A stretch of 64,000 nt of DNA from an uncultured Nitrososphaerota archaeon. GTDB lineage: Archaea; Thermoproteota; Nitrososphaeria; Nitrososphaerales; Nitrosopumilaceae. Below are positions 1-64,000 of this stretch, one piece after another (the stretch's first letter is position 1; each line of letters opens with the position of its first letter). A model generated the notes under the pieces. That model did not search any database. It was not told where the DNA came from and saw only the letters and a program-made list of their open reading frames with translations. The stretch is taken from the NCBI GenBank assembly GCA_963824385.1, contig CAWGPD010000004.1, forward strand, positions 320,001-384,000, in the 5' to 3' direction. The position numbers were made by a program, and so were the translations under genes.

Positions 1-1286
1 CGCCAATACTTCTTTTACCAGGTATACCTCAGGAGAAAAAAATTGTAACAAACTGGCCGCCAGTGATAAATTCACTCATCACAGTTAATGTCCTTGATAC
101 CCAATTACACCACATATCTTCTTCAAATGGAGAGTTTGTAGTAGAACTTTATGATAACAATGGAAATAAAATCTCACAATCTCCAGTTTCAATACGCGGT
201 GAAGCATATTTTTCCAATTTGAAAGTTGGAGATTATCTTTTCAAAGTTGTTGAAGAAAGCGACAATTCAGAGTGGGGGACTTTACAGGTAACGCTGGATG
301 GTTCAAAATTTTCTTTTGACATAGAGAGTCAAAAAGTACCAACTGCTTCTGTGCCTACGCCAATTATTCCCACGCCCATACCAGTAACTCCTCAAACTAC
401 CTCTGGAAATATGACCCAGGCTCCGGCATCTCCAATACCTACGCCAGTCATTCCCACACCCACCCCTTCGAATATCATTACAAATTGTAATTGCGTGGCA
501 TTCAGATTAGACAATATTCAAGATTATTGGTTAAGCAATGTACAAGCCAAAGTTATTAGTGTGTTTGATGAAAAAAATGCCAGTTTGACTGTCGGTGTAA
601 TTGGTAATGCATTTGGAAATGACACCGTATTAACAGACTACATTAAATCAAAAATAAAGACAGGTCTGATTGATGTAGCAATAAACGGTTGGAGTTTTGA
701 GGATTTCACCACATTTAACAAATCCCAGCAATCACAACTATTAGAACAATCAAAAAACAAAATATCTTCAACACTGGATATAGTACCTTCTGTCTTCATA
801 CCTCCATATGGTAAATCTAACAATGATACATTTTATGCCATGATTGATAACGACTTGCATTTTATCAGTGGAAATACAGATACTCAAGTACCACCAGCTC
901 TTGCTAAAAATATCCAATCTTATCCCCCAACCATATTTACAGACACAATACAACAATACAATACAAATCAAAGTATGACAAATGACCAGATAATGTCAGA
1001 AATCCGTAACAGTATACAAGCCAATGGATATGCCGTGGTTCCAATTAACTTTCAAGATTATGCACAAAATAATGGAACAGTCAAGATGAACATGCCAGAC
1101 GATGAAAAAATTCAAAAACTCCAATCTTTGATTGATGATGTAAGAAACGGAGGATATCAGATTGTAACTGTCAATGAAATATCAAATCCTCCTAGTGTTC
1201 CAGAATTTGGATACTTGGTCACAATTACTTTCATGCTATCGGTTATTGCAGTAATTACAATTCGATCCAAGTTCATACCAAGTTAA
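1..1286 (+). CDS. Secreted polysaccharide deacetylase-family protein with PEFG-CTERM sorting signal (5'-truncated by window edge)
   Basis: Frame is open upstream of the GTG at 63 to the window edge. Pro/Thr linker, then NodB-like motifs (VAFRLDN, FIPPYG); C-terminal VPEFG + TM helix + basic residues. Confidence 0.8.
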   Translation, partial: PILLLPGIPQEKKIVTNWPPVINSLITVNVLDTQLHHISSSNGEFVVELYDNNGNKISQSPVSIRGEAYFSNLKVGDYLFKVVEESDNSEWGTLQVTLDGSKFSFDIESQKVPTASVPTPIIPTPIPVTPQTTSGNMTQAPASPIPTPVIPTPTPSNIITNCNCVAFRLDNIQDYWLSNVQAKVISVFDEKNASLTVGVIGNAFGNDTVLTDYIKSKIKTGLIDVAINGWSFEDFTTFNKSQQSQLLEQSKNKISSTLDIVPSVFIPPYGKSNNDTFYAMIDNDLHFISGNTDTQVPPALAKNIQSYPPTIFTDTIQQYNTNQSMTNDQIMSEIRNSIQANGYAVVPINFQDYAQNNGTVKMNMPDDEKIQKLQSLIDDVRNGGYQIVTVNEISNPPSVPEFGYLVTITFMLSVIAVITIRSKFIPS

Positions 1287-1299
1287 TAGTTCAAGACAC

Positions 1300-1632
1300 T
1301 TACGGGTTTTTTGGCCCTACCATTTCATCATCTCTTACACTATTATCCCATTTTCCACGTATTCCTTTGTAAATAACTACGCCTCCAGATCCTAGTAGAC
1401 CAATAGACAATGCAAGATAAAGCAAATAATCTTGGGTCTTTTCAGAGCATTTGACATGTACTGCCACTCCAGTAGAATAATCATAGCATTCATCAAAAGT
1501 TTGCTGTTGGACTGCAAATTGGGCATAAGTAGAGTTTGCAAATGCACCAAGCATGAAACCTGCAAATATTATTGCGGCCCCACATAGGATTAACCGTATG
1601 TCACTCATGACAGCGTAATTGATTCTGCACAA
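1300..1632 (-). CDS. Hypothetical two-TM membrane protein (start probably Met at 1608)
   Basis: Two hydrophobic helices; C-terminus KGIRGKWDNSVRDDEMVGP. Confidence 0.7.
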   Translation of the reverse strand: MCRINYAVMSDIRLILCGAAIIFAGFMLGAFANSTYAQFAVQQQTFDECYDYSTGVAVHVKCSEKTQDYLLYLALSIGLLGSGGVVIYKGIRGKWDNSVRDDEMVGPKNP

Positions 1633-1671
1633 TATTTAACGTTGTCACAAGTATACAATATTGTATAGACC

Positions 1672-2949
1672 ATGGTTTTTGGATTTGGCAAGAAAAAAGC
1701 ACAAGAGCATCCAGCTACAACACATAATGAAAGAATAATAGGCATAGAAGAAATTCCAGGAATTCTTCAGGAAATTCAATCTCCATATATTACTGAATCT
1801 ATCAACATTGCAAAATCAGTTAGAGATGAAGTAGAGGCACATAAAAAAAAGATTCATTCGTTGATTCTTCAGTTAGAGCATGATGACTTGAAACTTGACG
1901 ACATTGACAAAAACTTGATGATAATTGTAAAACGAGGAAAAGATTCCATTGTATCCATAATAAAAAAAGAGACCACATCCAGTCTAACAAATGCTACAAA
2001 ATATGATCAGGTGATATTGCTCAACACTGAGATCAGTCAAACATTAAAGAGAATAGGAGATGTGCTAGGATTGAATTCAAGAATAATTCACATTTTCGCA
2101 AAAAAATATGCCGGCAGTCTCAAGGAGGAGATTGCCAAGATAGCAAGCAAGAGAAATCAATTACAAGTTTCCATAAATCACATAGAGAATCTCAAAATAA
2201 ATGGTGAAAACATTGTTGACCTGAGTAAAAAAATCTCAGAAGAAAAAAGCAAAATCATCCAGAAAACAAACAGAGTGTCAGAGATCATATCAGAGCTTGA
2301 TATCTTAAAAAATAATTTTTCAGTACATGAGAAGCAGATTCATGATTTAAAGGCTCTAAAAGAGTACACAAAATATCTTGAGATTAAAAATAGTATAGAA
2401 TCATTATCTTCTGAAAAAAATCAGATAAAAAATATCATAGACATGCAATTCTCAAAGATTTCAAGGCCGCTTGATAAATACAGCTACATCTCTGCATTTG
2501 AAAAACCAGTCAAGAAGATGATGGATGAATTGGTTTCCAACCCATATGAGGTAATTTCCACTCATAACAAACCCACAATAATACAAATACTAGAAGCGGT
2601 AGCCAAGTCAGTTTCTTCTGCATCCATTTCTGTTAAAGATACTGACAAGTCCCTAGAACAGATAAGGGAGACGATATCAAGATTAGATGAATTCATTACA
2701 TTAAAAGAATCATACTCTAACAAAGTATCAACTCTTGAAAAAGATCTGATTGTTTTTGATATAAAATCATTAGAATCCAAAGAACACAGTTTGCACAAAT
2801 CTAAAACGAATTTTTCAAACATGGAATCCATTAAAAAGAAATTAGAGGCTGAGATAAATGAGGACAGCAGTATGCTTGAAAAACACATATCAGAAATAGA
2901 ATCAGATCTTACCAGAGTTTCAAAATCAAAGATCATTCTAAAAAAATAG
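1672..2949 (+). CDS. Long coiled-coil protein of unknown function
   Basis: 425-aa ORF, K/E/I/S-rich heptad pattern, begins MVFGFGKKK. Confidence 0.75.
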   Translation: MVFGFGKKKAQEHPATTHNERIIGIEEIPGILQEIQSPYITESINIAKSVRDEVEAHKKKIHSLILQLEHDDLKLDDIDKNLMIIVKRGKDSIVSIIKKETTSSLTNATKYDQVILLNTEISQTLKRIGDVLGLNSRIIHIFAKKYAGSLKEEIAKIASKRNQLQVSINHIENLKINGENIVDLSKKISEEKSKIIQKTNRVSEIISELDILKNNFSVHEKQIHDLKALKEYTKYLEIKNSIESLSSEKNQIKNIIDMQFSKISRPLDKYSYISAFEKPVKKMMDELVSNPYEVISTHNKPTIIQILEAVAKSVSSASISVKDTDKSLEQIRETISRLDEFITLKESYSNKVSTLEKDLIVFDIKSLESKEHSLHKSKTNFSNMESIKKKLEAEINEDSSMLEKHISEIESDLTRVSKSKIILKK

Positions 2950-3002
2950 AATTCATTCATACCACATTGAAGATTAATTAGTTTGATAGTATCAGTAATC
3001 AC

Positions 3003-3413
3003 ATGTTATTCAAGACTGAAAAACATCAGAGAACCATAACCATCAAGAATGACGTAAGAGATGGAATTCTTTCATATTGTAAAATGAATCATCCAAATGA
3101 ATGCATATTGATACTTCGTGGAAAGTCAAGGAAGGGAAAGATACTAATCGATGGCCTTGTCATTCCCCCGTTCTTTCACACTGGTCCAACTTTTGCAGGG
3201 TTTCCTCATTCTTTTCTACCATTAGACACAAGCTATGTAGGCACTGTTCATTCTCACCCATCAGGTGTTGCCAGGCCATCAGTCACTGATCTACACAATT
3301 TTTTTGGTTTTGTCTCAATTATCATACAATCACCGTATGAAGACGGTGACATTTTTGCATATGACCGGGATGGAAACCTCCTAGAGGTCACAATAAGTTC
3401 GGATCAATCATGA
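3003..3413 (+). CDS. JAMM/MPN+ (Mov34) metalloprotease
   Basis: HPNE ... GTVHSHPSG..PS..D JAMM motif. Confidence 0.9.
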   Translation: MLFKTEKHQRTITIKNDVRDGILSYCKMNHPNECILILRGKSRKGKILIDGLVIPPFFHTGPTFAGFPHSFLPLDTSYVGTVHSHPSGVARPSVTDLHNFFGFVSIIIQSPYEDGDIFAYDRDGNLLEVTISSDQS

Positions 3414-3449
3414 CAAAAATTTATAAGCTTTTTGATGTAAGAACTAGCG

Positions 3450-3761
3450 TTGATTAATTACAAGACTTATCTGATATTCCTTTTTGGCTCACTAGCAGTA
3501 AGCATAGGTTTACAGATGTTATTACCATTCCCATTTGGTTTGATTGCAGCATTGGCCATTTTCATAGTATTTCCACTCTTCTTAAGAAACAGAGCAATGA
3601 AACGAATGGGCGGAATGGGTTCCGATGCAGGTGCTGGAGGAGGCGGAGGATTCTTTGGTCAAAGCCAGGGTGTAAAATACATCTGCCTTGCATGCAATAA
3701 CAAGTACAAAGGCGGAATGTGTCCAAGATGCGGCTCTAAGATGAAAAGAGCAGACTTTTAA
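3450..3761 (+). CDS. Membrane protein with Gly-rich linker and C-terminal zinc ribbon
   Basis: Two TM helices; CLAC...CPRCGS. Confidence 0.75.
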   Translation: MINYKTYLIFLFGSLAVSIGLQMLLPFPFGLIAALAIFIVFPLFLRNRAMKRMGGMGSDAGAGGGGGFFGQSQGVKYICLACNNKYKGGMCPRCGSKMKRADF

Positions 3762-3771
3762 TCACTCTGAA

Positions 3772-4101
3772 ATGAAACTTGAAGAACTTCGTAGTATGGC
3801 ATTATTTCAAAATACAATAGATACTTGGATAATGCTTTGTGAAGAAAAAAATACAGATTGGTATTCGCCTGAGAACTACATGAAATTCATTGCGCATCTT
3901 TTCAAGAACGGACTGAAGTTACAAAAATTTCCTTTATGCATAAAAGAATCTGGAGGAATGTATCAGAGAGGCAAGGACAAGACACAATTTGCAGAAACAC
4001 TTGCCCAATCAACTGATCCAAATGCTGCAGCTTATACAGTCAGACTCTCAGATGATACAATAAAAATAATTCGTCAATTCAATTCTAGTGTAGTAAACTA
4101 A
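3772..4101 (+). CDS. Hypothetical protein
   Basis: 109-aa ATG ORF, 10 bp after the upstream gene, normal composition. Confidence 0.7.
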   Translation: MKLEELRSMALFQNTIDTWIMLCEEKNTDWYSPENYMKFIAHLFKNGLKLQKFPLCIKESGGMYQRGKDKTQFAETLAQSTDPNAAAYTVRLSDDTIKIIRQFNSSVVN

Positions 4102-4140
4102 AAAATTCTATTCTAAAATCAATTGCGTATTATTTATAAA

Positions 4141-4515
4141 TTAATTTTTTCGCTTCTTTAGAAACTGAGCGATTGCAACTACTGGAACTTCATTTGATTG
4201 ATCGATGACCAATATCTCTTGATTGTATTGGGTTTTGATAGTAGATTTGAATTCAGCCATCTCGCAGTAATATACAGATGCAACATGAGTGGTTCCATTG
4301 AGGATTTCTCTTGTGACATCATCAGATTCTGGAAAATTTGTAAAACTTATCAGGTATCCAGCACACCATCCAATAGACGGCGTGTTTGGAGGTATTGCGC
4401 TTGTTAGGAATTTTTCTACTGAAGTATACTTGGATATATGATGTATGATTATCTTTTTCACAGGTTTGTATTCTACTTCAGGAATCATCTCAGTAACACT
4501 CTCGGTGGTCATCAC
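4141..4515 (-). CDS. Hypothetical protein
   Basis: 124-aa ORF filling the gap between convergent genes; globular composition. Confidence 0.65.
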   Translation of the reverse strand: MMTTESVTEMIPEVEYKPVKKIIIHHISKYTSVEKFLTSAIPPNTPSIGWCAGYLISFTNFPESDDVTREILNGTTHVASVYYCEMAEFKSTIKTQYNQEILVIDQSNEVPVVAIAQFLKKRKN

Positions 4516-4639
4516 CTTAAGATATAATCAATAGTATTTAGGCTATTTTCAAGTATTTGACTAATTACATCAGGGTTAGAAAATGACCAGACTGAAAAAC
4601 CAGTCCCTTGATGAAGAATTTTTTCTAGTTTGGATAAGA

Positions 4640-6002
4640 TTATCGTCGTAATCGAGGATTAATTATGACATCCATTGCATGGCCCATAAATACAAACGCA
4701 AGACCTGTCACTGCAATTAAAATTCCAGGCGGTAGGATCCACCACCACATACCACGTGCTGCTGCACTGTAAGAGCTTGCATCATGCAATATTTGTCCCC
4801 ATGTTGGAAAGGTAGGATCACCCAATCCTAGAAAACTAAGACCGGCCTCAGTAGTAATTGCAGCAGGAACTGATATTGCAATGCTTGCAAATGCATATGG
4901 AAGAAGTTGTGGAAGTATGTGTTTGAATATTATTTTATAATCTTTCTGACCCATCAGTTTTGATGCTTCGACATACTGGAGTGTTTTTATCTGCATTGCC
5001 ATACTTCGTGATACCTTGGCTATTCCCACCCAGCCAAAAATTACAAGGAACCCGACTATCAAAAATATACTATTTCCAATAGTTACTGCTAAAATTATCA
5101 AGAGTGGAAGGGCAGGCATGGCATAAATTACATCATTAAAGCGCATCAACGCTTCATCAGTTGCTTTGCCCTTGAACCCTGCAAACACACCATAAAGTAA
5201 GCCAAGTATTACAGAACCAATTGATACGGTTATGCCTATGAAAAGAGCCAACGGTGTACCCCAAAGTAATCCAATCGATAAATCTCGTCTTCAGCTCATC
5301 GGTTCCCATCATTCCATAAACTTTTCCTCCTAGTACAAGATTGGATTTTTCAAGAACCGGCTTTTCAGATACATCATACAAGTGCACTCTAAAGATATAA
5401 TTACCTTTGAGAATTTTATTTTCGTCAAGTTTTGAGAATACAATTTTTTCAGAAGAAAGAGTATCAAATGGAAACAAGTATCTGCCTTTATCATTTGCAA
5501 TATTTTTCGTAATTACATTTTGTGTTGAAAACAACATACTAGAGTATGTTGTTTCAGTATTGCTAAAAGGTAATGATGTAGAAACTAGATTCAATTCAAT
5601 CCCGTCAGGCCGTGTCACAGATAATTGTAACAAAGGAGAGCCACTGTATTTGGCAGTATATTGGTAGATAAAGTCACTTGGAAATCCATCATATTGATAA
5701 TTTACTACAAATGAATCTGTCAGAACATATACAGATGGTAGTTGTTGTGATGAGCTTTGGGGTTGGAGTATCAAGTGTTCGGGGATCTTTTCAGATTGGA
5801 AATAATTTATCCAAGCAGGTTGGGCAGATTTTGGATACAATAGCCAGCTTGCAGGATCATTCCATGTCTTGAAGCTTTCAACTGGTATAGTTACAAATGC
5901 GATAATTGACATCAAGAAAAGGACTGCGAGAATTACAATTCCGGCCATTCCTATCGCACTATGAGAAAATTCACGCCAGATACCTCTTGCTGAAAAACTC
6001 AT
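4640..6002 (-). CDS. Peptide/nickel ABC transporter permease (DppC/OppC-like); one frameshift near 5290
   Basis: ORFs 5157..6002 and 4640..5251 join as MGTDELRRDL-SIGLLWGTPLALFIG; EAA-like loop YVEASKLMG; TEAGLSFLGLGD; NPRLR end. Confidence 0.9.
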
Positions 6003-7051
6003 TCCCTTCTCACCCTAGGATCAAAGTATCCGTACAAGACATCAGCTACAAACACACTTGCTAGAAAGAAGGCAGTCAAAACATATGTAGCGCCTATGAT
6101 TACTGGCAAATCCAAAACACTGATTGCTTCAAAGTACAGCCTACCCATACCTGGCCAATCAAAGACAGACTTCTGTGATTATCGCCCCACCAAGAGAGCC
6201 TGACAAGCTAAGTGCAAGAATTGTCACAACAGGAGGTGCAGCGTTTTTCAGTGCATGAGAGTATAGTATTCGCTTTTCATCTATTCCGGCTGCTCTTTTT
6301 GCCATGATAAAGTCCTCTTGTAATACTCCAACTAGGAAATTTCTTACCAAGTATGCCCACGAGCCAAATCCGATTAGAACCAGAGTAATCAATGGAAGCG
6401 CCATGTGATACAAAAGAGACCCCAAGTATCCCGGATCTGTTACAGAAATATCAGGGGTTGCTCTTGCAGGAAATATCGGATAAAGAAATGCAAAAACAAA
6501 TATCATAAGAACTCCTACCCACCAGACTGGAAAACTACTAGAGATTATTGCAAACCCGGAGGTTATCTTGTCAATCGTTAGACTACCTTGCTTGCAGCAA
6601 CTGCTCCTAAAAATATTCCTAGAACAGAAACTATTACAGTAGATGTAGTAAAAAGAAGAATTGTCCTTGGCAATTTTTCAAGTATGATATCCTTTACATC
6701 AGATGATCCGCTGTCACTTGTAAGAAATTTTGCATGACCAAAGTCTAGTGTTAAAATTTTGTACATTGACAAACCAATTCTTTGAGGAGTGTACCATGGC
6801 TGATCAAGGCCAAGAGATTTAATTCGTTGTTGAATTTGATTTTCTATGTATGAGTCCATCTGATCAGTTGTTTTAAAACTTGACAGAAGACTTTTGTTGT
6901 TTGTCACTTGTTGTCTTATTTCCAATGTAACACTTTGTTTTGATATAGAATCCATGTTTGCCCCAACCAATGCTATTGTAATAAGAAGTGTTGCCATCAG
7001 CACTCCAAACATTGTAATTGCACGCTTTGCAAGGAATTTTTTAAATCCCAT
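5999..7051 (-). CDS. Peptide/nickel ABC transporter permease (DppB/OppB-like); frameshifts near 6580 and 6165
   Basis: ILEKLPRTILL, QEDFIMAKRAAG, SHALKNAAPP, GGAIITE motifs. The hand-read tail ends YGYFDPRVRRE* (stop 5999-6001) in an ATGA overlap with the next gene. Confidence 0.88.
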
Positions 7052-9517
7052 CTATTTCACTTGCCTTTTCCTTCTCCTAAGAATTACATACAATACCATT
7101 AGAAATACAGCACTTGCAAATATTACAATTCCTGCAAGATATGCATAATTTACTCCTAGAGACTCGTTATTAGAGATAAAATTTTCCTGGGCTAGTTGAT
7201 TTGCCCCTTGTGTTACAAGAAAACTTGTATGATACATATCAGGTTTGTATGCATCATCTGATACTACAAATATCTGAAAGTCATTTGAGCCTAATTCAAA
7301 ATTCTTTGTCTTTTCAGGACCAAGGGTTATTGTCATGTTTCCATCTGCAGATTTTTTCTTCCCATTATCGACTATCTTTCCTTCAGGGTTTGTAAAATAG
7401 TAATATACAGTAGCATTTGGTGTGACTGAAATTGGTATTGTAAGATTTGTACCTAGGATTATGTCAGTTGGTACTTCAACATTTTGTATTGTAGGTATGC
7501 TAATATCTTCAAATTTTTCCCAGTATCCAGATTTGAAAGGATATGTGGGATCATCAAATGCTTTAATCGTGATCTTTCTTGCATCAGGAGAATAACTATC
7601 CAAATAGTATGGTCCATTACTTATTACAGCATGTCCATGTTCAGCAATCCAAGATATCGAAGCATTGTATCTTGAATTAAAATAATTTGAATCGTTAACA
7701 TATGAAAGTGCGGGTGGAATAGAACTCTCTTTTTCAAAGTCTTCAAGGTTTGTTTTTATCACATTGGCATCATTTGGAATAATTAGTGACATCCAGTCTA
7801 CATCTTTGCTCATTGCGTCTGATTCTGAAAATGCAAGCTTGCCATCAGTAACTGCTTTTTCCATAGCGTAACCAATCTCCCATGGCATTGCAGGCCAGAC
7901 TTGGGCAGAGTCTGCAATTTCATTATCATCAAAATGCCAATAGTTTTGATAAACCTCAATAGTATCTGCATCAACAACCCTAACTCCTATGAGCATCTTT
8001 GCAGCCTGATTTGCCTTGGGAGAATATTCTGAATCAAATGTCATGGTTCCATTTGTCTGATCTGTACCCCATTGATATAGAAAATAAATTCCATAAAGAA
8101 CATCGTTCATATCCATTGGAATTTTGTTGTGCCAATTTCCAAATTTTAGGTGAAACGTTACTTTGCTTGTTGCCTTAACTCCAGTTCCCACCTGAACCCA
8201 CTTTTGTTTTAAAGCATCCCAGTATATTGCGTCACTTGGAACATCAAGTTTGTTCAAAGGTCCAGCAGTCTTGACTTGCCAATCAGACCTTACTGGTATG
8301 GTATATCCAGTGTAAGGATTTTTGAAGTCTCCAGGGTCAGATATGGTTCCCCAAATTTGCTGGCTGGAAGAATCTGTAAATCCACCGATTGGATTCCATG
8401 CACCAGAGTAGATATTTTTTACACCTATTGTCAGTGTGTCAGAATCGGATCTTGCATTAATTGGAGTAAACCTACTTGTAATTCCTGCACCAAAATCATT
8501 TATTATTCCATCGACTTTTTTGTTTGCGACAAATTGGTCTATCTTGCATGCAAGAAATATTCTAACAGAATCATGAATTCCCCGATCAACTGCCTGGTTT
8601 ATCAAACTGGAGCGTTGATCTGAAGATGTAAAATTTCCAAAGAATATCGCCTTGGATAGAGAATCAATCTCAGGGTCTTGGAAATTCCAATATGAGGGAT
8701 TGTTAAATCCAGGCATGTTAGAGTACCACGGAGAATACATTTGGGCAGTATTTACGGAATCATATCTTACAAAACCACTCATTGTCCATCCTTCTGTGTA
8801 AATACTCCATTTCATATCAGATGGATTGGAACCATAAACATCAGAGAATGCTTTTGTCAGATCACCATAATCTTTTTTCACCACAAATCCTACATCGTGT
8901 AATTGAGAAGCAAGAATTTCGCCAATAGATCTTCGTATAGGATCATCACTTCGAATAAAGATTGTAACAGATATCGGTTTTGAATTATAGTACCAAGTTC
9001 CTCCAGTCTTTTGTGCACCTGCCTTTTCAAGTGCACTTGATATGATTTGATTTGCAAGCGCGGGATTATGTTTAAAATTAAATGACTGTAATTCTCCCAG
9101 TATTGAGAGATAATCAGGATCATATGGTTTGTATGCAGAAATCATTTGAACGCCATAACCATTTAGAACTTCATCTACGATAAGATCCCTATCTATTAGA
9201 TAATTTAGTGCAAATCTTACTTGTTGGATTGAAAATGGATTGAATTGCTCAGAGACTGCGGGATTTATCAAAAGACTATAACTTGTTCCAGCAGACTGGA
9301 ATACCTTCAAATTTTGCCTTGATTGATCATCAAGTAGATCCAACGGTATTGCAGAATAATAAATATCCAAGTGTCCATTTTCTATTTCTTGTACAGCAGT
9401 GTTATCATCAGAGTACTGGATAAATTCAACTTTGTTAAAATTTGTACCTTTATCACCAAATGCAACTACAGGGCCCAAAATAAAAATCGCTAGAAGAATG
9501 AATAATAAAAATTTCAT
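7052..9517 (-). CDS. Peptide ABC transporter substrate-binding protein (family 5) with C-terminal TM anchor
   Basis: Signal peptide; NPFSIQQVRFALNYLIDRDLI; SNGPYYL; C-terminal TM + RRRKR. Confidence 0.9.
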   Translation of the reverse strand: MKFLLFILLAIFILGPVVAFGDKGTNFNKVEFIQYSDDNTAVQEIENGHLDIYYSAIPLDLLDDQSRQNLKVFQSAGTSYSLLINPAVSEQFNPFSIQQVRFALNYLIDRDLIVDEVLNGYGVQMISAYKPYDPDYLSILGELQSFNFKHNPALANQIISSALEKAGAQKTGGTWYYNSKPISVTIFIRSDDPIRRSIGEILASQLHDVGFVVKKDYGDLTKAFSDVYGSNPSDMKWSIYTEGWTMSGFVRYDSVNTAQMYSPWYSNMPGFNNPSYWNFQDPEIDSLSKAIFFGNFTSSDQRSSLINQAVDRGIHDSVRIFLACKIDQFVANKKVDGIINDFGAGITSRFTPINARSDSDTLTIGVKNIYSGAWNPIGGFTDSSSQQIWGTISDPGDFKNPYTGYTIPVRSDWQVKTAGPLNKLDVPSDAIYWDALKQKWVQVGTGVKATSKVTFHLKFGNWHNKIPMDMNDVLYGIYFLYQWGTDQTNGTMTFDSEYSPKANQAAKMLIGVRVVDADTIEVYQNYWHFDDNEIADSAQVWPAMPWEIGYAMEKAVTDGKLAFSESDAMSKDVDWMSLIIPNDANVIKTNLEDFEKESSIPPALSYVNDSNYFNSRYNASISWIAEHGHAVISNGPYYLDSYSPDARKITIKAFDDPTYPFKSGYWEKFEDISIPTIQNVEVPTDIILGTNLTIPISVTPNATVYYYFTNPEGKIVDNGKKKSADGNMTITLGPEKTKNFELGSNDFQIFVVSDDAYKPDMYHTSFLVTQGANQLAQENFISNNESLGVNYAYLAGIVIFASAVFLMVLYVILRRRKRQVK

Positions 9518-9661
9518 GATATGTTTTTCAATGAACTGTATTTAACCGTGGTCCAACAAGTAAATTATCATAATATAAAAAACTAGTACAAGAATTACGA
9601 TGACGTGGTGTCACACAATAACACAAATAGTATTTTATAAAAGAAAACTAATTGGTTCATA

Positions 9662-10282
9662 ATGAATCTTCAAATGCTAGTAAAAGGAATTCAAGGAATA
9701 ATCCCAGGAGGGCTTTCTGTCAAAGATTTTAGCATGGCAACTCAGACTAGCGAATATGTAGCAAACGAGATACTTGACAATTTTATGCAAAATGGAATAG
9801 GAAGATATGAGGAGGAACAAATCCATTTTGAAGAAAGTGACAGGCTAAAGACGTGTATTCTTGCAATTAACATGGGTGCGGCAATTGAGGAGGTCTCACG
9901 CTTGTTAAAATGGCAGGATTTTGAATCGCTTGCAGCAGAAATTCTTGAAAAGCAAGATTTTGAGACTACAAAAAATGTCATATTAACAAAACCCAGGATG
10001 CAGATAGATGTGATAGGCATCAAGTCAGATGTTGCCATACTTGTTGACTGTAAACATTGGAAAAATATGTCCCACTCGGCACTTCAGACTGCCGTAAAAA
10101 AACAAATTGAGAGAACAAAGCAATATCTGACTAAAGAAGATATCAGGGCTGCAGTTCCTGCAATTGTAACCCTTTACCAACACGACCTACAATTCATTGA
10201 TGGAGTACCAATTATCCCAGTCCATCAGTTAGATTCATTTTGTGATGAGTTTTACGGGAATCTAGAAAAACTTCAAAGTTAG
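9662..10282 (+). CDS. Mrr-like PD-(D/E)XK restriction-endonuclease-fold protein
   Basis: WQDFESLAAEIL ... QIDVIG ... LVDCKHW. Confidence 0.8.
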   Translation: MNLQMLVKGIQGIIPGGLSVKDFSMATQTSEYVANEILDNFMQNGIGRYEEEQIHFEESDRLKTCILAINMGAAIEEVSRLLKWQDFESLAAEILEKQDFETTKNVILTKPRMQIDVIGIKSDVAILVDCKHWKNMSHSALQTAVKKQIERTKQYLTKEDIRAAVPAIVTLYQHDLQFIDGVPIIPVHQLDSFCDEFYGNLEKLQS

Positions 10283-12019
10283 AGCATCGTATAGATAAAA
10301 AATCCAGTAGTTATCAAAAGAAACGCTTGTGTTATTCGCATTGCATTATCAAGGGATTTTGAATAAAGCTCGAAGCTGGTTACCTCCCATAACTTTGACA
10401 CTGGTCTCACTTTCTAGGAGGTCGTAAGATGTAGGAGAAGCAGTCTGTTCTGCTTTTTTGGCAAGATCTAAAAACCATGATACAACATCAGGTGCTTTGG
10501 ATAGACTTCCAAATTCAAAATAACCGTGTTTATTTCTAGGCGTTCTTGCTTTATAGTGCGTATCAGATGTGCATATTTCAAGAAAATTATATCCATTATT
10601 TAAGAAACTATTTGCAATTTCTTCACGCAGTCCATTTAACATATTATTTGCATCGGCCCATGCAAGAAAGAACTTTTCATCACCAATCTTAAAACACATT
10701 ATTGCAACCTTGCCAGGTCCAAGATCATCTGCATCAAAATTTAGATGCTCAGAGTTTGCATATCCAACCTCTAATGGCAACGTCTCTTTTGTGATGAGTG
10801 TATCCAAAGTAGATTTTGCAGCAATTAGAAGATCATCTGCATCAAGTTTTTCAATTTCTTTTCCCATTGCATTATGACTATCAACAATCAGTACTCTTTC
10901 AAATCCTCTGTTTTTACCATATTGCTCAAGATCTGATTTTATGTAAAATGGAATATCTTCCATCCCGTGGGGAGACAATGAAAGAATCAAGACTGCTGTT
11001 TTATCAAATAACAATCCAGTAGTTCTGGCTTTATTTACTTGAATTGTGACTGGCTTTGTGCTTTTTGAACCTTCTTGGATTTTCAGATTTTGTTGGAGGC
11101 TTGTGATATAATGATCAACTTGAGATTTAGAAGGTAAGTTAAGCGAATGGTCAGAAATGCTATGCATTACCATCGCAGAAGAATTGAGATTTTTATATAT
11201 AAGATACGGTATATTGCTTCCACCTATTGGATGAAACGGTCCAGGATGAAGGTCTGGAATTACCAGTCTACAATCTCCGTCTTTTTTCTTGAATAGAATT
11301 TGAAATGTGGAGACCTTTGATGGTTCTGAGCGTTTCTCCATCAACAATTCCATTGGTTTAGGATCATTATTTGTCCATGCTGCAAGATATGCTTGCAAGA
11401 ATGCGTGAGTACTAGATAATTTTCCACTACCTGCAATTCTATCACTTAACAAAGTCCAGAGACTTCCAAGAACACAAAAAACTATACCATATGCAATAGA
11501 CCTGGGATCAGACAGCATTGGAATCCATTGATTAGTAGGTACAAATGCAAGGAACATTGCAAGAGGTTGGATTAATGAAATTGCCCACGCTGTCTTTAGT
11601 TTTGCTCCCAGTACTGATGTAAATATCGCAATTCTAAAACTAGTAAACAAAAACATTCCTTCAATTACATAAATTTGTAATAACTGTGGTTTAGAAAATA
11701 CGTAAAAAGACAATATTCCACATAGAAGAGTTACAAGCCACAAAAGATTTCCAAATGCAGACATGTGTATGGATTTAGAATATTCAGTTTTCAAAATTTT
11801 AGTATCTATTATCTGAGTTATCATAAGTGCGGCAACAGTAACAGGTATGGCATAGACTAGCCTGTCAGATGATTTGAAATAATCAATGCTTGATACTGCC
11901 ACAATAACACATGCGGCAACAATGGCGATTACTAGCGATACATAGTGTGAAGTTGGAGTAAATGTTGTTAACGTATACCGTTTATGAATGCGGGATACAT
12001 CGTTGGAGCTTTCCGTCAT
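10279..12019 (-). CDS. DUF2070-family membrane protein; frameshift near 10372
   Basis: N-terminal multi-TM region; PDLHPGPFHPIGGS, DSHN, TSDTH motifs. The alternative frame supplies a final TM helix LYSKSLDNAMRITQAFLLITTGFFIYTML* ending at 10279. Confidence 0.85.
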
Positions 12020-12180
12020 GCTGAGAAAAAGATCTTAAGAATCCACGAAAGTCCAATCAATGATGCAGGTATTGCAACTACTATCTCTGGCCTTAACTTG
12101 TAGCCTTTAGTCTCATCCTCAAAGAATCTCAATAGACCCGCACTTGATGCTGGCAGTGGTGCAGATTTTTTGCTGCTCAT
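12016..12180 (-). CDS. secG: Preprotein translocase subunit Sec61beta (not in ORF track)
   Basis: Hand translation: MSSKKSAPLPASSAGLLRFFEDETKGYKLRPEIVVAIPASLIGLSWILKIFFSA (54 aa); SAGLLRFFED + single TM; ATGA overlap with the DUF2070 gene. Confidence 0.93.
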   Translation of the reverse strand: MSSKKSAPLPASSAGLLRFFEDETKGYKLRPEIVVAIPASLIGLSWILKIFFSA

Positions 12181-12224
12181 GATATGTCTGTTTCAAGGAT
12201 GTTTAAATAAATACCTTTTTGTGC

Positions 12225-12560
12225 CTAGATCTTGGCCAGTCTTTCTTTAATTGCAATTACCTCATTCATAGCAAACAAGATCTGTTTTTGTTTCTCATAG
12301 TCCTTTTCCTTTTGAAGTGCTTCTGCCAGTTCCTTTATTTTTAGATCCAATGTATCAATAGTAGTATTTCCAGATCTTCGTTCCATTTGTGGTAAGACGG
12401 ATTCAGATTGCTCTTTTATTGCCTCCTTGCCACATGTTATACATAATGCATTACCATCATTCATAATTCTAACACCCTTACAATATGGACAAGGGTCACT
12501 GACCAGTGTCACTCCCTTTAGCAGCATCTCGACTGCTCGTTTTGTTAGCTCTTTTGACAT
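12225..12560 (-). CDS. Autoantigen p27/SSSCA1-like (UPF0148) zinc-ribbon protein
   Basis: EMLLKGVTLVSDPCPYC...CITCG followed by a coiled coil. Confidence 0.85.
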   Translation of the reverse strand: MSKELTKRAVEMLLKGVTLVSDPCPYCKGVRIMNDGNALCITCGKEAIKEQSESVLPQMERRSGNTTIDTLDLKIKELAEALQKEKDYEKQKQILFAMNEVIAIKERLAKI

Positions 12561-12643
12561 AAGATGGAGTTACTTGAACCAAATAAAAAACTTAGAGGAG
12601 GATAAACAAGGCTTAATAGTGAGATTTCGACTTTTTAGTTCGA

Positions 12644-12952
12644 ATGGCGGTAATCTGCAATACTTGTGGACTTCCTAATGATTTATGCGCCTGTGGTGAA
12701 CTTGAAAAAGATCAAACTCAGATTGTTGTAAGAATTGAGGAAAGACGTTTCAAAAAGAAAGGAACAAAGATCGAAGGAATCAATCCAAAGATGAATGATT
12801 TAGGAAAAGTTGTAAAAGAATTAAAGGCTCGTTATGCTTGTGGCGGCACTGAAAAAGAAGGTTATATCTTTCTTCAAGGAGACCATAGAGATACAATAAA
12901 GGCAACGCTTGTTAAGCTTGGATTTCCTGAAGCTAGTATCGAAGTTCATTGA
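12644..12952 (+). CDS. sui1: Translation initiation factor SUI1/aIF1
   Basis: CGLPNDLCAC; LKARYACGGT; IFLQGDHR. Confidence 0.95.
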   Translation: MAVICNTCGLPNDLCACGELEKDQTQIVVRIEERRFKKKGTKIEGINPKMNDLGKVVKELKARYACGGTEKEGYIFLQGDHRDTIKATLVKLGFPEASIEVH

Positions 12953-13974
12953 TATCAAGTTTGGAAAAAATAGATAAGATCATAAAAATTCTTGCCATAC
13001 CATATTCTGGATTTTTGTCAATAATATTTGGAATCATGTTACTTTCATTTCCAATTGGTCTTTATGTGATGTTCAATTCCGAGATTGGAAAAGATATCAA
13101 TTATCAGTATCCCACTGACGGATTGAATTTGTTTTTTGGTGGAATAGGCTACAAGATTCCAGTTTCTTTTGAGATTGGAGATGCGTTTATCATAGCATGG
13201 GCAGCTTTTTTGATACTATTTTCAATCTCATATTTTGGCCCAGAAGATTCTCTATTGAAAACACTTTCAAATCTAATGTCAAGAGGGTGGAGGAGCATGA
13301 AAGGCAATGCACTTGCAAATACGATGGCATGGTTTTCAATTTTAATTTTATTTTCAATAATAATTGAGATAGTTCAGCAAAGCGTTGGAATCAAGATTGA
13401 ATTACCCCAGTCTGATAACAATTTGATCCGTTTCTTTCAGCTAACCACATCTCCTTTGACTGAAGAAGTAGGCTTTAGAGTCATCCTAATAGGAATTCCA
13501 CTTTTTCTAATATATTCACACGTTCCCTCATGGAAGATATTTTTCAAGTCTTTGTGGAGACCTTCAAAATATCTCTACATTGAGAATTACAAAAGACCAA
13601 TGATTTTGATTATTACAATCGGATTATTTTTCGGAGTATCCCATATAATTTCAGGAACCCCGTGGAGTCCTGGAAAGGTGTCACAGGCAACAGTTGCAGG
13701 AATTATAATAGGATGGGTTTATGTAAGATATGGTTTTGCCCCAGCAGTGTTGATACATTGGGCCACAAACTACTTTTTATTTTCATATTTATTTTTCATT
13801 TCAAATCTAAGTCAAAGCCCAACAATAAACGAATCATCAAATCCCTTTTCCAATACATTAGAAGCGATAATCATCATAACAGGAATAATTGCCATAACAA
13901 TCAAGATTTTATCGCATATTGAATCAAGAAAGAACATAGACAAAACAAGTATGCCAAATGATAAATTAATCTAG
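12949..13974 (+). CDS. CPBP (CAAX/Abi) intramembrane metalloprotease
   Basis: PLTEEVGFR, FGVSH, LIHWATN motifs; multi-TM. Confidence 0.9.
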   Translation: MISSLEKIDKIIKILAIPYSGFLSIIFGIMLLSFPIGLYVMFNSEIGKDINYQYPTDGLNLFFGGIGYKIPVSFEIGDAFIIAWAAFLILFSISYFGPEDSLLKTLSNLMSRGWRSMKGNALANTMAWFSILILFSIIIEIVQQSVGIKIELPQSDNNLIRFFQLTTSPLTEEVGFRVILIGIPLFLIYSHVPSWKIFFKSLWRPSKYLYIENYKRPMILIITIGLFFGVSHIISGTPWSPGKVSQATVAGIIIGWVYVRYGFAPAVLIHWATNYFLFSYLFFISNLSQSPTINESSNPFSNTLEAIIIITGIIAITIKILSHIESRKNIDKTSMPNDKLI

Positions 13975-14604
13975 AATTTTTCTAAGAGAGTTTGCTATTG
14001 TAGTATCAGAAAAAGACAGTATGAATCTAAGATCAGATTGATCATCAATATCAAGCATGATCCTTCGAATCAATACAAGTGCTGAACTTGCATTTCGTTT
14101 TTCAGCAGTATTTAGATGTATTTTATAGCTGTCTTCATCATAATGCGTCTCCATTACATTTGTAGGAGTTCTAAACAAGGCATTGGTTCCATCAAATTTT
14201 CGTGATGGTACAACCAAGACACATCGGTCAGACGTTCTCATTTGATATAATGTTTCTACATCTTCTGGCTGTATCAGCGGTATATCTTGTGGAAAGACCA
14301 TCGTTGCCTCAAACCCTTCTCGTGAAAAATAGTCATCTGCAAGTAAAACTGCACTATTGACTCCCTGTTCAGATTCATCATAGATTCCATGTGCTCCAAA
14401 TTTTTTTCCAATACCTAGTGCCTTTTCATCTTTACTTACTAGAACGGTTTTTTCAATAAGGTTAGAACGTGTTACATTTTGTAAAACTGATTCCAACATT
14501 TCCGCACATATTTTTTCAGTCTTTTCTTGAGATAAATTAAGACGTGTTTTGGCTCTCGAGAAAGTTTTCACTGGAATTATTGCGCCAATACGCAAATCAG
14601 ACAT
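13966..14604 (-). CDS. cofC: 2-phospho-L-lactate guanylyltransferase
   Basis: IIPVKTFSRAKTRL, PQDIPL, DGTNAL, LDIDDQSDL; overlaps cofD. Confidence 0.93.
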   Translation of the reverse strand: MSDLRIGAIIPVKTFSRAKTRLNLSQEKTEKICAEMLESVLQNVTRSNLIEKTVLVSKDEKALGIGKKFGAHGIYDESEQGVNSAVLLADDYFSREGFEATMVFPQDIPLIQPEDVETLYQMRTSDRCVLVVPSRKFDGTNALFRTPTNVMETHYDEDSYKIHLNTAEKRNASSALVLIRRIMLDIDDQSDLRFILSFSDTTIANSLRKILD

Positions 14605-15517
14605 GAACTTGTTTTAGAATAAAAGATGCTAAAGCTTCTTCATCTTTCTTGTCCTTCATTCTTATCTTAGTTTCATAAACTTTCATATCCAAGTTTTCTA
14701 TTTTTCTAGTTAGTAATCGGTCTGCAGAATCAATTACAATGTGCGATGCAACTTCAGAATACATTTTTGCCAAACCATAAACAGAAACTTCCATGCCTGC
14801 AGCTTCCATATACTTTGTAGCAGGTCCACTAATTGCAGCATTTCCTATAAGAGGACTAACAACCACCACCTTTTTCTTTGATTTTGATAATTCTTTTCTA
14901 ATTCCTTTAATTGACAAGATTGGTCCGATACTTGTCAGAGGATTTCCTGGTGCGATTATCACTAATTTAGAATCATGTATAGCATTTACTGCAGCTGGAT
15001 TTGCGCGTGCCTTGTCTGCACCAATATACTTTATTCCCTCTACTTTGTCTTGGCCTTTGTATTTTACCCAGTATTCTTGAAGATGCAAGTCTCCCTTGTT
15101 GGTTACAATTCTTGTTTCTACGCTATTATCAGTAACTGGAATAATTTTTGTGTCAATTGCAAATTTTCGGCACATCCATTCTGTGATATCAGACAAGTTC
15201 TTTCCATTCTTTAGCATATTAGTTCTCAAAAGATGAATTGCTGCATCTCGGTCACCGATGTTAAACCAAGTTTCTTCACCTAAAACTTCCATTTGTCGTA
15301 AAAATCCATATGTGTCCTTCTTTATTCCCCATCCTTTGTCAGTATCTAAAATATCTGCCAGTCCGTAGAGAATTGTATCAATATCCGGACAGATGTAAAG
15401 ACCATACAGCCAATAATTGTCACCAACATTAGATATTACAGATATGTCTCGAGTTTGAGTAGCTATACCTCGAACAAGTTTTACAGAACCGGTTCCGCCT
15501 GCAAGAATTGTAATCAT
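14597..15517 (-). CDS. cofD: 2-phospho-L-lactate transferase
   Basis: LAGGTGSVKL, ICPDIDT, WFNIGDRD, HLQEYWV, PGNPLTSIGPIL. Confidence 0.96.
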   Translation of the reverse strand: MITILAGGTGSVKLVRGIATQTRDISVISNVGDNYWLYGLYICPDIDTILYGLADILDTDKGWGIKKDTYGFLRQMEVLGEETWFNIGDRDAAIHLLRTNMLKNGKNLSDITEWMCRKFAIDTKIIPVTDNSVETRIVTNKGDLHLQEYWVKYKGQDKVEGIKYIGADKARANPAAVNAIHDSKLVIIAPGNPLTSIGPILSIKGIRKELSKSKKKVVVVSPLIGNAAISGPATKYMEAAGMEVSVYGLAKMYSEVASHIVIDSADRLLTRKIENLDMKVYETKIRMKDKKDEEALASFILKQVHV

Positions 15518-15602
15518 CGTCTATTTCTCCTGTAAAATAATTAGATTAGACCAACTAAATATTACTCTTACCACTAGGAAAAATTTTCAGCTGTGAAAAT
15601 CA

Positions 15603-16802
15603 ATGCTAAAGTTTATTACTATCAGACAGAGAATTCACACCGTGACTAAGAGAGTTCTTTTAGCATCAACAATTTTGAGCTTACTAGTTTTTGGAACAGT
15701 TGCACCAATTTGGGCAACAGTTGACTTTAACGCATATCTTCCAATCGAAGGAACTCCAATCATACCAGAATTCAAATTTACCAAGAACGTTGAAATCGAC
15801 TATCCAAATGGTGGAAAACTAAAGGATGCACTTATGGGTAAAAATATGACAATATCATTTTCTGACAGTTCGGATAACAATACAAGTATCAAATCGTTTA
15901 TGGATGCAATAAATACAGAGTTTGCAACAGATAGAAAGTCTACTGCAACAATCTCTACTATGAAAGTACAATATCAGATCCAGATCAACGGTGATGACAA
16001 GGGTGCAACAATTGATTATTTGATAATATTAGATCCTACAATTAATGGATACACCTTGAACAAGGGAGGAGGCGACACACCCACAGTATTAGACATATCA
16101 TGGATGGGATTTGTCATGAAGGGTCCAGTAGTTATAACTACCCAACAATATGGTGACTTGGATATCAATTCTCCAATAGGTGTAATACAGAAAGAATTAC
16201 CAGATGTATACAACATATTGAATGGAACTGCAGCAGAGACTCCCTTGAGTGTCAATTTGATAGATGCAAGCCCACTTGTTGGATATACGATTGATAAATG
16301 GAATACCCTTTTTGATCCAGCATATACTCTCACTGAAACTGCAGGGTATGGATATGCAGGACAGAAAGTCGCAGTAACATCATTTGCGTATGGACAAAGT
16401 GATTTATACCAAGGTTCATTAAAAACCCAAAATGTTGATACTGATTTTACAGCAGATGCAACATATCATTTAACAGTAATTGACAGAGCAAGTTCAGGTA
16501 CAATAGATGCAGCAGGACATGCAAACGGATACATGGTACAAGACACTCCAGCAATTTCCACATTAGCCCAAGTGTCCACAGGATCATCAGTTCAAACAGC
16601 CCAAGGCCTATCAACTACTACAATATATGCAATGGCAGGATTTGCAGTAATAATCGCAATAGGAGTTTTCTGGTTTAGCAATCAAAAAATGAAAGCAGCG
16701 ATGAAAAGAGGTGTAGACACTAGTCCGCCTCCAACATTCCAGTATGAAGAAAGAAAACACTGGGTAGACAAGTTTGATGAAGAAAAGAAAAAGAAGGAAT
16801 AA
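15603..16802 (+). CDS. Secreted, C-terminally membrane-anchored hypothetical protein (start may be GTG at 15642)
   Basis: Signal peptide-like N-terminus, Thr/Asp-rich body, C-terminal TM and charged tail. Confidence 0.8.
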   Translation: MLKFITIRQRIHTVTKRVLLASTILSLLVFGTVAPIWATVDFNAYLPIEGTPIIPEFKFTKNVEIDYPNGGKLKDALMGKNMTISFSDSSDNNTSIKSFMDAINTEFATDRKSTATISTMKVQYQIQINGDDKGATIDYLIILDPTINGYTLNKGGGDTPTVLDISWMGFVMKGPVVITTQQYGDLDINSPIGVIQKELPDVYNILNGTAAETPLSVNLIDASPLVGYTIDKWNTLFDPAYTLTETAGYGYAGQKVAVTSFAYGQSDLYQGSLKTQNVDTDFTADATYHLTVIDRASSGTIDAAGHANGYMVQDTPAISTLAQVSTGSSVQTAQGLSTTTIYAMAGFAVIIAIGVFWFSNQKMKAAMKRGVDTSPPPTFQYEERKHWVDKFDEEKKKKE

Positions 16803-16830
16803 TTTTTAAAAAATTTATTTTAAAAAAAAA
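16801..16830. terminator. Probable bidirectional T-tract terminator between the convergent CDS and rnpB
   Basis: aatttttaaaaaatttattttaaaaaaaaa gives T-runs on both strands directly after both 3' ends. Confidence 0.55.
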
Positions 16831-17110
16831 GTGCGTGCCAGCCGTAACCCTCCTTCTGTTTTAACGATATTACGCTATGCGGCCTACCTAAACAAAGTGC
16901 AGCGCTTATTGTTTGATTTGGCCTTTCTCCGCGCGGGACAGATTTTTCATTCCTTACTGGAAACCTCAGGCTTTACCATCATAGTATGCCAGGTTGGATT
17001 TTTTTCTGTGCTGTTGCCAATCATCTCTGACTATCCGTCTCCGGATCGCACTTGCTGCATGGAGGGAGGAGTTTCCTCTGCCGTGGCAGTGATCGTTCAC
17101 CGGCTCGCAC
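16831..17110 (-). ncRNA. rnpB: RNase P RNA
   Basis: Minus strand carries GAGGAAACTCC (CR-I/P4 5') near the 5' end and ACAGAAGGAGGGTTAC (CR-V/P4 3') near the 3' end. Termini GTGCG.GCC / GGC.CGCAC pair as P1. GC-rich island followed by poly-T. Confidence 0.95.
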
Positions 17111-17256
17111 CTGATAGCAAGCATCCAATTTACTATTTTAGGATTAGCATAGAAGAAGGAACAATCAGTGCATCATATGGGCAGTAAATTTGTGTGCCTG
17201 TTACAGGTAACGAGTAGAGATTTATTCATCCATCCAGAGCTCACCGATATATTCAC

Positions 17257-19589
17257 ATGACACATGACACTCATGCAGGACTTGTTCGTAGCCTCTCATT
17301 ATTAGACATAACAATGATTGGGATTGCCGCCATGATTGGTGGTTCTATCTTCAATCTAGTAGGTCCTGCCATGTTTGAGGGAGGGCCTGCACTTCTAATT
17401 GTATTTGTAGCTAGCGGAGTTATCAGACTTCTTTACTGCATTAACATATGCAGAGTTAGGTTCTGCATTTCCAGAAGCAGGAGGCGGGTACAGATGGGTA
17501 AAAGAAGGCCTTCCAAGACCAAATGCTTTCATCAGTGGGTGGATAGCGTGGTTTGCTCACATGATAGCAGGTAGTTTGTATGCGGTATCAATTGGAGATT
17601 TTGTTGGTAGTCTACTAACAGGTATTGGAATGGCATCACATTACGGAGGAATTCCACTAAGCAAAATCATTGCCATAATCTCCATAATATTATTCACATA
17701 TGTAAATTACAGAGGAGTTTCACTTACTGGAAAAATTGGAAACGGACTTACAATAATGCAACTCATAATCATCATAATTCTCATTTCATCTGGAGTCTAT
17801 GCAATGAGTTTTGTCAACCATAACTGGGCAGTAAACTTTCAGCATTTTATTCCAAAAGGTATAACTGGTTTTATCTTGGCAATGGGAATTACGTTTATTG
17901 CTTTTGAGGGATATGAGATAATTGTCCAAGCTGGCGAGGAAGTAAAAAATCCAAAGAAGAACATACCAAGGGCAATTTTCATCACATTAGGAACTGTAAC
18001 TGTACTGTATGTAGTTTTTACTTTTGTTTTTCTTGGAGGTCTTGACTCTTCAAAGATCGGCAAGGAAGTATGGCAATACATTGGCGACCATCAGGATGTA
18101 GGAATTGCAAAGGCTGCACAGTATCTCATTCCATATGGAACAATATTGGTATTTGTTGGAGGCATTGTTTCAAGTATAGCTGCTCTTAGTGCCACTACGT
18201 TTTCTTCAAGTCGTGTATCTTTTGCAATGGGCAGACAATACAATCTCCCATACATTTTCAGTTCCATCCATCCCAAATATCATACTCCTCATTTTGCAGT
18301 AATCGCCTCTGGGATCATCATGTTGATCATGGCATCATGGCTCCCATTAGAGCAGATTGCACTTGTAGCAGGAGTTATGTTTCTCTTTCTTTTCACTCAA
18401 GTAAACTGGGCTGGAATCAACATTCGAAGATTATATGGTAACAAACTTGATTACGGGTTTAAAATTCCGCTATTTCCACTCATGCCAATCATTGGCATAA
18501 TATGCAAGGCAGGATTGGCAATCTTTCTGTTGATTTACAACCCACTAAGCTGGGTAATTGCAATCATTTGGATACTAATCGGATTTTCAATTTATAAATT
18601 GCATATATCCAAAAAAGAAATTGAACATTATGCACCTTTAGTTGCAAACATAGGTCCAACAGAAAGAAAGAATTATCGCATAATGGTGGTTTTCAACAAA
18701 AAGACAATTGAAAAGCTAATCAAGATTGCATCCACCATTGCCAAAGACAAAGATGGGGAGATTTCACTTTTAAATGTGGCAACAATACCTCTCCAGATAC
18801 CTCTGTCAATGGGTCACAGATTTGCAGAACCAATCACAAAGTCGTTTGATGAATTAAAAAAGACTCCAGGTTTCGCAGATTATAGGTATCTAGTCAGATT
18901 ATCGCATGATAACACAGAGGCAATTCTTGCAACTGCAGAAGAACAGGGAATAAATCTTCTCATCATGGATTTCTTTGATCTTAAAAATAATAGAAAACTG
19001 TTGTCTCTTACCACGTGTGATATTTTAGGAGTAAGTATTAAGAAAGAATTTGAAACAGAACTATCTCACATAGTTGTATCATACGACAAGGGAAGACATT
19101 CAGACTTGGGAATTGAGATTGCACATGCGTTTTCTAATATCATGGGAAGTAAAATTCGAATCATACGAGGTGTTGTGGAATCTCCAGAAGAAGAAAGAGA
19201 CATTCTAAGTAGAATTAATGAAAAAATGTTTGATATAAGATTTTAGAAAAGTACCAGTGGAACGAGTTTATCCGACAAGCTCTGAAGTCATTAAAGATTT
19301 GCTTGAGAATCTAAACAAGGATCCAGAGATTGTAATTGTAGGAGCTGGAAATCAATCAGATCAGGCATTTAGCCCTAGAACGATGGAAATTGTAGAAAAA
19401 TCTAACTATAGCGTATTTGTTGTAAGAGATTCAAGAATTTCAAACATCAAAGTAAGATATTTCTGGCAAATGATAGCACCTAGATTGAAGGAAAATAGAA
19501 CAATTTACAGCATTTATCGTAGATTATACAGATTACAGCCCAGAAAGAAGACTCCTTCTGATGAGGAATATTTTTCACCAAAGATATAA
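17257..19589 (+). CDS. APC-family amino acid permease fused to C-terminal Usp-like domains; frameshifts near 17427 and 19238
   Basis: LSLLDITMIGIAAMIGGSIF; FIAFEGYE..AGEEVKNPKKNIPRAI; SRVSFAMGR; C-terminal Usp-type alpha/beta segments. Three ORF-track pieces join with single-base corrections. Confidence 0.88.
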
Positions 19590-19626
19590 TTTTATAAAAT
19601 CACATCCAAGAGTTTTAAAAAAATCT

Positions 19627-20124
19627 TCATTGTTCCAAGCCATACTCTTGGGATATTTTCATAACATCATCCATAGTTTTGGCATTAGAATAATCTTCTA
19701 GCAAATATTGATTTAGATCAAAAAATGTATGTCCCCACTTGAATTTACCAATAACAGAATTGGCAAGTTCGCGAAAGTCCATAATATAAAGAACTCCAGC
19801 AATTGCTTCGGCAGTTGTAAGTTTGCCTATCTTGGAATAATTAACAGGGTTACCTGCAAGCAGTGGAGGAAGCTTTCGTGACAGACCTACAAATTTTTTG
19901 AGAAACATATTTTGTGCCAACTCCCATGAACAGTCAATTGCAGTAATAGACTTGGTCAAATCTCTGTCAGATCTTAAGACAAAGTCTTTTGCAAAGGGAT
20001 TGAGAATCATGTCTTTCCCAGTGAGATGTTTTATGCGTTTGGCAATACCAAATTTTACAAGTTTTGCAGCAGTACATTTTGTAGGATCATCTTGTTCAAA
20101 CATTAGAACTTGAATTTGCATCAA
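19627..20124 (-). CDS. tsr3: 16S rRNA aminocarboxypropyltransferase
   Basis: QDDPTKCTAAKL, AIDCSW, RKLPPLLAGNPVNY..KLTTAEA, FKWGHTF. Confidence 0.95.
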   Translation of the reverse strand: MMQIQVLMFEQDDPTKCTAAKLVKFGIAKRIKHLTGKDMILNPFAKDFVLRSDRDLTKSITAIDCSWELAQNMFLKKFVGLSRKLPPLLAGNPVNYSKIGKLTTAEAIAGVLYIMDFRELANSVIGKFKWGHTFFDLNQYLLEDYSNAKTMDDVMKISQEYGLEQ

Positions 20125-20167
20125 GTTGTAGTGTTTTAATCAAGAATAAATTGGTTGAGATTTAGAA

Positions 20168-23100
20168 CTACTTTCCAACATAGGTTACTTGGTAATAGAA
20201 TCTAGTAACTTGATTATCTTTTATTACGTAAACTTTCCATTGCCCATCAGGCATCACATCATTTGTAGCTGCAGGAACGATACTAAATTGTTGCAGTCTA
20301 AGTCCAGACCCAGAATATCCAACAAGGAAATTCTTGCCATCAATTGCCACAGTCTGATATAACATACCAGACTGTGCAGTGGATTGTGTGACAAGACAGT
20401 TTAGATTTTGGCCTATAATGCAAGTTCCGTTTTGTGAATTCACGTTAATACTGACAGCATTTTCATCGCCAGGATTTACTCTAAGTAGGCCATCAAGTTC
20501 CCTAGGATAATAGGTCAGATTACCAATTGGTTTCTCAGCTAGTGTTATAGGAATGACAGAGTCTGAGATTTGATTGACTTTTGTAACAAACATGTCAGAT
20601 TGGGCATGTTTGTCAACTGGCCCAATGGTTAAAGGAATAGTTGTCAGTGTAGGAGTAATTGCAGCCACACTAGATGGGACGGTTTGTGTTTGGTTTGTTA
20701 TAATTGGAATTTGTTTGACGGGTAGTTGATTTACTACATCAAAGTATGCGTTAAAAGCCCCAAATGGTGCTTGTGCTATTATGGTATAGTTTCCAATTGG
20801 AGTATTGGCAGGAATTGTATAATGATAACTAAAGGATCCATATTGATCAAGTGAAACAGTAGCTGTTGGTATGTTCTTTCCTGTCAGCGATGCCACTTGC
20901 CCTTCAGTTGATGACAGTATCATTTGCCATACCAATTGCAAGATCTACAGTTTGAAGAGAGATGATGCTGCTTGTTCGTCCAGTTAGCAAGACAGTCTGA
21001 CCAGGAAGATACTTGCCAGAATCCGTAGTCATGATGAGTCGTCAGACTACCAGAACTGGTTGAAAATGGATCAGATATGTTAAATGATGTTGTGACTTGA
21101 TTTGTAAGATATGTTGCATAAAGATTGTAGGTTCCATTTGGCCAGCTGCCAGGGTGGAATGGAATGGTAATAAAATACTGTCCCCCAGGATTGACATCTG
21201 CAGTACCTTGGTATGCTTGCTGTCCATTAGAATATATCGTAACAGCAACCAGTGAGTTTGCCACAGCAGTTGCAGCATTTTGAGTTGGAATTACTTGGCC
21301 CCAGATATTTGCTACATCAGTTGAGAGATAATTTGTTTTATCAGTCTCGACTGATAGTGGAGATAAACTTTGATTTGATTGAGGGTTTTGAGAGACTTGG
21401 AAAAACAGTTCGGAGTTTGCTTGGTTTGAACTAATTGTTATTCTGTATATTCCATAAACAGCACGGGTTGGGTCTATTGTACCTGAAGCAGATAAATCAG
21501 TAGTTATAACGGCACTGCCTGTAGCATCTGATGTCGGTATAGTCCAAGTCCATGAAAATTGTCCATTATTTACCTGTAATGGGAATGTGATTTGATTACC
21601 AGATGGTTTTACCAGTGTCAGGGTATAGGAATTAGTAGCAACTGAAGACGAAATATGCCCAGTCAGTTGTACGGTATCACCCACACCGTAAACATTCTTG
21701 TCAGTACTTGCAGAAATTGGATTAGATGCGGTACCAGTAAGAGGATTATAAACTGAAAAAGTAGTTGATGCTTGAAGACTGGCACCATATTTACTACAAA
21801 TGTGTAGTTACCTGGTTGACTAAAAATATTTGGCAAAACAGTTTGCGATAGTGAATAAAATCCATTCACGTCAGGAGTTACAGAGTAAGTTACTGGTACA
21901 GGGGCATAAGATTCAGCTGAACCGCCGACCGTAGGACAATTTTTGGAACAGCTACCACCGCCATATCCTCCAACTGTACTACCTAGTGACATTACCTGAC
22001 TTCCATTAGAATTTAAAACAGATACCATAACTTGGACGCCAGTTCCAGATATCAAATCTGGTCTAACTTGGCCTGAAATAAGAATAGTGTCACCATATGC
22101 ATATGATAACTTGTCTAGTAGATATTGAAAATGGTCCTGAATTAACAGGTGTATAAGTAGACGGATTTGCTGAGACTGCAAAAGAAGTGTAAGCTGTTCC
22201 AAAGGGCGATGTAACTTTTACTCCGTAATTTCCAAGTCTGTCAGATATTGCAGGTATAGTGAAACTGTACGTAAAGGTATTACCAGTTCCAGCAGTTACG
22301 AAATCTTTGACATCAAAAGATACAGGTATCGAGCCAGATGTAAAGGAAGACTGAGTGATCTCAATAGTTGGAGATAGACCAGAATTTTGTAATCCGGCTA
22401 GTTGTGTACTGCCACTAACTACTACTGTATCACCAGGAGCATATACCTGTTTGTCAGTAGATATCAAAATTGGCTGACTTTGAACTTGGGTAGGAAGTAA
22501 AACAAAAGTAGTAAATGCAGATGCACTACCATAAGTTGCTGTCACTCGATATATTCCATAAGTTGGATTTACTGTGTTAATAACCAATCCCGAACTACCG
22601 GCACTAGTTTGATATTGATTTGCGGTGGTTATTCTTCCTTGAGAATCTGGATATTGTGACCCTTGAGAAACTATTATGTTAGTTGGATCATATACCTTGT
22701 ACTGTACAGGAGTTAGTGGAATTACTGTTGAAACAGTCCCTGAAAGTACAATAGGTTGCGAAGTTGTATAATTAGAACGATCTGTAGATATGACCAGCGT
22801 TGTCGGTGCAACCTGTGTAGGCGGAATAAAAGCAGCAGAACCTAGTGTAAAAGTAGTTGATGCTTGAGCATTACCATATGATGCAGAAAGTGAGTATGTC
22901 CCTTGAGCAAATCCCAATATTTGATCAGTTTTCATATATGTTGAGAATTTGAGATCAGTTCCAGGATACAATGAAAATGTTTGTTTGAATCCATTTGGTC
23001 CCAAGACAACTAGATTAACAGTAGTAGGAACAGAAGTTACTGCGGGGTTGTTAACAATTTGTGAAACTTGACCGCCAATGTTTACAATATCGCCAAAGAT

Positions 23101-23664
23101 GTAGTTTTGTTTGTCAGTTGAAACAGACATGCCAACCTGGCTAGTGACTGTAGTTGTCGGAGCTGCCCCATTTGAAGTTCCAGGTGTTCCTGTCTTGAAG
23201 GTCCAGTCACTTGGTGAACCAGTATCAAGACCATCATAGATTCTCTGCCAAGTATTACTATCACCTTGCGTATCTGTAAGCGGTGGTGTTTGATCAATAA
23301 TTGTGCCATCGGTTCCCGTTAGTTGCATAATGGCACCTGCTGTTGGAAGCCAATTTGCCACATAATTATAAACAATGAATTGATGGCTTGCAATAGAAGT
23401 TCCTAATGAAATTGTATACGTTTGTTGCAATCCAGTAGTTGCCCCAATCGACCAACCTCCGATATTGACAGGAGAGCTAGTGGGATTATACAGTTCCACC
23501 CATTGCAAGGGAGATTTAGTATAATCACCTGTGGGATTTAGCTCAACTTCATTTATGACAACATGATTTGCTATCTGAACCGCTTGTCCACTAGCTGGAT
23601 AACTTTGTCCAATTACAAGTAAGACTAGAATTCCTACAATAAGGTACGGGTTTGAGAATTTCAT
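20168..23664 (-). CDS. Large secreted protein (~1160 aa reconstructed): lamin-tail domain + tandem Ig/MG2-like repeats; four apparent frameshifts
   Basis: Signal peptide MKFSNPYLIV...; LTD motifs VVINEVELNP, WVELYNP, TPGTSN; repeated [ST]TD[KR]xxY..GD.V..SG modules across ORF pieces 22090..23676, 21663..22202, 20920..21684 and 20168..20941. Confidence 0.8.
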
Positions 23665-23825
23665 CTGCAATACCATTTCAAGGCCATGTTTGGAATTTTA
23701 GGTGTTGATTGTGGAAAAGTTGAGCTAGTTGTTAATGCCCAATATGCCCCATTCCACATAATCAAAATATTCTTTACAAGCATTATAAGTCGTACGTATA
23801 ATTTGTACCAAATTCACTTACAGTG

Positions 23826-24086
23826 CTATGTTTTTTCTTGCTTGTCAGAATCACATGTAGGACATTTATTTTCAGTGATTTTTGCTCCACAGATGGCACA
23901 AATTCCCTGACCAACCTCCCTTAGAATCTGTCTCTTTCTCCTTCCAACAAATACTTTCATTGCAAAAAATAACAAAATTGCAATCAGTGTGGCATACAGT
24001 AGATTCATGCCAGGCAAAGCCATCAATCCTATCATAATACATAAAATTCCTACAATCAGTAGAATTTCCCGTTTTTCAAATTTCAA
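23826..24086 (-). CDS. Small membrane protein with C-terminal zinc ribbon
   Basis: Two TM helices; CAICG...CPTC. Confidence 0.75.
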   Translation of the reverse strand: MKFEKREILLIVGILCIMIGLMALPGMNLLYATLIAILLFFAMKVFVGRRKRQILREVGQGICAICGAKITENKCPTCDSDKQEKT

Positions 24087-24380
24087 TTTAATCTAGGACT
24101 AGGATATTTCAATAAATAGATATGCCAGAACTCAGAGTCACTGAATTGGCATTCATCTTGTGTCATGTCTCTAACTCTTCTTCATCGCCTGGCTATCATA
24201 ATCAGTTAAGGTCAGATAATAACTAATGGTATTTTATTCAAATTGCAAAATCTATAGCCACAAGGAGTTTATAGCGAGTCTTACCGGATTCAAATTTTTA
24301 GTAAACCCAAATTTATGAAGATCTGAATTTGTTTTCCTTTATTCGAGTATTTTAATACAGATTGGATTTCATAGATTTGC

Positions 24381-25139
24381 ATGCATCTGGAAAAACTTGC
24401 TCATAGTTTCACAATTGGTGGTACTGTAATTGCAGTTTTACTAGTCATCATTGCACTAGTTGAAGTGTATCATTTTGGCGAGCTTGTTGGCGAGCAACAA
24501 AAGACAACGGCAAGTTTGACTTTACTTCTCAACAAGACGGATAATTTGCTAGCAGAGATGCAAAAGTCCACATCAGGTTTGGATACATTGGTCAACAGAA
24601 CTGATCAATTAATACAACTACAAACTAGTACATCCTCTAACATTTCACAGCAAACCATAATGAAAGAATACAGCGATCAGGTTCCATTTCAAGTCGGTAT
24701 TGCATATTGTAATTATGAAGAAAATGATAACGATATTGCATATTCTACAATTATTTTAGATAAAAACGGAGACCCTACAACACTGAAATTTATGCTGGAT
24801 GTTCTTTTTAGGTTCTATACTCTTCCAACTGATAATGGAACTCTAGCAATTGGAGAAACTCAAAGTTTAGGGAATGATTCAAACCCTGAATTAGTTGAAC
24901 CTGCTGAAGAAAAATTGCAAAAATTACCACTGGCAAACATAATGAACCAAACCCAAAATACTACTGACACATATCTGTTCGTACGATCACAGTATGATTT
25001 TGCTCCATATTCTGAAGCGACTAGTAATTTGATTACTAAATATGCCCATGATAAAAGTGGTCAGCAAATGATTGAATTTAAGAAAAACAATAGTGGAGAC
25101 TGGGAACTATATCCAAGTCAAAACTCGATTTGTAAATAG
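24381..25139 (+). CDS. Hypothetical membrane-anchored protein (TM + coiled coil + extracellular domain)
   Basis: 252-aa ORF with N-terminal TM and a short internal repeat (LLNKTDNLL / LVNRTDQLI). Confidence 0.7.
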   Translation: MHLEKLAHSFTIGGTVIAVLLVIIALVEVYHFGELVGEQQKTTASLTLLLNKTDNLLAEMQKSTSGLDTLVNRTDQLIQLQTSTSSNISQQTIMKEYSDQVPFQVGIAYCNYEENDNDIAYSTIILDKNGDPTTLKFMLDVLFRFYTLPTDNGTLAIGETQSLGNDSNPELVEPAEEKLQKLPLANIMNQTQNTTDTYLFVRSQYDFAPYSEATSNLITKYAHDKSGQQMIEFKKNNSGDWELYPSQNSICK

Positions 25140-25308
25140 ATTATTTTTTAGATCATACTTGTAATGGTTCAAAATTTCAGCACTAGTGCAAAATCTACAG
25201 CGCTTTTTTTAAATAATATTTCTGTAGTTATCTGGTAAACACAGGGCTTGTTTTATGACCCTATACTAGTTGCAGTAATTTTTTATATTCAATTAGATAC
25301 AAGCGAAC

Positions 25309-25755
25309 ATGCCGACCAACACTGTCAACTTACATCGTGTAATTGCCACAAATCCAGAAAAAATATATCGTGCATTTCTGAATCCTGATGCCTTGGCTAG
25401 GTGGATTCCCCCAAATGGATTTACTGGAAAAGTTCATCATATGGATGCAAAAGTAGGTGGTACATTCAAAATGTCGTTTACTAACTTTACAACTGAAAAA
25501 AGTCATTCCTTTGGTGGAGAATTCCGTGAGTTGGTTCAAAATGAACGTTTGAGATATACTGAAAGTTTTGATGATCCTAACCTGCCCGGAGAAATTCAGG
25601 TAACTGTAACACTGAAGAAGGTTTCTGTGGGAACAGAGTTGACAATCGTACAAGAAGGCATACCTTCTGTAATTCCTCTTGAAGCCTGTTATCTTGGATG
25701 GCAGCAGTCACTTGCTAATCTAGCTAGACTAGTTGAACCAGAGATTCCAAATTGA
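25309..25755 (+). CDS. SRPBCC (CalC/Aha1-like) family protein
   Basis: LHRVIATNPEKIYRAFLNPDALARW.PP.GF; CYLGWQQSL. Confidence 0.9.
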   Translation: MPTNTVNLHRVIATNPEKIYRAFLNPDALARWIPPNGFTGKVHHMDAKVGGTFKMSFTNFTTEKSHSFGGEFRELVQNERLRYTESFDDPNLPGEIQVTVTLKKVSVGTELTIVQEGIPSVIPLEACYLGWQQSLANLARLVEPEIPN

Positions 25756-25824
25756 AAATATTTGGAATTATTCTAGAAAAAAAGTGCAAAATCCTAGTGT
25801 CTAACTATATCCCCAAAATAAAAG

Positions 25825-25898
25825 TGGGATCGGCCGGATTTGAACCGACGACCTCAGGTACCCAAAACCCGAATCATACCAAGCTAGACCACGATCCC
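25825..25898 (-). tRNA. tRNA-Pro (anticodon TGG), intronless, CCA not encoded
   Basis: GGGATCG acceptor pairs with CGATCCC-A; D arm GTCTAGCTTGGTATGAT; anticodon arm CGGGT-TTTGGGT-ACCTG; T loop GGTTCAAATCC. Confidence 0.96.
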
Positions 25899-25981
25899 GA
25901 TGTGATTGCACAAAAATGTCCCCAATTTAATCTTCTCATATCATATGATGATTTTAAATAATTAACTAAATTAAGCCATAA

Positions 25982-26875
25982 TTGTTGCAATTACAAGATT
26001 ATGTCAATGCTGGAAAAATAGCATCTGAGGTAAGAGAGAATGCAAGAAGAAAAAATCATGTAGGTTCTACTCTTGAAGAAATATGCAATTCCATTGAAAA
26101 AGAAATTGAGAGTAAAGGTGGAAGATGTGCATTTCCAGTCAATGTCAGCTTAAATGAAATTGCAGCTCATTATACCGCTGAACCTAATGATACCATTACA
26201 GTCAAAGACACTGATCTTTTAAAAATTGATTTGGGTGTCCAGATAAATGGACATATTGCAGATACTGCTGTTACTGTGTGTTATGAACCAAAATATGATT
26301 TTCTAGTACAAGCCGCAGAGTCTGCTCTCAGAGAAGCAATGGCAATCATCAAGGTAGGAACAAAATCAAGTGATGTTGGAAAAACAATAGAAAATACCGT
26401 AAAACAGATGGGCGGAATACCAATAGCAAACCTTAGCGGTCATTCTCTTGAACAATATACAATTCATGCCGGCAAGTCTGTTCCAAACATATGGTCAATT
26501 GGTTCATTTTCATTCCAATCCACGGAAGCATATGCATGTGAGCCATTTGTCACCACTCCAGATGGTTCAGGTTTTGTGCGAGAAGGTAAAATTAGAAATA
26601 TCTTCTCGTTAGTTTCAAGAAAAAGAACAAAGGATGATGAAGTCAACAAACTAATTGATACAATATGGCAAAAATTCAACATGTTGCCATTTGCACTAAG
26701 ATGGCTCATACCAGATTATAATGAAAAGACTGCAAGAGACCTAATCGAAAGATCAATTAAAAACAAAGTTGTTCGTTCGTACCCAATACTTGTTGAGGCA
26801 AATGAACAAAGAGTTGCTCAAGCAGAGCACACATTTATTCCAAAAGAAAACGGTGTTACGGTAACAACTATTTGA
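25982..26875 (+). CDS. map: Methionine aminopeptidase type II
   Basis: AFPVN, AAHYT, KIDLGVQINGHIADTA, NLSGH, EPFVT, VAQAEHT. Confidence 0.96.
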   Translation: MLQLQDYVNAGKIASEVRENARRKNHVGSTLEEICNSIEKEIESKGGRCAFPVNVSLNEIAAHYTAEPNDTITVKDTDLLKIDLGVQINGHIADTAVTVCYEPKYDFLVQAAESALREAMAIIKVGTKSSDVGKTIENTVKQMGGIPIANLSGHSLEQYTIHAGKSVPNIWSIGSFSFQSTEAYACEPFVTTPDGSGFVREGKIRNIFSLVSRKRTKDDEVNKLIDTIWQKFNMLPFALRWLIPDYNEKTARDLIERSIKNKVVRSYPILVEANEQRVAQAEHTFIPKENGVTVTTI

Positions 26876-26975
26876 CGCTACATTAACAGTCTCTTTTTTT
26901 ATACGAGTTCATCTCTATTTTCTGTTTCAACATATGGGGCAATTGCTTTGTGTCAGCAATTCCAGGATTGATAAA

Positions 26976-27989
26976 TCATCTATATTCATCCCCGCAGTCA
27001 CCAATAGAAGAAAACAAATCATTTGATCTTGAGGTTACTGATCTTATCTGTTCTTTGTCTTCTCTATCTAAATTTAATGAAAACACTCTAGCGTTGTCTG
27101 ACTTGTGCTCTGCTATGCCAAGTCTTACACCAATTATCACACCTGCAACAACGGGCTTGTCCAAGACATATTTTGCAGCAACATTTGCAATACTAACATG
27201 GTGCTTTTTTGCTATATGGTATAGTACCGCAAGTAGCTCTTGAAATAGAGTCCATCCACCCCAAACATCAATCATGTTCTTGTATTTCTGTAAACTTGAT
27301 GTATATAGCTCGGACCTTGTTGGCTCTGGTTTTTCTCGATAATTTTCAGACAAGAATCCTCCGAGAAGAGTTCCATAAGCCAGTAGTTTGATGTCATGTT
27401 TTTGGCAAAATGGAGCCATCCTGACTTCAGGTCTAGAGTCTATGATAGAATATTGTACTTGATTTGATACTAGTTTGAATCCATTTTCTACCATAATCTC
27501 TATTCTTTCCGTATCAAAATTTGTCAGTCCAACATGTCGTATCTTTTTATCATCTTGAAGCTTGAAGAGATGATGTAATGCGTCAAGGTAGTTTGTATCG
27601 TTATAATCCCACCAGTGAAACTGGACCAGATCGATTGCTTTTACATTCATTCTTCTAATGGACTTGTCAATGTAATGCTCTACAATTGATCTAGTCATCG
27701 GACCTGGATTTGGGACAAATTTTGTTAGAGCCTGTATTTTGTCTAGTTCTTCTTTACCCTTTTTCTTTTCAATTCTTCTTCGAAATTCACCGATGTATTC
27801 TTCGGCAGGTCCATAAATGTCTGCCATGTCCCATGTAGTAAAACCAGAATCATGGTATGAAAGCATCTCAGAAATTGCAGATTCTGGGTCAATTTTACCA
27901 TGGCCTCCCGCTACCTGCCACATACCGTTCAGGATTTTGCAGATTTGCAAGTCAGATGTTAACTGGTAGGTTTTTTGTGATTGTGACAT
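26976..27989 (-). CDS. Aldo/keto reductase
   Basis: GMWQ, D.ADIYG, TKF, IDLVQFHW, NQVQYS, LAYGTL.GG motifs. Confidence 0.92.
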   Translation of the reverse strand: MSQSQKTYQLTSDLQICKILNGMWQVAGGHGKIDPESAISEMLSYHDSGFTTWDMADIYGPAEEYIGEFRRRIEKKKGKEELDKIQALTKFVPNPGPMTRSIVEHYIDKSIRRMNVKAIDLVQFHWWDYNDTNYLDALHHLFKLQDDKKIRHVGLTNFDTERIEIMVENGFKLVSNQVQYSIIDSRPEVRMAPFCQKHDIKLLAYGTLLGGFLSENYREKPEPTRSELYTSSLQKYKNMIDVWGGWTLFQELLAVLYHIAKKHHVSIANVAAKYVLDKPVVAGVIIGVRLGIAEHKSDNARVFSLNLDREDKEQIRSVTSRSNDLFSSIGDCGDEYR

Positions 27990-28075
27990 GCTTGTGATTT
28001 TCTGAAAAACTTGCCTTATTTCTCTTTTGATGCTTTTTTAGAATTAGTACATTTTATCATTATGATTTACTTCCA

Positions 28076-28261
28076 CTATTTGATAACTTCGCCAAAAATT
28101 TTGGATATCATCATTTGGCCATTACCACATGAAGTACACTTTTCTGCGGTTTTAAAGACATAGTCTCCTTCTTTGAATTTTCGTTTATTAGTTTTATTGC
28201 AACTAGAACATTGTTCAATTGTACATGGATCAAGTATTTCCTCCTTTTTCTTAAAGATCAT
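28076..28261 (-). CDS. Small zinc-binding protein (start reassigned to Met 28261)
   Basis: MIFKKKEE...CSSC..RKFKEGDYV..CTSC; ATGA overlap with the DUF1512 stop. Confidence 0.75.
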   Translation of the reverse strand: MIFKKKEEILDPCTIEQCSSCNKTNKRKFKEGDYVFKTAEKCTSCGNGQMMISKIFGEVIK

Positions 28262-29420
28262 TGTGCAACCCCAATAGTATTTCCAACTCCAATAACCAGA
28301 GCACACTGACCTATCTTTGCATAGACTTTGATGATATCATAAATTTGAGATGCAACTATATCAGAAGAGTCTGCAATCTCCTTTCTCATCAGAGTGATTG
28401 CTTCCTTGATTGATTGTTTTATAACAATTGCATATATTGGAATGTTATGCTTTGTTGCAATCTCTTCTATTTGGAATCTCTCAGTACCTATTCCTCCAAT
28501 TGCTGCTCCAAATCCTTGTGCAATAGAACCAGTATCTTCACCTTCTCGACTTCAAGGCTGCATCAACCATTACTATAATATCAGGTTTCGTGTCAGCAAG
28601 AATTTTCTCAAGTGCATCAGCAGGTTTTCCAACTGTAGCAGCTGGTCCCTCAGACTTTTAGGAAATAGAGTTTTCGTCCTTCAAAGTCTTTTTCGCTCCA
28701 AACTGTTTCAAGTGCGATTGGTTTTTTTTCAGTATCAAGCATCATTTTTCCAACAATCATTGGACCTATTCCATCCCCAATGGGTTGTCCTTGTTTGAAT
28801 GCAGATACCGCAATCTTGAGTGCCTCTGCTTCTTCCATTATAAATGGCATCATCATTTGTAATGGTAAAATTAATGGAAAGTTATTCTGTTTCTTTGCAG
28901 TAAGGAAAAAGTGTCTTACCATTTTGTATAACAATTGCAATGTAGTTACTGCTTCCAAAATGTTAGTTATCTTGCTTGTTTCAATATGGCTCATATTTTG
29001 AGACAAACTATTGACTTGCTCCCTAGTTGAATCTTCTCTTATTCTCATGATATGTCTTATTTTTGGAACTATACCATTAGGATCCATATCAATTGGCATT
29101 ATTGTAAAATATTCAAAGAACCTGTCAAGTTTTTGTGTGGGATCTTCAGAAGGCTTTAGAGTATTTTTGATATAATCAATAAGTTCCTTTCTAGTATCAT
29201 CACGAAAAGATTTTAATTTTTCAAGTCCCTTGTTAATGTCAGATGAAGTTATGTAAAGCTGAATTCTTTGCCCATACAACATAAAAATAAAGATAGGTAT
29301 AATCCAAACCATCCACATCAGAGGATTAGAATTATCACTAGAACTGAAAAGCTTGTCTATACTTGTTGCATTAAAATCCAATAACAAAAACAACTTTTTT
29401 TGCCAAATTAAATCTTTCAA
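28258..29420 (-). CDS. DUF1512-family protein; several frameshifts (about 28650, 28548, 28310); true start probably near 29381
   Basis: PIDMDPNGIV, QPIGDGIGP; hand-read downstream frames give MVDAALK, QGFGAAIGGIGTERFQIEE and VIGVGNTIGVAQ*. Confidence 0.85.
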
Positions 29421-29462
29421 AAAATTAAATCGTTTTAAACGTTTGATACTGATATACCAGTA

Positions 29463-30911
29463 TTGGACGCAAATGAAATCAGAGTAAGATTATCCAAGAC
29501 TGTAAAATGTACTGTTTTGGGGGATGATTATGCACGTAATTTTTATTCAGTAGATGCTAGTTCATACTGCTTAAAGCCATCAGTTATTGCAATTCCTCGT
29601 AATGAATCAGACATCATCAAGATTATACGATTTGCAAAAAAATACAACATTCCAGTTACTCCCAGAGGAGCAGGAACTGGACTTGTCGGTAGTGCTTTAG
29701 GAAGAGGCATAATAATTGACATGAAAAATCTCAATGAGATAGAACTTGGTAGCAATCATGTCAAAGTTGGTGCAGGAGTTTTCAAGGGCCAACTTGATAA
29801 CATATTGAAAAGAAATAACAGATTCATAGGTCCAAATCCTTCCATAGGCCCTTTCTGTACCATTGGGGGGATGATTGGAGCAAATGCTAGTGGAGCACAT
29901 TCTTTGAAATATGGTAGCATGATTGACAATCTAATTGAAATTACAATGATTAATTCCTCTGGCAAAATAATAAAATTGCCAGATAAAAGAGATTCACAAA
30001 AAATTAACATCTTCACATCATCAAAGATTGTGAAATCATTTCCAAAAGTTTCCAAGAATTCCTGTGGATATAGAATTGACATGATTCATTCAAAAAAAGA
30101 GATACATAAAATAATTGCAGGGTCGGAAGGAACTCTTGGCATAGTAACGTCCGCAAAGATTAGAACGTATGTACTGCCAAAGAAGATCGTATTGCTTGTC
30201 ACATATTACAAAACATTGTTAGAGGCAGCAAAAGATGTCCCAAAAATAATGACATTAAAACCATCAGCTGTTGAACTAGTAGACAATAACATTGTAACGC
30301 ACATCAAAATAAAAATACCTTCACAGTCAGGTTGTCTTCTTTTTGTAGAATTTGATGACAAGATAGAATCCAATAAGAAACATATTCAAAATATAATATC
30401 AGGAAAAATAATTAAAACAGAAACAAATACAGATAAAATCAAGAAATTATGGAGTTTTAGAAATTCTGCTCTTGCATTTAGTCTAAAAAGTATTTCAAAG
30501 AATGAGACAATGCCTACTCTCATAGAGGACGCAGTAGTACCAGTAAAAAGACTACCGTTACTACTAAGAATATTAGATATAATTTCCAAAAGGTATGACC
30601 TGAAGATGATCGTTTATGGGCATGCTGGAAACGGCAATCTACACATAAGACCCATCCTAAGAAGAAAGGACAAGCATCTCATCAAAAAAATTGCCTTGGA
30701 GTTTTTTTCAAGCGTAATAGAAATAGGTGGAAGTATAACAGGGGAACATGGGGATGGCCTTGCCAGATCAGAGTTTGTAAAATTGCAGTATGATAACGAA
30801 ACATATTCTATTTTTAAAAAGATAAAAAAGCAATTCGATCCTCAAAATATTCTAAATCCTGGAAAAATCATCTCAGATCAAAGTACTGTCACAAAAAATC
30901 TAAAGATCTAA
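29463..30911 (+). CDS. FAD-linked oxidase (GlcD/D-lactate dehydrogenase-like)
   Basis: PRGAGTGLVG, CTIGGMIGANASG, GSEGTLG, GHAGNGNLH, ITGEHGDG, FDPQNILNPGK. Confidence 0.92.
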   Translation: MDANEIRVRLSKTVKCTVLGDDYARNFYSVDASSYCLKPSVIAIPRNESDIIKIIRFAKKYNIPVTPRGAGTGLVGSALGRGIIIDMKNLNEIELGSNHVKVGAGVFKGQLDNILKRNNRFIGPNPSIGPFCTIGGMIGANASGAHSLKYGSMIDNLIEITMINSSGKIIKLPDKRDSQKINIFTSSKIVKSFPKVSKNSCGYRIDMIHSKKEIHKIIAGSEGTLGIVTSAKIRTYVLPKKIVLLVTYYKTLLEAAKDVPKIMTLKPSAVELVDNNIVTHIKIKIPSQSGCLLFVEFDDKIESNKKHIQNIISGKIIKTETNTDKIKKLWSFRNSALAFSLKSISKNETMPTLIEDAVVPVKRLPLLLRILDIISKRYDLKMIVYGHAGNGNLHIRPILRRKDKHLIKKIALEFFSSVIEIGGSITGEHGDGLARSEFVKLQYDNETYSIFKKIKKQFDPQNILNPGKIISDQSTVTKNLKI

Positions 30912-30928
30912 TCATTCATTGAAGTTAA

Positions 30929-31267
30929 TTATTTAATTTTAGTGCCAAGGGTGACATCTTCAGGAACTGTCAGCCAAAAGGGTTTGTCATTTAGATCAGC
31001 TGCAAGAAGCATGGCACCAGATTCAATTCCTCCAATTGTTCTAGGTTCTAGATTTACAAGTGCTATGACTGTTCTACCTACTAGTTCTTCTGGTTGATAG
31101 TACTCTGCCCCACCAATTATTACGTTACGTCTTTCATCTCCAAGATCAATTACACCTTTCACAATTTTTGATTTCCCTGGAATTTTTTCAACTTCAATTA
31201 CCTTAGCTACCCTCATGTCGAGCTTTGCAAAATCCTCATAAGTTATCAAATTCATAACAAGTGTCAA
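30929..31267 (-). CDS. tRNA-binding OB-fold protein (Trbp111/CsaA/MetRS C-terminal-like)
   Basis: YEDFAKLDMRVAKV; VNLEPRTIGGIESGAMLLAA. Confidence 0.9.
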   Translation of the reverse strand: MTLVMNLITYEDFAKLDMRVAKVIEVEKIPGKSKIVKGVIDLGDERRNVIIGGAEYYQPEELVGRTVIALVNLEPRTIGGIESGAMLLAADLNDKPFWLTVPEDVTLGTKIK

Positions 31268-31366
31268 ATTATGAGATTAAAATTGATTTCGGAATAAAAA
31301 ATCTTGTTACTGAGAATCTGTTCTTTGTGTATTATAACATAAATACGAATAAAAACAAACTATCTC

Positions 31367-31783
31367 ATGGTACAGATTCAAGCATCTATTGAGATTGATG
31401 CCCCGATAGACAAAGTATGGAGTATAGTATCCGATCTTGATTCTGAGCCAAAATTTTGGAGAGGAACCAAAGAGGTAAAAAATATCTCAAAAGAAGGCAA
31501 TATTATAACAAGAGAAGTTACCATAGCATTCAAAGACTCAAAATGCATGCAGACCGTAACACTTTATCCAAAAGAGATGATAGATGTCCAATTTACAAAA
31601 GGAATCATTGAGGGCAGCAAGATAATTTCACTTACTTCATTAGAAAATAAGACAAGACTTGATGTTGTATGGGATATGAAACTATCAGGTATGATGGGAA
31701 TGTTTACAGGCATGATAAAAAAACACATTCAAAGTGGAACTGAGCAAGCCCTTGATAGTATAAAGCAAGAATCTCAGAGATAG
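31367..31783 (+). CDS. SRPBCC/polyketide cyclase-fold protein
   Basis: ASIEIDAPIDKVWSIVSD...PKFW. Confidence 0.88.
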   Translation: MVQIQASIEIDAPIDKVWSIVSDLDSEPKFWRGTKEVKNISKEGNIITREVTIAFKDSKCMQTVTLYPKEMIDVQFTKGIIEGSKIISLTSLENKTRLDVVWDMKLSGMMGMFTGMIKKHIQSGTEQALDSIKQESQR

Positions 31784-31787
31784 ACAA

Positions 31788-32996
31788 ATGTATTTTTTTG
31801 TAGATATAATCAACTACGTTCTGGCATCCATTTTGTTAGGTGTTGCAATAGCGTGGATATTTTTGATAAAATCAATGTTGGCTACTTTTATAGATTCACC
31901 TTTTTTAGATAAATTCAATTCTAGGCCACATCATACTCCAAAAGTATCCATAATTTTACCAGCTAGAAATGAAGAACTGTTTATTGAAAAATGCATAAAT
32001 TCTCTTTTAGATCAAGATTACAAAAATTATGAAATAATAGCAATCGATGACAGGTCGGATGACAACACAGGTAATATAATAAAAAAACTTTCCAAAGAAA
32101 ATTCAAATGTAGTATATGTTCTAGCGGAACCCAAACCAGAAAATTGGACAGGAAAGAATTGGGCGTGTATCGAGGGTTTCAGAAAGGCATCTGGTGAACT
32201 GCTATTATTTACGGATGCAGATACATTTCATTCACGAAAAACAATTTCTCTTGCAGTGGATCATCTGATGAGTGAAGAATTAGATGCACTTACAGTAGTT
32301 CCAAAGATGCTCTGCCTTGATTGGTGGACAAAAGTCACTTTACCAGTACTATCTACTTTTCTTCATACACGATTTTCCGCATTACGAGTAAACGACCCTT
32401 CTAAAAAGACAGGGTATTTTTTCGGTAGTTTTTTCATAATAAAAAGGAAAACGTATGAATCAGTAGGAACTCATGAGGGAGTAAAAAATGAAATTATTGA
32501 AGATGGAGCACTAGGCAAAAAAGTCAAAGAACAAGGATTTAAGCTAAAGATGGTACGCGGTGAACATCTAGTTGAAGCAATATGGGCAAGAGATTGGGGC
32601 ACCTTATGGCATGCCCTAAAGAGGTTAATGATTCCACTCTACATACAATCAAACAAAATAGCTGTAGGAATATTCTTTGCAGTACTTTTCCTGTTATTTA
32701 TGCCATTTCCAATTCTTGCATATTCTGTACTATTTGTCAACACCTCAGAATCATTTGGCATTTTATGTGGAATTTCACTAATTTCGGTTGGATTATTCTA
32801 TGCAGGAAGCACCATAGATGCAAAGAAGGGGCTGTCACTAGGATTTCGATATGCATTATTTGCCCCAATTGGTAGTTCAGTGATAATAGCAGGATTTGCA
32901 ACTGGAATTTTACATGCCAAAAGAAGTAATGCTTTGGTGTGGCGAGGTAGAACATATTCCATATCAGAAACAGTGCAAAATTCCATTAATTTGTGA
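31788..32996 (+). CDS. Membrane glycosyltransferase family 2
   Basis: SIILPARNEE, DDRSDD, WTGKNWAC, FTDAD, IIEDG, WRGR. Confidence 0.92.
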   Translation: MYFFVDIINYVLASILLGVAIAWIFLIKSMLATFIDSPFLDKFNSRPHHTPKVSIILPARNEELFIEKCINSLLDQDYKNYEIIAIDDRSDDNTGNIIKKLSKENSNVVYVLAEPKPENWTGKNWACIEGFRKASGELLLFTDADTFHSRKTISLAVDHLMSEELDALTVVPKMLCLDWWTKVTLPVLSTFLHTRFSALRVNDPSKKTGYFFGSFFIIKRKTYESVGTHEGVKNEIIEDGALGKKVKEQGFKLKMVRGEHLVEAIWARDWGTLWHALKRLMIPLYIQSNKIAVGIFFAVLFLLFMPFPILAYSVLFVNTSESFGILCGISLISVGLFYAGSTIDAKKGLSLGFRYALFAPIGSSVIIAGFATGILHAKRSNALVWRGRTYSISETVQNSINL

Positions 32997-34165
32997 GTAA
33001 GGATTATACAGTAACCTCAGATACTTTTAGATTCTTGGATAAGACAACTGCCATTTTAGGTGGAACATATGGAATAATTGTACTAATTTTGGTATTGGTA
33101 TTTGCATCAGGACAACAAAAAATAGATCTATCACAGCCAACTGCTGCACCGTTTGAAAATAGCGCTCAATTAAATCCAGCATCACACATGAGCTTGGCAG
33201 ATCTTTTTTCCAAATCTCAAGATGGGGTTGTTCAAATTATAGTTCGTAAAACAAGCGATAATTCTTCAGACAGAGCTATTGGTTCAGGTATTGTATATGA
33301 TCTCAGTGGACATATCATTACAAGTAATCATGTTGTAGTCGACTATCAAAAGATCAGAGTTGTATTTCATAATGGAGATTCGTACACAGCTCAAGTCACT
33401 GGTACTGATCCATTTGCAGACCTTGCGGTAATCAAAGTAGACGCAGATCCCCAAACACTTCATACGCTACCACTAGGAAACTCTTCAAAGCTTAGGATAG
33501 GAGACGAGGTGATAGCAATAGGAAGCCCGTTTGGTTTAACGGGTTCTATGACCAGCGGAATAGTAAGTCAACTTGGAAGAATACTAAATCCTCCCGATAT
33601 TGGATCATTTTCCATTCCAAATGTCATTCAGACAGATACTGCAATAAATCCTGGAAATTCAGGCGGCCCACTACTAAATGATCAAGGCGAAGTGATTGGC
33701 ATCAATACGGCAATTCAAACTCAGACTGGTGAATTTTCCGGCGTAGGATTTGCAATCCCATCAAACACCATGAAAAGAATTGTGCCATACCTCATACAGG
33801 ACGGACATTATAAACATCCGTGGTTAGGAATATCAGGGATAACAATTGATCCCGACTTGTCAGACAGTCTTGGACTTTCAATACAATCAGGATTTCTAAT
33901 TGAAAACATTGTACCAGACAGTCCAGCTGCTAATGCAGGTTTGATTGCATCAAATCAAACAAAGATGGTAGATGGGATCAAATACAAAATTGGCGGAGAC
34001 ATAATAGTTGGAGCAGATAATACTCCTGTTAAAAAACTAGAAGACCTTCTAAATTATTTACAAGATAATAAATCAGCAGGAGATAAAATGATATTAAAGA
34101 TAATTCGTAATTACAAGCCCATTGAAGTGACTCTAACCCTACAGGAAAGACCTACTAGTCCGTAA
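32993..34165 (+). CDS. HtrA/DegP-like serine protease with PDZ domain, N-terminal TM
   Basis: TSNHVV, DLAVIK, IQTDTAINPGNSGGPL. Confidence 0.95.
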   Translation: MSKDYTVTSDTFRFLDKTTAILGGTYGIIVLILVLVFASGQQKIDLSQPTAAPFENSAQLNPASHMSLADLFSKSQDGVVQIIVRKTSDNSSDRAIGSGIVYDLSGHIITSNHVVVDYQKIRVVFHNGDSYTAQVTGTDPFADLAVIKVDADPQTLHTLPLGNSSKLRIGDEVIAIGSPFGLTGSMTSGIVSQLGRILNPPDIGSFSIPNVIQTDTAINPGNSGGPLLNDQGEVIGINTAIQTQTGEFSGVGFAIPSNTMKRIVPYLIQDGHYKHPWLGISGITIDPDLSDSLGLSIQSGFLIENIVPDSPAANAGLIASNQTKMVDGIKYKIGGDIIVGADNTPVKKLEDLLNYLQDNKSAGDKMILKIIRNYKPIEVTLTLQERPTSP

Positions 34166-34259
34166 ACAAACAATGAATAATTAGATACAATTGTATCAGT
34201 AACTTTGTTAGTGAACAAAGTAGCGCAATTTTTTATTAACTAAATTTCCATATGAGGGC

Positions 34260-34547
34260 ATGTCAAAACAACCATATCGATCAGAAATGGGAATGATAGC
34301 AGACATACTAAAGGTGGCAATGGACCACGGTAGACAGGGCGCAATCATTACAACCATAGCAAGAAATGCAAACTTGTCACATTATACGGCAATGGACAAG
34401 TGTCAAAAATTAATAGACTTTGGATTAATAGAATCAAAGACATACAAGAGAGGGCATATTTTTGCCATTACTGATAAAGGAATGCAGTTCTTATTAGAGT
34501 TGCAAAAATTTACAGAGGAAGCACACGCACTAAAAATAAGATGTTAA
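34260..34547 (+). CDS. Winged-helix DNA-binding protein (archaeal HTH_45-like)
   Basis: YRSEMGMIADIL...ITTIARNANLS...ITDKG..FL. Confidence 0.85.
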   Translation: MSKQPYRSEMGMIADILKVAMDHGRQGAIITTIARNANLSHYTAMDKCQKLIDFGLIESKTYKRGHIFAITDKGMQFLLELQKFTEEAHALKIRC

Positions 34548-34758
34548 ACCATCAAGTCAGATTAGAAAATTGGTTCAACTCGTATGTTACACTTTAATCC
34601 AGAATCATTGTAAAAAGTTAGATTTTAGACAAGTTAGAAAAATAGGTGTAAAATTTGAAAAATAACCCCATTTGGCAGTGTTTGCCGGAATGAGTATTGC
34701 GTTCGTTAAATATCCCACATCTAAGGATAAATACAACTGTCAAAGCTATCATGACTAG

Positions 34759-35928
34759 TTGAGCGAGCTTATCCTCAGTTCTGAGTTGTTAAACAGATTG
34801 GTTGATGGTAGGACACCATCAAAAACTGAATCTTATCAGATCTATCAAGATGCAGAAAGAGAGTCTTCAGAACTTTACAAGGTATCACAATTTTTAAGAA
34901 GTAATCACAAGGGTTCGGTTGTAACCTATTCAAGAAAAGCCTTTTTCAATTTGATAAATCTTTGTCGTGATACTTGTTCTTATTGTACATACAAATCAGA
35001 GCCAGGTCAGGCAAAAATTTCAATGTTGTCAAAGAAAAATATTGCAGAACTTGTCAGTATTGGAAAAAAATACAATTGCACTGAAGCATTATTTGTCACA
35101 GGTGAACGACCGGAGCAAAAATATCAAGAGGCAAAAACATGGCTTAAAGAAAATGGATTTTCAAGTACTGCTGAATATCTGGTTTATGCATCAGAAATTG
35201 CATTAGAGGGAGGACTTTTTCCACATACTAATGCCGGAAATCTTACAAAAGATGAGATGCGTGAATTAAAAAAGACAAATGCAAGTCTTGGTCTAATGCT
35301 AGAGAATGCAAGCGAAAGACTTTCAGAAAAAAACATGGCCCATCAATTTGCCCCAAGTAAAAATCCTAAAGCAAGAATAAAGATACTCCAAAATGCAGGA
35401 GAGTTGAAAATTCCAATGACTACAGGATTACTTTTAGGAATTGGAGAAAATCCATTTGAATTAATTGATTCAATTTATTCCATAAAAGAGATTCATGATA
35501 AATACAATAACATTCAAGAAGTAATTTTACAAAATTTTCAGCCAAAACATGATACTCCTATGAGAGACAGTCCTTCAGCACAAGAAAAATACTTTAAGAT
35601 AATGGTTGCAATAACTAGAACAATTCTTCCTAAAATGAATATCCAGATACCTCCAAATTTATCACCTAAATCATATTCATCATTTCTGTCAGCAGGAATT
35701 AATGACTGGGGAGGAATATCACCCATAACCCGTGATTATGTAAATCCAGAATTTCCATGGCCTCAAATTGAAGAAGTCGGGAAACATTGTTCTGAGGCAG
35801 GATTTCAACTAAGAGCAAGATTCCCAGTTTACCCAGAATTTTTCTCGCACGTCAACTCGGATTTACGCTCAAGGATGAAAGAAATTTCAGATTCTGAAAA
35901 TTTAGTAAGCAAGGAGTATATCAAATGA
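34759..35928 (+). CDS. cofG: FO synthase subunit 1 (radical SAM)
   Basis: CRDTCSYC, LFPHTNAG, SLGLMLE, IQEVILQNF, QIPPNL, NDWGGISP. Confidence 0.95.
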   Translation: MSELILSSELLNRLVDGRTPSKTESYQIYQDAERESSELYKVSQFLRSNHKGSVVTYSRKAFFNLINLCRDTCSYCTYKSEPGQAKISMLSKKNIAELVSIGKKYNCTEALFVTGERPEQKYQEAKTWLKENGFSSTAEYLVYASEIALEGGLFPHTNAGNLTKDEMRELKKTNASLGLMLENASERLSEKNMAHQFAPSKNPKARIKILQNAGELKIPMTTGLLLGIGENPFELIDSIYSIKEIHDKYNNIQEVILQNFQPKHDTPMRDSPSAQEKYFKIMVAITRTILPKMNIQIPPNLSPKSYSSFLSAGINDWGGISPITRDYVNPEFPWPQIEEVGKHCSEAGFQLRARFPVYPEFFSHVNSDLRSRMKEISDSENLVSKEYIK

Positions 35929-37193
35929 GCATAATTCATACAGCTTTATTTGATTCACTCCTAAGAAGATCTGACCCATTAATATCGGAGACATTGAACC
36001 GTGCCTTGGATGAAAAAGAAATTTCTATCAGTGAGGCAACAAGGTTGTTTTATGCAAAAGGACTTGATTTTCATCTCGTTGGAATAGTTGCAGATGAACT
36101 AAGAAAGAGAAGAGTTGGAGATATTGTCACATATGTTGTAAATAGAAACATCAATTTTACTAATGTCTGCATAAAGCAATGCGGTTTTTGTGCATTTAGT
36201 AGAGACTTTCGTGAGGAAGAGGGATATTTTTTACCAATGGATGAAATAGTGAGGCGGGCAAAAGAAGCACAAGCACTAGGTGCTACAGAAGTTTGCGTCC
36301 AAGCAGGATTACCTCCAGACATGGACGGAGATACATATGAGAACATTTGCAGAGCCATCAAATCAGAAGTTGGCGATATTCACATTCATGGTTTTTCACC
36401 TGAAGAAGTACTATACGGAGCTACAAGATCAAACATCTCGATAAAAGAATATTTGATTAGATTAAAAAATGCAGGAGTTAATTCCTTACCAGGAACTGCA
36501 GCTGAAATTTTAGATCAGGATATGCGAGATAAAATCTCACCAGGCAGAATTAGTGTTAGCAAGTGGATAGAAGTTATCAAGACTGCACACAAGATAGGAA
36601 TACCATCAACTTCAACTATCATGTATGGTCATTTGGAATCACCTGAGGATAGAGCAAAACACATAGCGTTGATAAGAGACATACAAAAAGAGACAAAAGG
36701 ATTTACAGAGTTTGTTCCGTTAAATTTCATTCATTCAGAAGCTCCAATGTATAAAGAGAATTTACATTTGAACATCAGAAACGGAGCAGATGGAAATGAT
36801 GTCTTGCTGATGCATGCAGTATCACGAATCATGTTAAACAATCACATAAACAACATTCAGACGTCGTGGGTAAAAGAAGGAGCAGGAATGGCACAATTAT
36901 CATTATGTTGGGGAGCAAACGACTTTGGTGGTACTCTAATCAACGAAAGTATCTCCACAGCAGCAGGTTCTGGACATGGTCAATTATTAAAACCAAAAGA
37001 TATCAGACAAGTAATAAGACAGATAGGAAGAATTCCAGCCCAGAGGACAACATCTTACAAGATAATCAAGAATTATGCTTCAGAAGAAGGTAAAGACCCA
37101 CTGGATGAGATTCAAAATACTTCTCAGTTTGGGTCATATCAAGAATTGATAAAACTTGATAGATATAGGTACAAAAACAATAGGCGAAACTAG
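35925..37193 (+). CDS. cofH: FO synthase subunit 2 (radical SAM)
   Basis: NRNINFTNVCIKQCGFCAF, PGTAAEIL, TIMYGH, NIQTSWVK, GANDFGGTL..ESIS. Confidence 0.95.
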   Translation: MSIIHTALFDSLLRRSDPLISETLNRALDEKEISISEATRLFYAKGLDFHLVGIVADELRKRRVGDIVTYVVNRNINFTNVCIKQCGFCAFSRDFREEEGYFLPMDEIVRRAKEAQALGATEVCVQAGLPPDMDGDTYENICRAIKSEVGDIHIHGFSPEEVLYGATRSNISIKEYLIRLKNAGVNSLPGTAAEILDQDMRDKISPGRISVSKWIEVIKTAHKIGIPSTSTIMYGHLESPEDRAKHIALIRDIQKETKGFTEFVPLNFIHSEAPMYKENLHLNIRNGADGNDVLLMHAVSRIMLNNHINNIQTSWVKEGAGMAQLSLCWGANDFGGTLINESISTAAGSGHGQLLKPKDIRQVIRQIGRIPAQRTTSYKIIKNYASEEGKDPLDEIQNTSQFGSYQELIKLDRYRYKNNRRN

Positions 37194-38543
37194 TTGTCAT
37201 ATTGTAATGACATACTCAAAAGATCAAGGGCTATGCATTTGGATGAATGCGAAGCAATCTCAATACAGAAAAAGATTACAACGGTAAGAATTACTGACTC
37301 TGAAATAGCAGAGATAAAACATAATCAAGAAGATTCTGTTGCAGTACGCATTATTCATGAAAAGAAAATTATGTCATCTAGATCATTTTCAAGCGAAGAA
37401 GATATTCTAGATAAAATTTTAAAGACAAAATCATTTATACAGCCAAAGAATTTTTGGAAATCACTTCCATCTCCTTCAAAAATAATGAAAATAGCAAAAA
37501 CCTATGACTCACAGCTTGCCAACATATCAGGGACTAGTGCAATAGATATTGCAAATGAAATGATAAATTCTGCCAGCCATGGTAAAATAACACGAATTTC
37601 AGGTTCTCTTAATATCGTTTCAGAGCATTTTCAGATAATGAATACAAATGGCATAGATTATTCAGATGATTCCACATTTATCGCAGGAACAATCAATGCA
37701 GACTCGGAATCAGACTTGCCAGTCAGCGGCATAGGCATGAATTGCTCAAGAACTCTAGAGAGTTTTTCAGCACAAAATGTTGGCAGTGATGCTTTAGAGA
37801 TGTGTACAAATTCAATTAATCCAAAGAGAGTTGAACAAGATTCCTATGACATAATTTTTGAGCCTTATGCATTTGGGGAGTTGCTAGCATTTATTTTTTC
37901 TTCAAACTTTAATTTAAAGACATATTCTGAGAAACGAAGTTGCTTTTCGGACAAATTGGGCAGTATTATTTCAAATGAGAATTTTAGTCTTATAGACGAT
38001 CCACATAGTCCAGATGGTATTGGTAGTAAACCATTTGATGATGAGGGAACTGCAACATTACCCCAATTTCTAATAAAATCAGGAGTCATGACGGGTTTAT
38101 TTTCAGATTCTTTTGAGGCATTTAAGAATGGAACCATCTCAAGTGGAAATGCAACACGACTAGGATCACCAGTAGGAAGGTCTACACAATCCATTCCAAT
38201 CATCATGCCCCATAACTTGAAAGTTCCAAATGGTAATTATTCCAAAAATGAAATTATTCAAGAAACAAAAAAAGGATTGCTGATTGGCAGATTATGGTAT
38301 ACATATCCTGTAAATCCAGAGCAGGGAGATTTTTCATGCACTGCGCGAAGTGGAATTAGAATAATTGAAAATGGTAAAATGGTTTTTCCTGGTAGATCTG
38401 TTAGAATAGTTCACAATCTAAAAACAATGCTTGGAAACATTTTATCAGTTGGAAACGATTCAAAAAATATTCTCCAGTGGAGTTCTTTGCCATCCATAAC
38501 ACCTACTGTTAAAGTAGGCTCAGTAAAAGCAACTCCAATCTAA
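37194..38543 (+). CDS. TldD/PmbA-family protein (PmbA-like)
   Basis: DIIFEPYA, DDP....GSKPFDDEG, SGNA.R, GDFS. Confidence 0.88.
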   Translation: MSYCNDILKRSRAMHLDECEAISIQKKITTVRITDSEIAEIKHNQEDSVAVRIIHEKKIMSSRSFSSEEDILDKILKTKSFIQPKNFWKSLPSPSKIMKIAKTYDSQLANISGTSAIDIANEMINSASHGKITRISGSLNIVSEHFQIMNTNGIDYSDDSTFIAGTINADSESDLPVSGIGMNCSRTLESFSAQNVGSDALEMCTNSINPKRVEQDSYDIIFEPYAFGELLAFIFSSNFNLKTYSEKRSCFSDKLGSIISNENFSLIDDPHSPDGIGSKPFDDEGTATLPQFLIKSGVMTGLFSDSFEAFKNGTISSGNATRLGSPVGRSTQSIPIIMPHNLKVPNGNYSKNEIIQETKKGLLIGRLWYTYPVNPEQGDFSCTARSGIRIIENGKMVFPGRSVRIVHNLKTMLGNILSVGNDSKNILQWSSLPSITPTVKVGSVKATPI

Positions 38544-39545
38544 AGAGACGGTAGAACAAATTGCATGCCAATTCCTACTGCATATAAAATAAGAAGCATT
38601 ATTCCAGATTTTAGGCCCAATTTGTTCCTAAACATTGGGATTAATGCGACAATTGTAATTATAGTGACAAGTATCATTTGATTTTCTAGCATTGCGGTGT
38701 TTGGTATTTTTGCAGTAAATCCTTTGTAACTCATGGCTGCAAAAATAGCAACTGAGAGCAGCAATGTATTGTTGAGTATTTTTGAACCAAGAACATTTGC
38801 AACTGCAACAGATGTACCACTTGCGCCTTTTCTTGCCAAGAAAATCATGGATATTTTTTCAGGCATTTCGCCTGCAATTGGACTGACTATAACAGCCAAT
38901 ATAACAACTGAGACACCAAAATCCACTGATACTCCTTGAAGTGAATTTACAAAAGGTCCTGCACCAATAAAGATTCCAGCAGTTCCTGCAACAAATAAAA
39001 TCATTGCTTTTGTAAAGTGTTTTTTTGATTTGAGTTGCAAAGGACTTTCGTGAAGATTGGCTTCAAGCGGCATTGTCTTTTCTTTCTTCATCTCTCTAAA
39101 AGCAAGTCCTAGATAGACTGCAAATAATCCTGCAAATACTATTCCGTTTATAACATCATAGCCGTTGATGAACATTACAGCACCAACAACTGCTGTTATT
39201 ATTAGAAAAATTTTGTCCAGTCTAAATTCTTTAACATCAATGAATTTTTGTGGTGCTTTTGAAAGACGCGTAGTTGCTATAATCAGCATAATTGCCAATC
39301 CAAACGTCATCATGAACAAGTTACTTCCAAGTGCAGAGCCTATTGCAACACCGTATGATCCATTTTTTGTAGCAGCAACAACTATTCCAATTTCTGGCAA
39401 TGTTGTTGCGACACTAAGTAATGTTCTACCGACAAATCTTCCACCCCACTTTTCTGCAAGGTGTTCAGTCTCCATTAGATAACAACCAGCTGGCAAAAAT
39501 TAATTCTCCCAACCAGCCAAGTAATAGAAACACATTATCGGCCAC
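38540..39545 (-). CDS. Na+/Ca2+ exchanger (CaCA) family antiporter; frameshift near 39470
   Basis: ATTLPE, GSALGSN and GEMPE/NVLGSK alpha repeats. The upstream frame VADNVFLLLGWLGELIFASWLLSNG joins AEHLAEKWG. Confidence 0.88.
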
Positions 39546-39662
39546 TAGATATTTCTCTTAAATCAAGTATTATTATTTGTGACTAAAAATTAGATTACAG
39601 ACAACTAGAATAAAAAAATAGCAATAATGATTTTCAATAATATGAGTTAGCTTTTTAATTTT

Positions 39663-39896
39663 TTAATCTTTAACAATAATCATGGTAAGTGTGGATTTTA
39701 TTCCATCTAATTTTCTTATCTGATCAGTTATGGTAGCCCTCAAGGATTCCATCGAATCAGATTCAATAATCATCAATACGTCATAGACACCATAAACTGG
39801 ATATGCCTCTTTTACATTAGGTATTTTTTTTATTTCGCTTACAATTTGAAGTTCTTTGCCAAGTTCTGCATTCATCAAAACAAAGGCGCTATGCAT
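39663..39896 (-). CDS. Stand-alone Lrp/AsnC ligand-binding (RAM) domain protein
   Basis: AFVLMN..G.E...V.EA..VYGVYD...IRKLDGIKSTLT. Confidence 0.92.
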   Translation of the reverse strand: MHSAFVLMNAELGKELQIVSEIKKIPNVKEAYPVYGVYDVLMIIESDSMESLRATITDQIRKLDGIKSTLTMIIVKD

Positions 39897-40075
39897 GTAA
39901 AAAGTTAGTTTGTCTAGAATAAAAATAGATTGAATTTGTCCAAAAGGGTTAGAAATGTTGATTGCATTTCAGACTTATTTCCCATTTTAGTTTAAATCTA
40001 GTATTAAAACACCCCTATTTTGATTTACGAATAAAAATTCATGAATATAGACTAATCATAGGTGAGGATATGAAA

Positions 40076-40260
40076 TTACTTCCTTTTCATTGATTGTTTT
40101 TCAATTCGTATTTTCTCTAAAAAAACTGAAGAAGATTCATCTTTAGGATCCTTGGTAACCAATTCTCCAGCAAATGCTTTTGTAAGAATGGATCTTTGAA
40201 TTTCATTACTACTTCGTAAACCTAATTCCGCTGACTGATGTATATCATGTGATAAAGAAA
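40076..40260 (-). pseudogene. hsdS: Remnant of a type I restriction-modification specificity subunit (C-terminal conserved helix only)
   Basis: QRSILTKAFAGELVTKDPKDESSSVFLEKIRIEK matches the typical HsdS tail SIL.KAF.GELV.QDP.DEPAS.LLE.I; no TRD domains, hsdM or hsdR nearby. Confidence 0.7.
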
Positions 40261-40443
40261 GAGTTAAAAAAATTAGGCGATAAACTGAGAGATAAATTAG
40301 AAGATGAAGCAATTGATGGTTTTATTAAATTTGCAATGAGGATAGGTTCAGACGCTTTAATTTATTATGTACATTTGACTCCTCATTAGACAGCATTATC
40401 CGAGAAATACAATTTGAATATTTGGACTATAGTGCTATGAATT

Positions 40444-42792
40444 TCAACGTCTGATTTTTGGAATAAAAACAATAGAGAATGTTGCAATTACCAAGATGAT
40501 TGTAGCAAACGAAAATTCAGGAACCGTTGGAGCCATTATTTGTGACATATTCATTATAGTTATAGTATGAGTTGAAAAGTGTGGAACTAGAACCAGAACC
40601 TGTACTCCGCTTTGTGTAACTACTATGGCAAAACTTGGACTATCTGTTGGTTTTGCATGCAATATGGCATCCATGTTTGATGCTGGCGGTATTAGTTTTC
40701 CATCATACATTACACCAAGTTGATTTAGATTTGCCACATTGACTGTTGTAGTATTAAGATTAAACGCAATCACTTTGGGACCTGTCTGACTTGGAGCACT
40801 AACATTCACATTTAGTGAATCAGGTGTATTACTGGTTGTTTGAACTGTAACATTACTGTCAATAGATGTAGTTGTGGATTGGCTTGCACCAACATTTACT
40901 TCAGCCGCTATTGTTTGACTTGCCTTTGCTTGATTGATACTTTGAATGTCTTGTTGAGTTGGGGTAAATACAGAGGTTGGTTGTGGATTTGTTGGCTGAA
41001 CAATCTGGGTGTTTGTTGGTGGAATAACTGCGGTATTTGTTTGTGGATTAATTATTTGATTTGTTGCATCAGAAATTACAGCAATGCCATTAGGAACTGT
41101 CACAAACACTTCTCCCTTGGTAGAGTCATATGCAATATCCATAGGAAACAATCCAACTGGCACTGTTGCAATAACTGTATTTGTTTTATCACTGATGACT
41201 GAGATAGTATTTGCAAATGAATTTGCTACAAATATCTCTCCCTTACCAGAGTCATATGCGACGGCATTAGGTTGTCCTCCAAGTGGAATTGTTGAAACAA
41301 CAGTATTAGTTACATCATTGATTACTGAGACAGTACCAGTACCTATGCTGTTTGTACTTGTCACAAATATCTCTCCCTTACCAGAGTCATATGCGACGGC
41401 ATTAGGTTGTCCTCCAAGTGGAATTGTTGAAACAACAGTATTAGTTACATCATTGATTACTGAGACAGTACCAGTACCTATGCTGTTTGTACTTGTCACA
41501 AATATCTCTCCCTTACCAGAGTCATATGCGACGGCATTAGGTTGTCCTCCAAGTGGAATTGTTGAAACAACAGTATTAGTTACATCATTGATTACTGAGA
41601 CAGTACCAGTACCTATGCTGTTTGTACTTGTCACAAATATCTCTCCCTTACCAGAGTCATATGCGACATAAGCAGAGGATCCAAGTGGAATTGTTGAAAC
41701 AACAGTATTAGTTGCATCGTTGATTACAGAAACTGACCTGTTGCCATTACCATTACCACCATTTGCTACAAATATCTCTCCCTTGACAGAGTCATATGCA
41801 ATGCCCATAGGCTCATCTCCAACTTGAATCGTTTGTGCAAATTTATTTACTAGAAGTGATGGTGTAACAGGGGGTTCTGATGGTGAAACAGTTGGCGGTG
41901 ATGACTGTTGTGGATTTGGTTGTGGTGATGGTGACTGAGGAGTAGGTTGAGTAGGTGGTGATTGAACTCTCGAACCTACTATCACTTGACCTGTCATCCA
42001 TGGATGGACAGTGCAAAAGTAATTGAATGTTCCTGCATTTGCAAAAGTAAATTGGTATGTACCCTGTGGCTTGATTAAATTACCACTGTCAAAAATAGTT
42101 CCAGTTGTAGCATCAGTTGATTTGCCACTTGACACATAATGACTTATGGTATCAGTATTTTTCCAAGTTACTGTTGTTCCCGGTGGAATATTCAGTGGAT
42201 TAGGAGTAAAGCAGTTGTTTACTGCAACACAAGGTGCAGATGCACTAGAACCTGCACCTGGTGTCATATCAATTTCATTTGCTGCTTGAGGTATTGGAAT
42301 TGGTAGAGGTTGTTGATTTGGTGGAGGATTTGAAATGTTTCCAGAAAGACCTGTAAATTGGAAGGTTGTCTGGGCTGTGTTACAAGTACCAATCTGTACT
42401 AACACTGTATATGTGCCTGAAAGTTGCCATTGTGAAGTATTAGTCCCAAATACAATGTTTGATAATTGTTGTGTTTGAATTACCCCCATAACACCTCCTA
42501 CTGGATTTGTTATTTCAAGCACCGCACTAAGTTGACCAGGAGTGTAAGATGACGGTAATTCATGTATTGTAATATCTATTCCACCACCATAATTGTATGA
42601 GGGCTGGTCAGTTGTTAACGGTGATTCCACCTGGAATAGGTGTACAATTTGCACCTGTTGGATTCTGAGTATCATATGGATTGTTATCTGCAAAAGATGG
42701 AATTGTATTCCTCCAATAATAACCAGAGATACTATTGACACAAAAGCGACAACTAGTAATATTCTCGAATAACTCAGGCCTTCGCTTACCAT
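40444..42792 (-). CDS. Surface protein: Ig-like domain + cupredoxin (type 1 Cu) + YVTN beta-propeller + PEF-CTERM anchor
   Basis: Signal/TM N-terminus; FTPNPL..PPGTTVTW.N.D..SH...YFCTVHPWMTG; six AYDS.KGE.FV blades; VPEF + TM + KIRR. Confidence 0.88.
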   Translation of the reverse strand: MVSEGLSYSRILLVVAFVSIVSLVIIGGIQFHLLQITIHMILRIQQVQIVHLFQVESPLTTDQPSYNYGGGIDITIHELPSSYTPGQLSAVLEITNPVGGVMGVIQTQQLSNIVFGTNTSQWQLSGTYTVLVQIGTCNTAQTTFQFTGLSGNISNPPPNQQPLPIPIPQAANEIDMTPGAGSSASAPCVAVNNCFTPNPLNIPPGTTVTWKNTDTISHYVSSGKSTDATTGTIFDSGNLIKPQGTYQFTFANAGTFNYFCTVHPWMTGQVIVGSRVQSPPTQPTPQSPSPQPNPQQSSPPTVSPSEPPVTPSLLVNKFAQTIQVGDEPMGIAYDSVKGEIFVANGGNGNGNRSVSVINDATNTVVSTIPLGSSAYVAYDSGKGEIFVTSTNSIGTGTVSVINDVTNTVVSTIPLGGQPNAVAYDSGKGEIFVTSTNSIGTGTVSVINDVTNTVVSTIPLGGQPNAVAYDSGKGEIFVTSTNSIGTGTVSVINDVTNTVVSTIPLGGQPNAVAYDSGKGEIFVANSFANTISVISDKTNTVIATVPVGLFPMDIAYDSTKGEVFVTVPNGIAVISDATNQIINPQTNTAVIPPTNTQIVQPTNPQPTSVFTPTQQDIQSINQAKASQTIAAEVNVGASQSTTTSIDSNVTVQTTSNTPDSLNVNVSAPSQTGPKVIAFNLNTTTVNVANLNQLGVMYDGKLIPPASNMDAILHAKPTDSPSFAIVVTQSGVQVLVLVPHFSTHTITIMNMSQIMAPTVPEFSFATIILVIATFSIVFIPKIRR
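41228..41667. repeat. Perfect intragenic tandem repeat, 135-bp unit x ~3.3
   Basis: gtcatatgcgac recurs at 41251, 41386, 41521 and 41656; each unit encodes one 45-aa YVTN blade. Confidence 0.95.
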
Positions 42793-42831
42793 TATATAGT
42801 AATAAACCATATCATGTTTTTCAAAGTATGC

Positions 42832-43053
42832 CTATTCAAGGATTAATTCTCCCACATCAAAGCAATTCTTGCACACCCAATGAAAATCTGGACTTGGTCT
42901 AGAACTACTTGCAAGTTTCACCTCATTCTTGTCAATTCCTCGTATAATCTCATTTATTCTGTTAGACCTTAGAAATATTACTACGATATTATCAGATTTA
43001 CAAGAAGGACAGCAAATCTTGCCTTTTGTCCAGTATGTGATATTTAGTTTCAT
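42832..43053 (-). CDS. Small zinc-finger protein
   Basis: CPSCKS ... WVCKNC. Confidence 0.65.
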   Translation of the reverse strand: MKLNITYWTKGKICCPSCKSDNIVVIFLRSNRINEIIRGIDKNEVKLASSSRPSPDFHWVCKNCFDVGELILE

Positions 43054-43054
43054 G

Positions 43055-43279
43055 CTATAAACTACTCAGGAAATTTCCAAGTTGAGTTTCTGCTGAATCT
43101 AGTATTGCAATACAAGGGCCACTTGTAATTACATACCTAATTGCATGAAAGGTTAACAGTATCAGAGTCTTACCAAAGAGAAGTGTTGTCTTGCTTGCTA
43201 CTTCAAGAATGGTAGTAAACGCAACTTCATGGGCATGTTTCTTTATTTTATCAGAGTTTTTATGATGAAAAATGCTCAT
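43055..43279 (-). CDS. Hypothetical protein
   Basis: 74-aa ORF coupled by ATGA overlap to the TPR gene and 1 bp from the next gene. Confidence 0.5.
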   Translation of the reverse strand: MSIFHHKNSDKIKKHAHEVAFTTILEVASKTTLLFGKTLILLTFHAIRYVITSGPCIAILDSAETQLGNFLSSL

Positions 43280-43753
43280 GAGTACATTTGCTCCTGTTTG
43301 CCTTGCAGATTGATTAGTTGATTCTTCCAGAGTAGTGCGTGTTGATCTTTTGGATTAATTTCTAATACTTTGTCATAGCATTGTATTGCAGACTCGTATT
43401 GTTCTAGTTTACAAAGACTAGATGCCTTCCCTAGAATTGAATGAGTATCTCCAGCCTCTACAGAAATTGCCTTGTCATAGAATACAATTGCATCAGTGTA
43501 TCTTCCAAGGTAATAGTATGCTTCTGCCTTGTAATACAATGCAGTAGAGTCTTGCGGATGTTTTTGTAGAACTTTATCAAGATATACAATTGCTTCAGGA
43601 TATGTTTCTATTCTAAGAAGAGCAAATCCCTTGTGTAATAATGCATCACGGTTGTCAGGCTCTACTCCAAGAATTTTATTATAACATTCTATTGCATTAT
43701 TATACTTGGCTTTCTTCTCAAAATCTTGACCTGTCGAAATATTGTACGGACAT
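43276..43753 (-). CDS. TPR-repeat protein (~158 aa); frameshift just after the start
   Basis: Frame is open upstream of the ORF-track start (KYNNAIECYNKILGVEPDNRDALLHKG..., YPEAIVYLDKVLQKHP); about four TPRs; ATG at 43753 is one base out of frame. Confidence 0.82.
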
Positions 43754-43945
43754 TAATCTTATTTTCAGTCAGTTCCGTAGAAGACAGGGTGTTTTTTGTA
43801 TTTTTCATACAATATATTGTATTCAATATTACTTAACTTTTACCGATATGTAATTCAGTTATACTTAATTTCTATGCGTAAAATAAATCTGTTTTAAATC
43901 CACATTCAACCAAACTTAATTAGCCTATGCACAAATCAAGAAATC

Positions 43946-44494
43946 ATGCTTCCAGAACTTGATTTAATTAAAAAAACACGGTCAAGGCTTGGCATGACAC
44001 AAAAAGAACTTGCAAGAAAAAGCAGTATCAGTCCCTCCATGCTAAATCAAATAGAGCGCAAGGGTGCGCAACCAAGCTACGCCACGGCAAAAAAAATATT
44101 TGAAGTACTGGAAACTGAGGAAAACAAGGTACGCCTAAAGGCAGGAGATATTTGCACGCGTAATATCATAACACTTTCACCAACAGCCACGGTAGGTGAT
44201 GCAGTAAAGTTGTTAAGTTCTAAAAAGATCAGCCAGATACCCATAATGAACAGAAATACTTGTGTGGGACTGATAACAAGTGACGATATAACATCCCAAC
44301 TGGGTAACAACTTGTTTGATATAAAGACTAAACTTGGCAAGATTGAAAGTTCCCAGCCGCCAGTCGTATCAATTGACAGCCCAGCCATCAGCCTTAGATC
44401 ACATCTGTCTTACTCTAAATGCATTCTTGTATCAGACAAGGGAAAGATAGTTGGAATTATTACATCGGAAGACTTTCACAAATTGATAGATTAA
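43946..44494 (+). CDS. XRE-type HTH transcriptional regulator with C-terminal CBS pair
   Basis: RSRLGMTQKELARKSSISPSMLNQIER..AQPSY; ISQIPIM, IVGIITSEDF. Confidence 0.92.
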   Translation: MLPELDLIKKTRSRLGMTQKELARKSSISPSMLNQIERKGAQPSYATAKKIFEVLETEENKVRLKAGDICTRNIITLSPTATVGDAVKLLSSKKISQIPIMNRNTCVGLITSDDITSQLGNNLFDIKTKLGKIESSQPPVVSIDSPAISLRSHLSYSKCILVSDKGKIVGIITSEDFHKLID

Positions 44495-44550
44495 AAATTA
44501 GCCCAGCGGTTCCACCGATTGGTCATGATATTTAATCTGGGCAGATTCAG

Positions 44551-45396
44551 TTACCGTATTTTTGAAGTTGTGAATTTGCACTCGTACTCTTGCTCAAAGA
44601 ATATCTTTGGTTTTTTTTTCTCTTCTAGGATAAACTCCTCAGACAGTATTTTGCCAACTGCAAGAGTATACGGCAATTCCATCTTGTGCATTTGTCCCTC
44701 ATTCCACAGGTCATAGAATATTCCGCGTTTGCCATTTGGCGTGCTTACGATTATCAAGTCCCCGTCTGTGTTTGCAATGTTTGGCCTTAATGCCCCATAG
44801 ACTGCGGCATCATCTTTTTTCCTGATAAAGGCAGCCTCGTCTAAAAATACGCAGATGACATGGTCCGGACCGCGTACTGCCTCTGCATCTGCAGGAAATA
44901 CTCGAATTGTAGTGCCGTTGAATAATTTCATGCTTGACTTTGTACTCTTTTTTATCAAATCCGAATATGAAAAATGCACCCCGTCAAGGTCAGTAAACCC
45001 GTTTTCAAACAATCTTGAAAACCTATCCAATGTAGCCTCTGCCTGCAACATCCTGTTTCCTGCAACTATCATTATATCGTATCCAGCATATCTGAAAAAA
45101 CAATTCATTGCAATGGAACGAAGTACGGTCTCTGTAACACCTATCTTTCTTGATTTATTGATTATTACCCTGCGTTTCTTGTTAATCGCTGCATCAATAT
45201 CAATCTGAAAAGGCAAGAGTTTGATAGTCTTTTTCTTGTCAGGTGAGACTGGCAGTCCTATCATTGTATTAAATTTTTCAAAATCTTTTGGAACATTCGG
45301 TACATGAACTGTTTTTTGAGTTTGCGGGTTCTCAAGATAAGTTGCTACTACTTTCTCAATGTATCTTGCAAGTGATTTTGTCATGTTACTTGCCAC
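44551..45396 (-). CDS. Terminase large subunit-like ATPase domain only (no nuclease domain)
   Basis: LLPFQ adenine-binding motif; Walker A VIINKSRKIGVTE; AVRG; Walker B VFLDEAAF; coupling motif IIVSTPNG..G.FY; FEQEYECKF, then stop. Confidence 0.85.
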   Translation of the reverse strand: MASNMTKSLARYIEKVVATYLENPQTQKTVHVPNVPKDFEKFNTMIGLPVSPDKKKTIKLLPFQIDIDAAINKKRRVIINKSRKIGVTETVLRSIAMNCFFRYAGYDIMIVAGNRMLQAEATLDRFSRLFENGFTDLDGVHFSYSDLIKKSTKSSMKLFNGTTIRVFPADAEAVRGPDHVICVFLDEAAFIRKKDDAAVYGALRPNIANTDGDLIIVSTPNGKRGIFYDLWNEGQMHKMELPYTLAVGKILSEEFILEEKKKPKIFFEQEYECKFTTSKIR

Positions 45397-45853
45397 TTCT
45401 CTTCCTCAAAGATTCTTCTACGCGTCGGTCTATTTCATCACTTGTTGCCATAACCAGAGCATATGGTACCTTTTTCTCTATTAGTTCCATAATTGTCTTG
45501 ATGCAGTACTGAATCGAACTTGTAAAAGTTTTTGGAATTGTTTTATGCTTGTCACGATATGCTTGTACCTCAGATTGTAACTCGGCAAGAATTTTGTATT
45601 CCTCAGAGAGTAGACTGTCAATGGCAAGGACTATGCTTTGTCTTTCTTGTCTCTCTCTTGCAAAGAAATCCTTGTTTTCAGATTCTGTAATATCCTGAGA
45701 CCATTTGTTAAAATAATTGCATACAGTTTTGATATTATGACCAGTCTTCTGTGCGGCAAAAGTTGCACTAAGGTTTTTCTCAAAATACGGTCGGAGTTTG
45801 TTTGCAATCTCAGCCTCAATCTTTTTTGGAGGTCTGCCTATAATCGCTGTCAT
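45386..45853 (-). CDS. Putative terminase small subunit-like HTH/coiled-coil protein
   Basis: GRP motif, HTH-like LSATFAAQKTGHNIKTVCNYF, helical C-terminus; overlaps the start of the TerL-like gene in canonical terS-terL order. Confidence 0.6.
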   Translation of the reverse strand: MTAIIGRPPKKIEAEIANKLRPYFEKNLSATFAAQKTGHNIKTVCNYFNKWSQDITESENKDFFARERQERQSIVLAIDSLLSEEYKILAELQSEVQAYRDKHKTIPKTFTSSIQYCIKTIMELIEKKVPYALVMATSDEIDRRVEESLRKRSGK

Positions 45854-46109
45854 ACATTATTTACACGCTTGTCACATAAAAAACTATTGAAAAATTACAA
45901 TTAAGAAATTCAATATACATTAATGTAATTAATCTACATTAAATTATAAACATGCAAGTATTTCTTTTTCCATTATCTTCCATTTATGACATTCGTGCTT
46001 TTTTCTAGGTCAAAAAAGTAATTCAACAGGTTCAAAAAAGACTATTACTAACTCAAAAAATCCACCCAGCTAGAATTAATAAGGTATAGTACGGTACCAA
46101 TACCGTAAC

Positions 46110-46454
46110 ATGAAAACTAGAATGACGTACATATCAGTGGAAGTGGCAGATCATTTCTCAGATTTCATCATAAAAAGAGATGAGCAGGTATTAGATGCAG
46201 TAAAAGCACGAACCAGAGATTTTAGTACCATTTCCATTCTAAAATTATTATATCAGCTAAGGTGCAATGCTATGACTTTCTCCGATCTATATGTGAAATC
46301 AAATATCAGAATGAAGAGATCGTTTCTAAATTATCTTCATCTGTGTGTATCATATAATTTCGTAAGCAAGGAACCCAGTGGATCAAATATGGTGTATTCC
46401 ATAACTGACAAGGGAAGGACAATGTTGGATCTATTCATGCAAAAAAGCAACTAG
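46110..46454 (+). CDS. Winged-helix DNA-binding protein
   Basis: MTFSDLYVKSNI....FLNYL...VYSITDKGR.ML. Confidence 0.8.
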   Translation: MKTRMTYISVEVADHFSDFIIKRDEQVLDAVKARTRDFSTISILKLLYQLRCNAMTFSDLYVKSNIRMKRSFLNYLHLCVSYNFVSKEPSGSNMVYSITDKGRTMLDLFMQKSN

Positions 46455-46501
46455 GGTATAATTGCATAATTCTTTTATTCCAATCACATAGAGCAGAGTC
46501 A

Positions 46502-47521
46502 TTGGGAATTACTTACAAAGATGCAGGTATTGATATCAATAAGATAAAACAGAGTCAGGCAAGCATAGGAAAACTCATTGCATCTACTCACAAGTTACAA
46601 AAAAAGGCAAAGATAATGTCTGGATTTGGACACTATGCTGGAATTGTAGAAATACCAGGAGGTACACTATTAGCAACCCACACAGATGGTGTTGGAACCA
46701 AAGTCATGATTGCACAATCTATGAAAAAATATGACACTGTTGGAATAGATTGTGTTGCAATGAATGTAAATGACATAATATGCATCGGTGCAGTTCCCGT
46801 ATCTTTTGTTGACTATATTGCAGCCAATAGAAATGATCAAGACATATTCAAGCAAATAGTTCGAGGACTTGTAAAAGGTGCAAAAGATGCCCAAGTTCCC
46901 ATAGTGGGCGGCGAGACTGCGATATTGCCGGATTTAATATCAGGGAAGAATTTTTCTTTTGATCTAGCAGGAATGGTTGTAGGAATTCTCAACAAACAAG
47001 ACATGATCCTTGGCGACAAAATAAAAACAGGTGACATTATCATCGGAATAAACAGTAGTGGACTACACTCAAACGGATATTCACTTGCAAGAAAGGTGCT
47101 TTCAAAATATTCCATGAGAGAGAAAATAAAAGGTTTAGGAATTCTTGGCGAAGTACTTCTTGCTCCTACTGAGATCTATGTCAAACCAGTTTTGCAGGCA
47201 ATCAAAGAATGTAACATCCATGGACTGGCACATATCACAGGCGGTTCATTTACCAAGCTTTTAAGACTAAAAAAGACTGGATTTTTGCTAGACAGCCTAC
47301 CGGTACCTCCTTTGATATTTCAAATAATTGAGAATCATGGTGTTGTAAGAAAAGAGATGTACAAGACGTTTAACATGGGAATTGGATTTTGTATAATTGC
47401 GCCAAAAAAAGAAGAAACAAGAATAAGTCAAATCTTCAAAAAACATGGATTTCACAATAGGCAAATTGGCAAGATAATTGAGAAAAATGGCGTATACATA
47501 GACAAATTAAGAATAGCATGA
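46502..47521 (+). CDS. purM: Phosphoribosylformylglycinamidine cyclo-ligase (AIR synthetase)
   Basis: TYKDAGID, TDGVGTK, VAMNVND, GGETA, SSGLHSNGYS, HITGG, TFNMGIG. Confidence 0.97.
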   Translation: MGITYKDAGIDINKIKQSQASIGKLIASTHKLQKKAKIMSGFGHYAGIVEIPGGTLLATHTDGVGTKVMIAQSMKKYDTVGIDCVAMNVNDIICIGAVPVSFVDYIAANRNDQDIFKQIVRGLVKGAKDAQVPIVGGETAILPDLISGKNFSFDLAGMVVGILNKQDMILGDKIKTGDIIIGINSSGLHSNGYSLARKVLSKYSMREKIKGLGILGEVLLAPTEIYVKPVLQAIKECNIHGLAHITGGSFTKLLRLKKTGFLLDSLPVPPLIFQIIENHGVVRKEMYKTFNMGIGFCIIAPKKEETRISQIFKKHGFHNRQIGKIIEKNGVYIDKLRIA

Positions 47522-47596
47522 TTACATGTGAAAATCAGAAAATTTACCTGATTACTCTAGATTAGGATTTAATACCCAAATTCATTCTAACAAGTC

Positions 47597-49184
47597 GTGC
47601 AAAAAGCAGGTGTAACGTTTGAGGATGCATGTAAAGAGATATCAGATAATCTCCTCTCCATTTCCAATCCTACAGACAAGGATACAAAAAGAGAGGTCAA
47701 AAGAATTTGTATAAAATACGCACTGGAGAGAATTCCAAGAAATTATGAGATACTAGCACATGTGACAGGCACTGATTATATCAGACTTCAAAAAGTCTCT
47801 AGTACGAAAACCTGTCAAGACCGCATCAGGGGTTGCAGTGATTGCACTGATGCCAAAACCATATGCATGTCCGCATGGAAGATGCAGTTATTGTCCTGGA
47901 GGCATTGAATATAATACTCCAAATAGTTACACAGGACGAGAACCATCAACACAAAACGCCATAGCAAACAGCTATGATCCAAAAAAGCAAATTCTTGACA
48001 AGCTAGAACATCTCATAGCATATGGTCATGACAGTACAAAGCTAGAACTAGTAATAGTAGGTGGAACATTTCTTTTCATGCCGCATAGTTATCAGACCAA
48101 TTTCATCAAATCATGTTTTGACGCTTTAAACGGATTTGATTCTCAAGATTTAGACTCGGCTCAGAAAAATAATGAGAAAGCAAATTTTAGAAATGTTGGA
48201 TTTACTATAGAGACCAAGCCAGATTATTGTAAGAAAGAACATGTAGACTGGATGCTAGAATACGGAGTAACTAGAGTCGAGATAGGAGTACAGAGTCTTC
48301 ATGAGAAAGTATACAAAATAGTAAACAGAGGACACACCTACAAGGATGTAACAGAATCATTTCAAATATCAAAAGACGCAGGTTATAAGATTGTAGCACA
48401 TATGATGCCAGGCCTTCCGTCAATGACACCAGAAGAAGATATTTCAGATTTTAAGCAGTTATTTTCAGATCCAGAATTAAGACCAGATATGTTAAAAATA
48501 TATCCAACATTGGTTCTTGAGAATACTCCCCTTTACGATATGTACAAGCAAGGAAAGTTTACTCCATATTCAGATGACGAGATGGTACAAGTCCTAACAG
48601 AGATTAAAAAAACTATTCCAAGATGGGCAAGAATAATGAGAGTTCAAAGAGAGATATCATCAGATCAAATAGTAGCAGGGCCAAAACTTGGAAACTTGCG
48701 TCAAATTGTCCAGCAAAATCTAAAAAAACAAAACATTTCTTGCAAATGCATCAGATGTAGAGAAGTTGGATTGTCTGAAAATACGATTAACGTTGATGAC
48801 ATAAAACTCCACAGAGAAAATTATGATTCTTCATACGGGCATGAAGTTTTCTTGTCATATGATGATTCCAAGGACAGAATATTTGGATTTTTAAGATTAA
48901 GAAAACCAAGTGATAAAGCACATAGAAGTGAAGTTAAAGGAAATACATGCATTGTAAGAGAGATTCACGTATATGGCAAGTCATTAAAATTAGGAGAAAG
49001 AGATCAGGATGGAATCCAACATTTAGGATTAGGAAAGAACTTGGTCAGTGAAGCAGAGAAAATTTCAAAAGAAGAATTTGATTCAAAGAGATTGTTAGTA
49101 ATAAGTGCAGTAGGAACAAGAGAATATTATAAAAAACTTGGTTATGTTCCTCTTGGTCCATACATGTCAAAGGATTTGAAATAA
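47597..49184 (+). CDS. elp3: Elp3 tRNA U34 carboxymethylation enzyme (radical SAM + GNAT); frameshift near 47797
   Basis: RKPVKTASGVAVIA.M.KP..CPHGRCSYCPGG; ETKPD; VEIGVQS; QHLGLGK; ISAVGTREYY. Confidence 0.93.
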
Positions 49185-50773
49185 TGGAAGAAGAGCAACA
49201 AATAATCGGCAGAGGAACATGGATAGACAAACTTGCAGATGATCTTTTACAACGAGAAAAGACACTTGGAAGAAAGACGGATATAATAAGAGTAGAAAGT
49301 GGCCTAGGAGCATCTGGAATTCCCCACATTGGAAGTTTAGGAGATGCAGTTAGAGCATACGGAGTAAAACTTGCTCTTGAAAATTTTGGATACAAATCAG
49401 AATTGATTGCATATTCTGATGATTTAGACGGATTAAGAAAAATTCCTGAGGGGTTGCCAGAATCTCTAAAAGAACACATTGGAAAACCCGTCTCTTTTAT
49501 TCCAGATCCATTTGGATGTCATGATTCGTATGGTCTGCATATGAGCAGCCTCCTTTTGGACGGTCTTGACAAACTTGGAATAGAGTACAAGTTTCAACGA
49601 GGAGTTGATACATACCGAAATGGGCTACTCAAAGATCAAATTCATACAATATTGACAAACAGTAAAAAAATTGGTGAAAAGATAGCAGAGATGGTAGGTC
49701 AGGAAAAATATCAAGAGACATTACCATACTTTCCAGTATGTGCAAATTGTGGCAGGCTGTATACTGCAATGGCATACGAGTATTTGCCTGATCAAAAGAA
49801 GATCAAATACAAATGTGCAGATACAACAATTGGTTCAAGACCATTACAAGGATGTGGCCATGATGGAATTGCAGATATTACAAAAGATCTAGGAAAACTT
49901 CCTTGGAAGGTAGAATTTGCTGCAAGGTGGCAGGCCTTTGATATCAGATTTGAGGCATATGGTAAAGATATCATGGATTCAGTAAAAGTAAACGACTGGG
50001 TAGCAGAGAAGATTCTGAACTTTCCAGCTCCAACTCATGTAAAATATGAAATGTTTCTTGATAAAGGAGGAAAAAAGATATCAAAATCACTTGGAAATGT
50101 GCTTACTTCGCAGGCCTGGCTTAGATATGGAACACCCAAAACAATTCTTTTGTTACTTTACAAAAGAATCACAGGAGCGCGTGAAGTAGGTATTGATGAC
50201 ATACCAGCCCTAATGGATGAATACAATGAACTTGAAAATATCTACTTTGGAAAAATAAAACTGGACAACGAGACCAAAGTTGTAGAATCCAAGGGCTTGT
50301 ATGAATATGTGAATTTACTAAATCCTCCAAAGGCTCAAAAGCCATATGTCAATTACAGATTATTAATTCAACTCTGTAAAATATTCAGAGAGAACAGAAT
50401 CCCACTTGTTACAAAAAAACTAGTTGAATACGGAACAATTAAAGAATCAAGTCAAGAAATAGATGAGCTCATAGCACTTGCAGGAAATTATGCTGATGAT
50501 TATGACAATCCAGCAAAAATTGAGATTCATCTAGATGACATTTCAAAAAAAGTCTTGACTCATCTAGGGAATATATTATCATCAGAAGAAGAGCCAGTAG
50601 ATCTTCAGAATACCATATATCAAATTGCAAAGGATAACGGCATGCAACCAAAAGACTTGTTTCGTGTATTATATCAAATAATATTAGCATCAGACAGGGG
50701 TCCAAAAATCGGACCTTTAATCATAGATATAGGAAGAAAGAAAGTCGCCATGTCGATTTCTGAATACACGTAG
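49184..50773 (+). CDS. lysS: Lysine--tRNA ligase, class I
   Basis: SGIPHIGS, GKLPWKVEFAARW, EAYGKD, KISKSLGN, GPKIG. Confidence 0.97.
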   Translation: MEEEQQIIGRGTWIDKLADDLLQREKTLGRKTDIIRVESGLGASGIPHIGSLGDAVRAYGVKLALENFGYKSELIAYSDDLDGLRKIPEGLPESLKEHIGKPVSFIPDPFGCHDSYGLHMSSLLLDGLDKLGIEYKFQRGVDTYRNGLLKDQIHTILTNSKKIGEKIAEMVGQEKYQETLPYFPVCANCGRLYTAMAYEYLPDQKKIKYKCADTTIGSRPLQGCGHDGIADITKDLGKLPWKVEFAARWQAFDIRFEAYGKDIMDSVKVNDWVAEKILNFPAPTHVKYEMFLDKGGKKISKSLGNVLTSQAWLRYGTPKTILLLLYKRITGAREVGIDDIPALMDEYNELENIYFGKIKLDNETKVVESKGLYEYVNLLNPPKAQKPYVNYRLLIQLCKIFRENRIPLVTKKLVEYGTIKESSQEIDELIALAGNYADDYDNPAKIEIHLDDISKKVLTHLGNILSSEEEPVDLQNTIYQIAKDNGMQPKDLFRVLYQIILASDRGPKIGPLIIDIGRKKVAMSISEYT

Positions 50774-50775
50774 AC

Positions 50776-50964
50776 ATGGCTCATAGTGAATACAATAGAC
50801 CCAAGGGAACAGGCGTAATACTAATTGCAATAGGAATAATAATTTTTTTCTTTGCTCCAAGTTATTCTAAACATAGTCTCATAGAACGAATAATAATCAC
50901 CGTTCTTGGCTTTGGGATTGGTGGCATGGGATTTTACATTTCTTTTTTGAAAAAAAGAGCATAG
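50776..50964 (+). CDS. Small two-TM membrane protein
   Basis: 62-aa ORF 2 bp after lysS with two hydrophobic helices. Confidence 0.6.
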   Translation: MAHSEYNRPKGTGVILIAIGIIIFFFAPSYSKHSLIERIIITVLGFGIGGMGFYISFLKKRA

Positions 50965-51019
50965 TTTCAAGCATGCCCTAAAAGCAATACTTTTCTTACC
51001 TTAAACCAGAGTTCTTCTA

Positions 51020-51838
51020 ATGGGACTTTTTGGGCACAAGAAGAATTTGGGGAAAAATACAGAGGAGAAACTAGATAAGAAAACTCATGCCTTAGATGAA
51101 AATGATACATCTCATGAAGAGATTAATGATCTCAAAAAAGAGATTCAAGATACTGCAATAATGCTTGGAACATATTCACAGCAATTAGAGAGGGCCAAGA
51201 CTGAACTTGATGCTGTCACCCAGGAAGTAAAAACAGTACGAGAAGAAATAGAATTAACAAAAAGTGATGTCCAGTCCAAAAAGGCAGAGACTGATTCCAT
51301 CCTAAAACAGATCAAAGTTTCAAAGGAAGAATTGGAATTAACAAAATCACAGTATGTACAAGAAGAGGTAGAACGAATAAAGCAGCAAATCAATCAAGTG
51401 CAAGATGAATTATCAAAAATAAAGTCTGAAAAAGAATACGCTGTTTTAGAATTGGAAGAAGTAGAATCCAAGGCATCTTCTACAAGAGAAGAATATGAGA
51501 AAATTTTGTCAGCTAAAGGAGTCGAAGAAAAGACAATCGCATCATTAAAAGATCAACATGAAATGAAGAAAAAGGAGATTACATTGGCTAAAAAAGAACT
51601 AGAGTTCATAGAAAGAGAACTTGCCACAGTAGGAAAAAATAACAATACACAGAGAATTGTAGAGGCTGCAGGAGCAGTTGCTGCAGCAATCAATGCAAAA
51701 TACGAAGATGCTAAAAAAGAACTTGAGATAATCAAAATTGCTCTTGCAAGAACAAAGGAAGAATATGAAACTGCAAAAAAAGAGATAGATGAATTAAAGA
51801 ATAATATCAGTGCAAAAAACACTACAAGTGAAACATAA
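51020..51838 (+). CDS. Coiled-coil protein
   Basis: E/K-rich heptads; IVEAAGAVAAAINAKY segment. Confidence 0.8.
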   Translation: MGLFGHKKNLGKNTEEKLDKKTHALDENDTSHEEINDLKKEIQDTAIMLGTYSQQLERAKTELDAVTQEVKTVREEIELTKSDVQSKKAETDSILKQIKVSKEELELTKSQYVQEEVERIKQQINQVQDELSKIKSEKEYAVLELEEVESKASSTREEYEKILSAKGVEEKTIASLKDQHEMKKKEITLAKKELEFIERELATVGKNNNTQRIVEAAGAVAAAINAKYEDAKKELEIIKIALARTKEEYETAKKEIDELKNNISAKNTTSET

Positions 51839-51893
51839 TTTTTAAGTAAAACAATTAGACAGCCTTTTAAGACATGAACTCCATTTTGACCTT

Positions 51894-52124
51894 GTGAATG
51901 AGGCTTTTGTCTTATTAAATGTCGATTATAAGCAACAAAAAAACATAATCGAGACTGCAAAAAAAATTCCAATGGTAAAAGAGGTAAAGACGGTTTATGG
52001 AATCTATGATGTTTTGGTAATCTTACAATCAGACAATATGCAAGATATCAAGACTGCAATTGATGTAGATTTACATAAAATAGACGGGATTAACAACCTC
52101 ACATCGCTTATTTCTGTAAACTAA
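51894..52124 (+). CDS. Stand-alone Lrp/AsnC ligand-binding domain protein
   Basis: AFVLLNVD...VKEV..VYGIYDV. Confidence 0.88.
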   Translation: MNEAFVLLNVDYKQQKNIIETAKKIPMVKEVKTVYGIYDVLVILQSDNMQDIKTAIDVDLHKIDGINNLTSLISVN

Positions 52125-52125
52125 A

Positions 52126-53100
52126 TTGTCCCAAGAATATGAAATTATAATAGTTGGAGGCGGACCTGCTGGATTATCTGCAGGAATATTCATAGCAAGA
52201 CAAAAAGTCTCTTGTCTCTTAATTTCAAAGGATTTAGGCGGGCAGTTAAATTTGATACCAAAACTTGAGAATTATCCCGGAACTATAATGTCAAGCGGAC
52301 CATTACTTGCAAAGACCCTTGAGAACCAATTTCTAATGTTTGGAGGAGAGATGATATATGATACAGTTGAGAGAGTAGATGAGACAGAGACAGGGATTAA
52401 AATTAAAACAACTCGTTCTGAATATACAGCAAAAGCACTAGTTGTTGCACCAGGAAAAGTACCAAATAATCTAGGTGTTGAAAATGAATCTACATTTGTA
52501 AACAAGGGAATACATTATTGTACAAAATGTGACGCTCCGTTTTACCAAGGAAAGACAACTGCAGTTATTGGAGTAGGAGCATATCTGTTAGAATCAGGCA
52601 TTTTACTTTCAAGAATGGCATCAAAAATATACATGATTTACAAAGGAGGCGCACTTGGTGGAGACAAAGAAATGATTGCATCAATTGAAAAGAAAGAAAA
52701 CATAGAGCTTGTTCCCCAGTCTTCTGTCAAAGCAATATCAGGTACAAGTAATCTTCAGTCAATTACAATTGTAAACAATTCAGGAGTTGAGAAAGTGGTT
52801 AACATAGACGGACTTTTCATAGAGATGGGTTCAAAGATAAATCTTGATTTTATAAAACATCTAGTAAATATCAATACCAAAAGTGAGATCGAGGTTACAA
52901 GTGATGGAAAGACATCCCATCCAGCCATATTTGCGGCAGGTGACGCATCAAGTATTCCCTACAAGCAAATCATAGCAGCCTGCTCTGGTGGTGCTAATGC
53001 GGGATTATCAGCCTTTAATTACATTGAAAAACTCAAGGGACGACCAGGAATAAGAGCAGACTGGAAGAAGACCATAGGCGATACTGTATTTCATTACTAA
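52126..53100 (+). CDS. trxB: Thioredoxin reductase
   Basis: IVGGGPAG, ENYPG, HYCTKCD redox motif, IFAAGD. Confidence 0.9.
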   Translation: MSQEYEIIIVGGGPAGLSAGIFIARQKVSCLLISKDLGGQLNLIPKLENYPGTIMSSGPLLAKTLENQFLMFGGEMIYDTVERVDETETGIKIKTTRSEYTAKALVVAPGKVPNNLGVENESTFVNKGIHYCTKCDAPFYQGKTTAVIGVGAYLLESGILLSRMASKIYMIYKGGALGGDKEMIASIEKKENIELVPQSSVKAISGTSNLQSITIVNNSGVEKVVNIDGLFIEMGSKINLDFIKHLVNINTKSEIEVTSDGKTSHPAIFAAGDASSIPYKQIIAACSGGANAGLSAFNYIEKLKGRPGIRADWKKTIGDTVFHY

Positions 53101-53124
53101 TTATAATACACAAGTAATTTTAGA

Positions 53125-54604
53125 CTAATTTTCAGGAATAGGAGATTTAACAAGTTGCCGTCTAAGAGCAAATGCAAGACCTATTGATACACATGAAATA
53201 ATAGCCGCAGTAAAAAATATGAGATTATACGATTCAGCCGTAGGAAAGGAGCCAATAATTCCAGATATAGTAGTCTTGTGTGTTTGCATGTACATTCCTG
53301 CCATGGCAGGACCAACCGATGCGCCAATAATTCGAATAAGCGTACTCATTCCAAGTGATACTCCAATATCTTTTCGGGGAGTGGTCAGCATTATCACATT
53401 CATTGCACCAACATTTGTCAATGAAAGACCTGTTGATAAAATTGCAAGATTTGCTGAAACTAGAAATTCTGTAGAATGATTAGTGTAAAGGCTTACAAAT
53501 CCAATTGCACTAATTAGACTTCCCAGTAGGATAGGTTTTGTGGAACCAAGTTTTGATACAATAAAACCAGATGTAGGTCCAAAGAATCAGCAAAACAATT
53601 GCAAATGGAAGTTGTACATTACTAGTCATCAGAGGATCTTCGCCAAATCCTAGAGGTGACGGGCTTCTAACAAGTACGGGTATTGTCTGAAATACCATGA
53701 ACATGGACATACCTACAATCATAATCATTATGTTTGCGGGCAGAATTGTTTTATGTGCTAGTATTTTCATACTAACAAGTGGATATGGAGTTCTTTTTTC
53801 TATAATTGCAAATAATATCAGGTAAACAATTCCTATAGCAACAAGACCTATCACAGCAAATGAATTTGAATCATCACCATTTTCTACCATGGTCAATGCC
53901 ATCAAAAATGCACTAACAGAAACAGTCAAGGTAATTGCACCTTGAATATCTATTTTATTTCTAGAACTAGTTCCACCCTCACTGGTCTTTTCTGCATGTA
54001 AATGAGGCTCTTCCACATGTATGAAACGTGCTATAATTACAAGTAGTGCAATTGATACAGGAATTATAGAGTAAAAAGTAGATTGCCAGCCAAAAGTTTG
54101 TATCAGATGACCACCAGAAACTAGGCCAATAACTGCACCTGTTGCAAACATTGACGATATTATCCCTTGACCAATTGCCAGTTTGTTTCGTGGAAATAAT
54201 TCTCGAATTATACCAAATGCAATTGGGAACATGGACATGCCTATTCCTTGTATGATACGCACTAGAAGCATTTCATAGATATTTGTGACAAATCCTCCTA
54301 ATGATACTCCAAGTACATAAATTGCCATTATAATCAATAGAACTTTTTTTCTTCCATAGATATCAGAAAGTTTACCAGCAATAGGAGTCATGATTGCCCC
54401 AGCTATCAGATAAGTTGTTAGAATCCAGGATGACATGCCATAAGATATATGAAAATCTTTGATCAAATCAGGGATTGCTGGAATCAACATGGTTTCGGCA
54501 TACATTACCATGGTGGCAATCAAACTTAGAATTGCCAGAGTCTTCCAGGCAGTGGAAGAAATTTTTTCTGCTGGATTTCCATTATTTGATTTTGACATTG
54601 CCAT
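53125..54604 (-). CDS. MFS transporter (DHA2-like); frameshift near 53586
   Basis: GKLSDIYGRKK motif A; multi-TM; the two ORF pieces join via FGPTSGFIVSKLGS. Confidence 0.9.
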
Positions 54605-54609
54605 AAAAT

Positions 54610-55098
54610 TCAGATGTTCCTTTTGTTTGCTTTAACAGATGAAAGTGTTTTTTCCAACTCAAATGAAGTAACTAAATTTTTAGAAATTTTTCGAAGTGTA
54701 TCAAGTGTTATTTGGATATCATTTTCTGAAATATTTTTAGTCGAAGATCTTCTTATTTTTAGGGCACATTCAATCATAGACTCCCACAGCGAATCAGCTT
54801 TTGGCGTAAGATAGATCCTATTTGCTCGCCTATCAGTCAAATCAGGTTTTCTTTTTAACAGTCCTTCTTTTTCCATTTTATCAATAACTGGTACTAGTGT
54901 TGCACCTTCAATTCCCATCTTGTCAGCTATCTCTTTTTGTGTCAGTCCAGGTTGTAATACAAGAGCTCCAACTACACGCCATTGGCTAAGAGTAACCCCA
55001 ACATTTCTTCTAAGTTCAATATCAAGGGACTTTTGAAAGGATTTTGCCGTATTATTTACAACAAACCCCACACTATTTTCAAAATCATATTTTGTCAT
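54610..55098 (-). CDS. MarR-family regulator (start reassigned to Met 55098)
   Basis: QWRVVGAL, LTQKEIAD, DKMEKEGLL.R..D..DRRAN.IYLT. Confidence 0.92.
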   Translation of the reverse strand: MTKYDFENSVGFVVNNTAKSFQKSLDIELRRNVGVTLSQWRVVGALVLQPGLTQKEIADKMGIEGATLVPVIDKMEKEGLLKRKPDLTDRRANRIYLTPKADSLWESMIECALKIRRSSTKNISENDIQITLDTLRKISKNLVTSFELEKTLSSVKANKRNI

Positions 55099-55100
55099 AC

Positions 55101-55133
55101 TTAGAGTACTAATCATTAGGACACTAATCATTA
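55101..55133. promoter_or_regulatory. Tandem inverted-repeat operator and TATA upstream of marR
   Basis: TTAG-N4-CTAA at 55101-55112 and 55116-55127; ACTAATCATTA repeated with 15-bp period; minus-strand TTTATAAT at ~55130-55137. Confidence 0.6.
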
Positions 55134-55190
55134 TAAACCTTCATTGAAAACCAGCGATTTGCTTATATCTTTAGCAAACTTGTACGCATC

Positions 55191-55765
55191 ATGACTAAAA
55201 AACCAGATGTAATAGGAGTAAAAGTTCTGGAACAAAACGGTGTCAATGTAAAAGAGTGCTAAAAGCTCTAATCTACAATGCATCAGTAGAGTTTACAGCC
55301 TACTATTACTTTACAAATCTAAGAGCGCATTGTGTTGGAATGGAAGGGGAAGCACTCAAAGGAGTAATTGAGGATGCAAGAATGGAAGACCTAAGCCATT
55401 TCGAGTCCTGTCTATCTAGAATTTATGAGCTTGGAGGAACATTACCCATAAACGCTCAGGATTTTATCAAGATGTCAGGCTGCGAATTTCTACAACTTCC
55501 AACAAACCCAATAGATACAAAGGCAATTTTAGAAAAATGTCTCAAGGCAGAACAGGGTGCAATTGTCAATTGGAACAAAGTGTGTCTTATGACACATGGA
55601 AAAGATCCAGCTACATACGATGTTGCAAAAGACGTTCTAAGAGAAGAGATAGAACATGAAGCATGGTTTTTGGAATTACTTTATTCAAGACCATCAGGTC
55701 ACATGAGAAGAAAATTCCCCGGAGAGAGACCTCATACCCACAAGCATTCAAGAGCTTTGGGTTGA
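55191..55765 (+). CDS. DPS-like (DPSL) ferritin-superfamily protein; frameshift near 55256
   Basis: N-terminus MTKKPDVIGVKVLEQNGVNVKE in another frame; EFTAYYY, IEDAR.ED..HFE, AE.GAI, GKD..TY, EEIEHEAWF, PSGH. Confidence 0.9.
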
Positions 55766-55857
55766 CAATTTTTTTAAATTTTTGTTAGTATAATTTTTTT
55801 AGATATTTGTGAAAGGTTAAGATAAATATCTACAGCCAAAATACACGATAATCATAA

Positions 55858-56355
55858 TTGATAGTAATAATTTGCGGTTTGCCAGGAGTTGGAAAAAGTA
55901 CACTTGCAAAAAATCTTGCTCCGTTGATTAATGGTACCATATTATCTTCAGATAAAATTCGAAAGGAATTATTTCCAAATCCCACGTATTCCCCATTTGA
56001 GCGAAAGCTAGTTTATGATGTAATGATAATATTAGCAAAGTATCTTAATGATGTAAGATGTAACTGCATACTTGATGCGACCTTTAACAGGGAAGATTCC
56101 AGAGTAGAAATTAAAGAAAAACTAGAACTAGATGATAAAGAATTTCAAATAGTAGAGTGTTTTTGCCCAGAAGAACTAGTCATATCACGCCTAAAATCCC
56201 GCAAAGACGACTATTCAGATGCAACTATAGAGGTATATCAAAAAATGAAAAAGATCTACGAGCCTGTAAAAGTTGAGCATATTAGTATAGACACAACACT
56301 TGACCCCCAAGAAAATTCCAATAGAATTTTAGACAAGATCAAGGAAAAACAATGA
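55858..56355 (+). CDS. P-loop kinase (AAA_33 family)
   Basis: CGLPGVGKST, SSDKIRKEL, ILDATF, SDAT. Confidence 0.9.
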   Translation: MIVIICGLPGVGKSTLAKNLAPLINGTILSSDKIRKELFPNPTYSPFERKLVYDVMIILAKYLNDVRCNCILDATFNREDSRVEIKEKLELDDKEFQIVECFCPEELVISRLKSRKDDYSDATIEVYQKMKKIYEPVKVEHISIDTTLDPQENSNRILDKIKEKQ

Positions 56356-56363
56356 GTGCCAAT

Positions 56364-56495
56364 CTATGGCAAGTCTTCAGAATTTGGCGCACAGTGCTTA
56401 TGAACCCATTTGCCATCAGTGGTTTTTGCAATCTCTGCACCAGATTTGATTGGCGCATTGCATTCAGAACAAGTAGTCTTGAATTTTGCTTTCAT
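56364..56495 (-). CDS. 43-aa zinc-finger microprotein (not in ORF track)
   Basis: MKAKFKTTCSECNAPIKSGAEIAKTTDGKWVHKHCAPNSEDLP; CxxC...HxxC; minus-strand TTTATC TATA-like element ~25 bp upstream. Confidence 0.8.
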   Translation of the reverse strand: MKAKFKTTCSECNAPIKSGAEIAKTTDGKWVHKHCAPNSEDLP

Positions 56496-56588
56496 GTAAT
56501 TACCACATAAGACAGATAGATAAACTATCAAAAATGTAACTAGTCAACCTTAAATTACCTTAATTTGGTTTTTCAATCAGACTAGTAC

Positions 56589-56939
56589 ATGGTAAAACCA
56601 ATATTTTATGGTGCAATTGGAGGAGGAGTAGCAGCTGCCATTGCAGTCATTGTTCTAGTTGTATTCATGTCACCAACTCAACAATATGCATTATCAGTTG
56701 ACCCAAGAACAGAGATGGTCATGGGCGTTGGAAACGTGGTACGTGTATACGTACAAAATACAGGTTCATCGCCACTAACTAATGTCAAGGTAGACTATGG
56801 AACCACTTCTGAACCAGTGTTACCAGTTTTAAGCCCAGGCGAAAAAGAAATGTTTTCACCACCAGCAGGTACAAAGATGGTTACAGTGACCAATGATCAA
56901 AACGTCACCGTAATGAAACCAATCTCAGATTCAATGTAA
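56589..56939 (+). CDS. Membrane-anchored small Ig-like protein
   Basis: N-terminal TM; VQNTG..PLTNV.V...L.PGE motif. Confidence 0.75.
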   Translation: MVKPIFYGAIGGGVAAAIAVIVLVVFMSPTQQYALSVDPRTEMVMGVGNVVRVYVQNTGSSPLTNVKVDYGTTSEPVLPVLSPGEKEMFSPPAGTKMVTVTNDQNVTVMKPISDSM

Positions 56940-57048
56940 TACAATTACATCAAAAATTTATTTCATTTCTGATATAATATAATCAAAAAGAATTGCATTT
57001 GAGGAAACTATGCTAAAGGCATGCCAAAATATTTAGCGTATAGATACA

Positions 57049-57138
57049 CTAGGATTTGGTTTTGTTTATGGTAACCTTTTGGTATTCTTCTGGGTTTTCC
57101 TCTTTTAGTCTTTGGAAATAGACCTCTTCGTATGGCAT
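57049..57138 (-). CDS. Possible 29-aa microprotein
   Basis: MPYEEVYFQRLKEENPEEYQKVTINKTKS; TTTATTTAAAT TATA-like element 25-35 bp upstream. Confidence 0.4.
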   Translation of the reverse strand: MPYEEVYFQRLKEENPEEYQKVTINKTKS

Positions 57139-57284
57139 TTCAGCAAGTTTTGCTAAATTTCTATTTAAATAAAAGATGCACAAATTTTGTTAGACTGGGT
57201 CAAATTTTTCACAACAAGCATGAATTACGAGGCATTCACATAGAATAACTGATTTTTAATAGGCATTTCCTACAAATCTAAGAA

Positions 57285-57545
57285 ATGACAGACCAGTCAG
57301 TAATTAAAAAAATCAAGGACAAGATAGACAAGGACGAGCGCAACCTAAGAAAATCCATTACAGAGATAGAGAGAATTTGGGAAGATACAGGCCTTGAGCC
57401 AAAGGATCCGACGTATCTTGTGGAGAAAACAATGAGATTTGAGATGGCACAAGAGAACATAACCAAAGTGTTTTTGGCATTCAATGAAATAATCAACGAG
57501 TACAAGAAACTCTGTTCAGAGTTAGAAAAACATAATGATGAATAA
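57285..57545 (+). CDS. Hypothetical helical protein
   Basis: 86-aa ATG ORF with TTTTTAAT ~25 bp upstream. Confidence 0.65.
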   Translation: MTDQSVIKKIKDKIDKDERNLRKSITEIERIWEDTGLEPKDPTYLVEKTMRFEMAQENITKVFLAFNEIINEYKKLCSELEKHNDE

Positions 57546-57564
57546 TATTTTCAAACTGAATATT

Positions 57565-58413
57565 TTAGTCCATGGTCGCGATAGCTTGGGCAACATCAGT
57601 TTTACTAATTATGCCAACAAGAGTATTTCTGGCAGATAGTACTCCAACACCGTGGATTTTTTTATCTAGCATCATCTTACAGACTTTTGCCAGATCATCA
57701 TCATAGTTTACTGAAATTATTTTATCAGTCATCATATCCCTGGCCTTGGTAATCTTTCCAAAACCTGATTCAGAAGCAAATCCTTTCCTAAAAACAGTTA
57801 CAGAAAGATTAGGCGTTTGTTCTTTTATGATTTTTTTATTTCCAGATAAAAGTGCTGTTTTGAAGAGATCTTTGAAAGACAGTATTCCTACGGGTTCTTC
57901 ATTTTCATCTCTAAGAATTATACGTGAAATTTTCTTTAGAATCATTTTAGATAATACTTTATAGAGAGGATCATCGGCATATGCCCATACATATACAGAC
58001 GTCATAAATTCTCCAACTGTTTTTTTATCTACATAATTTTCTGCATAAAACTTTGTCAAATCTGTCTTTGTAAGCACTCCTTGAACTTTATCACCAGTAC
58101 TTATTGCAAGAGAGCTTATCTTTTCATCAAGCATCATAGTTGCACATTGCTTGATTGAAGTGTTTGGGCTTGCCATGATCAGACCTTTCATAATTTCCTC
58201 AAGCGGGATTTCATCCATAGTTCGTTCAGTCTTGTCTTCTAAAAGGAACAAAGCCAAGTCTTTTTCAGATACGATTCCAAGCGGATTTCCATTACGAGAT
58301 ACAATTATTCTGCTAATTTTATGATCTAGTAGTTTTTTTACGACGTCAGATATTTTGGAGTCTCTTTCAATGGCTATTGGGACGTTCATCAGATCCTTTG
58401 CTAGTTCCATCAA
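57565..58413 (-). CDS. Tandem CBS-domain protein (four CBS)
   Basis: ISRIIV..GIVSEKD, ISSL..GVLTKTD, ISRII..GILSFKD, IHGVGV..GIISKTD. Confidence 0.92.
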   Translation of the reverse strand: MMELAKDLMNVPIAIERDSKISDVVKKLLDHKISRIIVSRNGNPLGIVSEKDLALFLLEDKTERTMDEIPLEEIMKGLIMASPNTSIKQCATMMLDEKISSLAISTGDKVQGVLTKTDLTKFYAENYVDKKTVGEFMTSVYVWAYADDPLYKVLSKMILKKISRIILRDENEEPVGILSFKDLFKTALLSGNKKIIKEQTPNLSVTVFRKGFASESGFGKITKARDMMTDKIISVNYDDDLAKVCKMMLDKKIHGVGVLSARNTLVGIISKTDVAQAIATMD

Positions 58414-58478
58414 TCATAACGATATAATATGTAAATAAAAGTCTCATGTAAGATATCAGGTTTGAATACAAATTAAGT

Positions 58479-58658
58479 TTAGGATATTTGAATATCTTTG
58501 TTGGTTAGGTCACGGACTTTTTCATTAACTTGGATGATTGCAGTATATAATTGAAATAACAATTCATTACTTGGATGCGTTGCTTCCAAAAGCTTACGGT
58601 CTATACCATATTCTTCAATTTTTTCCCACATGTCATCAAGCGATAATTCAGAATTCAA
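58479..58658 (-). CDS. Possible 59-aa hypothetical protein (not in ORF track)
   Basis: TTG start preceded by GGGGAG; (M)NSELSLDDMWEKIEEYGIDRKLLEATHPSNELLFQLYTAIIQVNEKVRDLTNKDIQIS. Confidence 0.55.
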   Translation of the reverse strand: MNSELSLDDMWEKIEEYGIDRKLLEATHPSNELLFQLYTAIIQVNEKVRDLTNKDIQIS

Positions 58659-58846
58659 ATACTCCCCGTTGATTTGATTAATTCATATTTTTTAAAACTT
58701 TCTATAAATAAAATAGACACATTGGATCAATCAAGAGAAAGAAAAATACTAGTTTTCAAGACATGGAAAATAATTTATTTTAAAATATCAGATCGCTTGT
58801 AACAATATTTCATATTAATTTTAAATTTTTAAATGGTTTTTCTTGT

Positions 58847-59272
58847 TTATTTTACTATCAATACTGGAATCTTTGATTTATGAAGTACGGCATGTGACAC
58901 ACTGCCAAGAAAGGCTTCTTTTATGCCACCAAGACCTCTGGCTCCTATTACTATCATATCAAATTTGTTTTTTGCAGCAAAATTAACTATCTCAGTTGAT
59001 TCCTTTCCAATTATGACTTTGCCAACAAAGACTATACCGTTTTGGGCACAGCGTATTTTTGCATGCTCCATAAACTCCTTGGCAGCCTTTGCAAGGTATT
59101 TTTTATCATATATTATTGGCGTAAATGACTGTGGATAGACTGGCATGACAAAAAGTCCTGTAAGTATAGCTCCACACTGTCTTGCAAGATAAATCGCAGT
59201 ATCTAGTCCTCTAAGCGAGTTCTTTGAGTTATCTATTGGAACTAGGATCTTTTTGATTTGGGATTTTGCCAC
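58847..59272 (-). CDS. Universal stress protein (UspA family)
   Basis: KILVPIDNS; DMIVIGARG.GG....LGSVS..VL..S..PVLIVK. Confidence 0.95.
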   Translation of the reverse strand: MAKSQIKKILVPIDNSKNSLRGLDTAIYLARQCGAILTGLFVMPVYPQSFTPIIYDKKYLAKAAKEFMEHAKIRCAQNGIVFVGKVIIGKESTEIVNFAAKNKFDMIVIGARGLGGIKEAFLGSVSHAVLHKSKIPVLIVK

Positions 59273-59300
59273 TGTTGTGAGTATATTTTAGGATTATAAA

Positions 59301-59353
59301 AGTAGACAGGCTTCGGGGGAACAGCAACTAACTTGGGCTAGTTTGGGCCCACT
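59301..59353 (-). repeat. Copy 1 of a ~55-nt GC-rich structured element 3' of a receiver gene (candidate ncRNA/UTR element)
   Basis: Shares AGTGGGYCCAAACTA(A)GCCC with 60218-60274; closing stem and inner hairpin can form in both copies. Confidence 0.55.
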
Positions 59354-59424
59354 GTGCTTAAATTTGATACAAAATGTGCAGTAAGATAATTCTGAGTAGC
59401 TACAAAACTCCTTTCCCTGATTTT

Positions 59425-59796
59425 TCATTTTGATCCAAGTACTCTTTTAACTACATTTGTGACAATTGATTCAGAGAACGGCTTGATGACAAAATCTTTT
59501 GCGCCCAGTCTAACTGCTGGATTCATCATGTACTTTTGTTCGATTCCTGAAATCATTATTATTTTAGCATTTAGATCAAATCTTAGTATGGAGTGAAGTG
59601 CCTCCATGCCATCTACTTTAGGCATATTTACATCTAAGAAGATAAGATCAGGCCTGAATTTTTTATATGTCTGTATTGCTTCTTCACCATTTTCTGCCTC
59701 GTATATTTCGGAGACAAGTGCATGTTTTGATAAAATATCCTTCAAGCCAACTCGAACAAATTGCGCATCATCTGCTACAAGTATTCTACAGGTCAT
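59425..59796 (-). CDS. Stand-alone CheY-like response regulator receiver
   Basis: ILVADD, FLDVNMP.VDG, MISG, FVIKPF. Confidence 0.93.
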   Translation of the reverse strand: MTCRILVADDAQFVRVGLKDILSKHALVSEIYEAENGEEAIQTYKKFRPDLIFLDVNMPKVDGMEALHSILRFDLNAKIIMISGIEQKYMMNPAVRLGAKDFVIKPFSESIVTNVVKRVLGSK

Positions 59797-60089
59797 AGCA
59801 AACTTGTCATAAATTTACAAAACTCTGATTTGAAATCAGTTATCTCCAATACCTCCAATGTCCCCAATTCAGAAGTAATATCCTCTAAAATAGAATGGTA
59901 GTCTTGTCTATACACTTCTTTTAACACCGCTCGCAAATATTCTAGACGGTTAATACAATCCTCAATATCACAGTTGTAAAGCGAATGAAGTTTTGCAAGA
60001 ACCAAATTATAATTGGCATTTCCATGCCTCATCAATGCCACTTCAATACAGGTTACTGCGGCTGTCCTATTTCTTCCTGCTAAGAACAT
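59793..60089 (-). CDS. Small helical protein resembling thaumarchaeal NitrOD-type output domains
   Basis: IEVAL...G...Y..V...L...YNC.I.DC....EYL..VLKEVY...Y..I...I..EL pattern; ATGA overlap with the receiver gene. Confidence 0.6.
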   Translation of the reverse strand: MFLAGRNRTAAVTCIEVALMRHGNANYNLVLAKLHSLYNCDIEDCINRLEYLRAVLKEVYRQDYHSILEDITSELGTLEVLEITDFKSEFCKFMTSLL

Positions 60090-60217
60090 GAGTGATTATG
60101 TAGTTTTTCATTATTAGTTATTTTCAACTATTTCCAACTAGGAAAATTAGTAATTCATCAAATTTTTAAAAATAATCATACATAACTCCGAGTCCTGTAA
60201 GAATCAGTCTAACAGAT

Positions 60218-60274
60218 AAAGTGAGCCTGGGTGGATTTGTGTACCAACATGGGGGCTTAGTTTGGACCCACTTT
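60218..60274 (-). repeat. Copy 2 of the ~55-nt structured element
   Basis: AAAGTGGGT...GCTCACTTT 9-bp closing stem with two G-U pairs; begins 15 nt after the receiver stop. Confidence 0.55.
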
Positions 60275-60289
60275 GTGCCTAAAATAGAA

Positions 60290-60715
60290 TCAGTTGAAGA
60301 ATTTAATTTCGTCAGTATTTTCATCTGATTCAAGATTATTTACAATTTTTACAAGGTCATTAATTTCAAATGGTTTGTAGATTACTGCCGTTGCTTTGAG
60401 ATCCTCTATTCGCTTTGCCATATTCTCAGAAATATCTGAAGTAATCATTATCACAATAGAGTTCGGGTCAATTTCTCTAATCTGCCTGAGTGCATATAGC
60501 CCATCAACATTTGGCATGACAACATCCAAAATTGTAATATCGGGCTTTAGCTTCTGAAATAATTCAATAGCATCCATACCGTTACTGCCCGTTCCAATCA
60601 CTTTGAAATCTTTCATCTCCAAGAGTTCAACAAAAAGTGATAGAATGTCATCATTATCATCAACTACAATGACAGTTTTTTGACCTCGTTTCTTTTCCAC
60701 AATTAGTTTAGTCAT
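60290..60715 (-). CDS. Stand-alone response regulator receiver
   Basis: IVVDDN, ILDVVMP.VDG, MITS, IYKPF. Confidence 0.93.
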   Translation of the reverse strand: MTKLIVEKKRGQKTVIVVDDNDDILSLFVELLEMKDFKVIGTGSNGMDAIELFQKLKPDITILDVVMPNVDGLYALRQIREIDPNSIVIMITSDISENMAKRIEDLKATAVIYKPFEINDLVKIVNNLESDENTDEIKFFN

Positions 60716-60724
60716 ATTCTCTAT

Positions 60725-60810
60725 TTAAGGTGTTTTTTGAATAATGTTTCCCAATAAAAGAGAATACGTATAATAGTAGTTAGTTGATTAAACGGTAAAA
60801 AACACCTTAA
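60725..60810. repeat. Perfect 14-bp inverted repeat with 58-bp spacer in a divergent promoter region
   Basis: TTAAGGTGTTTTTT at 60725-60738 and AAAAAACACCTTAA at 60797-60810. Confidence 0.8.
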
Positions 60811-60878
60811 TTGGTAAAATATTACCAATATTTTCCAAAAATGATATATTTGGCAATTTTATTCTTAAATTAAAAGTC

Positions 60879-61841
60879 ATGAAGACAACCACTGTAAAAA
60901 ATGGCGTAGATTCAGGTACTATAGATGAGTCAGATGGACTTGCTTTAAAAGACAATTCTAAACTTTTGGCTCAACTAACCGAGATATTATCAGCATTATC
61001 AAAAAATGATGCTTTAACAATTTTCCTCATGTCCGAAGAAGGAATAAGATCAGAGTTGGATACACCATCAAAAATAGGTCTTACAGTAAAACAATACTAT
61101 ACCAGACTAAAACAGTTGGTAGATTTGGGGCTAATTGCAAAGCATAATGAATCCTACACCCAAACTGCATTTGGAAAAGTTGTTTATCAAAAACACATTT
61201 TGGGACTAACAAACAATATCAAAAATTCAAAATTCTTGCAAATGGTTGATGCTCTAAGAGCCAATCCAAAGTTTAATGATAAAGACATTACAGAATTTAT
61301 TTCAAAAGTTGAACCAGAAATTAATCTCGATTTACAAGAATCCTTCAAGAAAAATTCTAGCGTCGTATTATCATATGAAGACATGGTTAGAAAAATTTTG
61401 GAGATGACAGAATTTGCTCAAAATGAAATACTTCTCATAACTAGATTTCAAAATGATCTTATAGTTAACTCCATTTTGAAAAAAGCAAGTGCTGGAGTCA
61501 ATGTTAAAGTTCTCGCAGATACAAATCTTGTAGAAAACTATTTTGAAAAAGAGACATCAATAAAGTCAGACAAGAATAAGAATGAGCGCGAGAATGTAGT
61601 TGCCAATCCATATTATCCTTCAAAAATAGATAGAAGATATGTACAAGTTCCTTTCTGTGTTCTAGTGGTAGATAACAGATATGTTGGATTGGAGATTGTT
61701 GATCTAAGTGAAACAAAAAAATTCAAAATGGCTATTTTTACAGAAGATAAAATTATTGCATCATACATGATACCTCTTTTTAACAATTTGTGGGAAAAAT
61801 CACACAAAAACCACCCTAAAATAGTCACAAAATCAGCATAA
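60879..61841 (+). CDS. Winged-helix regulator with TrmB-like C-terminal effector domain
   Basis: LSALSK.DAL.IF...IGLT.KQYYTRLKQL...GLI...Y..T.FG; C-terminal AQNEILL, GVNVKVL, VLVVDN, FNNLWEKS. Confidence 0.75.
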   Translation: MKTTTVKNGVDSGTIDESDGLALKDNSKLLAQLTEILSALSKNDALTIFLMSEEGIRSELDTPSKIGLTVKQYYTRLKQLVDLGLIAKHNESYTQTAFGKVVYQKHILGLTNNIKNSKFLQMVDALRANPKFNDKDITEFISKVEPEINLDLQESFKKNSSVVLSYEDMVRKILEMTEFAQNEILLITRFQNDLIVNSILKKASAGVNVKVLADTNLVENYFEKETSIKSDKNKNERENVVANPYYPSKIDRRYVQVPFCVLVVDNRYVGLEIVDLSETKKFKMAIFTEDKIIASYMIPLFNNLWEKSHKNHPKIVTKSA

Positions 61842-61843
61842 TA

Positions 61844-62772
61844 TCAAGAGTAAGCATGTAAGAATTGATTTAAAATCAAACCTACAAATATTGAAACCTG
61901 AATGGCAAATATGCTATTTCTTACTACAGTTCTAGTTTTATTCATTTTCTTCTTATCATCATAATTTCCATACAATTTAATAATTTTTAAAACAAGATAA
62001 ACACAAACTGCCAACCCAAGGGCCGCTCCCACTATATTCACTCCAAGAAAAAAATAACTCGTTACAATCATTGCAGCTATTGAAACTATTGAGGTAATAA
62101 TCACCATAAAGCTTTTCTTACTCCTATAACAATAGGGATTGTTCTCCTACCACCAATTGTATCTCCTTTTAAATCACGAATATCATTAAGAGGGCCATTT
62201 ATGAAATAGATTAGGAATACTATGAATGAAGAAAATACTGCCAGATATGACACATTATGAATTGCAAGAGACCCCATCATAGATGCAATAAACCCTCCCA
62301 AAGATGTAACAATTGTTTTTATTACAAATAGGTTCTTCAGATGTATTTTGGGATGAGAGTAGGCAACAGCTAATCCAAAAAAAACAAGTGCTCCTAGTCC
62401 CGTTGGTACGTTAATTGAGAATGCAAGTAAGATTGAAACCGCAAAAAAACCAATCGTAGAATACAGTATTTGCTGATAATGAGTTCTTTTCGAATTGACA
62501 GTATCTCTATTATTTACTTTATCTACATCATAATCTGTAAGATCGTTGTAAAGATAGGTAGCAAGGGCAAGAAAGTACACGGATGTTACAAGTCGCCCAA
62601 GCACTAGAAAATCCGGAATTTTTAACCCAGATGCGATAAAAAATGTACCAAGTGCAGCTAAAGCAAAACCATAGACGATGATTCTGGATTTTATCAAAGA
62701 TATGAGCATGGAACATTGTTCGTTGATTTTTTTTCCAAAATTGGATACTGGTAGTCTTTGTGCTAGAGCCAT
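61844..62772 (-). CDS. UbiA-family prenyltransferase; frameshift near 62105
   Basis: YLYNDLTDYDVDKVN and NDIRDLKGD..GGRRTIP Asp-rich motifs; AYS..P..LK; multi-TM. Confidence 0.88.
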
Positions 62773-63111
62773 CGTATCCCACTATTTAATTCCCATTTTA
62801 GAGTAAAATATTGATACATATTCTCCATATCTGGATAATTATACCACGTGATTATAACTTTTTGGATATTTCATAAGAAAATATGAAATAATTCATCTTA
62901 ATTATCATTTTTTATGTAAATTTTCATAAATACTGATTTTATGTCACCTAATACCGTAGAGTCGCTTTGATTCAACAAATTATGACAGAACATAACTCAG
63001 ATAGTAACTATAGTGAAATATTCTTGAAAAATCAATTTAGGGTTTTTAAGAAATTCCAATAAAGCCAATTTTCCCCAAACACTAAAATTCATTCTTTTAA
63101 CAATTTACTGA

Positions 63112-64000
63112 ATGAAAATCAATCTTACCAGAGATGTTTTACAAATAACAGGTATTACACTTTTTATTTTACTATTGACAAACAGTCTAACATTTTCTTC
63201 AAATAATTTTCCACAAGCTAATGGAATGGACGGTCTAGTTCCAAGTCTAGAACCAACTCAGCACATATCATCCAATCCCAATCTTTACGTCTCTGCAGAG
63301 AATCCCTTGTTTAAAAATTATTTTGCAGGTCCTCAAGTAATTGAAGTGATTGTAAATGATCCTGACATAAACAGATTAGATCAGGCCTATGGTGAACCTG
63401 TAGTAACTATCAATGGCAAGAGGTTAAGAATGGCTCAGGGAATAGATGGAAATTGGTATGCATACTTTGCAGATAGAAATCAGGCAATTGCTGCAAGTAA
63501 TACCCAACTTGGTATTACAGGCAAAGGACTCAACTTTGGAGGATTCTGTGATCCTACAAGTACGTTTAGTCCAATGCCTGGTGTGATTTATACTGAAACA
63601 GATGGATTCACGCTAGCAAGAGGTGGATTTGGTTCGGTAAACCATACGTCTACTGTTGTTATAACTTCAAGTAATTTAGGAACATGTACAAATGTCCAAG
63701 GAATATTAACTGCAAATCAAATGGAACATGTAGTTAGACTAAATCAAACTCTTAACTCAAATCCAAGTGGCTTTAATGCAGATAGTACATACTCACAAGT
63801 ATGGCCCATAATCCAATTATTTGATTTCTCTTCAATTCCCTCAGCAGTAATAGTAGACTATCAAAAAAATGGCGGAGATCAAATTGTCAATTTGATATTT
63901 GATAGGATTCCCAAAAATATCATAACGCCAGTAAGCAATAGATCAGATTATCCACAAGGAGCCCAGGTTCAAGCAGATTTGATTGATCCGCAACTTAACA
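63112..64000 (+). CDS. Thaumarchaeal S-layer protein homologue (3'-truncated by window; not in ORF track)
   Basis: Open frame to the window end; signal peptide, then NPNLYVSAENPLFKNYFAGPQVIEVIVNDPDI...GEPVVTINGKRLRMAQGIDGNWYAYFAD, which I recognise as the N-terminal motif of the AOA S-layer protein family. Confidence 0.82.
   Translation, partial: MKINLTRDVLQITGITLFILLLTNSLTFSSNNFPQANGMDGLVPSLEPTQHISSNPNLYVSAENPLFKNYFAGPQVIEVIVNDPDINRLDQAYGEPVVTINGKRLRMAQGIDGNWYAYFADRNQAIAASNTQLGITGKGLNFGGFCDPTSTFSPMPGVIYTETDGFTLARGGFGSVNHTSTVVITSSNLGTCTNVQGILTANQMEHVVRLNQTLNSNPSGFNADSTYSQVWPIIQLFDFSSIPSAVIVDYQKNGGDQIVNLIFDRIPKNIITPVSNRSDYPQGAQVQADLIDPQLN

Follow-up and report, generated by a model that had tools for sequence, protein, structure and literature searches.

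Terminases are regarded as a hallmark of tailed viruses, and proviruses are called by means of them. They are also found in phage satellites, integrated elements that are capsid-less or capsid-poor and divert the packaging machinery of a helper with their own terminase subunit or subunits: SaPI/PICI satellites bring their own small subunit (TerS), and capsid-forming PICIs bring TerS together with the large subunit (TerL). To our knowledge, satellites of the SaPI/PICI type are known only in bacteria. In ammonia-oxidising archaea (AOA), a terminase pair has been described in NitKor-E1, an integrated element of Ca. Nitrosopumilus koreensis AR1. According to the passages on this element in Krupovic et al. 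(2019, Environ Microbiol; PMC6563490), it has no capsid, portal or tail genes, its only Caudovirales-like genes being TerS and, directly downstream, TerL, and the function of the two is called 'enigmatic', the pair being likely a relic. The original prediction for the locus discussed here had warned that truncated TerL genes in AOA might already have been noted, and the orphan pair of NitKor-E1, as those passages present it, bears this out.

Our locus lies in a 64,000-nucleotide stretch of DNA (the window; GCA_963824385.1, contig CAWGPD010000004.1, positions 320,001 to 384,000) from an uncultured archaeon of the Nitrosopumilaceae. The host is a soil ammonia-oxidising archaeon. On the reverse strand the window carries a TerS-like gene followed by the gene of a terminase-type ATPase, and we consider it very probable that the two encode a DNA-recognition subunit and the ATPase or motor half of a naturally split TerL, that they stem from a lineage of Nitrosopumilaceae head-tail viruses and that they were acquired on an integrase-less island of 6.1 kb.

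The ATPase gene (44551..45396, reverse strand; 281 aa) starts with GTG and in this form overlaps the upstream TerS-like gene by 11 nt; an alternative start is the ATG at 45384, 1 nt past the upstream TAA, and a public protein cluster (P0001) holds the window ATPase in a 277-aa form. Profiles and fold agree on what it is. The Pfam profile PF03237 (Terminase_6N) matches with 33.7 bits against a cut-off of 22, the PHROG profile phrog_2 ('terminase large subunit') at 6.6e-21 and the ATPase domain of T4 gp17 at 8e-11. In the AlphaFold model (pLDDT 88.6), residues 31-279 superpose on residues 106-360 of gp17 (Z 21.9, rmsd 2.9, 234 aligned) and residues 36-281 on residues 4-258 of the ATPase-domain construct of Thermus phage P74-26 (Z 21.4), so the protein ends at the boundary between the ATPase and nuclease domains, which is residue 360 in gp17. 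What precedes the boundary is the N-terminal ATPase domain, of the ASCE P-loop class, with Walker A, Walker B and its catalytic glutamate, and the coupling motif. An alignment of 30 ATPase sequences shows no variation at the residues of Walker A (KSRKIG), of Walker B with the catalytic position (LDEA), of TPNG and of Q-E. No RNase H-like nuclease domain follows in the same polypeptide. With only 56 nt between the stop codon and the end of a convergent regulator gene, there is no room for a hidden nuclease domain, and for the same reason a frameshifted one downstream was ruled out. An intact pair without a nuclease but with its catalytic motifs kept, and no RNase H domain concealed by a frameshift, is what had been predicted, and both points stand.

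Pairwise dN/dS, which covers a mixture of time spent in viruses, in elements and in cells, is 0.19 for the ATPase gene (dS 0.30, unsaturated) and 0.45 for the TerS-like gene when the window is compared with a metagenomic copy (L160); against deeper relatives, where dS is saturated, the ATPase gene gives 0.06-0.25. Judged from these comparisons, purifying selection acts on the ATPase gene (omega about 0.19), and for the pair the original prediction was right in this respect.

The upstream gene (45386..45853, reverse strand) encodes 155 aa with an N-terminal GRPPK motif, a helix-turn-helix (HTH) and then long helices; its AF2 model (pLDDT 87.4) is all-helical, the HTH being followed by helices of 39 and 25 residues. 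An N-terminal HTH with a helical region, encoded directly upstream of TerL and coupled to it, is the arrangement of a TerS. The family can be aligned across 29 cellular and viral copies, and homologues stand upstream of the ATPase in 40 of the 92 loci whose upstream sequence extends to 500 nt or more. The protein has no significant match in Pfam, PHROG or the PDB, TerS profiles of Pfam and PHROG included; the best PDB-profile match is to a transposase HTH (E 0.013), a Foldseek search of the model against the PDB gave nothing at E<=1e-3, and BFVD gave weak matches, with E 0.037 for HTH proteins of phages and E 0.24-0.58 for entries named 'terminase small subunit'. The label 'TerS-like' is putative and unproven, since it relies on position and architecture and no profile or fold match confirms it.

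The relatives of the ATPase show why it has no nuclease domain. A search whose candidates included proteins of up to 492 aa gave a family of about 97 protein clusters (E<=1e-27) with 159-358 aa, typically about 280-360 aa; the window ATPase is 35-88% identical to 96 of them, P0001, its own 277-aa form, being left out. When length was unrestricted, 29 of 31 representatives at E<=1e-30 had 120-399 aa, and the two longer ones were one with a LAGLIDADG insertion and one fused TerL. Complete family ORFs (n=103) have a median of 298 aa, and the window ATPase conforms in being unfused and in ending at or just past the motif Q-E-Y-x-C-x-F-T. Of the 111 fetched loci (some contigs being present in two collections), 45 encode the nuclease as an ORF of its own on the strand of the ATPase gene, at positions from a 31-nt overlap to 6,098 nt downstream of the ATPase, and in none are the two fused. 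In viral contigs this stand-alone RNase H-like nuclease has 190-216 aa and is either adjacent or 1-6 kb off beside the portal gene. The nuclease of one such contig (L065:16009-16593) matches positions 1-152 of the 155 in PF17289 with 38.3 bits against a cut-off of 22.6, and adjoins an ORF of ~555 aa recovered by a portal-candidate profile built here, the seed of which, this L065 ORF, is matched by no portal model of Pfam or PHROG and has a homologue in L073 that matches portal models only weakly. From these gene layouts we conclude that TerL is naturally split in this lineage and that the ATPase-only form is its normal state, not a broken TerL. The original prediction had read the short ATPase as a clean domain loss; because the ATPase-only form is normal in a family that has a separate nuclease gene, that reading was wrong. 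The conditions that it had named for its own refutation did not refute it: the truncation is not unique to this genome, the closest homologues are all short, and contigs confirm the island junctions.

Past the motif, the family carries an acidic/aromatic C-terminal tail of about 25-48 aa, and in 101 of the 103 complete ORFs either the tail has at least 12 aa or the motif is not scorable. The window ATPase and that of L161, with 5 aa after the motif, are the sole two without the conserved tail, which most orphan copies keep (L022, L023, L024, L162-L164). None of the seven sequences in the window clade (SH-aLRT 86, below the 95 mark, in a tree made by quick search) has been observed together with a nuclease or portal, so there is no documented viral relative closer than 56% identity. 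Deposited phage genomes (INPHARED) yielded 19 matching records, all ordinary TerLs at no more than 31% identity, and no member of the family. A literature search found no paper on a split terminase; the passages of PMC8651126 and PMC11849493 examined do not mention a split of TerL, and a description of the terminase of marine relatives may be contained in Ahlgren 2019 and Lopez-Perez 2019.

The pair was acquired horizontally on a strain-specific island of 6.1 kb (39947..46029), which also carries all the neighbours described below. In four of four congeners (G025, G024, G002, G009) the site is empty, window position 39945 being joined straight to 46030; in 40 congeners all sizeable DNA matches begin at window position 46013 or higher, and the split-TerL ATPase family is carried by one of 36 other genomes of the genus. 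A domesticated host module, as had been proposed, does not fit an insertion that four of four congeners lack and a family seen in one of 36 other genomes. The island is bordered by an imperfect short direct repeat, the left copy (GTCCAAAAG) at 39938..39946 and the right copy (GTTCAAAAAAG) at 46030..46040, both on the forward strand; the empty site in G025 reads GTCCAAAAAAG, a single copy. At just 9-11 bp, imperfect and A-rich, the repeat counts against reading the island as an element. Directly after the right copy the metagenomic copy L160 (89% identical) diverges from the window. Both junctions of the island are spanned by metagenome contigs, which come from two studies and rule out an assembly artefact. 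Contigs from soil metagenomes have 0-2 differences each across the island vs 2-4% in the flanks.

Mapping of contigs onto the island gave no joints of the excised or empty-site form, and its ends have no convincing long terminal or inverted repeats. A loose end of 19-22 nt in X3 at 46040/46052 looks like the empty site and is too short for use. Integration linked to a tRNA was rejected, as the sole tRNA of the window (Pro, 25824..25898) is 14 kb off, and so was GC content as evidence for the island: the bin at 44-45 kb is the highest in the window (0.41), but those at 17-18, 21-22 and 41-42 kb are similar. Among the 15 runs listed for the locus there is no RNA run, which has no bearing on expression either way.

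Beside the pair, the island encodes a convergent XRE-type HTH and CBS-pair regulator of 182 aa (43946..44494, forward strand; PF01381, PF00571), a homologue of which has the same convergent position in L161 (70% identical, E 6.5e-90) and which in PADLOC hits generic HTH models only. The other genes are on the reverse strand. A TPR-repeat gene (43276..43752), recognised by TPR Pfam matches and three-frame translation, is truncated at its 5' end: the annotated ORF begins with TTG at 43539, the TPR reading frame continues upstream as far as about 43752, lacks a start codon there and is preceded by stop codons. Homologues after the ATPase gene have 121 aa in L162 and at least 164 aa in L161. It is followed by an ORF call of 74 aa (43055..43279), with no Pfam or PADLOC match and no homologue among the fetched loci, and by a CxxC...CxxC zinc-ribbon protein of 73 aa (42832..43053), whose homologue in L162 (74 aa, 50% identical, E 4.5e-25) likewise lies downstream of the TPR gene. 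The cargo is a secreted-type protein of 788 aa (40444..42810) with a cupredoxin match (PF00127, 33.3 bits) and YNCE-like beta-propeller repeats (PF21783); its gene contains internal tandem repeats of 135 nt that are 98-100% identical. L161 and L162 keep the larger cassette, with the HTH-CBS, TPR and zinc-ribbon genes, at about 60% ATPase identity, and the earlier description of a two-gene module is accordingly too narrow. The truncated TPR gene and the missing ATPase tail could be signs of decay.

As had been stated, viral neighbours are missing: the window has 63 further ORFs of 100 aa or more, and none of them matches a PHROG assigned to head/packaging, tail, connector, lysis or integration (E<=1e-6). 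In the whole genome, which is 86% complete, there is no match to PF05065 or PF04860, that is, no capsid or portal, none to the integrase family PF00589 and none to the nuclease family PF17289. A nuclease elsewhere in this 86% complete genome was also looked for and not found: a viral nuclease query reached at best E 0.0145, inside a 792-aa frame and not significant, and a profile of 19 stand-alone nucleases E 0.21. Within these searches, the pair is not encoded in a virus or provirus with portal and major capsid genes. With respect to the category of cryptic integrated elements (CIE) of Krupovic et al. (2019), the island is a strain-specific insertion with mobile-element genes and no virion or conjugation genes; it has no integrase of its own, and recognisable att repeats are absent beyond the imperfect repeat. 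No integrase, replication gene or recognisable excision function was found on it, so it cannot act as an autonomous satellite.

Similar cassettes occur elsewhere in the family. The ATPase is present in six further Nitrosopumilaceae genomes that are 97-99% complete (G032, G397, G088, G065, G230, G403); a TerS-like partner was detected in five of the six, and none has a match to the nuclease profile anywhere, whereas the positive control G155 matches. Distribution across the order is patchy (29 of 401 genomes at E<=1e-30). Counting the window genome (G000), the two genes recur in seven genomes of the family and in at least three separate clades; their flanks differ, and the viral genes next to them in viral contigs are missing. 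The related cassettes lie in islands that have no capsid genes and, in places, encode integrases or integrase-like proteins (an integrase in L168). Several adjoin defence genes, namely type I R-M (L023, L168), DISARM DrmA/DrmB (L166), OLD/GajA-like (L273), LmuB-like (L272), SoFic (L163), NucC-like (L274) and PDC-S35 TIR-like (G032) genes. In G088 an HNH endonuclease gene lies directly 3' of the nuclease-less ATPase, and in L022 a bare pair is flanked by housekeeping-type genes. A stranded pair of the kind that was 'enigmatic' in one genome in 2019, in the part of that report quoted above, is seen as a recurrent, selected cassette in at least seven family genomes without the nuclease half, and it raises the question of satellite-like piracy, viral interference or relic.

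What, then, might the pair do? We tentatively favour a role as the packaging module of a mobile element which has no capsid genes and would depend on a helper virus. The cassette alone would be silent or useless, waiting for infection by a related split-terminase virus; the TerS-like protein would then bind the DNA of its own element, the ATPase would assemble on the portal of the infecting virus, and the free-standing nuclease subunit and the capsids of that virus would presumably serve in trans, so that DNA linked to the island might be packaged in place of, or beside, viral DNA. Phage satellites with a terminase specificity of their own follow the same logic. An ATPase-only module would suffice because TerL is divided between two proteins. 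The window copy, with no integrase, a damaged TPR gene and no C-terminal tail, may be a decaying or non-autonomous example. These same features fit an inert relic, left when a split-terminase provirus or an integrated element entered and all but this corner was deleted, its genes being intact through recency and functionless. The island is strain-specific, small and integrase-less, the order-wide spread is patchy, and since the viral TerS-ATPase module can stand up to 6 kb from the nuclease-portal module, one deletion can strand the pair; a relic is also what Krupovic et al. (2019; PMC6563490) favour for NitKor-E1 in the passages concerned. Nevertheless, neither ORF is broken and every catalytic residue is kept, omega is low against L160 and, with dS saturated, against deeper relatives, the same two genes recur across clades and flanks, the non-viral HTH-CBS, TPR and zinc-ribbon neighbours are conserved with them at about 60% identity and the island is near-identical across soil populations. 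Taking both sides together, we regard an inert relic as a live rival, if a somewhat unlikely one.

The defence genes beside related cassettes suggest another role, already proposed in the original prediction, in which the TerS-like protein and a tail-less ATPase, encoded by the cell or the island, would co-assemble or compete with the terminase of an infecting split-terminase virus and jam its packaging, as a defence-island gene would. None of the seven family genomes has a nuclease half, and tail loss in the window clade could yield a poison subunit. Adjacency is weak evidence, however, as defence genes and mobile elements co-localise regardless; the ATPase and the TerS-like protein match none of the families in PADLOC-DB v2 (5,027 models) at E<=1e-3, PADLOC recognises no defence gene on the window island, most orphan copies retain the tail, and a decoy has no obvious need for every catalytic residue of the ATPase. 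Interference of this kind, though also a live rival, seems improbable to us. A DNA translocase or regulator repurposed apart from virions, for instance an island-transfer motor, or DNA processing with the TPR and zinc-ribbon proteins under control of the HTH-CBS protein, would agree with purifying selection and with the conservation of these non-viral genes in the window, L161 and L162, and the HNH gene in G088 shows that the module can combine with other partners. Yet the TPR and zinc-ribbon association is confined to three loci, with the TPR gene damaged in one of them, L022 is a bare pair, and we know of no precedent for a terminase ATPase that works without a portal; we think such a role very improbable. 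Returning to helper-dependent packaging, we speculate, in a broader proposal that we ourselves rate as unlikely, that Nitrosopumilaceae carry a class of capsid-less islands with the TerS-like and split-TerL ATPase genes as their sole viral genes, archaeal counterparts of phage satellites that would pirate the capsids and the free nuclease of split-terminase viruses. TerL fission would enable this minimal piracy, and the window island would be a possibly decaying member.

Since TerL is two proteins in AOA-related viruses, as the gene layouts show, a gene for the ATPase alone does not represent a damaged TerL, and annotation pipelines will get such genes wrong. Should the satellite reading be true, the island would count as the first element of satellite type to be proposed for these globally important nitrifiers, and a route of horizontal transfer for cargo such as the island's copper protein; should the relic reading be true, the locus is ordinary.

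The window and the related cassettes resemble NitKor-E1, a likeness drawn from its description in the passages cited (PMC6563490), which also give that element a tyrosine integrase, VapBC and a PD-(D/E)XK nuclease, none of which the window island has. Satellites likewise have integrases, repressors and replication modules, whereas the window island has neither integrase nor replication gene, and they redirect helper viruses, whereas our island is known from its genes alone and has no known helper. Like the window ATPase, the packaging ATPase of the phi29 gp16 type has no active nuclease domain, and its motor works; phi29 packages unit-length, protein-primed genomes, for which no cutting is needed. 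However, gp16 belongs to a different sequence family and is always found within a virus genome. Canonical TerLs (T4 gp17, P74-26, HK97, Sf6) share the ASCE ATPase fold and motifs with the window ATPase (Z 21.4-21.6 with the P74-26 ATPase domain and 21.9 with gp17), but have the nuclease in the same polypeptide, which in the window family is a separate gene or absent, and sit with portal and capsid genes, which are not found near the window pair. The IMG/VR contigs L065-L077 encode an ATPase of ~300 aa that is 42-51% identical to that of the window, with a homologous TerS-like gene overlapping upstream. They additionally encode the stand-alone nuclease, portal-candidate ORFs of ~555 aa, a primase-MCM helicase and other viral genes, of which the window has nothing beyond the pair. 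Uncultivated head-tail viruses of this kind, related to Nitrosopumilaceae, are said to have been described in 2019 by Ahlgren and colleagues and by Lopez-Perez and colleagues.

The minus-strand gene at 44551..45396 encodes 281 amino acids from a GTG start and overlaps its upstream neighbour by 11 nt; the 277-aa form of public data results from an alternative ATG at 45384, one base past the TAA that closes the neighbour. The upstream gene, 45386..45853 on the same strand, encodes a 155-aa TerS-like partner, and both ORFs were verified in the window. The 281-aa protein is the ATPase of a large terminase (TerL), matching PF03237 (33.7 bits, cut-off 22), phrog_2 "terminase large subunit" (6.6e-21) and the T4 gp17 ATPase domain (8e-11). 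In its AlphaFold model (pLDDT 88.6), residues 31-279 superpose on gp17 residues 106-360 (Z 21.9, rmsd 2.9, 234 aligned) and residues 36-281 on residues 4-258 of the ATPase-domain construct of Thermus phage P74-26 (Z 21.4), which places the end of the protein at the ATPase/nuclease boundary, in line with the original prediction. Only 56 nt separate its stop from the end of the convergent gene. Across an alignment of 30 sequences, the Walker A, Walker B/catalytic, TPNG and Q-E residues do not vary, and the proteins share a C-terminal end about 25 aa past the motif Q-E-Y-x-C-x-F-T. This tail is present in 101 of 103 complete ORFs, the window copy and that of the related locus L161 being the two that lack it.

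The partner family can be aligned across viral and cellular copies, and its predicted structure (pLDDT 87.4) begins with an HTH and continues in long helices. Searches of Pfam, PHROGs, PDB sequences and PDB folds gave no significant match, so "TerS-like" is a label drawn from position, coupling and architecture; among viral structures, phage HTH proteins come closest (E 0.037), followed by several entries annotated as small terminase subunit (E 0.24-0.58). An A/T-rich region upstream of the partner gene (45905-45960) carries a perfect 12-nt palindrome, TACATTAATGTA, which may be an operator or promoter element and is not exactly conserved in L160, a metagenomic copy of the pair at 89% nucleotide identity.

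The missing nuclease had been taken for the loss of a domain, but the short form turns out to be a trait of the family, and related viral contigs carry the nuclease as a separate gene. A word-indexed protein search limited to 154-492 aa returned 97 clusters at E<=1e-27 (35-100% identity), all 159-358 aa long and one annotated in Ca. Nitrosotenuis aquarius. Without length limits, an exhaustive search gave 31 representatives at E<=1e-30, 29 of them of 120-399 aa; of the two longer ones, P0126 (522 aa, 35% identity) is a true ATPase+Terminase_6C fusion, as are P0136 and P0166, and the 637 aa of P0112 are explained by a LAGLIDADG insertion. P0112 is a metagenomic relative at 44% identity, and the LAGLIDADG-type domain inside its ATPase is probably an intein or homing endonuclease.

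In IMG/VR, viral contigs spanning 34-52 kb encode an ATPase of about 301 aa at 42-51% identity, with a homologous GRP/HTH gene overlapping upstream and a separate ORF of 190-204 aa a few kb downstream. On one of them, L065, this ORF matches positions 1-152 of the 155 of the terminase nuclease family PF17289 (38.3 bits, cut-off 22.6) and directly precedes a 553-aa ORF found by a purpose-built portal-candidate profile; the contig also encodes a primase-MCM helicase and an exonuclease. The profile was seeded with this same 553-aa ORF, for which Pfam and PHROGs give no portal match; its 522-aa homologue on L073 gives weak ones (PHROG E 0.0066; Pfam 17.5 bits, cut-off 39.1).

Profiles for the ATPase, partner, nuclease and portal candidate were run on 111 fetched loci, which are not independent, some contigs being present in two collections. 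The complete ATPase ORFs (n=103) have a median length of 298 aa and a range of 193-445 aa, whose upper values arise from using the first start codon of the open frame, and none is fused to a nuclease. A separate same-strand nuclease ORF occurs in 45 loci, from a 31-nt overlap to 6,098 nt downstream; where at least 6.5 kb of downstream sequence is available (46 loci), 33 have a nuclease and 13 have none. With separate nuclease genes and no fusion in the surveyed loci, TerL is naturally split in this viral lineage. In one cellular genome (G053; L019 11016-11037) the ATPase frame closes with two tandem TGA codons and a 142-aa nuclease ORF resumes the same frame 19 nt on, which may reflect a recent fission, a read-through or the decay of a junction. 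PHROGs includes short "terminase large subunit" families (phrog_7579, phrog_5713, phrog_5909), so split forms evidently also exist among deposited phages; the window's own ATPase family is absent from deposited phage records. A literature search, outside which the primary papers on marine thaumarchaeal viruses lay, found no account of a split TerL in this lineage, and the accessible portions of PMC8651126 and PMC11849493 do not mention it.

Among 401 cellular genomes of the order, 29 match the ATPase profile at E<=1e-30, with short frames in families f1, f9, f14 and f18 and frames of about 500 aa in f15. One locus (G146), with a split TerL, a Mu-F-like protein and a portal-like match that is weak and stays below threshold, looks like a provirus. 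ATPase and nuclease stand together among an SNF2 helicase, a methylase and an EcoO109I-type restriction enzyme on a 1.70-Mb contig (G155), and, in metagenomic loci, with a tyrosine integrase and type I R-M (L168) or DISARM DrmA/DrmB (L166). Cassettes that have no nuclease recur in capsid-less, defence-rich islands: their neighbours are an OLD/GajA-like nuclease (G065), an HNH endonuclease and an LmuB-like ATPase (G088), NucC-like and Schlafen-type genes with an integrase-like ORF (G230), a type I R-M system (G397), a PDC-S35 TIR-like gene (G032) and a SoFic homologue (L163), and in L022 the bare pair lies between housekeeping-type genes. The nuclease profile, which recovers the adjacent gene in G155 as a positive control, found no match anywhere in G032, G397, G088, G065, G230 or G403 (97-99% complete). 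The three f9 genomes (G085, G104, G136) do not count as nuclease-less, since they encode the nuclease at a distance of about 14 kb or on a different contig.

Several of these cellular loci have peculiarities of their own. Some phage terminases are known to work with HNH proteins; in G088, whose genome has no stand-alone terminase nuclease, the 128-aa HNH endonuclease (PF01844; L272 7256-7642) directly follows the ATPase and may substitute for the missing nuclease. Two ATPase copies flank three tandem nuclease-like ORFs in G067 (L280 9294-14056), and in G403 (L281 6532-14405), whose genome lacks the nuclease, a segment of about 6.8 kb is duplicated and each copy has a 345-aa ATPase. In five genomes of three families, the HTH/TerS-like and ATPase genes are immediately preceded by a gene for an ABC-ATPase/GNAT fusion and one with a ParB-N domain (L019 of G053, 7711-11465; L276 of G069; L277 of G085; L278 of G104; L279 of G136); this block and the genes downstream are syntenic between two genera of f9.

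The window's pair was acquired horizontally on a recent 6.1-kb island. The right flank (a wHTH gene, purM and onward) was found by DNA search in 39 of 40 congeners at 71-91% identity, all sizeable matches beginning at or beyond 46013, and position 39945 is joined directly to 46030 in all four congeners fetched (G025, G024, G002, G009), which makes 39947..46029 an insertion. Its borders form an imperfect short direct repeat (left copy GTCCAAAAG, right copy GTTCAAAAAAG), the empty site carries a single GTCCAAAAAAG, and L160 and the window cease to match immediately past the right copy. Soil-metagenome contigs from two studies bridge both junctions, with 0-2 differences per contig in the island and about 2-4% in the flanks; the left flank has, within about 1 kb, 42 differences as well as gaps, all of them before 39693, and the right flank 17 differences in 817 nt. 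This hints that the island spread recently between strains together with short flanks, chimeric contigs being possible. The ATPase family occurs in one of 36 other genomes of the genus (G032, 48% identity) at a different chromosomal site; three other hits have at most 32% identity, in frames of 376-511 aa. Unpublished genomes enter these tallies only (G011 and G034 in the family search; G011, G012, G019, G028 and G034 in the flank search). By blastn, 24250-25814 and 26876-28072 are also absent from the four congeners and may be small integrated elements: the former (ORFs 24381-25139 and 25309-25755) abuts the window's sole tRNA gene, tRNA-Pro at 25824..25898, and the latter holds ORF 26976-27989 (phrog_8735, unknown function, 1.4e-35).

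That the pair has no viral neighbours is confirmed: none of the 63 other window ORFs of at least 100 aa falls in the structural, lysis or integration PHROG categories. The window's genome (1.68 Mb in 5 contigs, 86% complete) gave no match to PF17289, the HK97-type capsid family PF05065, the portal family PF04860, the tyrosine integrase family PF00589 or the stand-alone nuclease profile (best E 0.21). The idea of a two-gene module fared less well. The island's minus-strand genes are, in order, TerS-like, ATPase, TPR, a 74-aa ORF, a 73-aa Zn-ribbon gene and the gene of a 788-aa cupredoxin/beta-propeller protein, with a plus-strand HTH-CBS regulator, convergent to the ATPase gene, between the ATPase and TPR genes; L161 (ATPase 63% identity) has the same TerS-like, ATPase, convergent HTH-CBS (70% identical) and TPR genes, and L162 (61%) has TerS-like, ATPase, TPR and Zn-ribbon (50% identical) genes. 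The window's TPR gene has no proper start, its frame being open from about 43752 with a TTG at 43539 as first start codon, and stop codons stand where the L161 N-terminus would be. The propeller gene contains 135-nt tandem repeats (41084-41833), three of them 98-100% identical, which suggests a recent expansion of blades.

Pairwise Nei-Gojobori estimates, in which deeper pairs have saturated dS, give an omega against L160 of 0.19 for the ATPase (dN 0.058, dS 0.30) and 0.45 for the partner (dS 0.22), and 0.34 for L163 against L022; at the sequence level, these values indicate purifying selection on the pair. A quick IQ-TREE tree of 78 sequences, with SH-aLRT support only and fused TerLs as outgroup, groups the window with L160, L161, L162, L164, L163 and L022 (SH-aLRT 86). 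All seven members have the partner gene, and no nuclease was seen in their loci, three of which extend 5.7 kb or more downstream. Further cassettes that lack the nuclease (the L023 group; L024 with L025) branch in clades of their own, next to viral copies.

What might such a pair do? Our first-ranked, still tentative, reading is that it serves as the packaging module of a capsid-less mobile element. It would be active only in the presence of a helper virus with a split terminase, which would supply the free nuclease subunit and capsids, and the window copy may be decaying or unable to act autonomously. An inert relic would fit the absence of an integrase, the damage to the TPR gene and the loss of the ATPase's C-terminal tail, but it is weakened by purifying selection, by the conserved non-viral partners and by the fact that precisely these two genes recur stripped of their viral neighbours; we rank this explanation second and consider it rather doubtful. 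Interference with viral packaging comes third and seems unlikely, and any other repurposing, ranked fourth, is quite improbable.

Orphan TerS-TerL pairs in ammonia oxidisers have already been published (PMC6563490). As far as our literature searches reach, the recognition of TerL as split, the ATPase-plus-partner cassette in at least seven genomes of the family without any nuclease half, and the extended cassette with HTH-CBS, TPR and Zn-ribbon genes are new. In the published account, the integrated element NitKor-E1 of Ca. Nitrosopumilus koreensis has TerS and TerL as its sole Caudovirales-like genes; the authors called the function "enigmatic" and spoke of "likely a relic" (PMC6563490). The nuclease-less cassettes described here match this picture.
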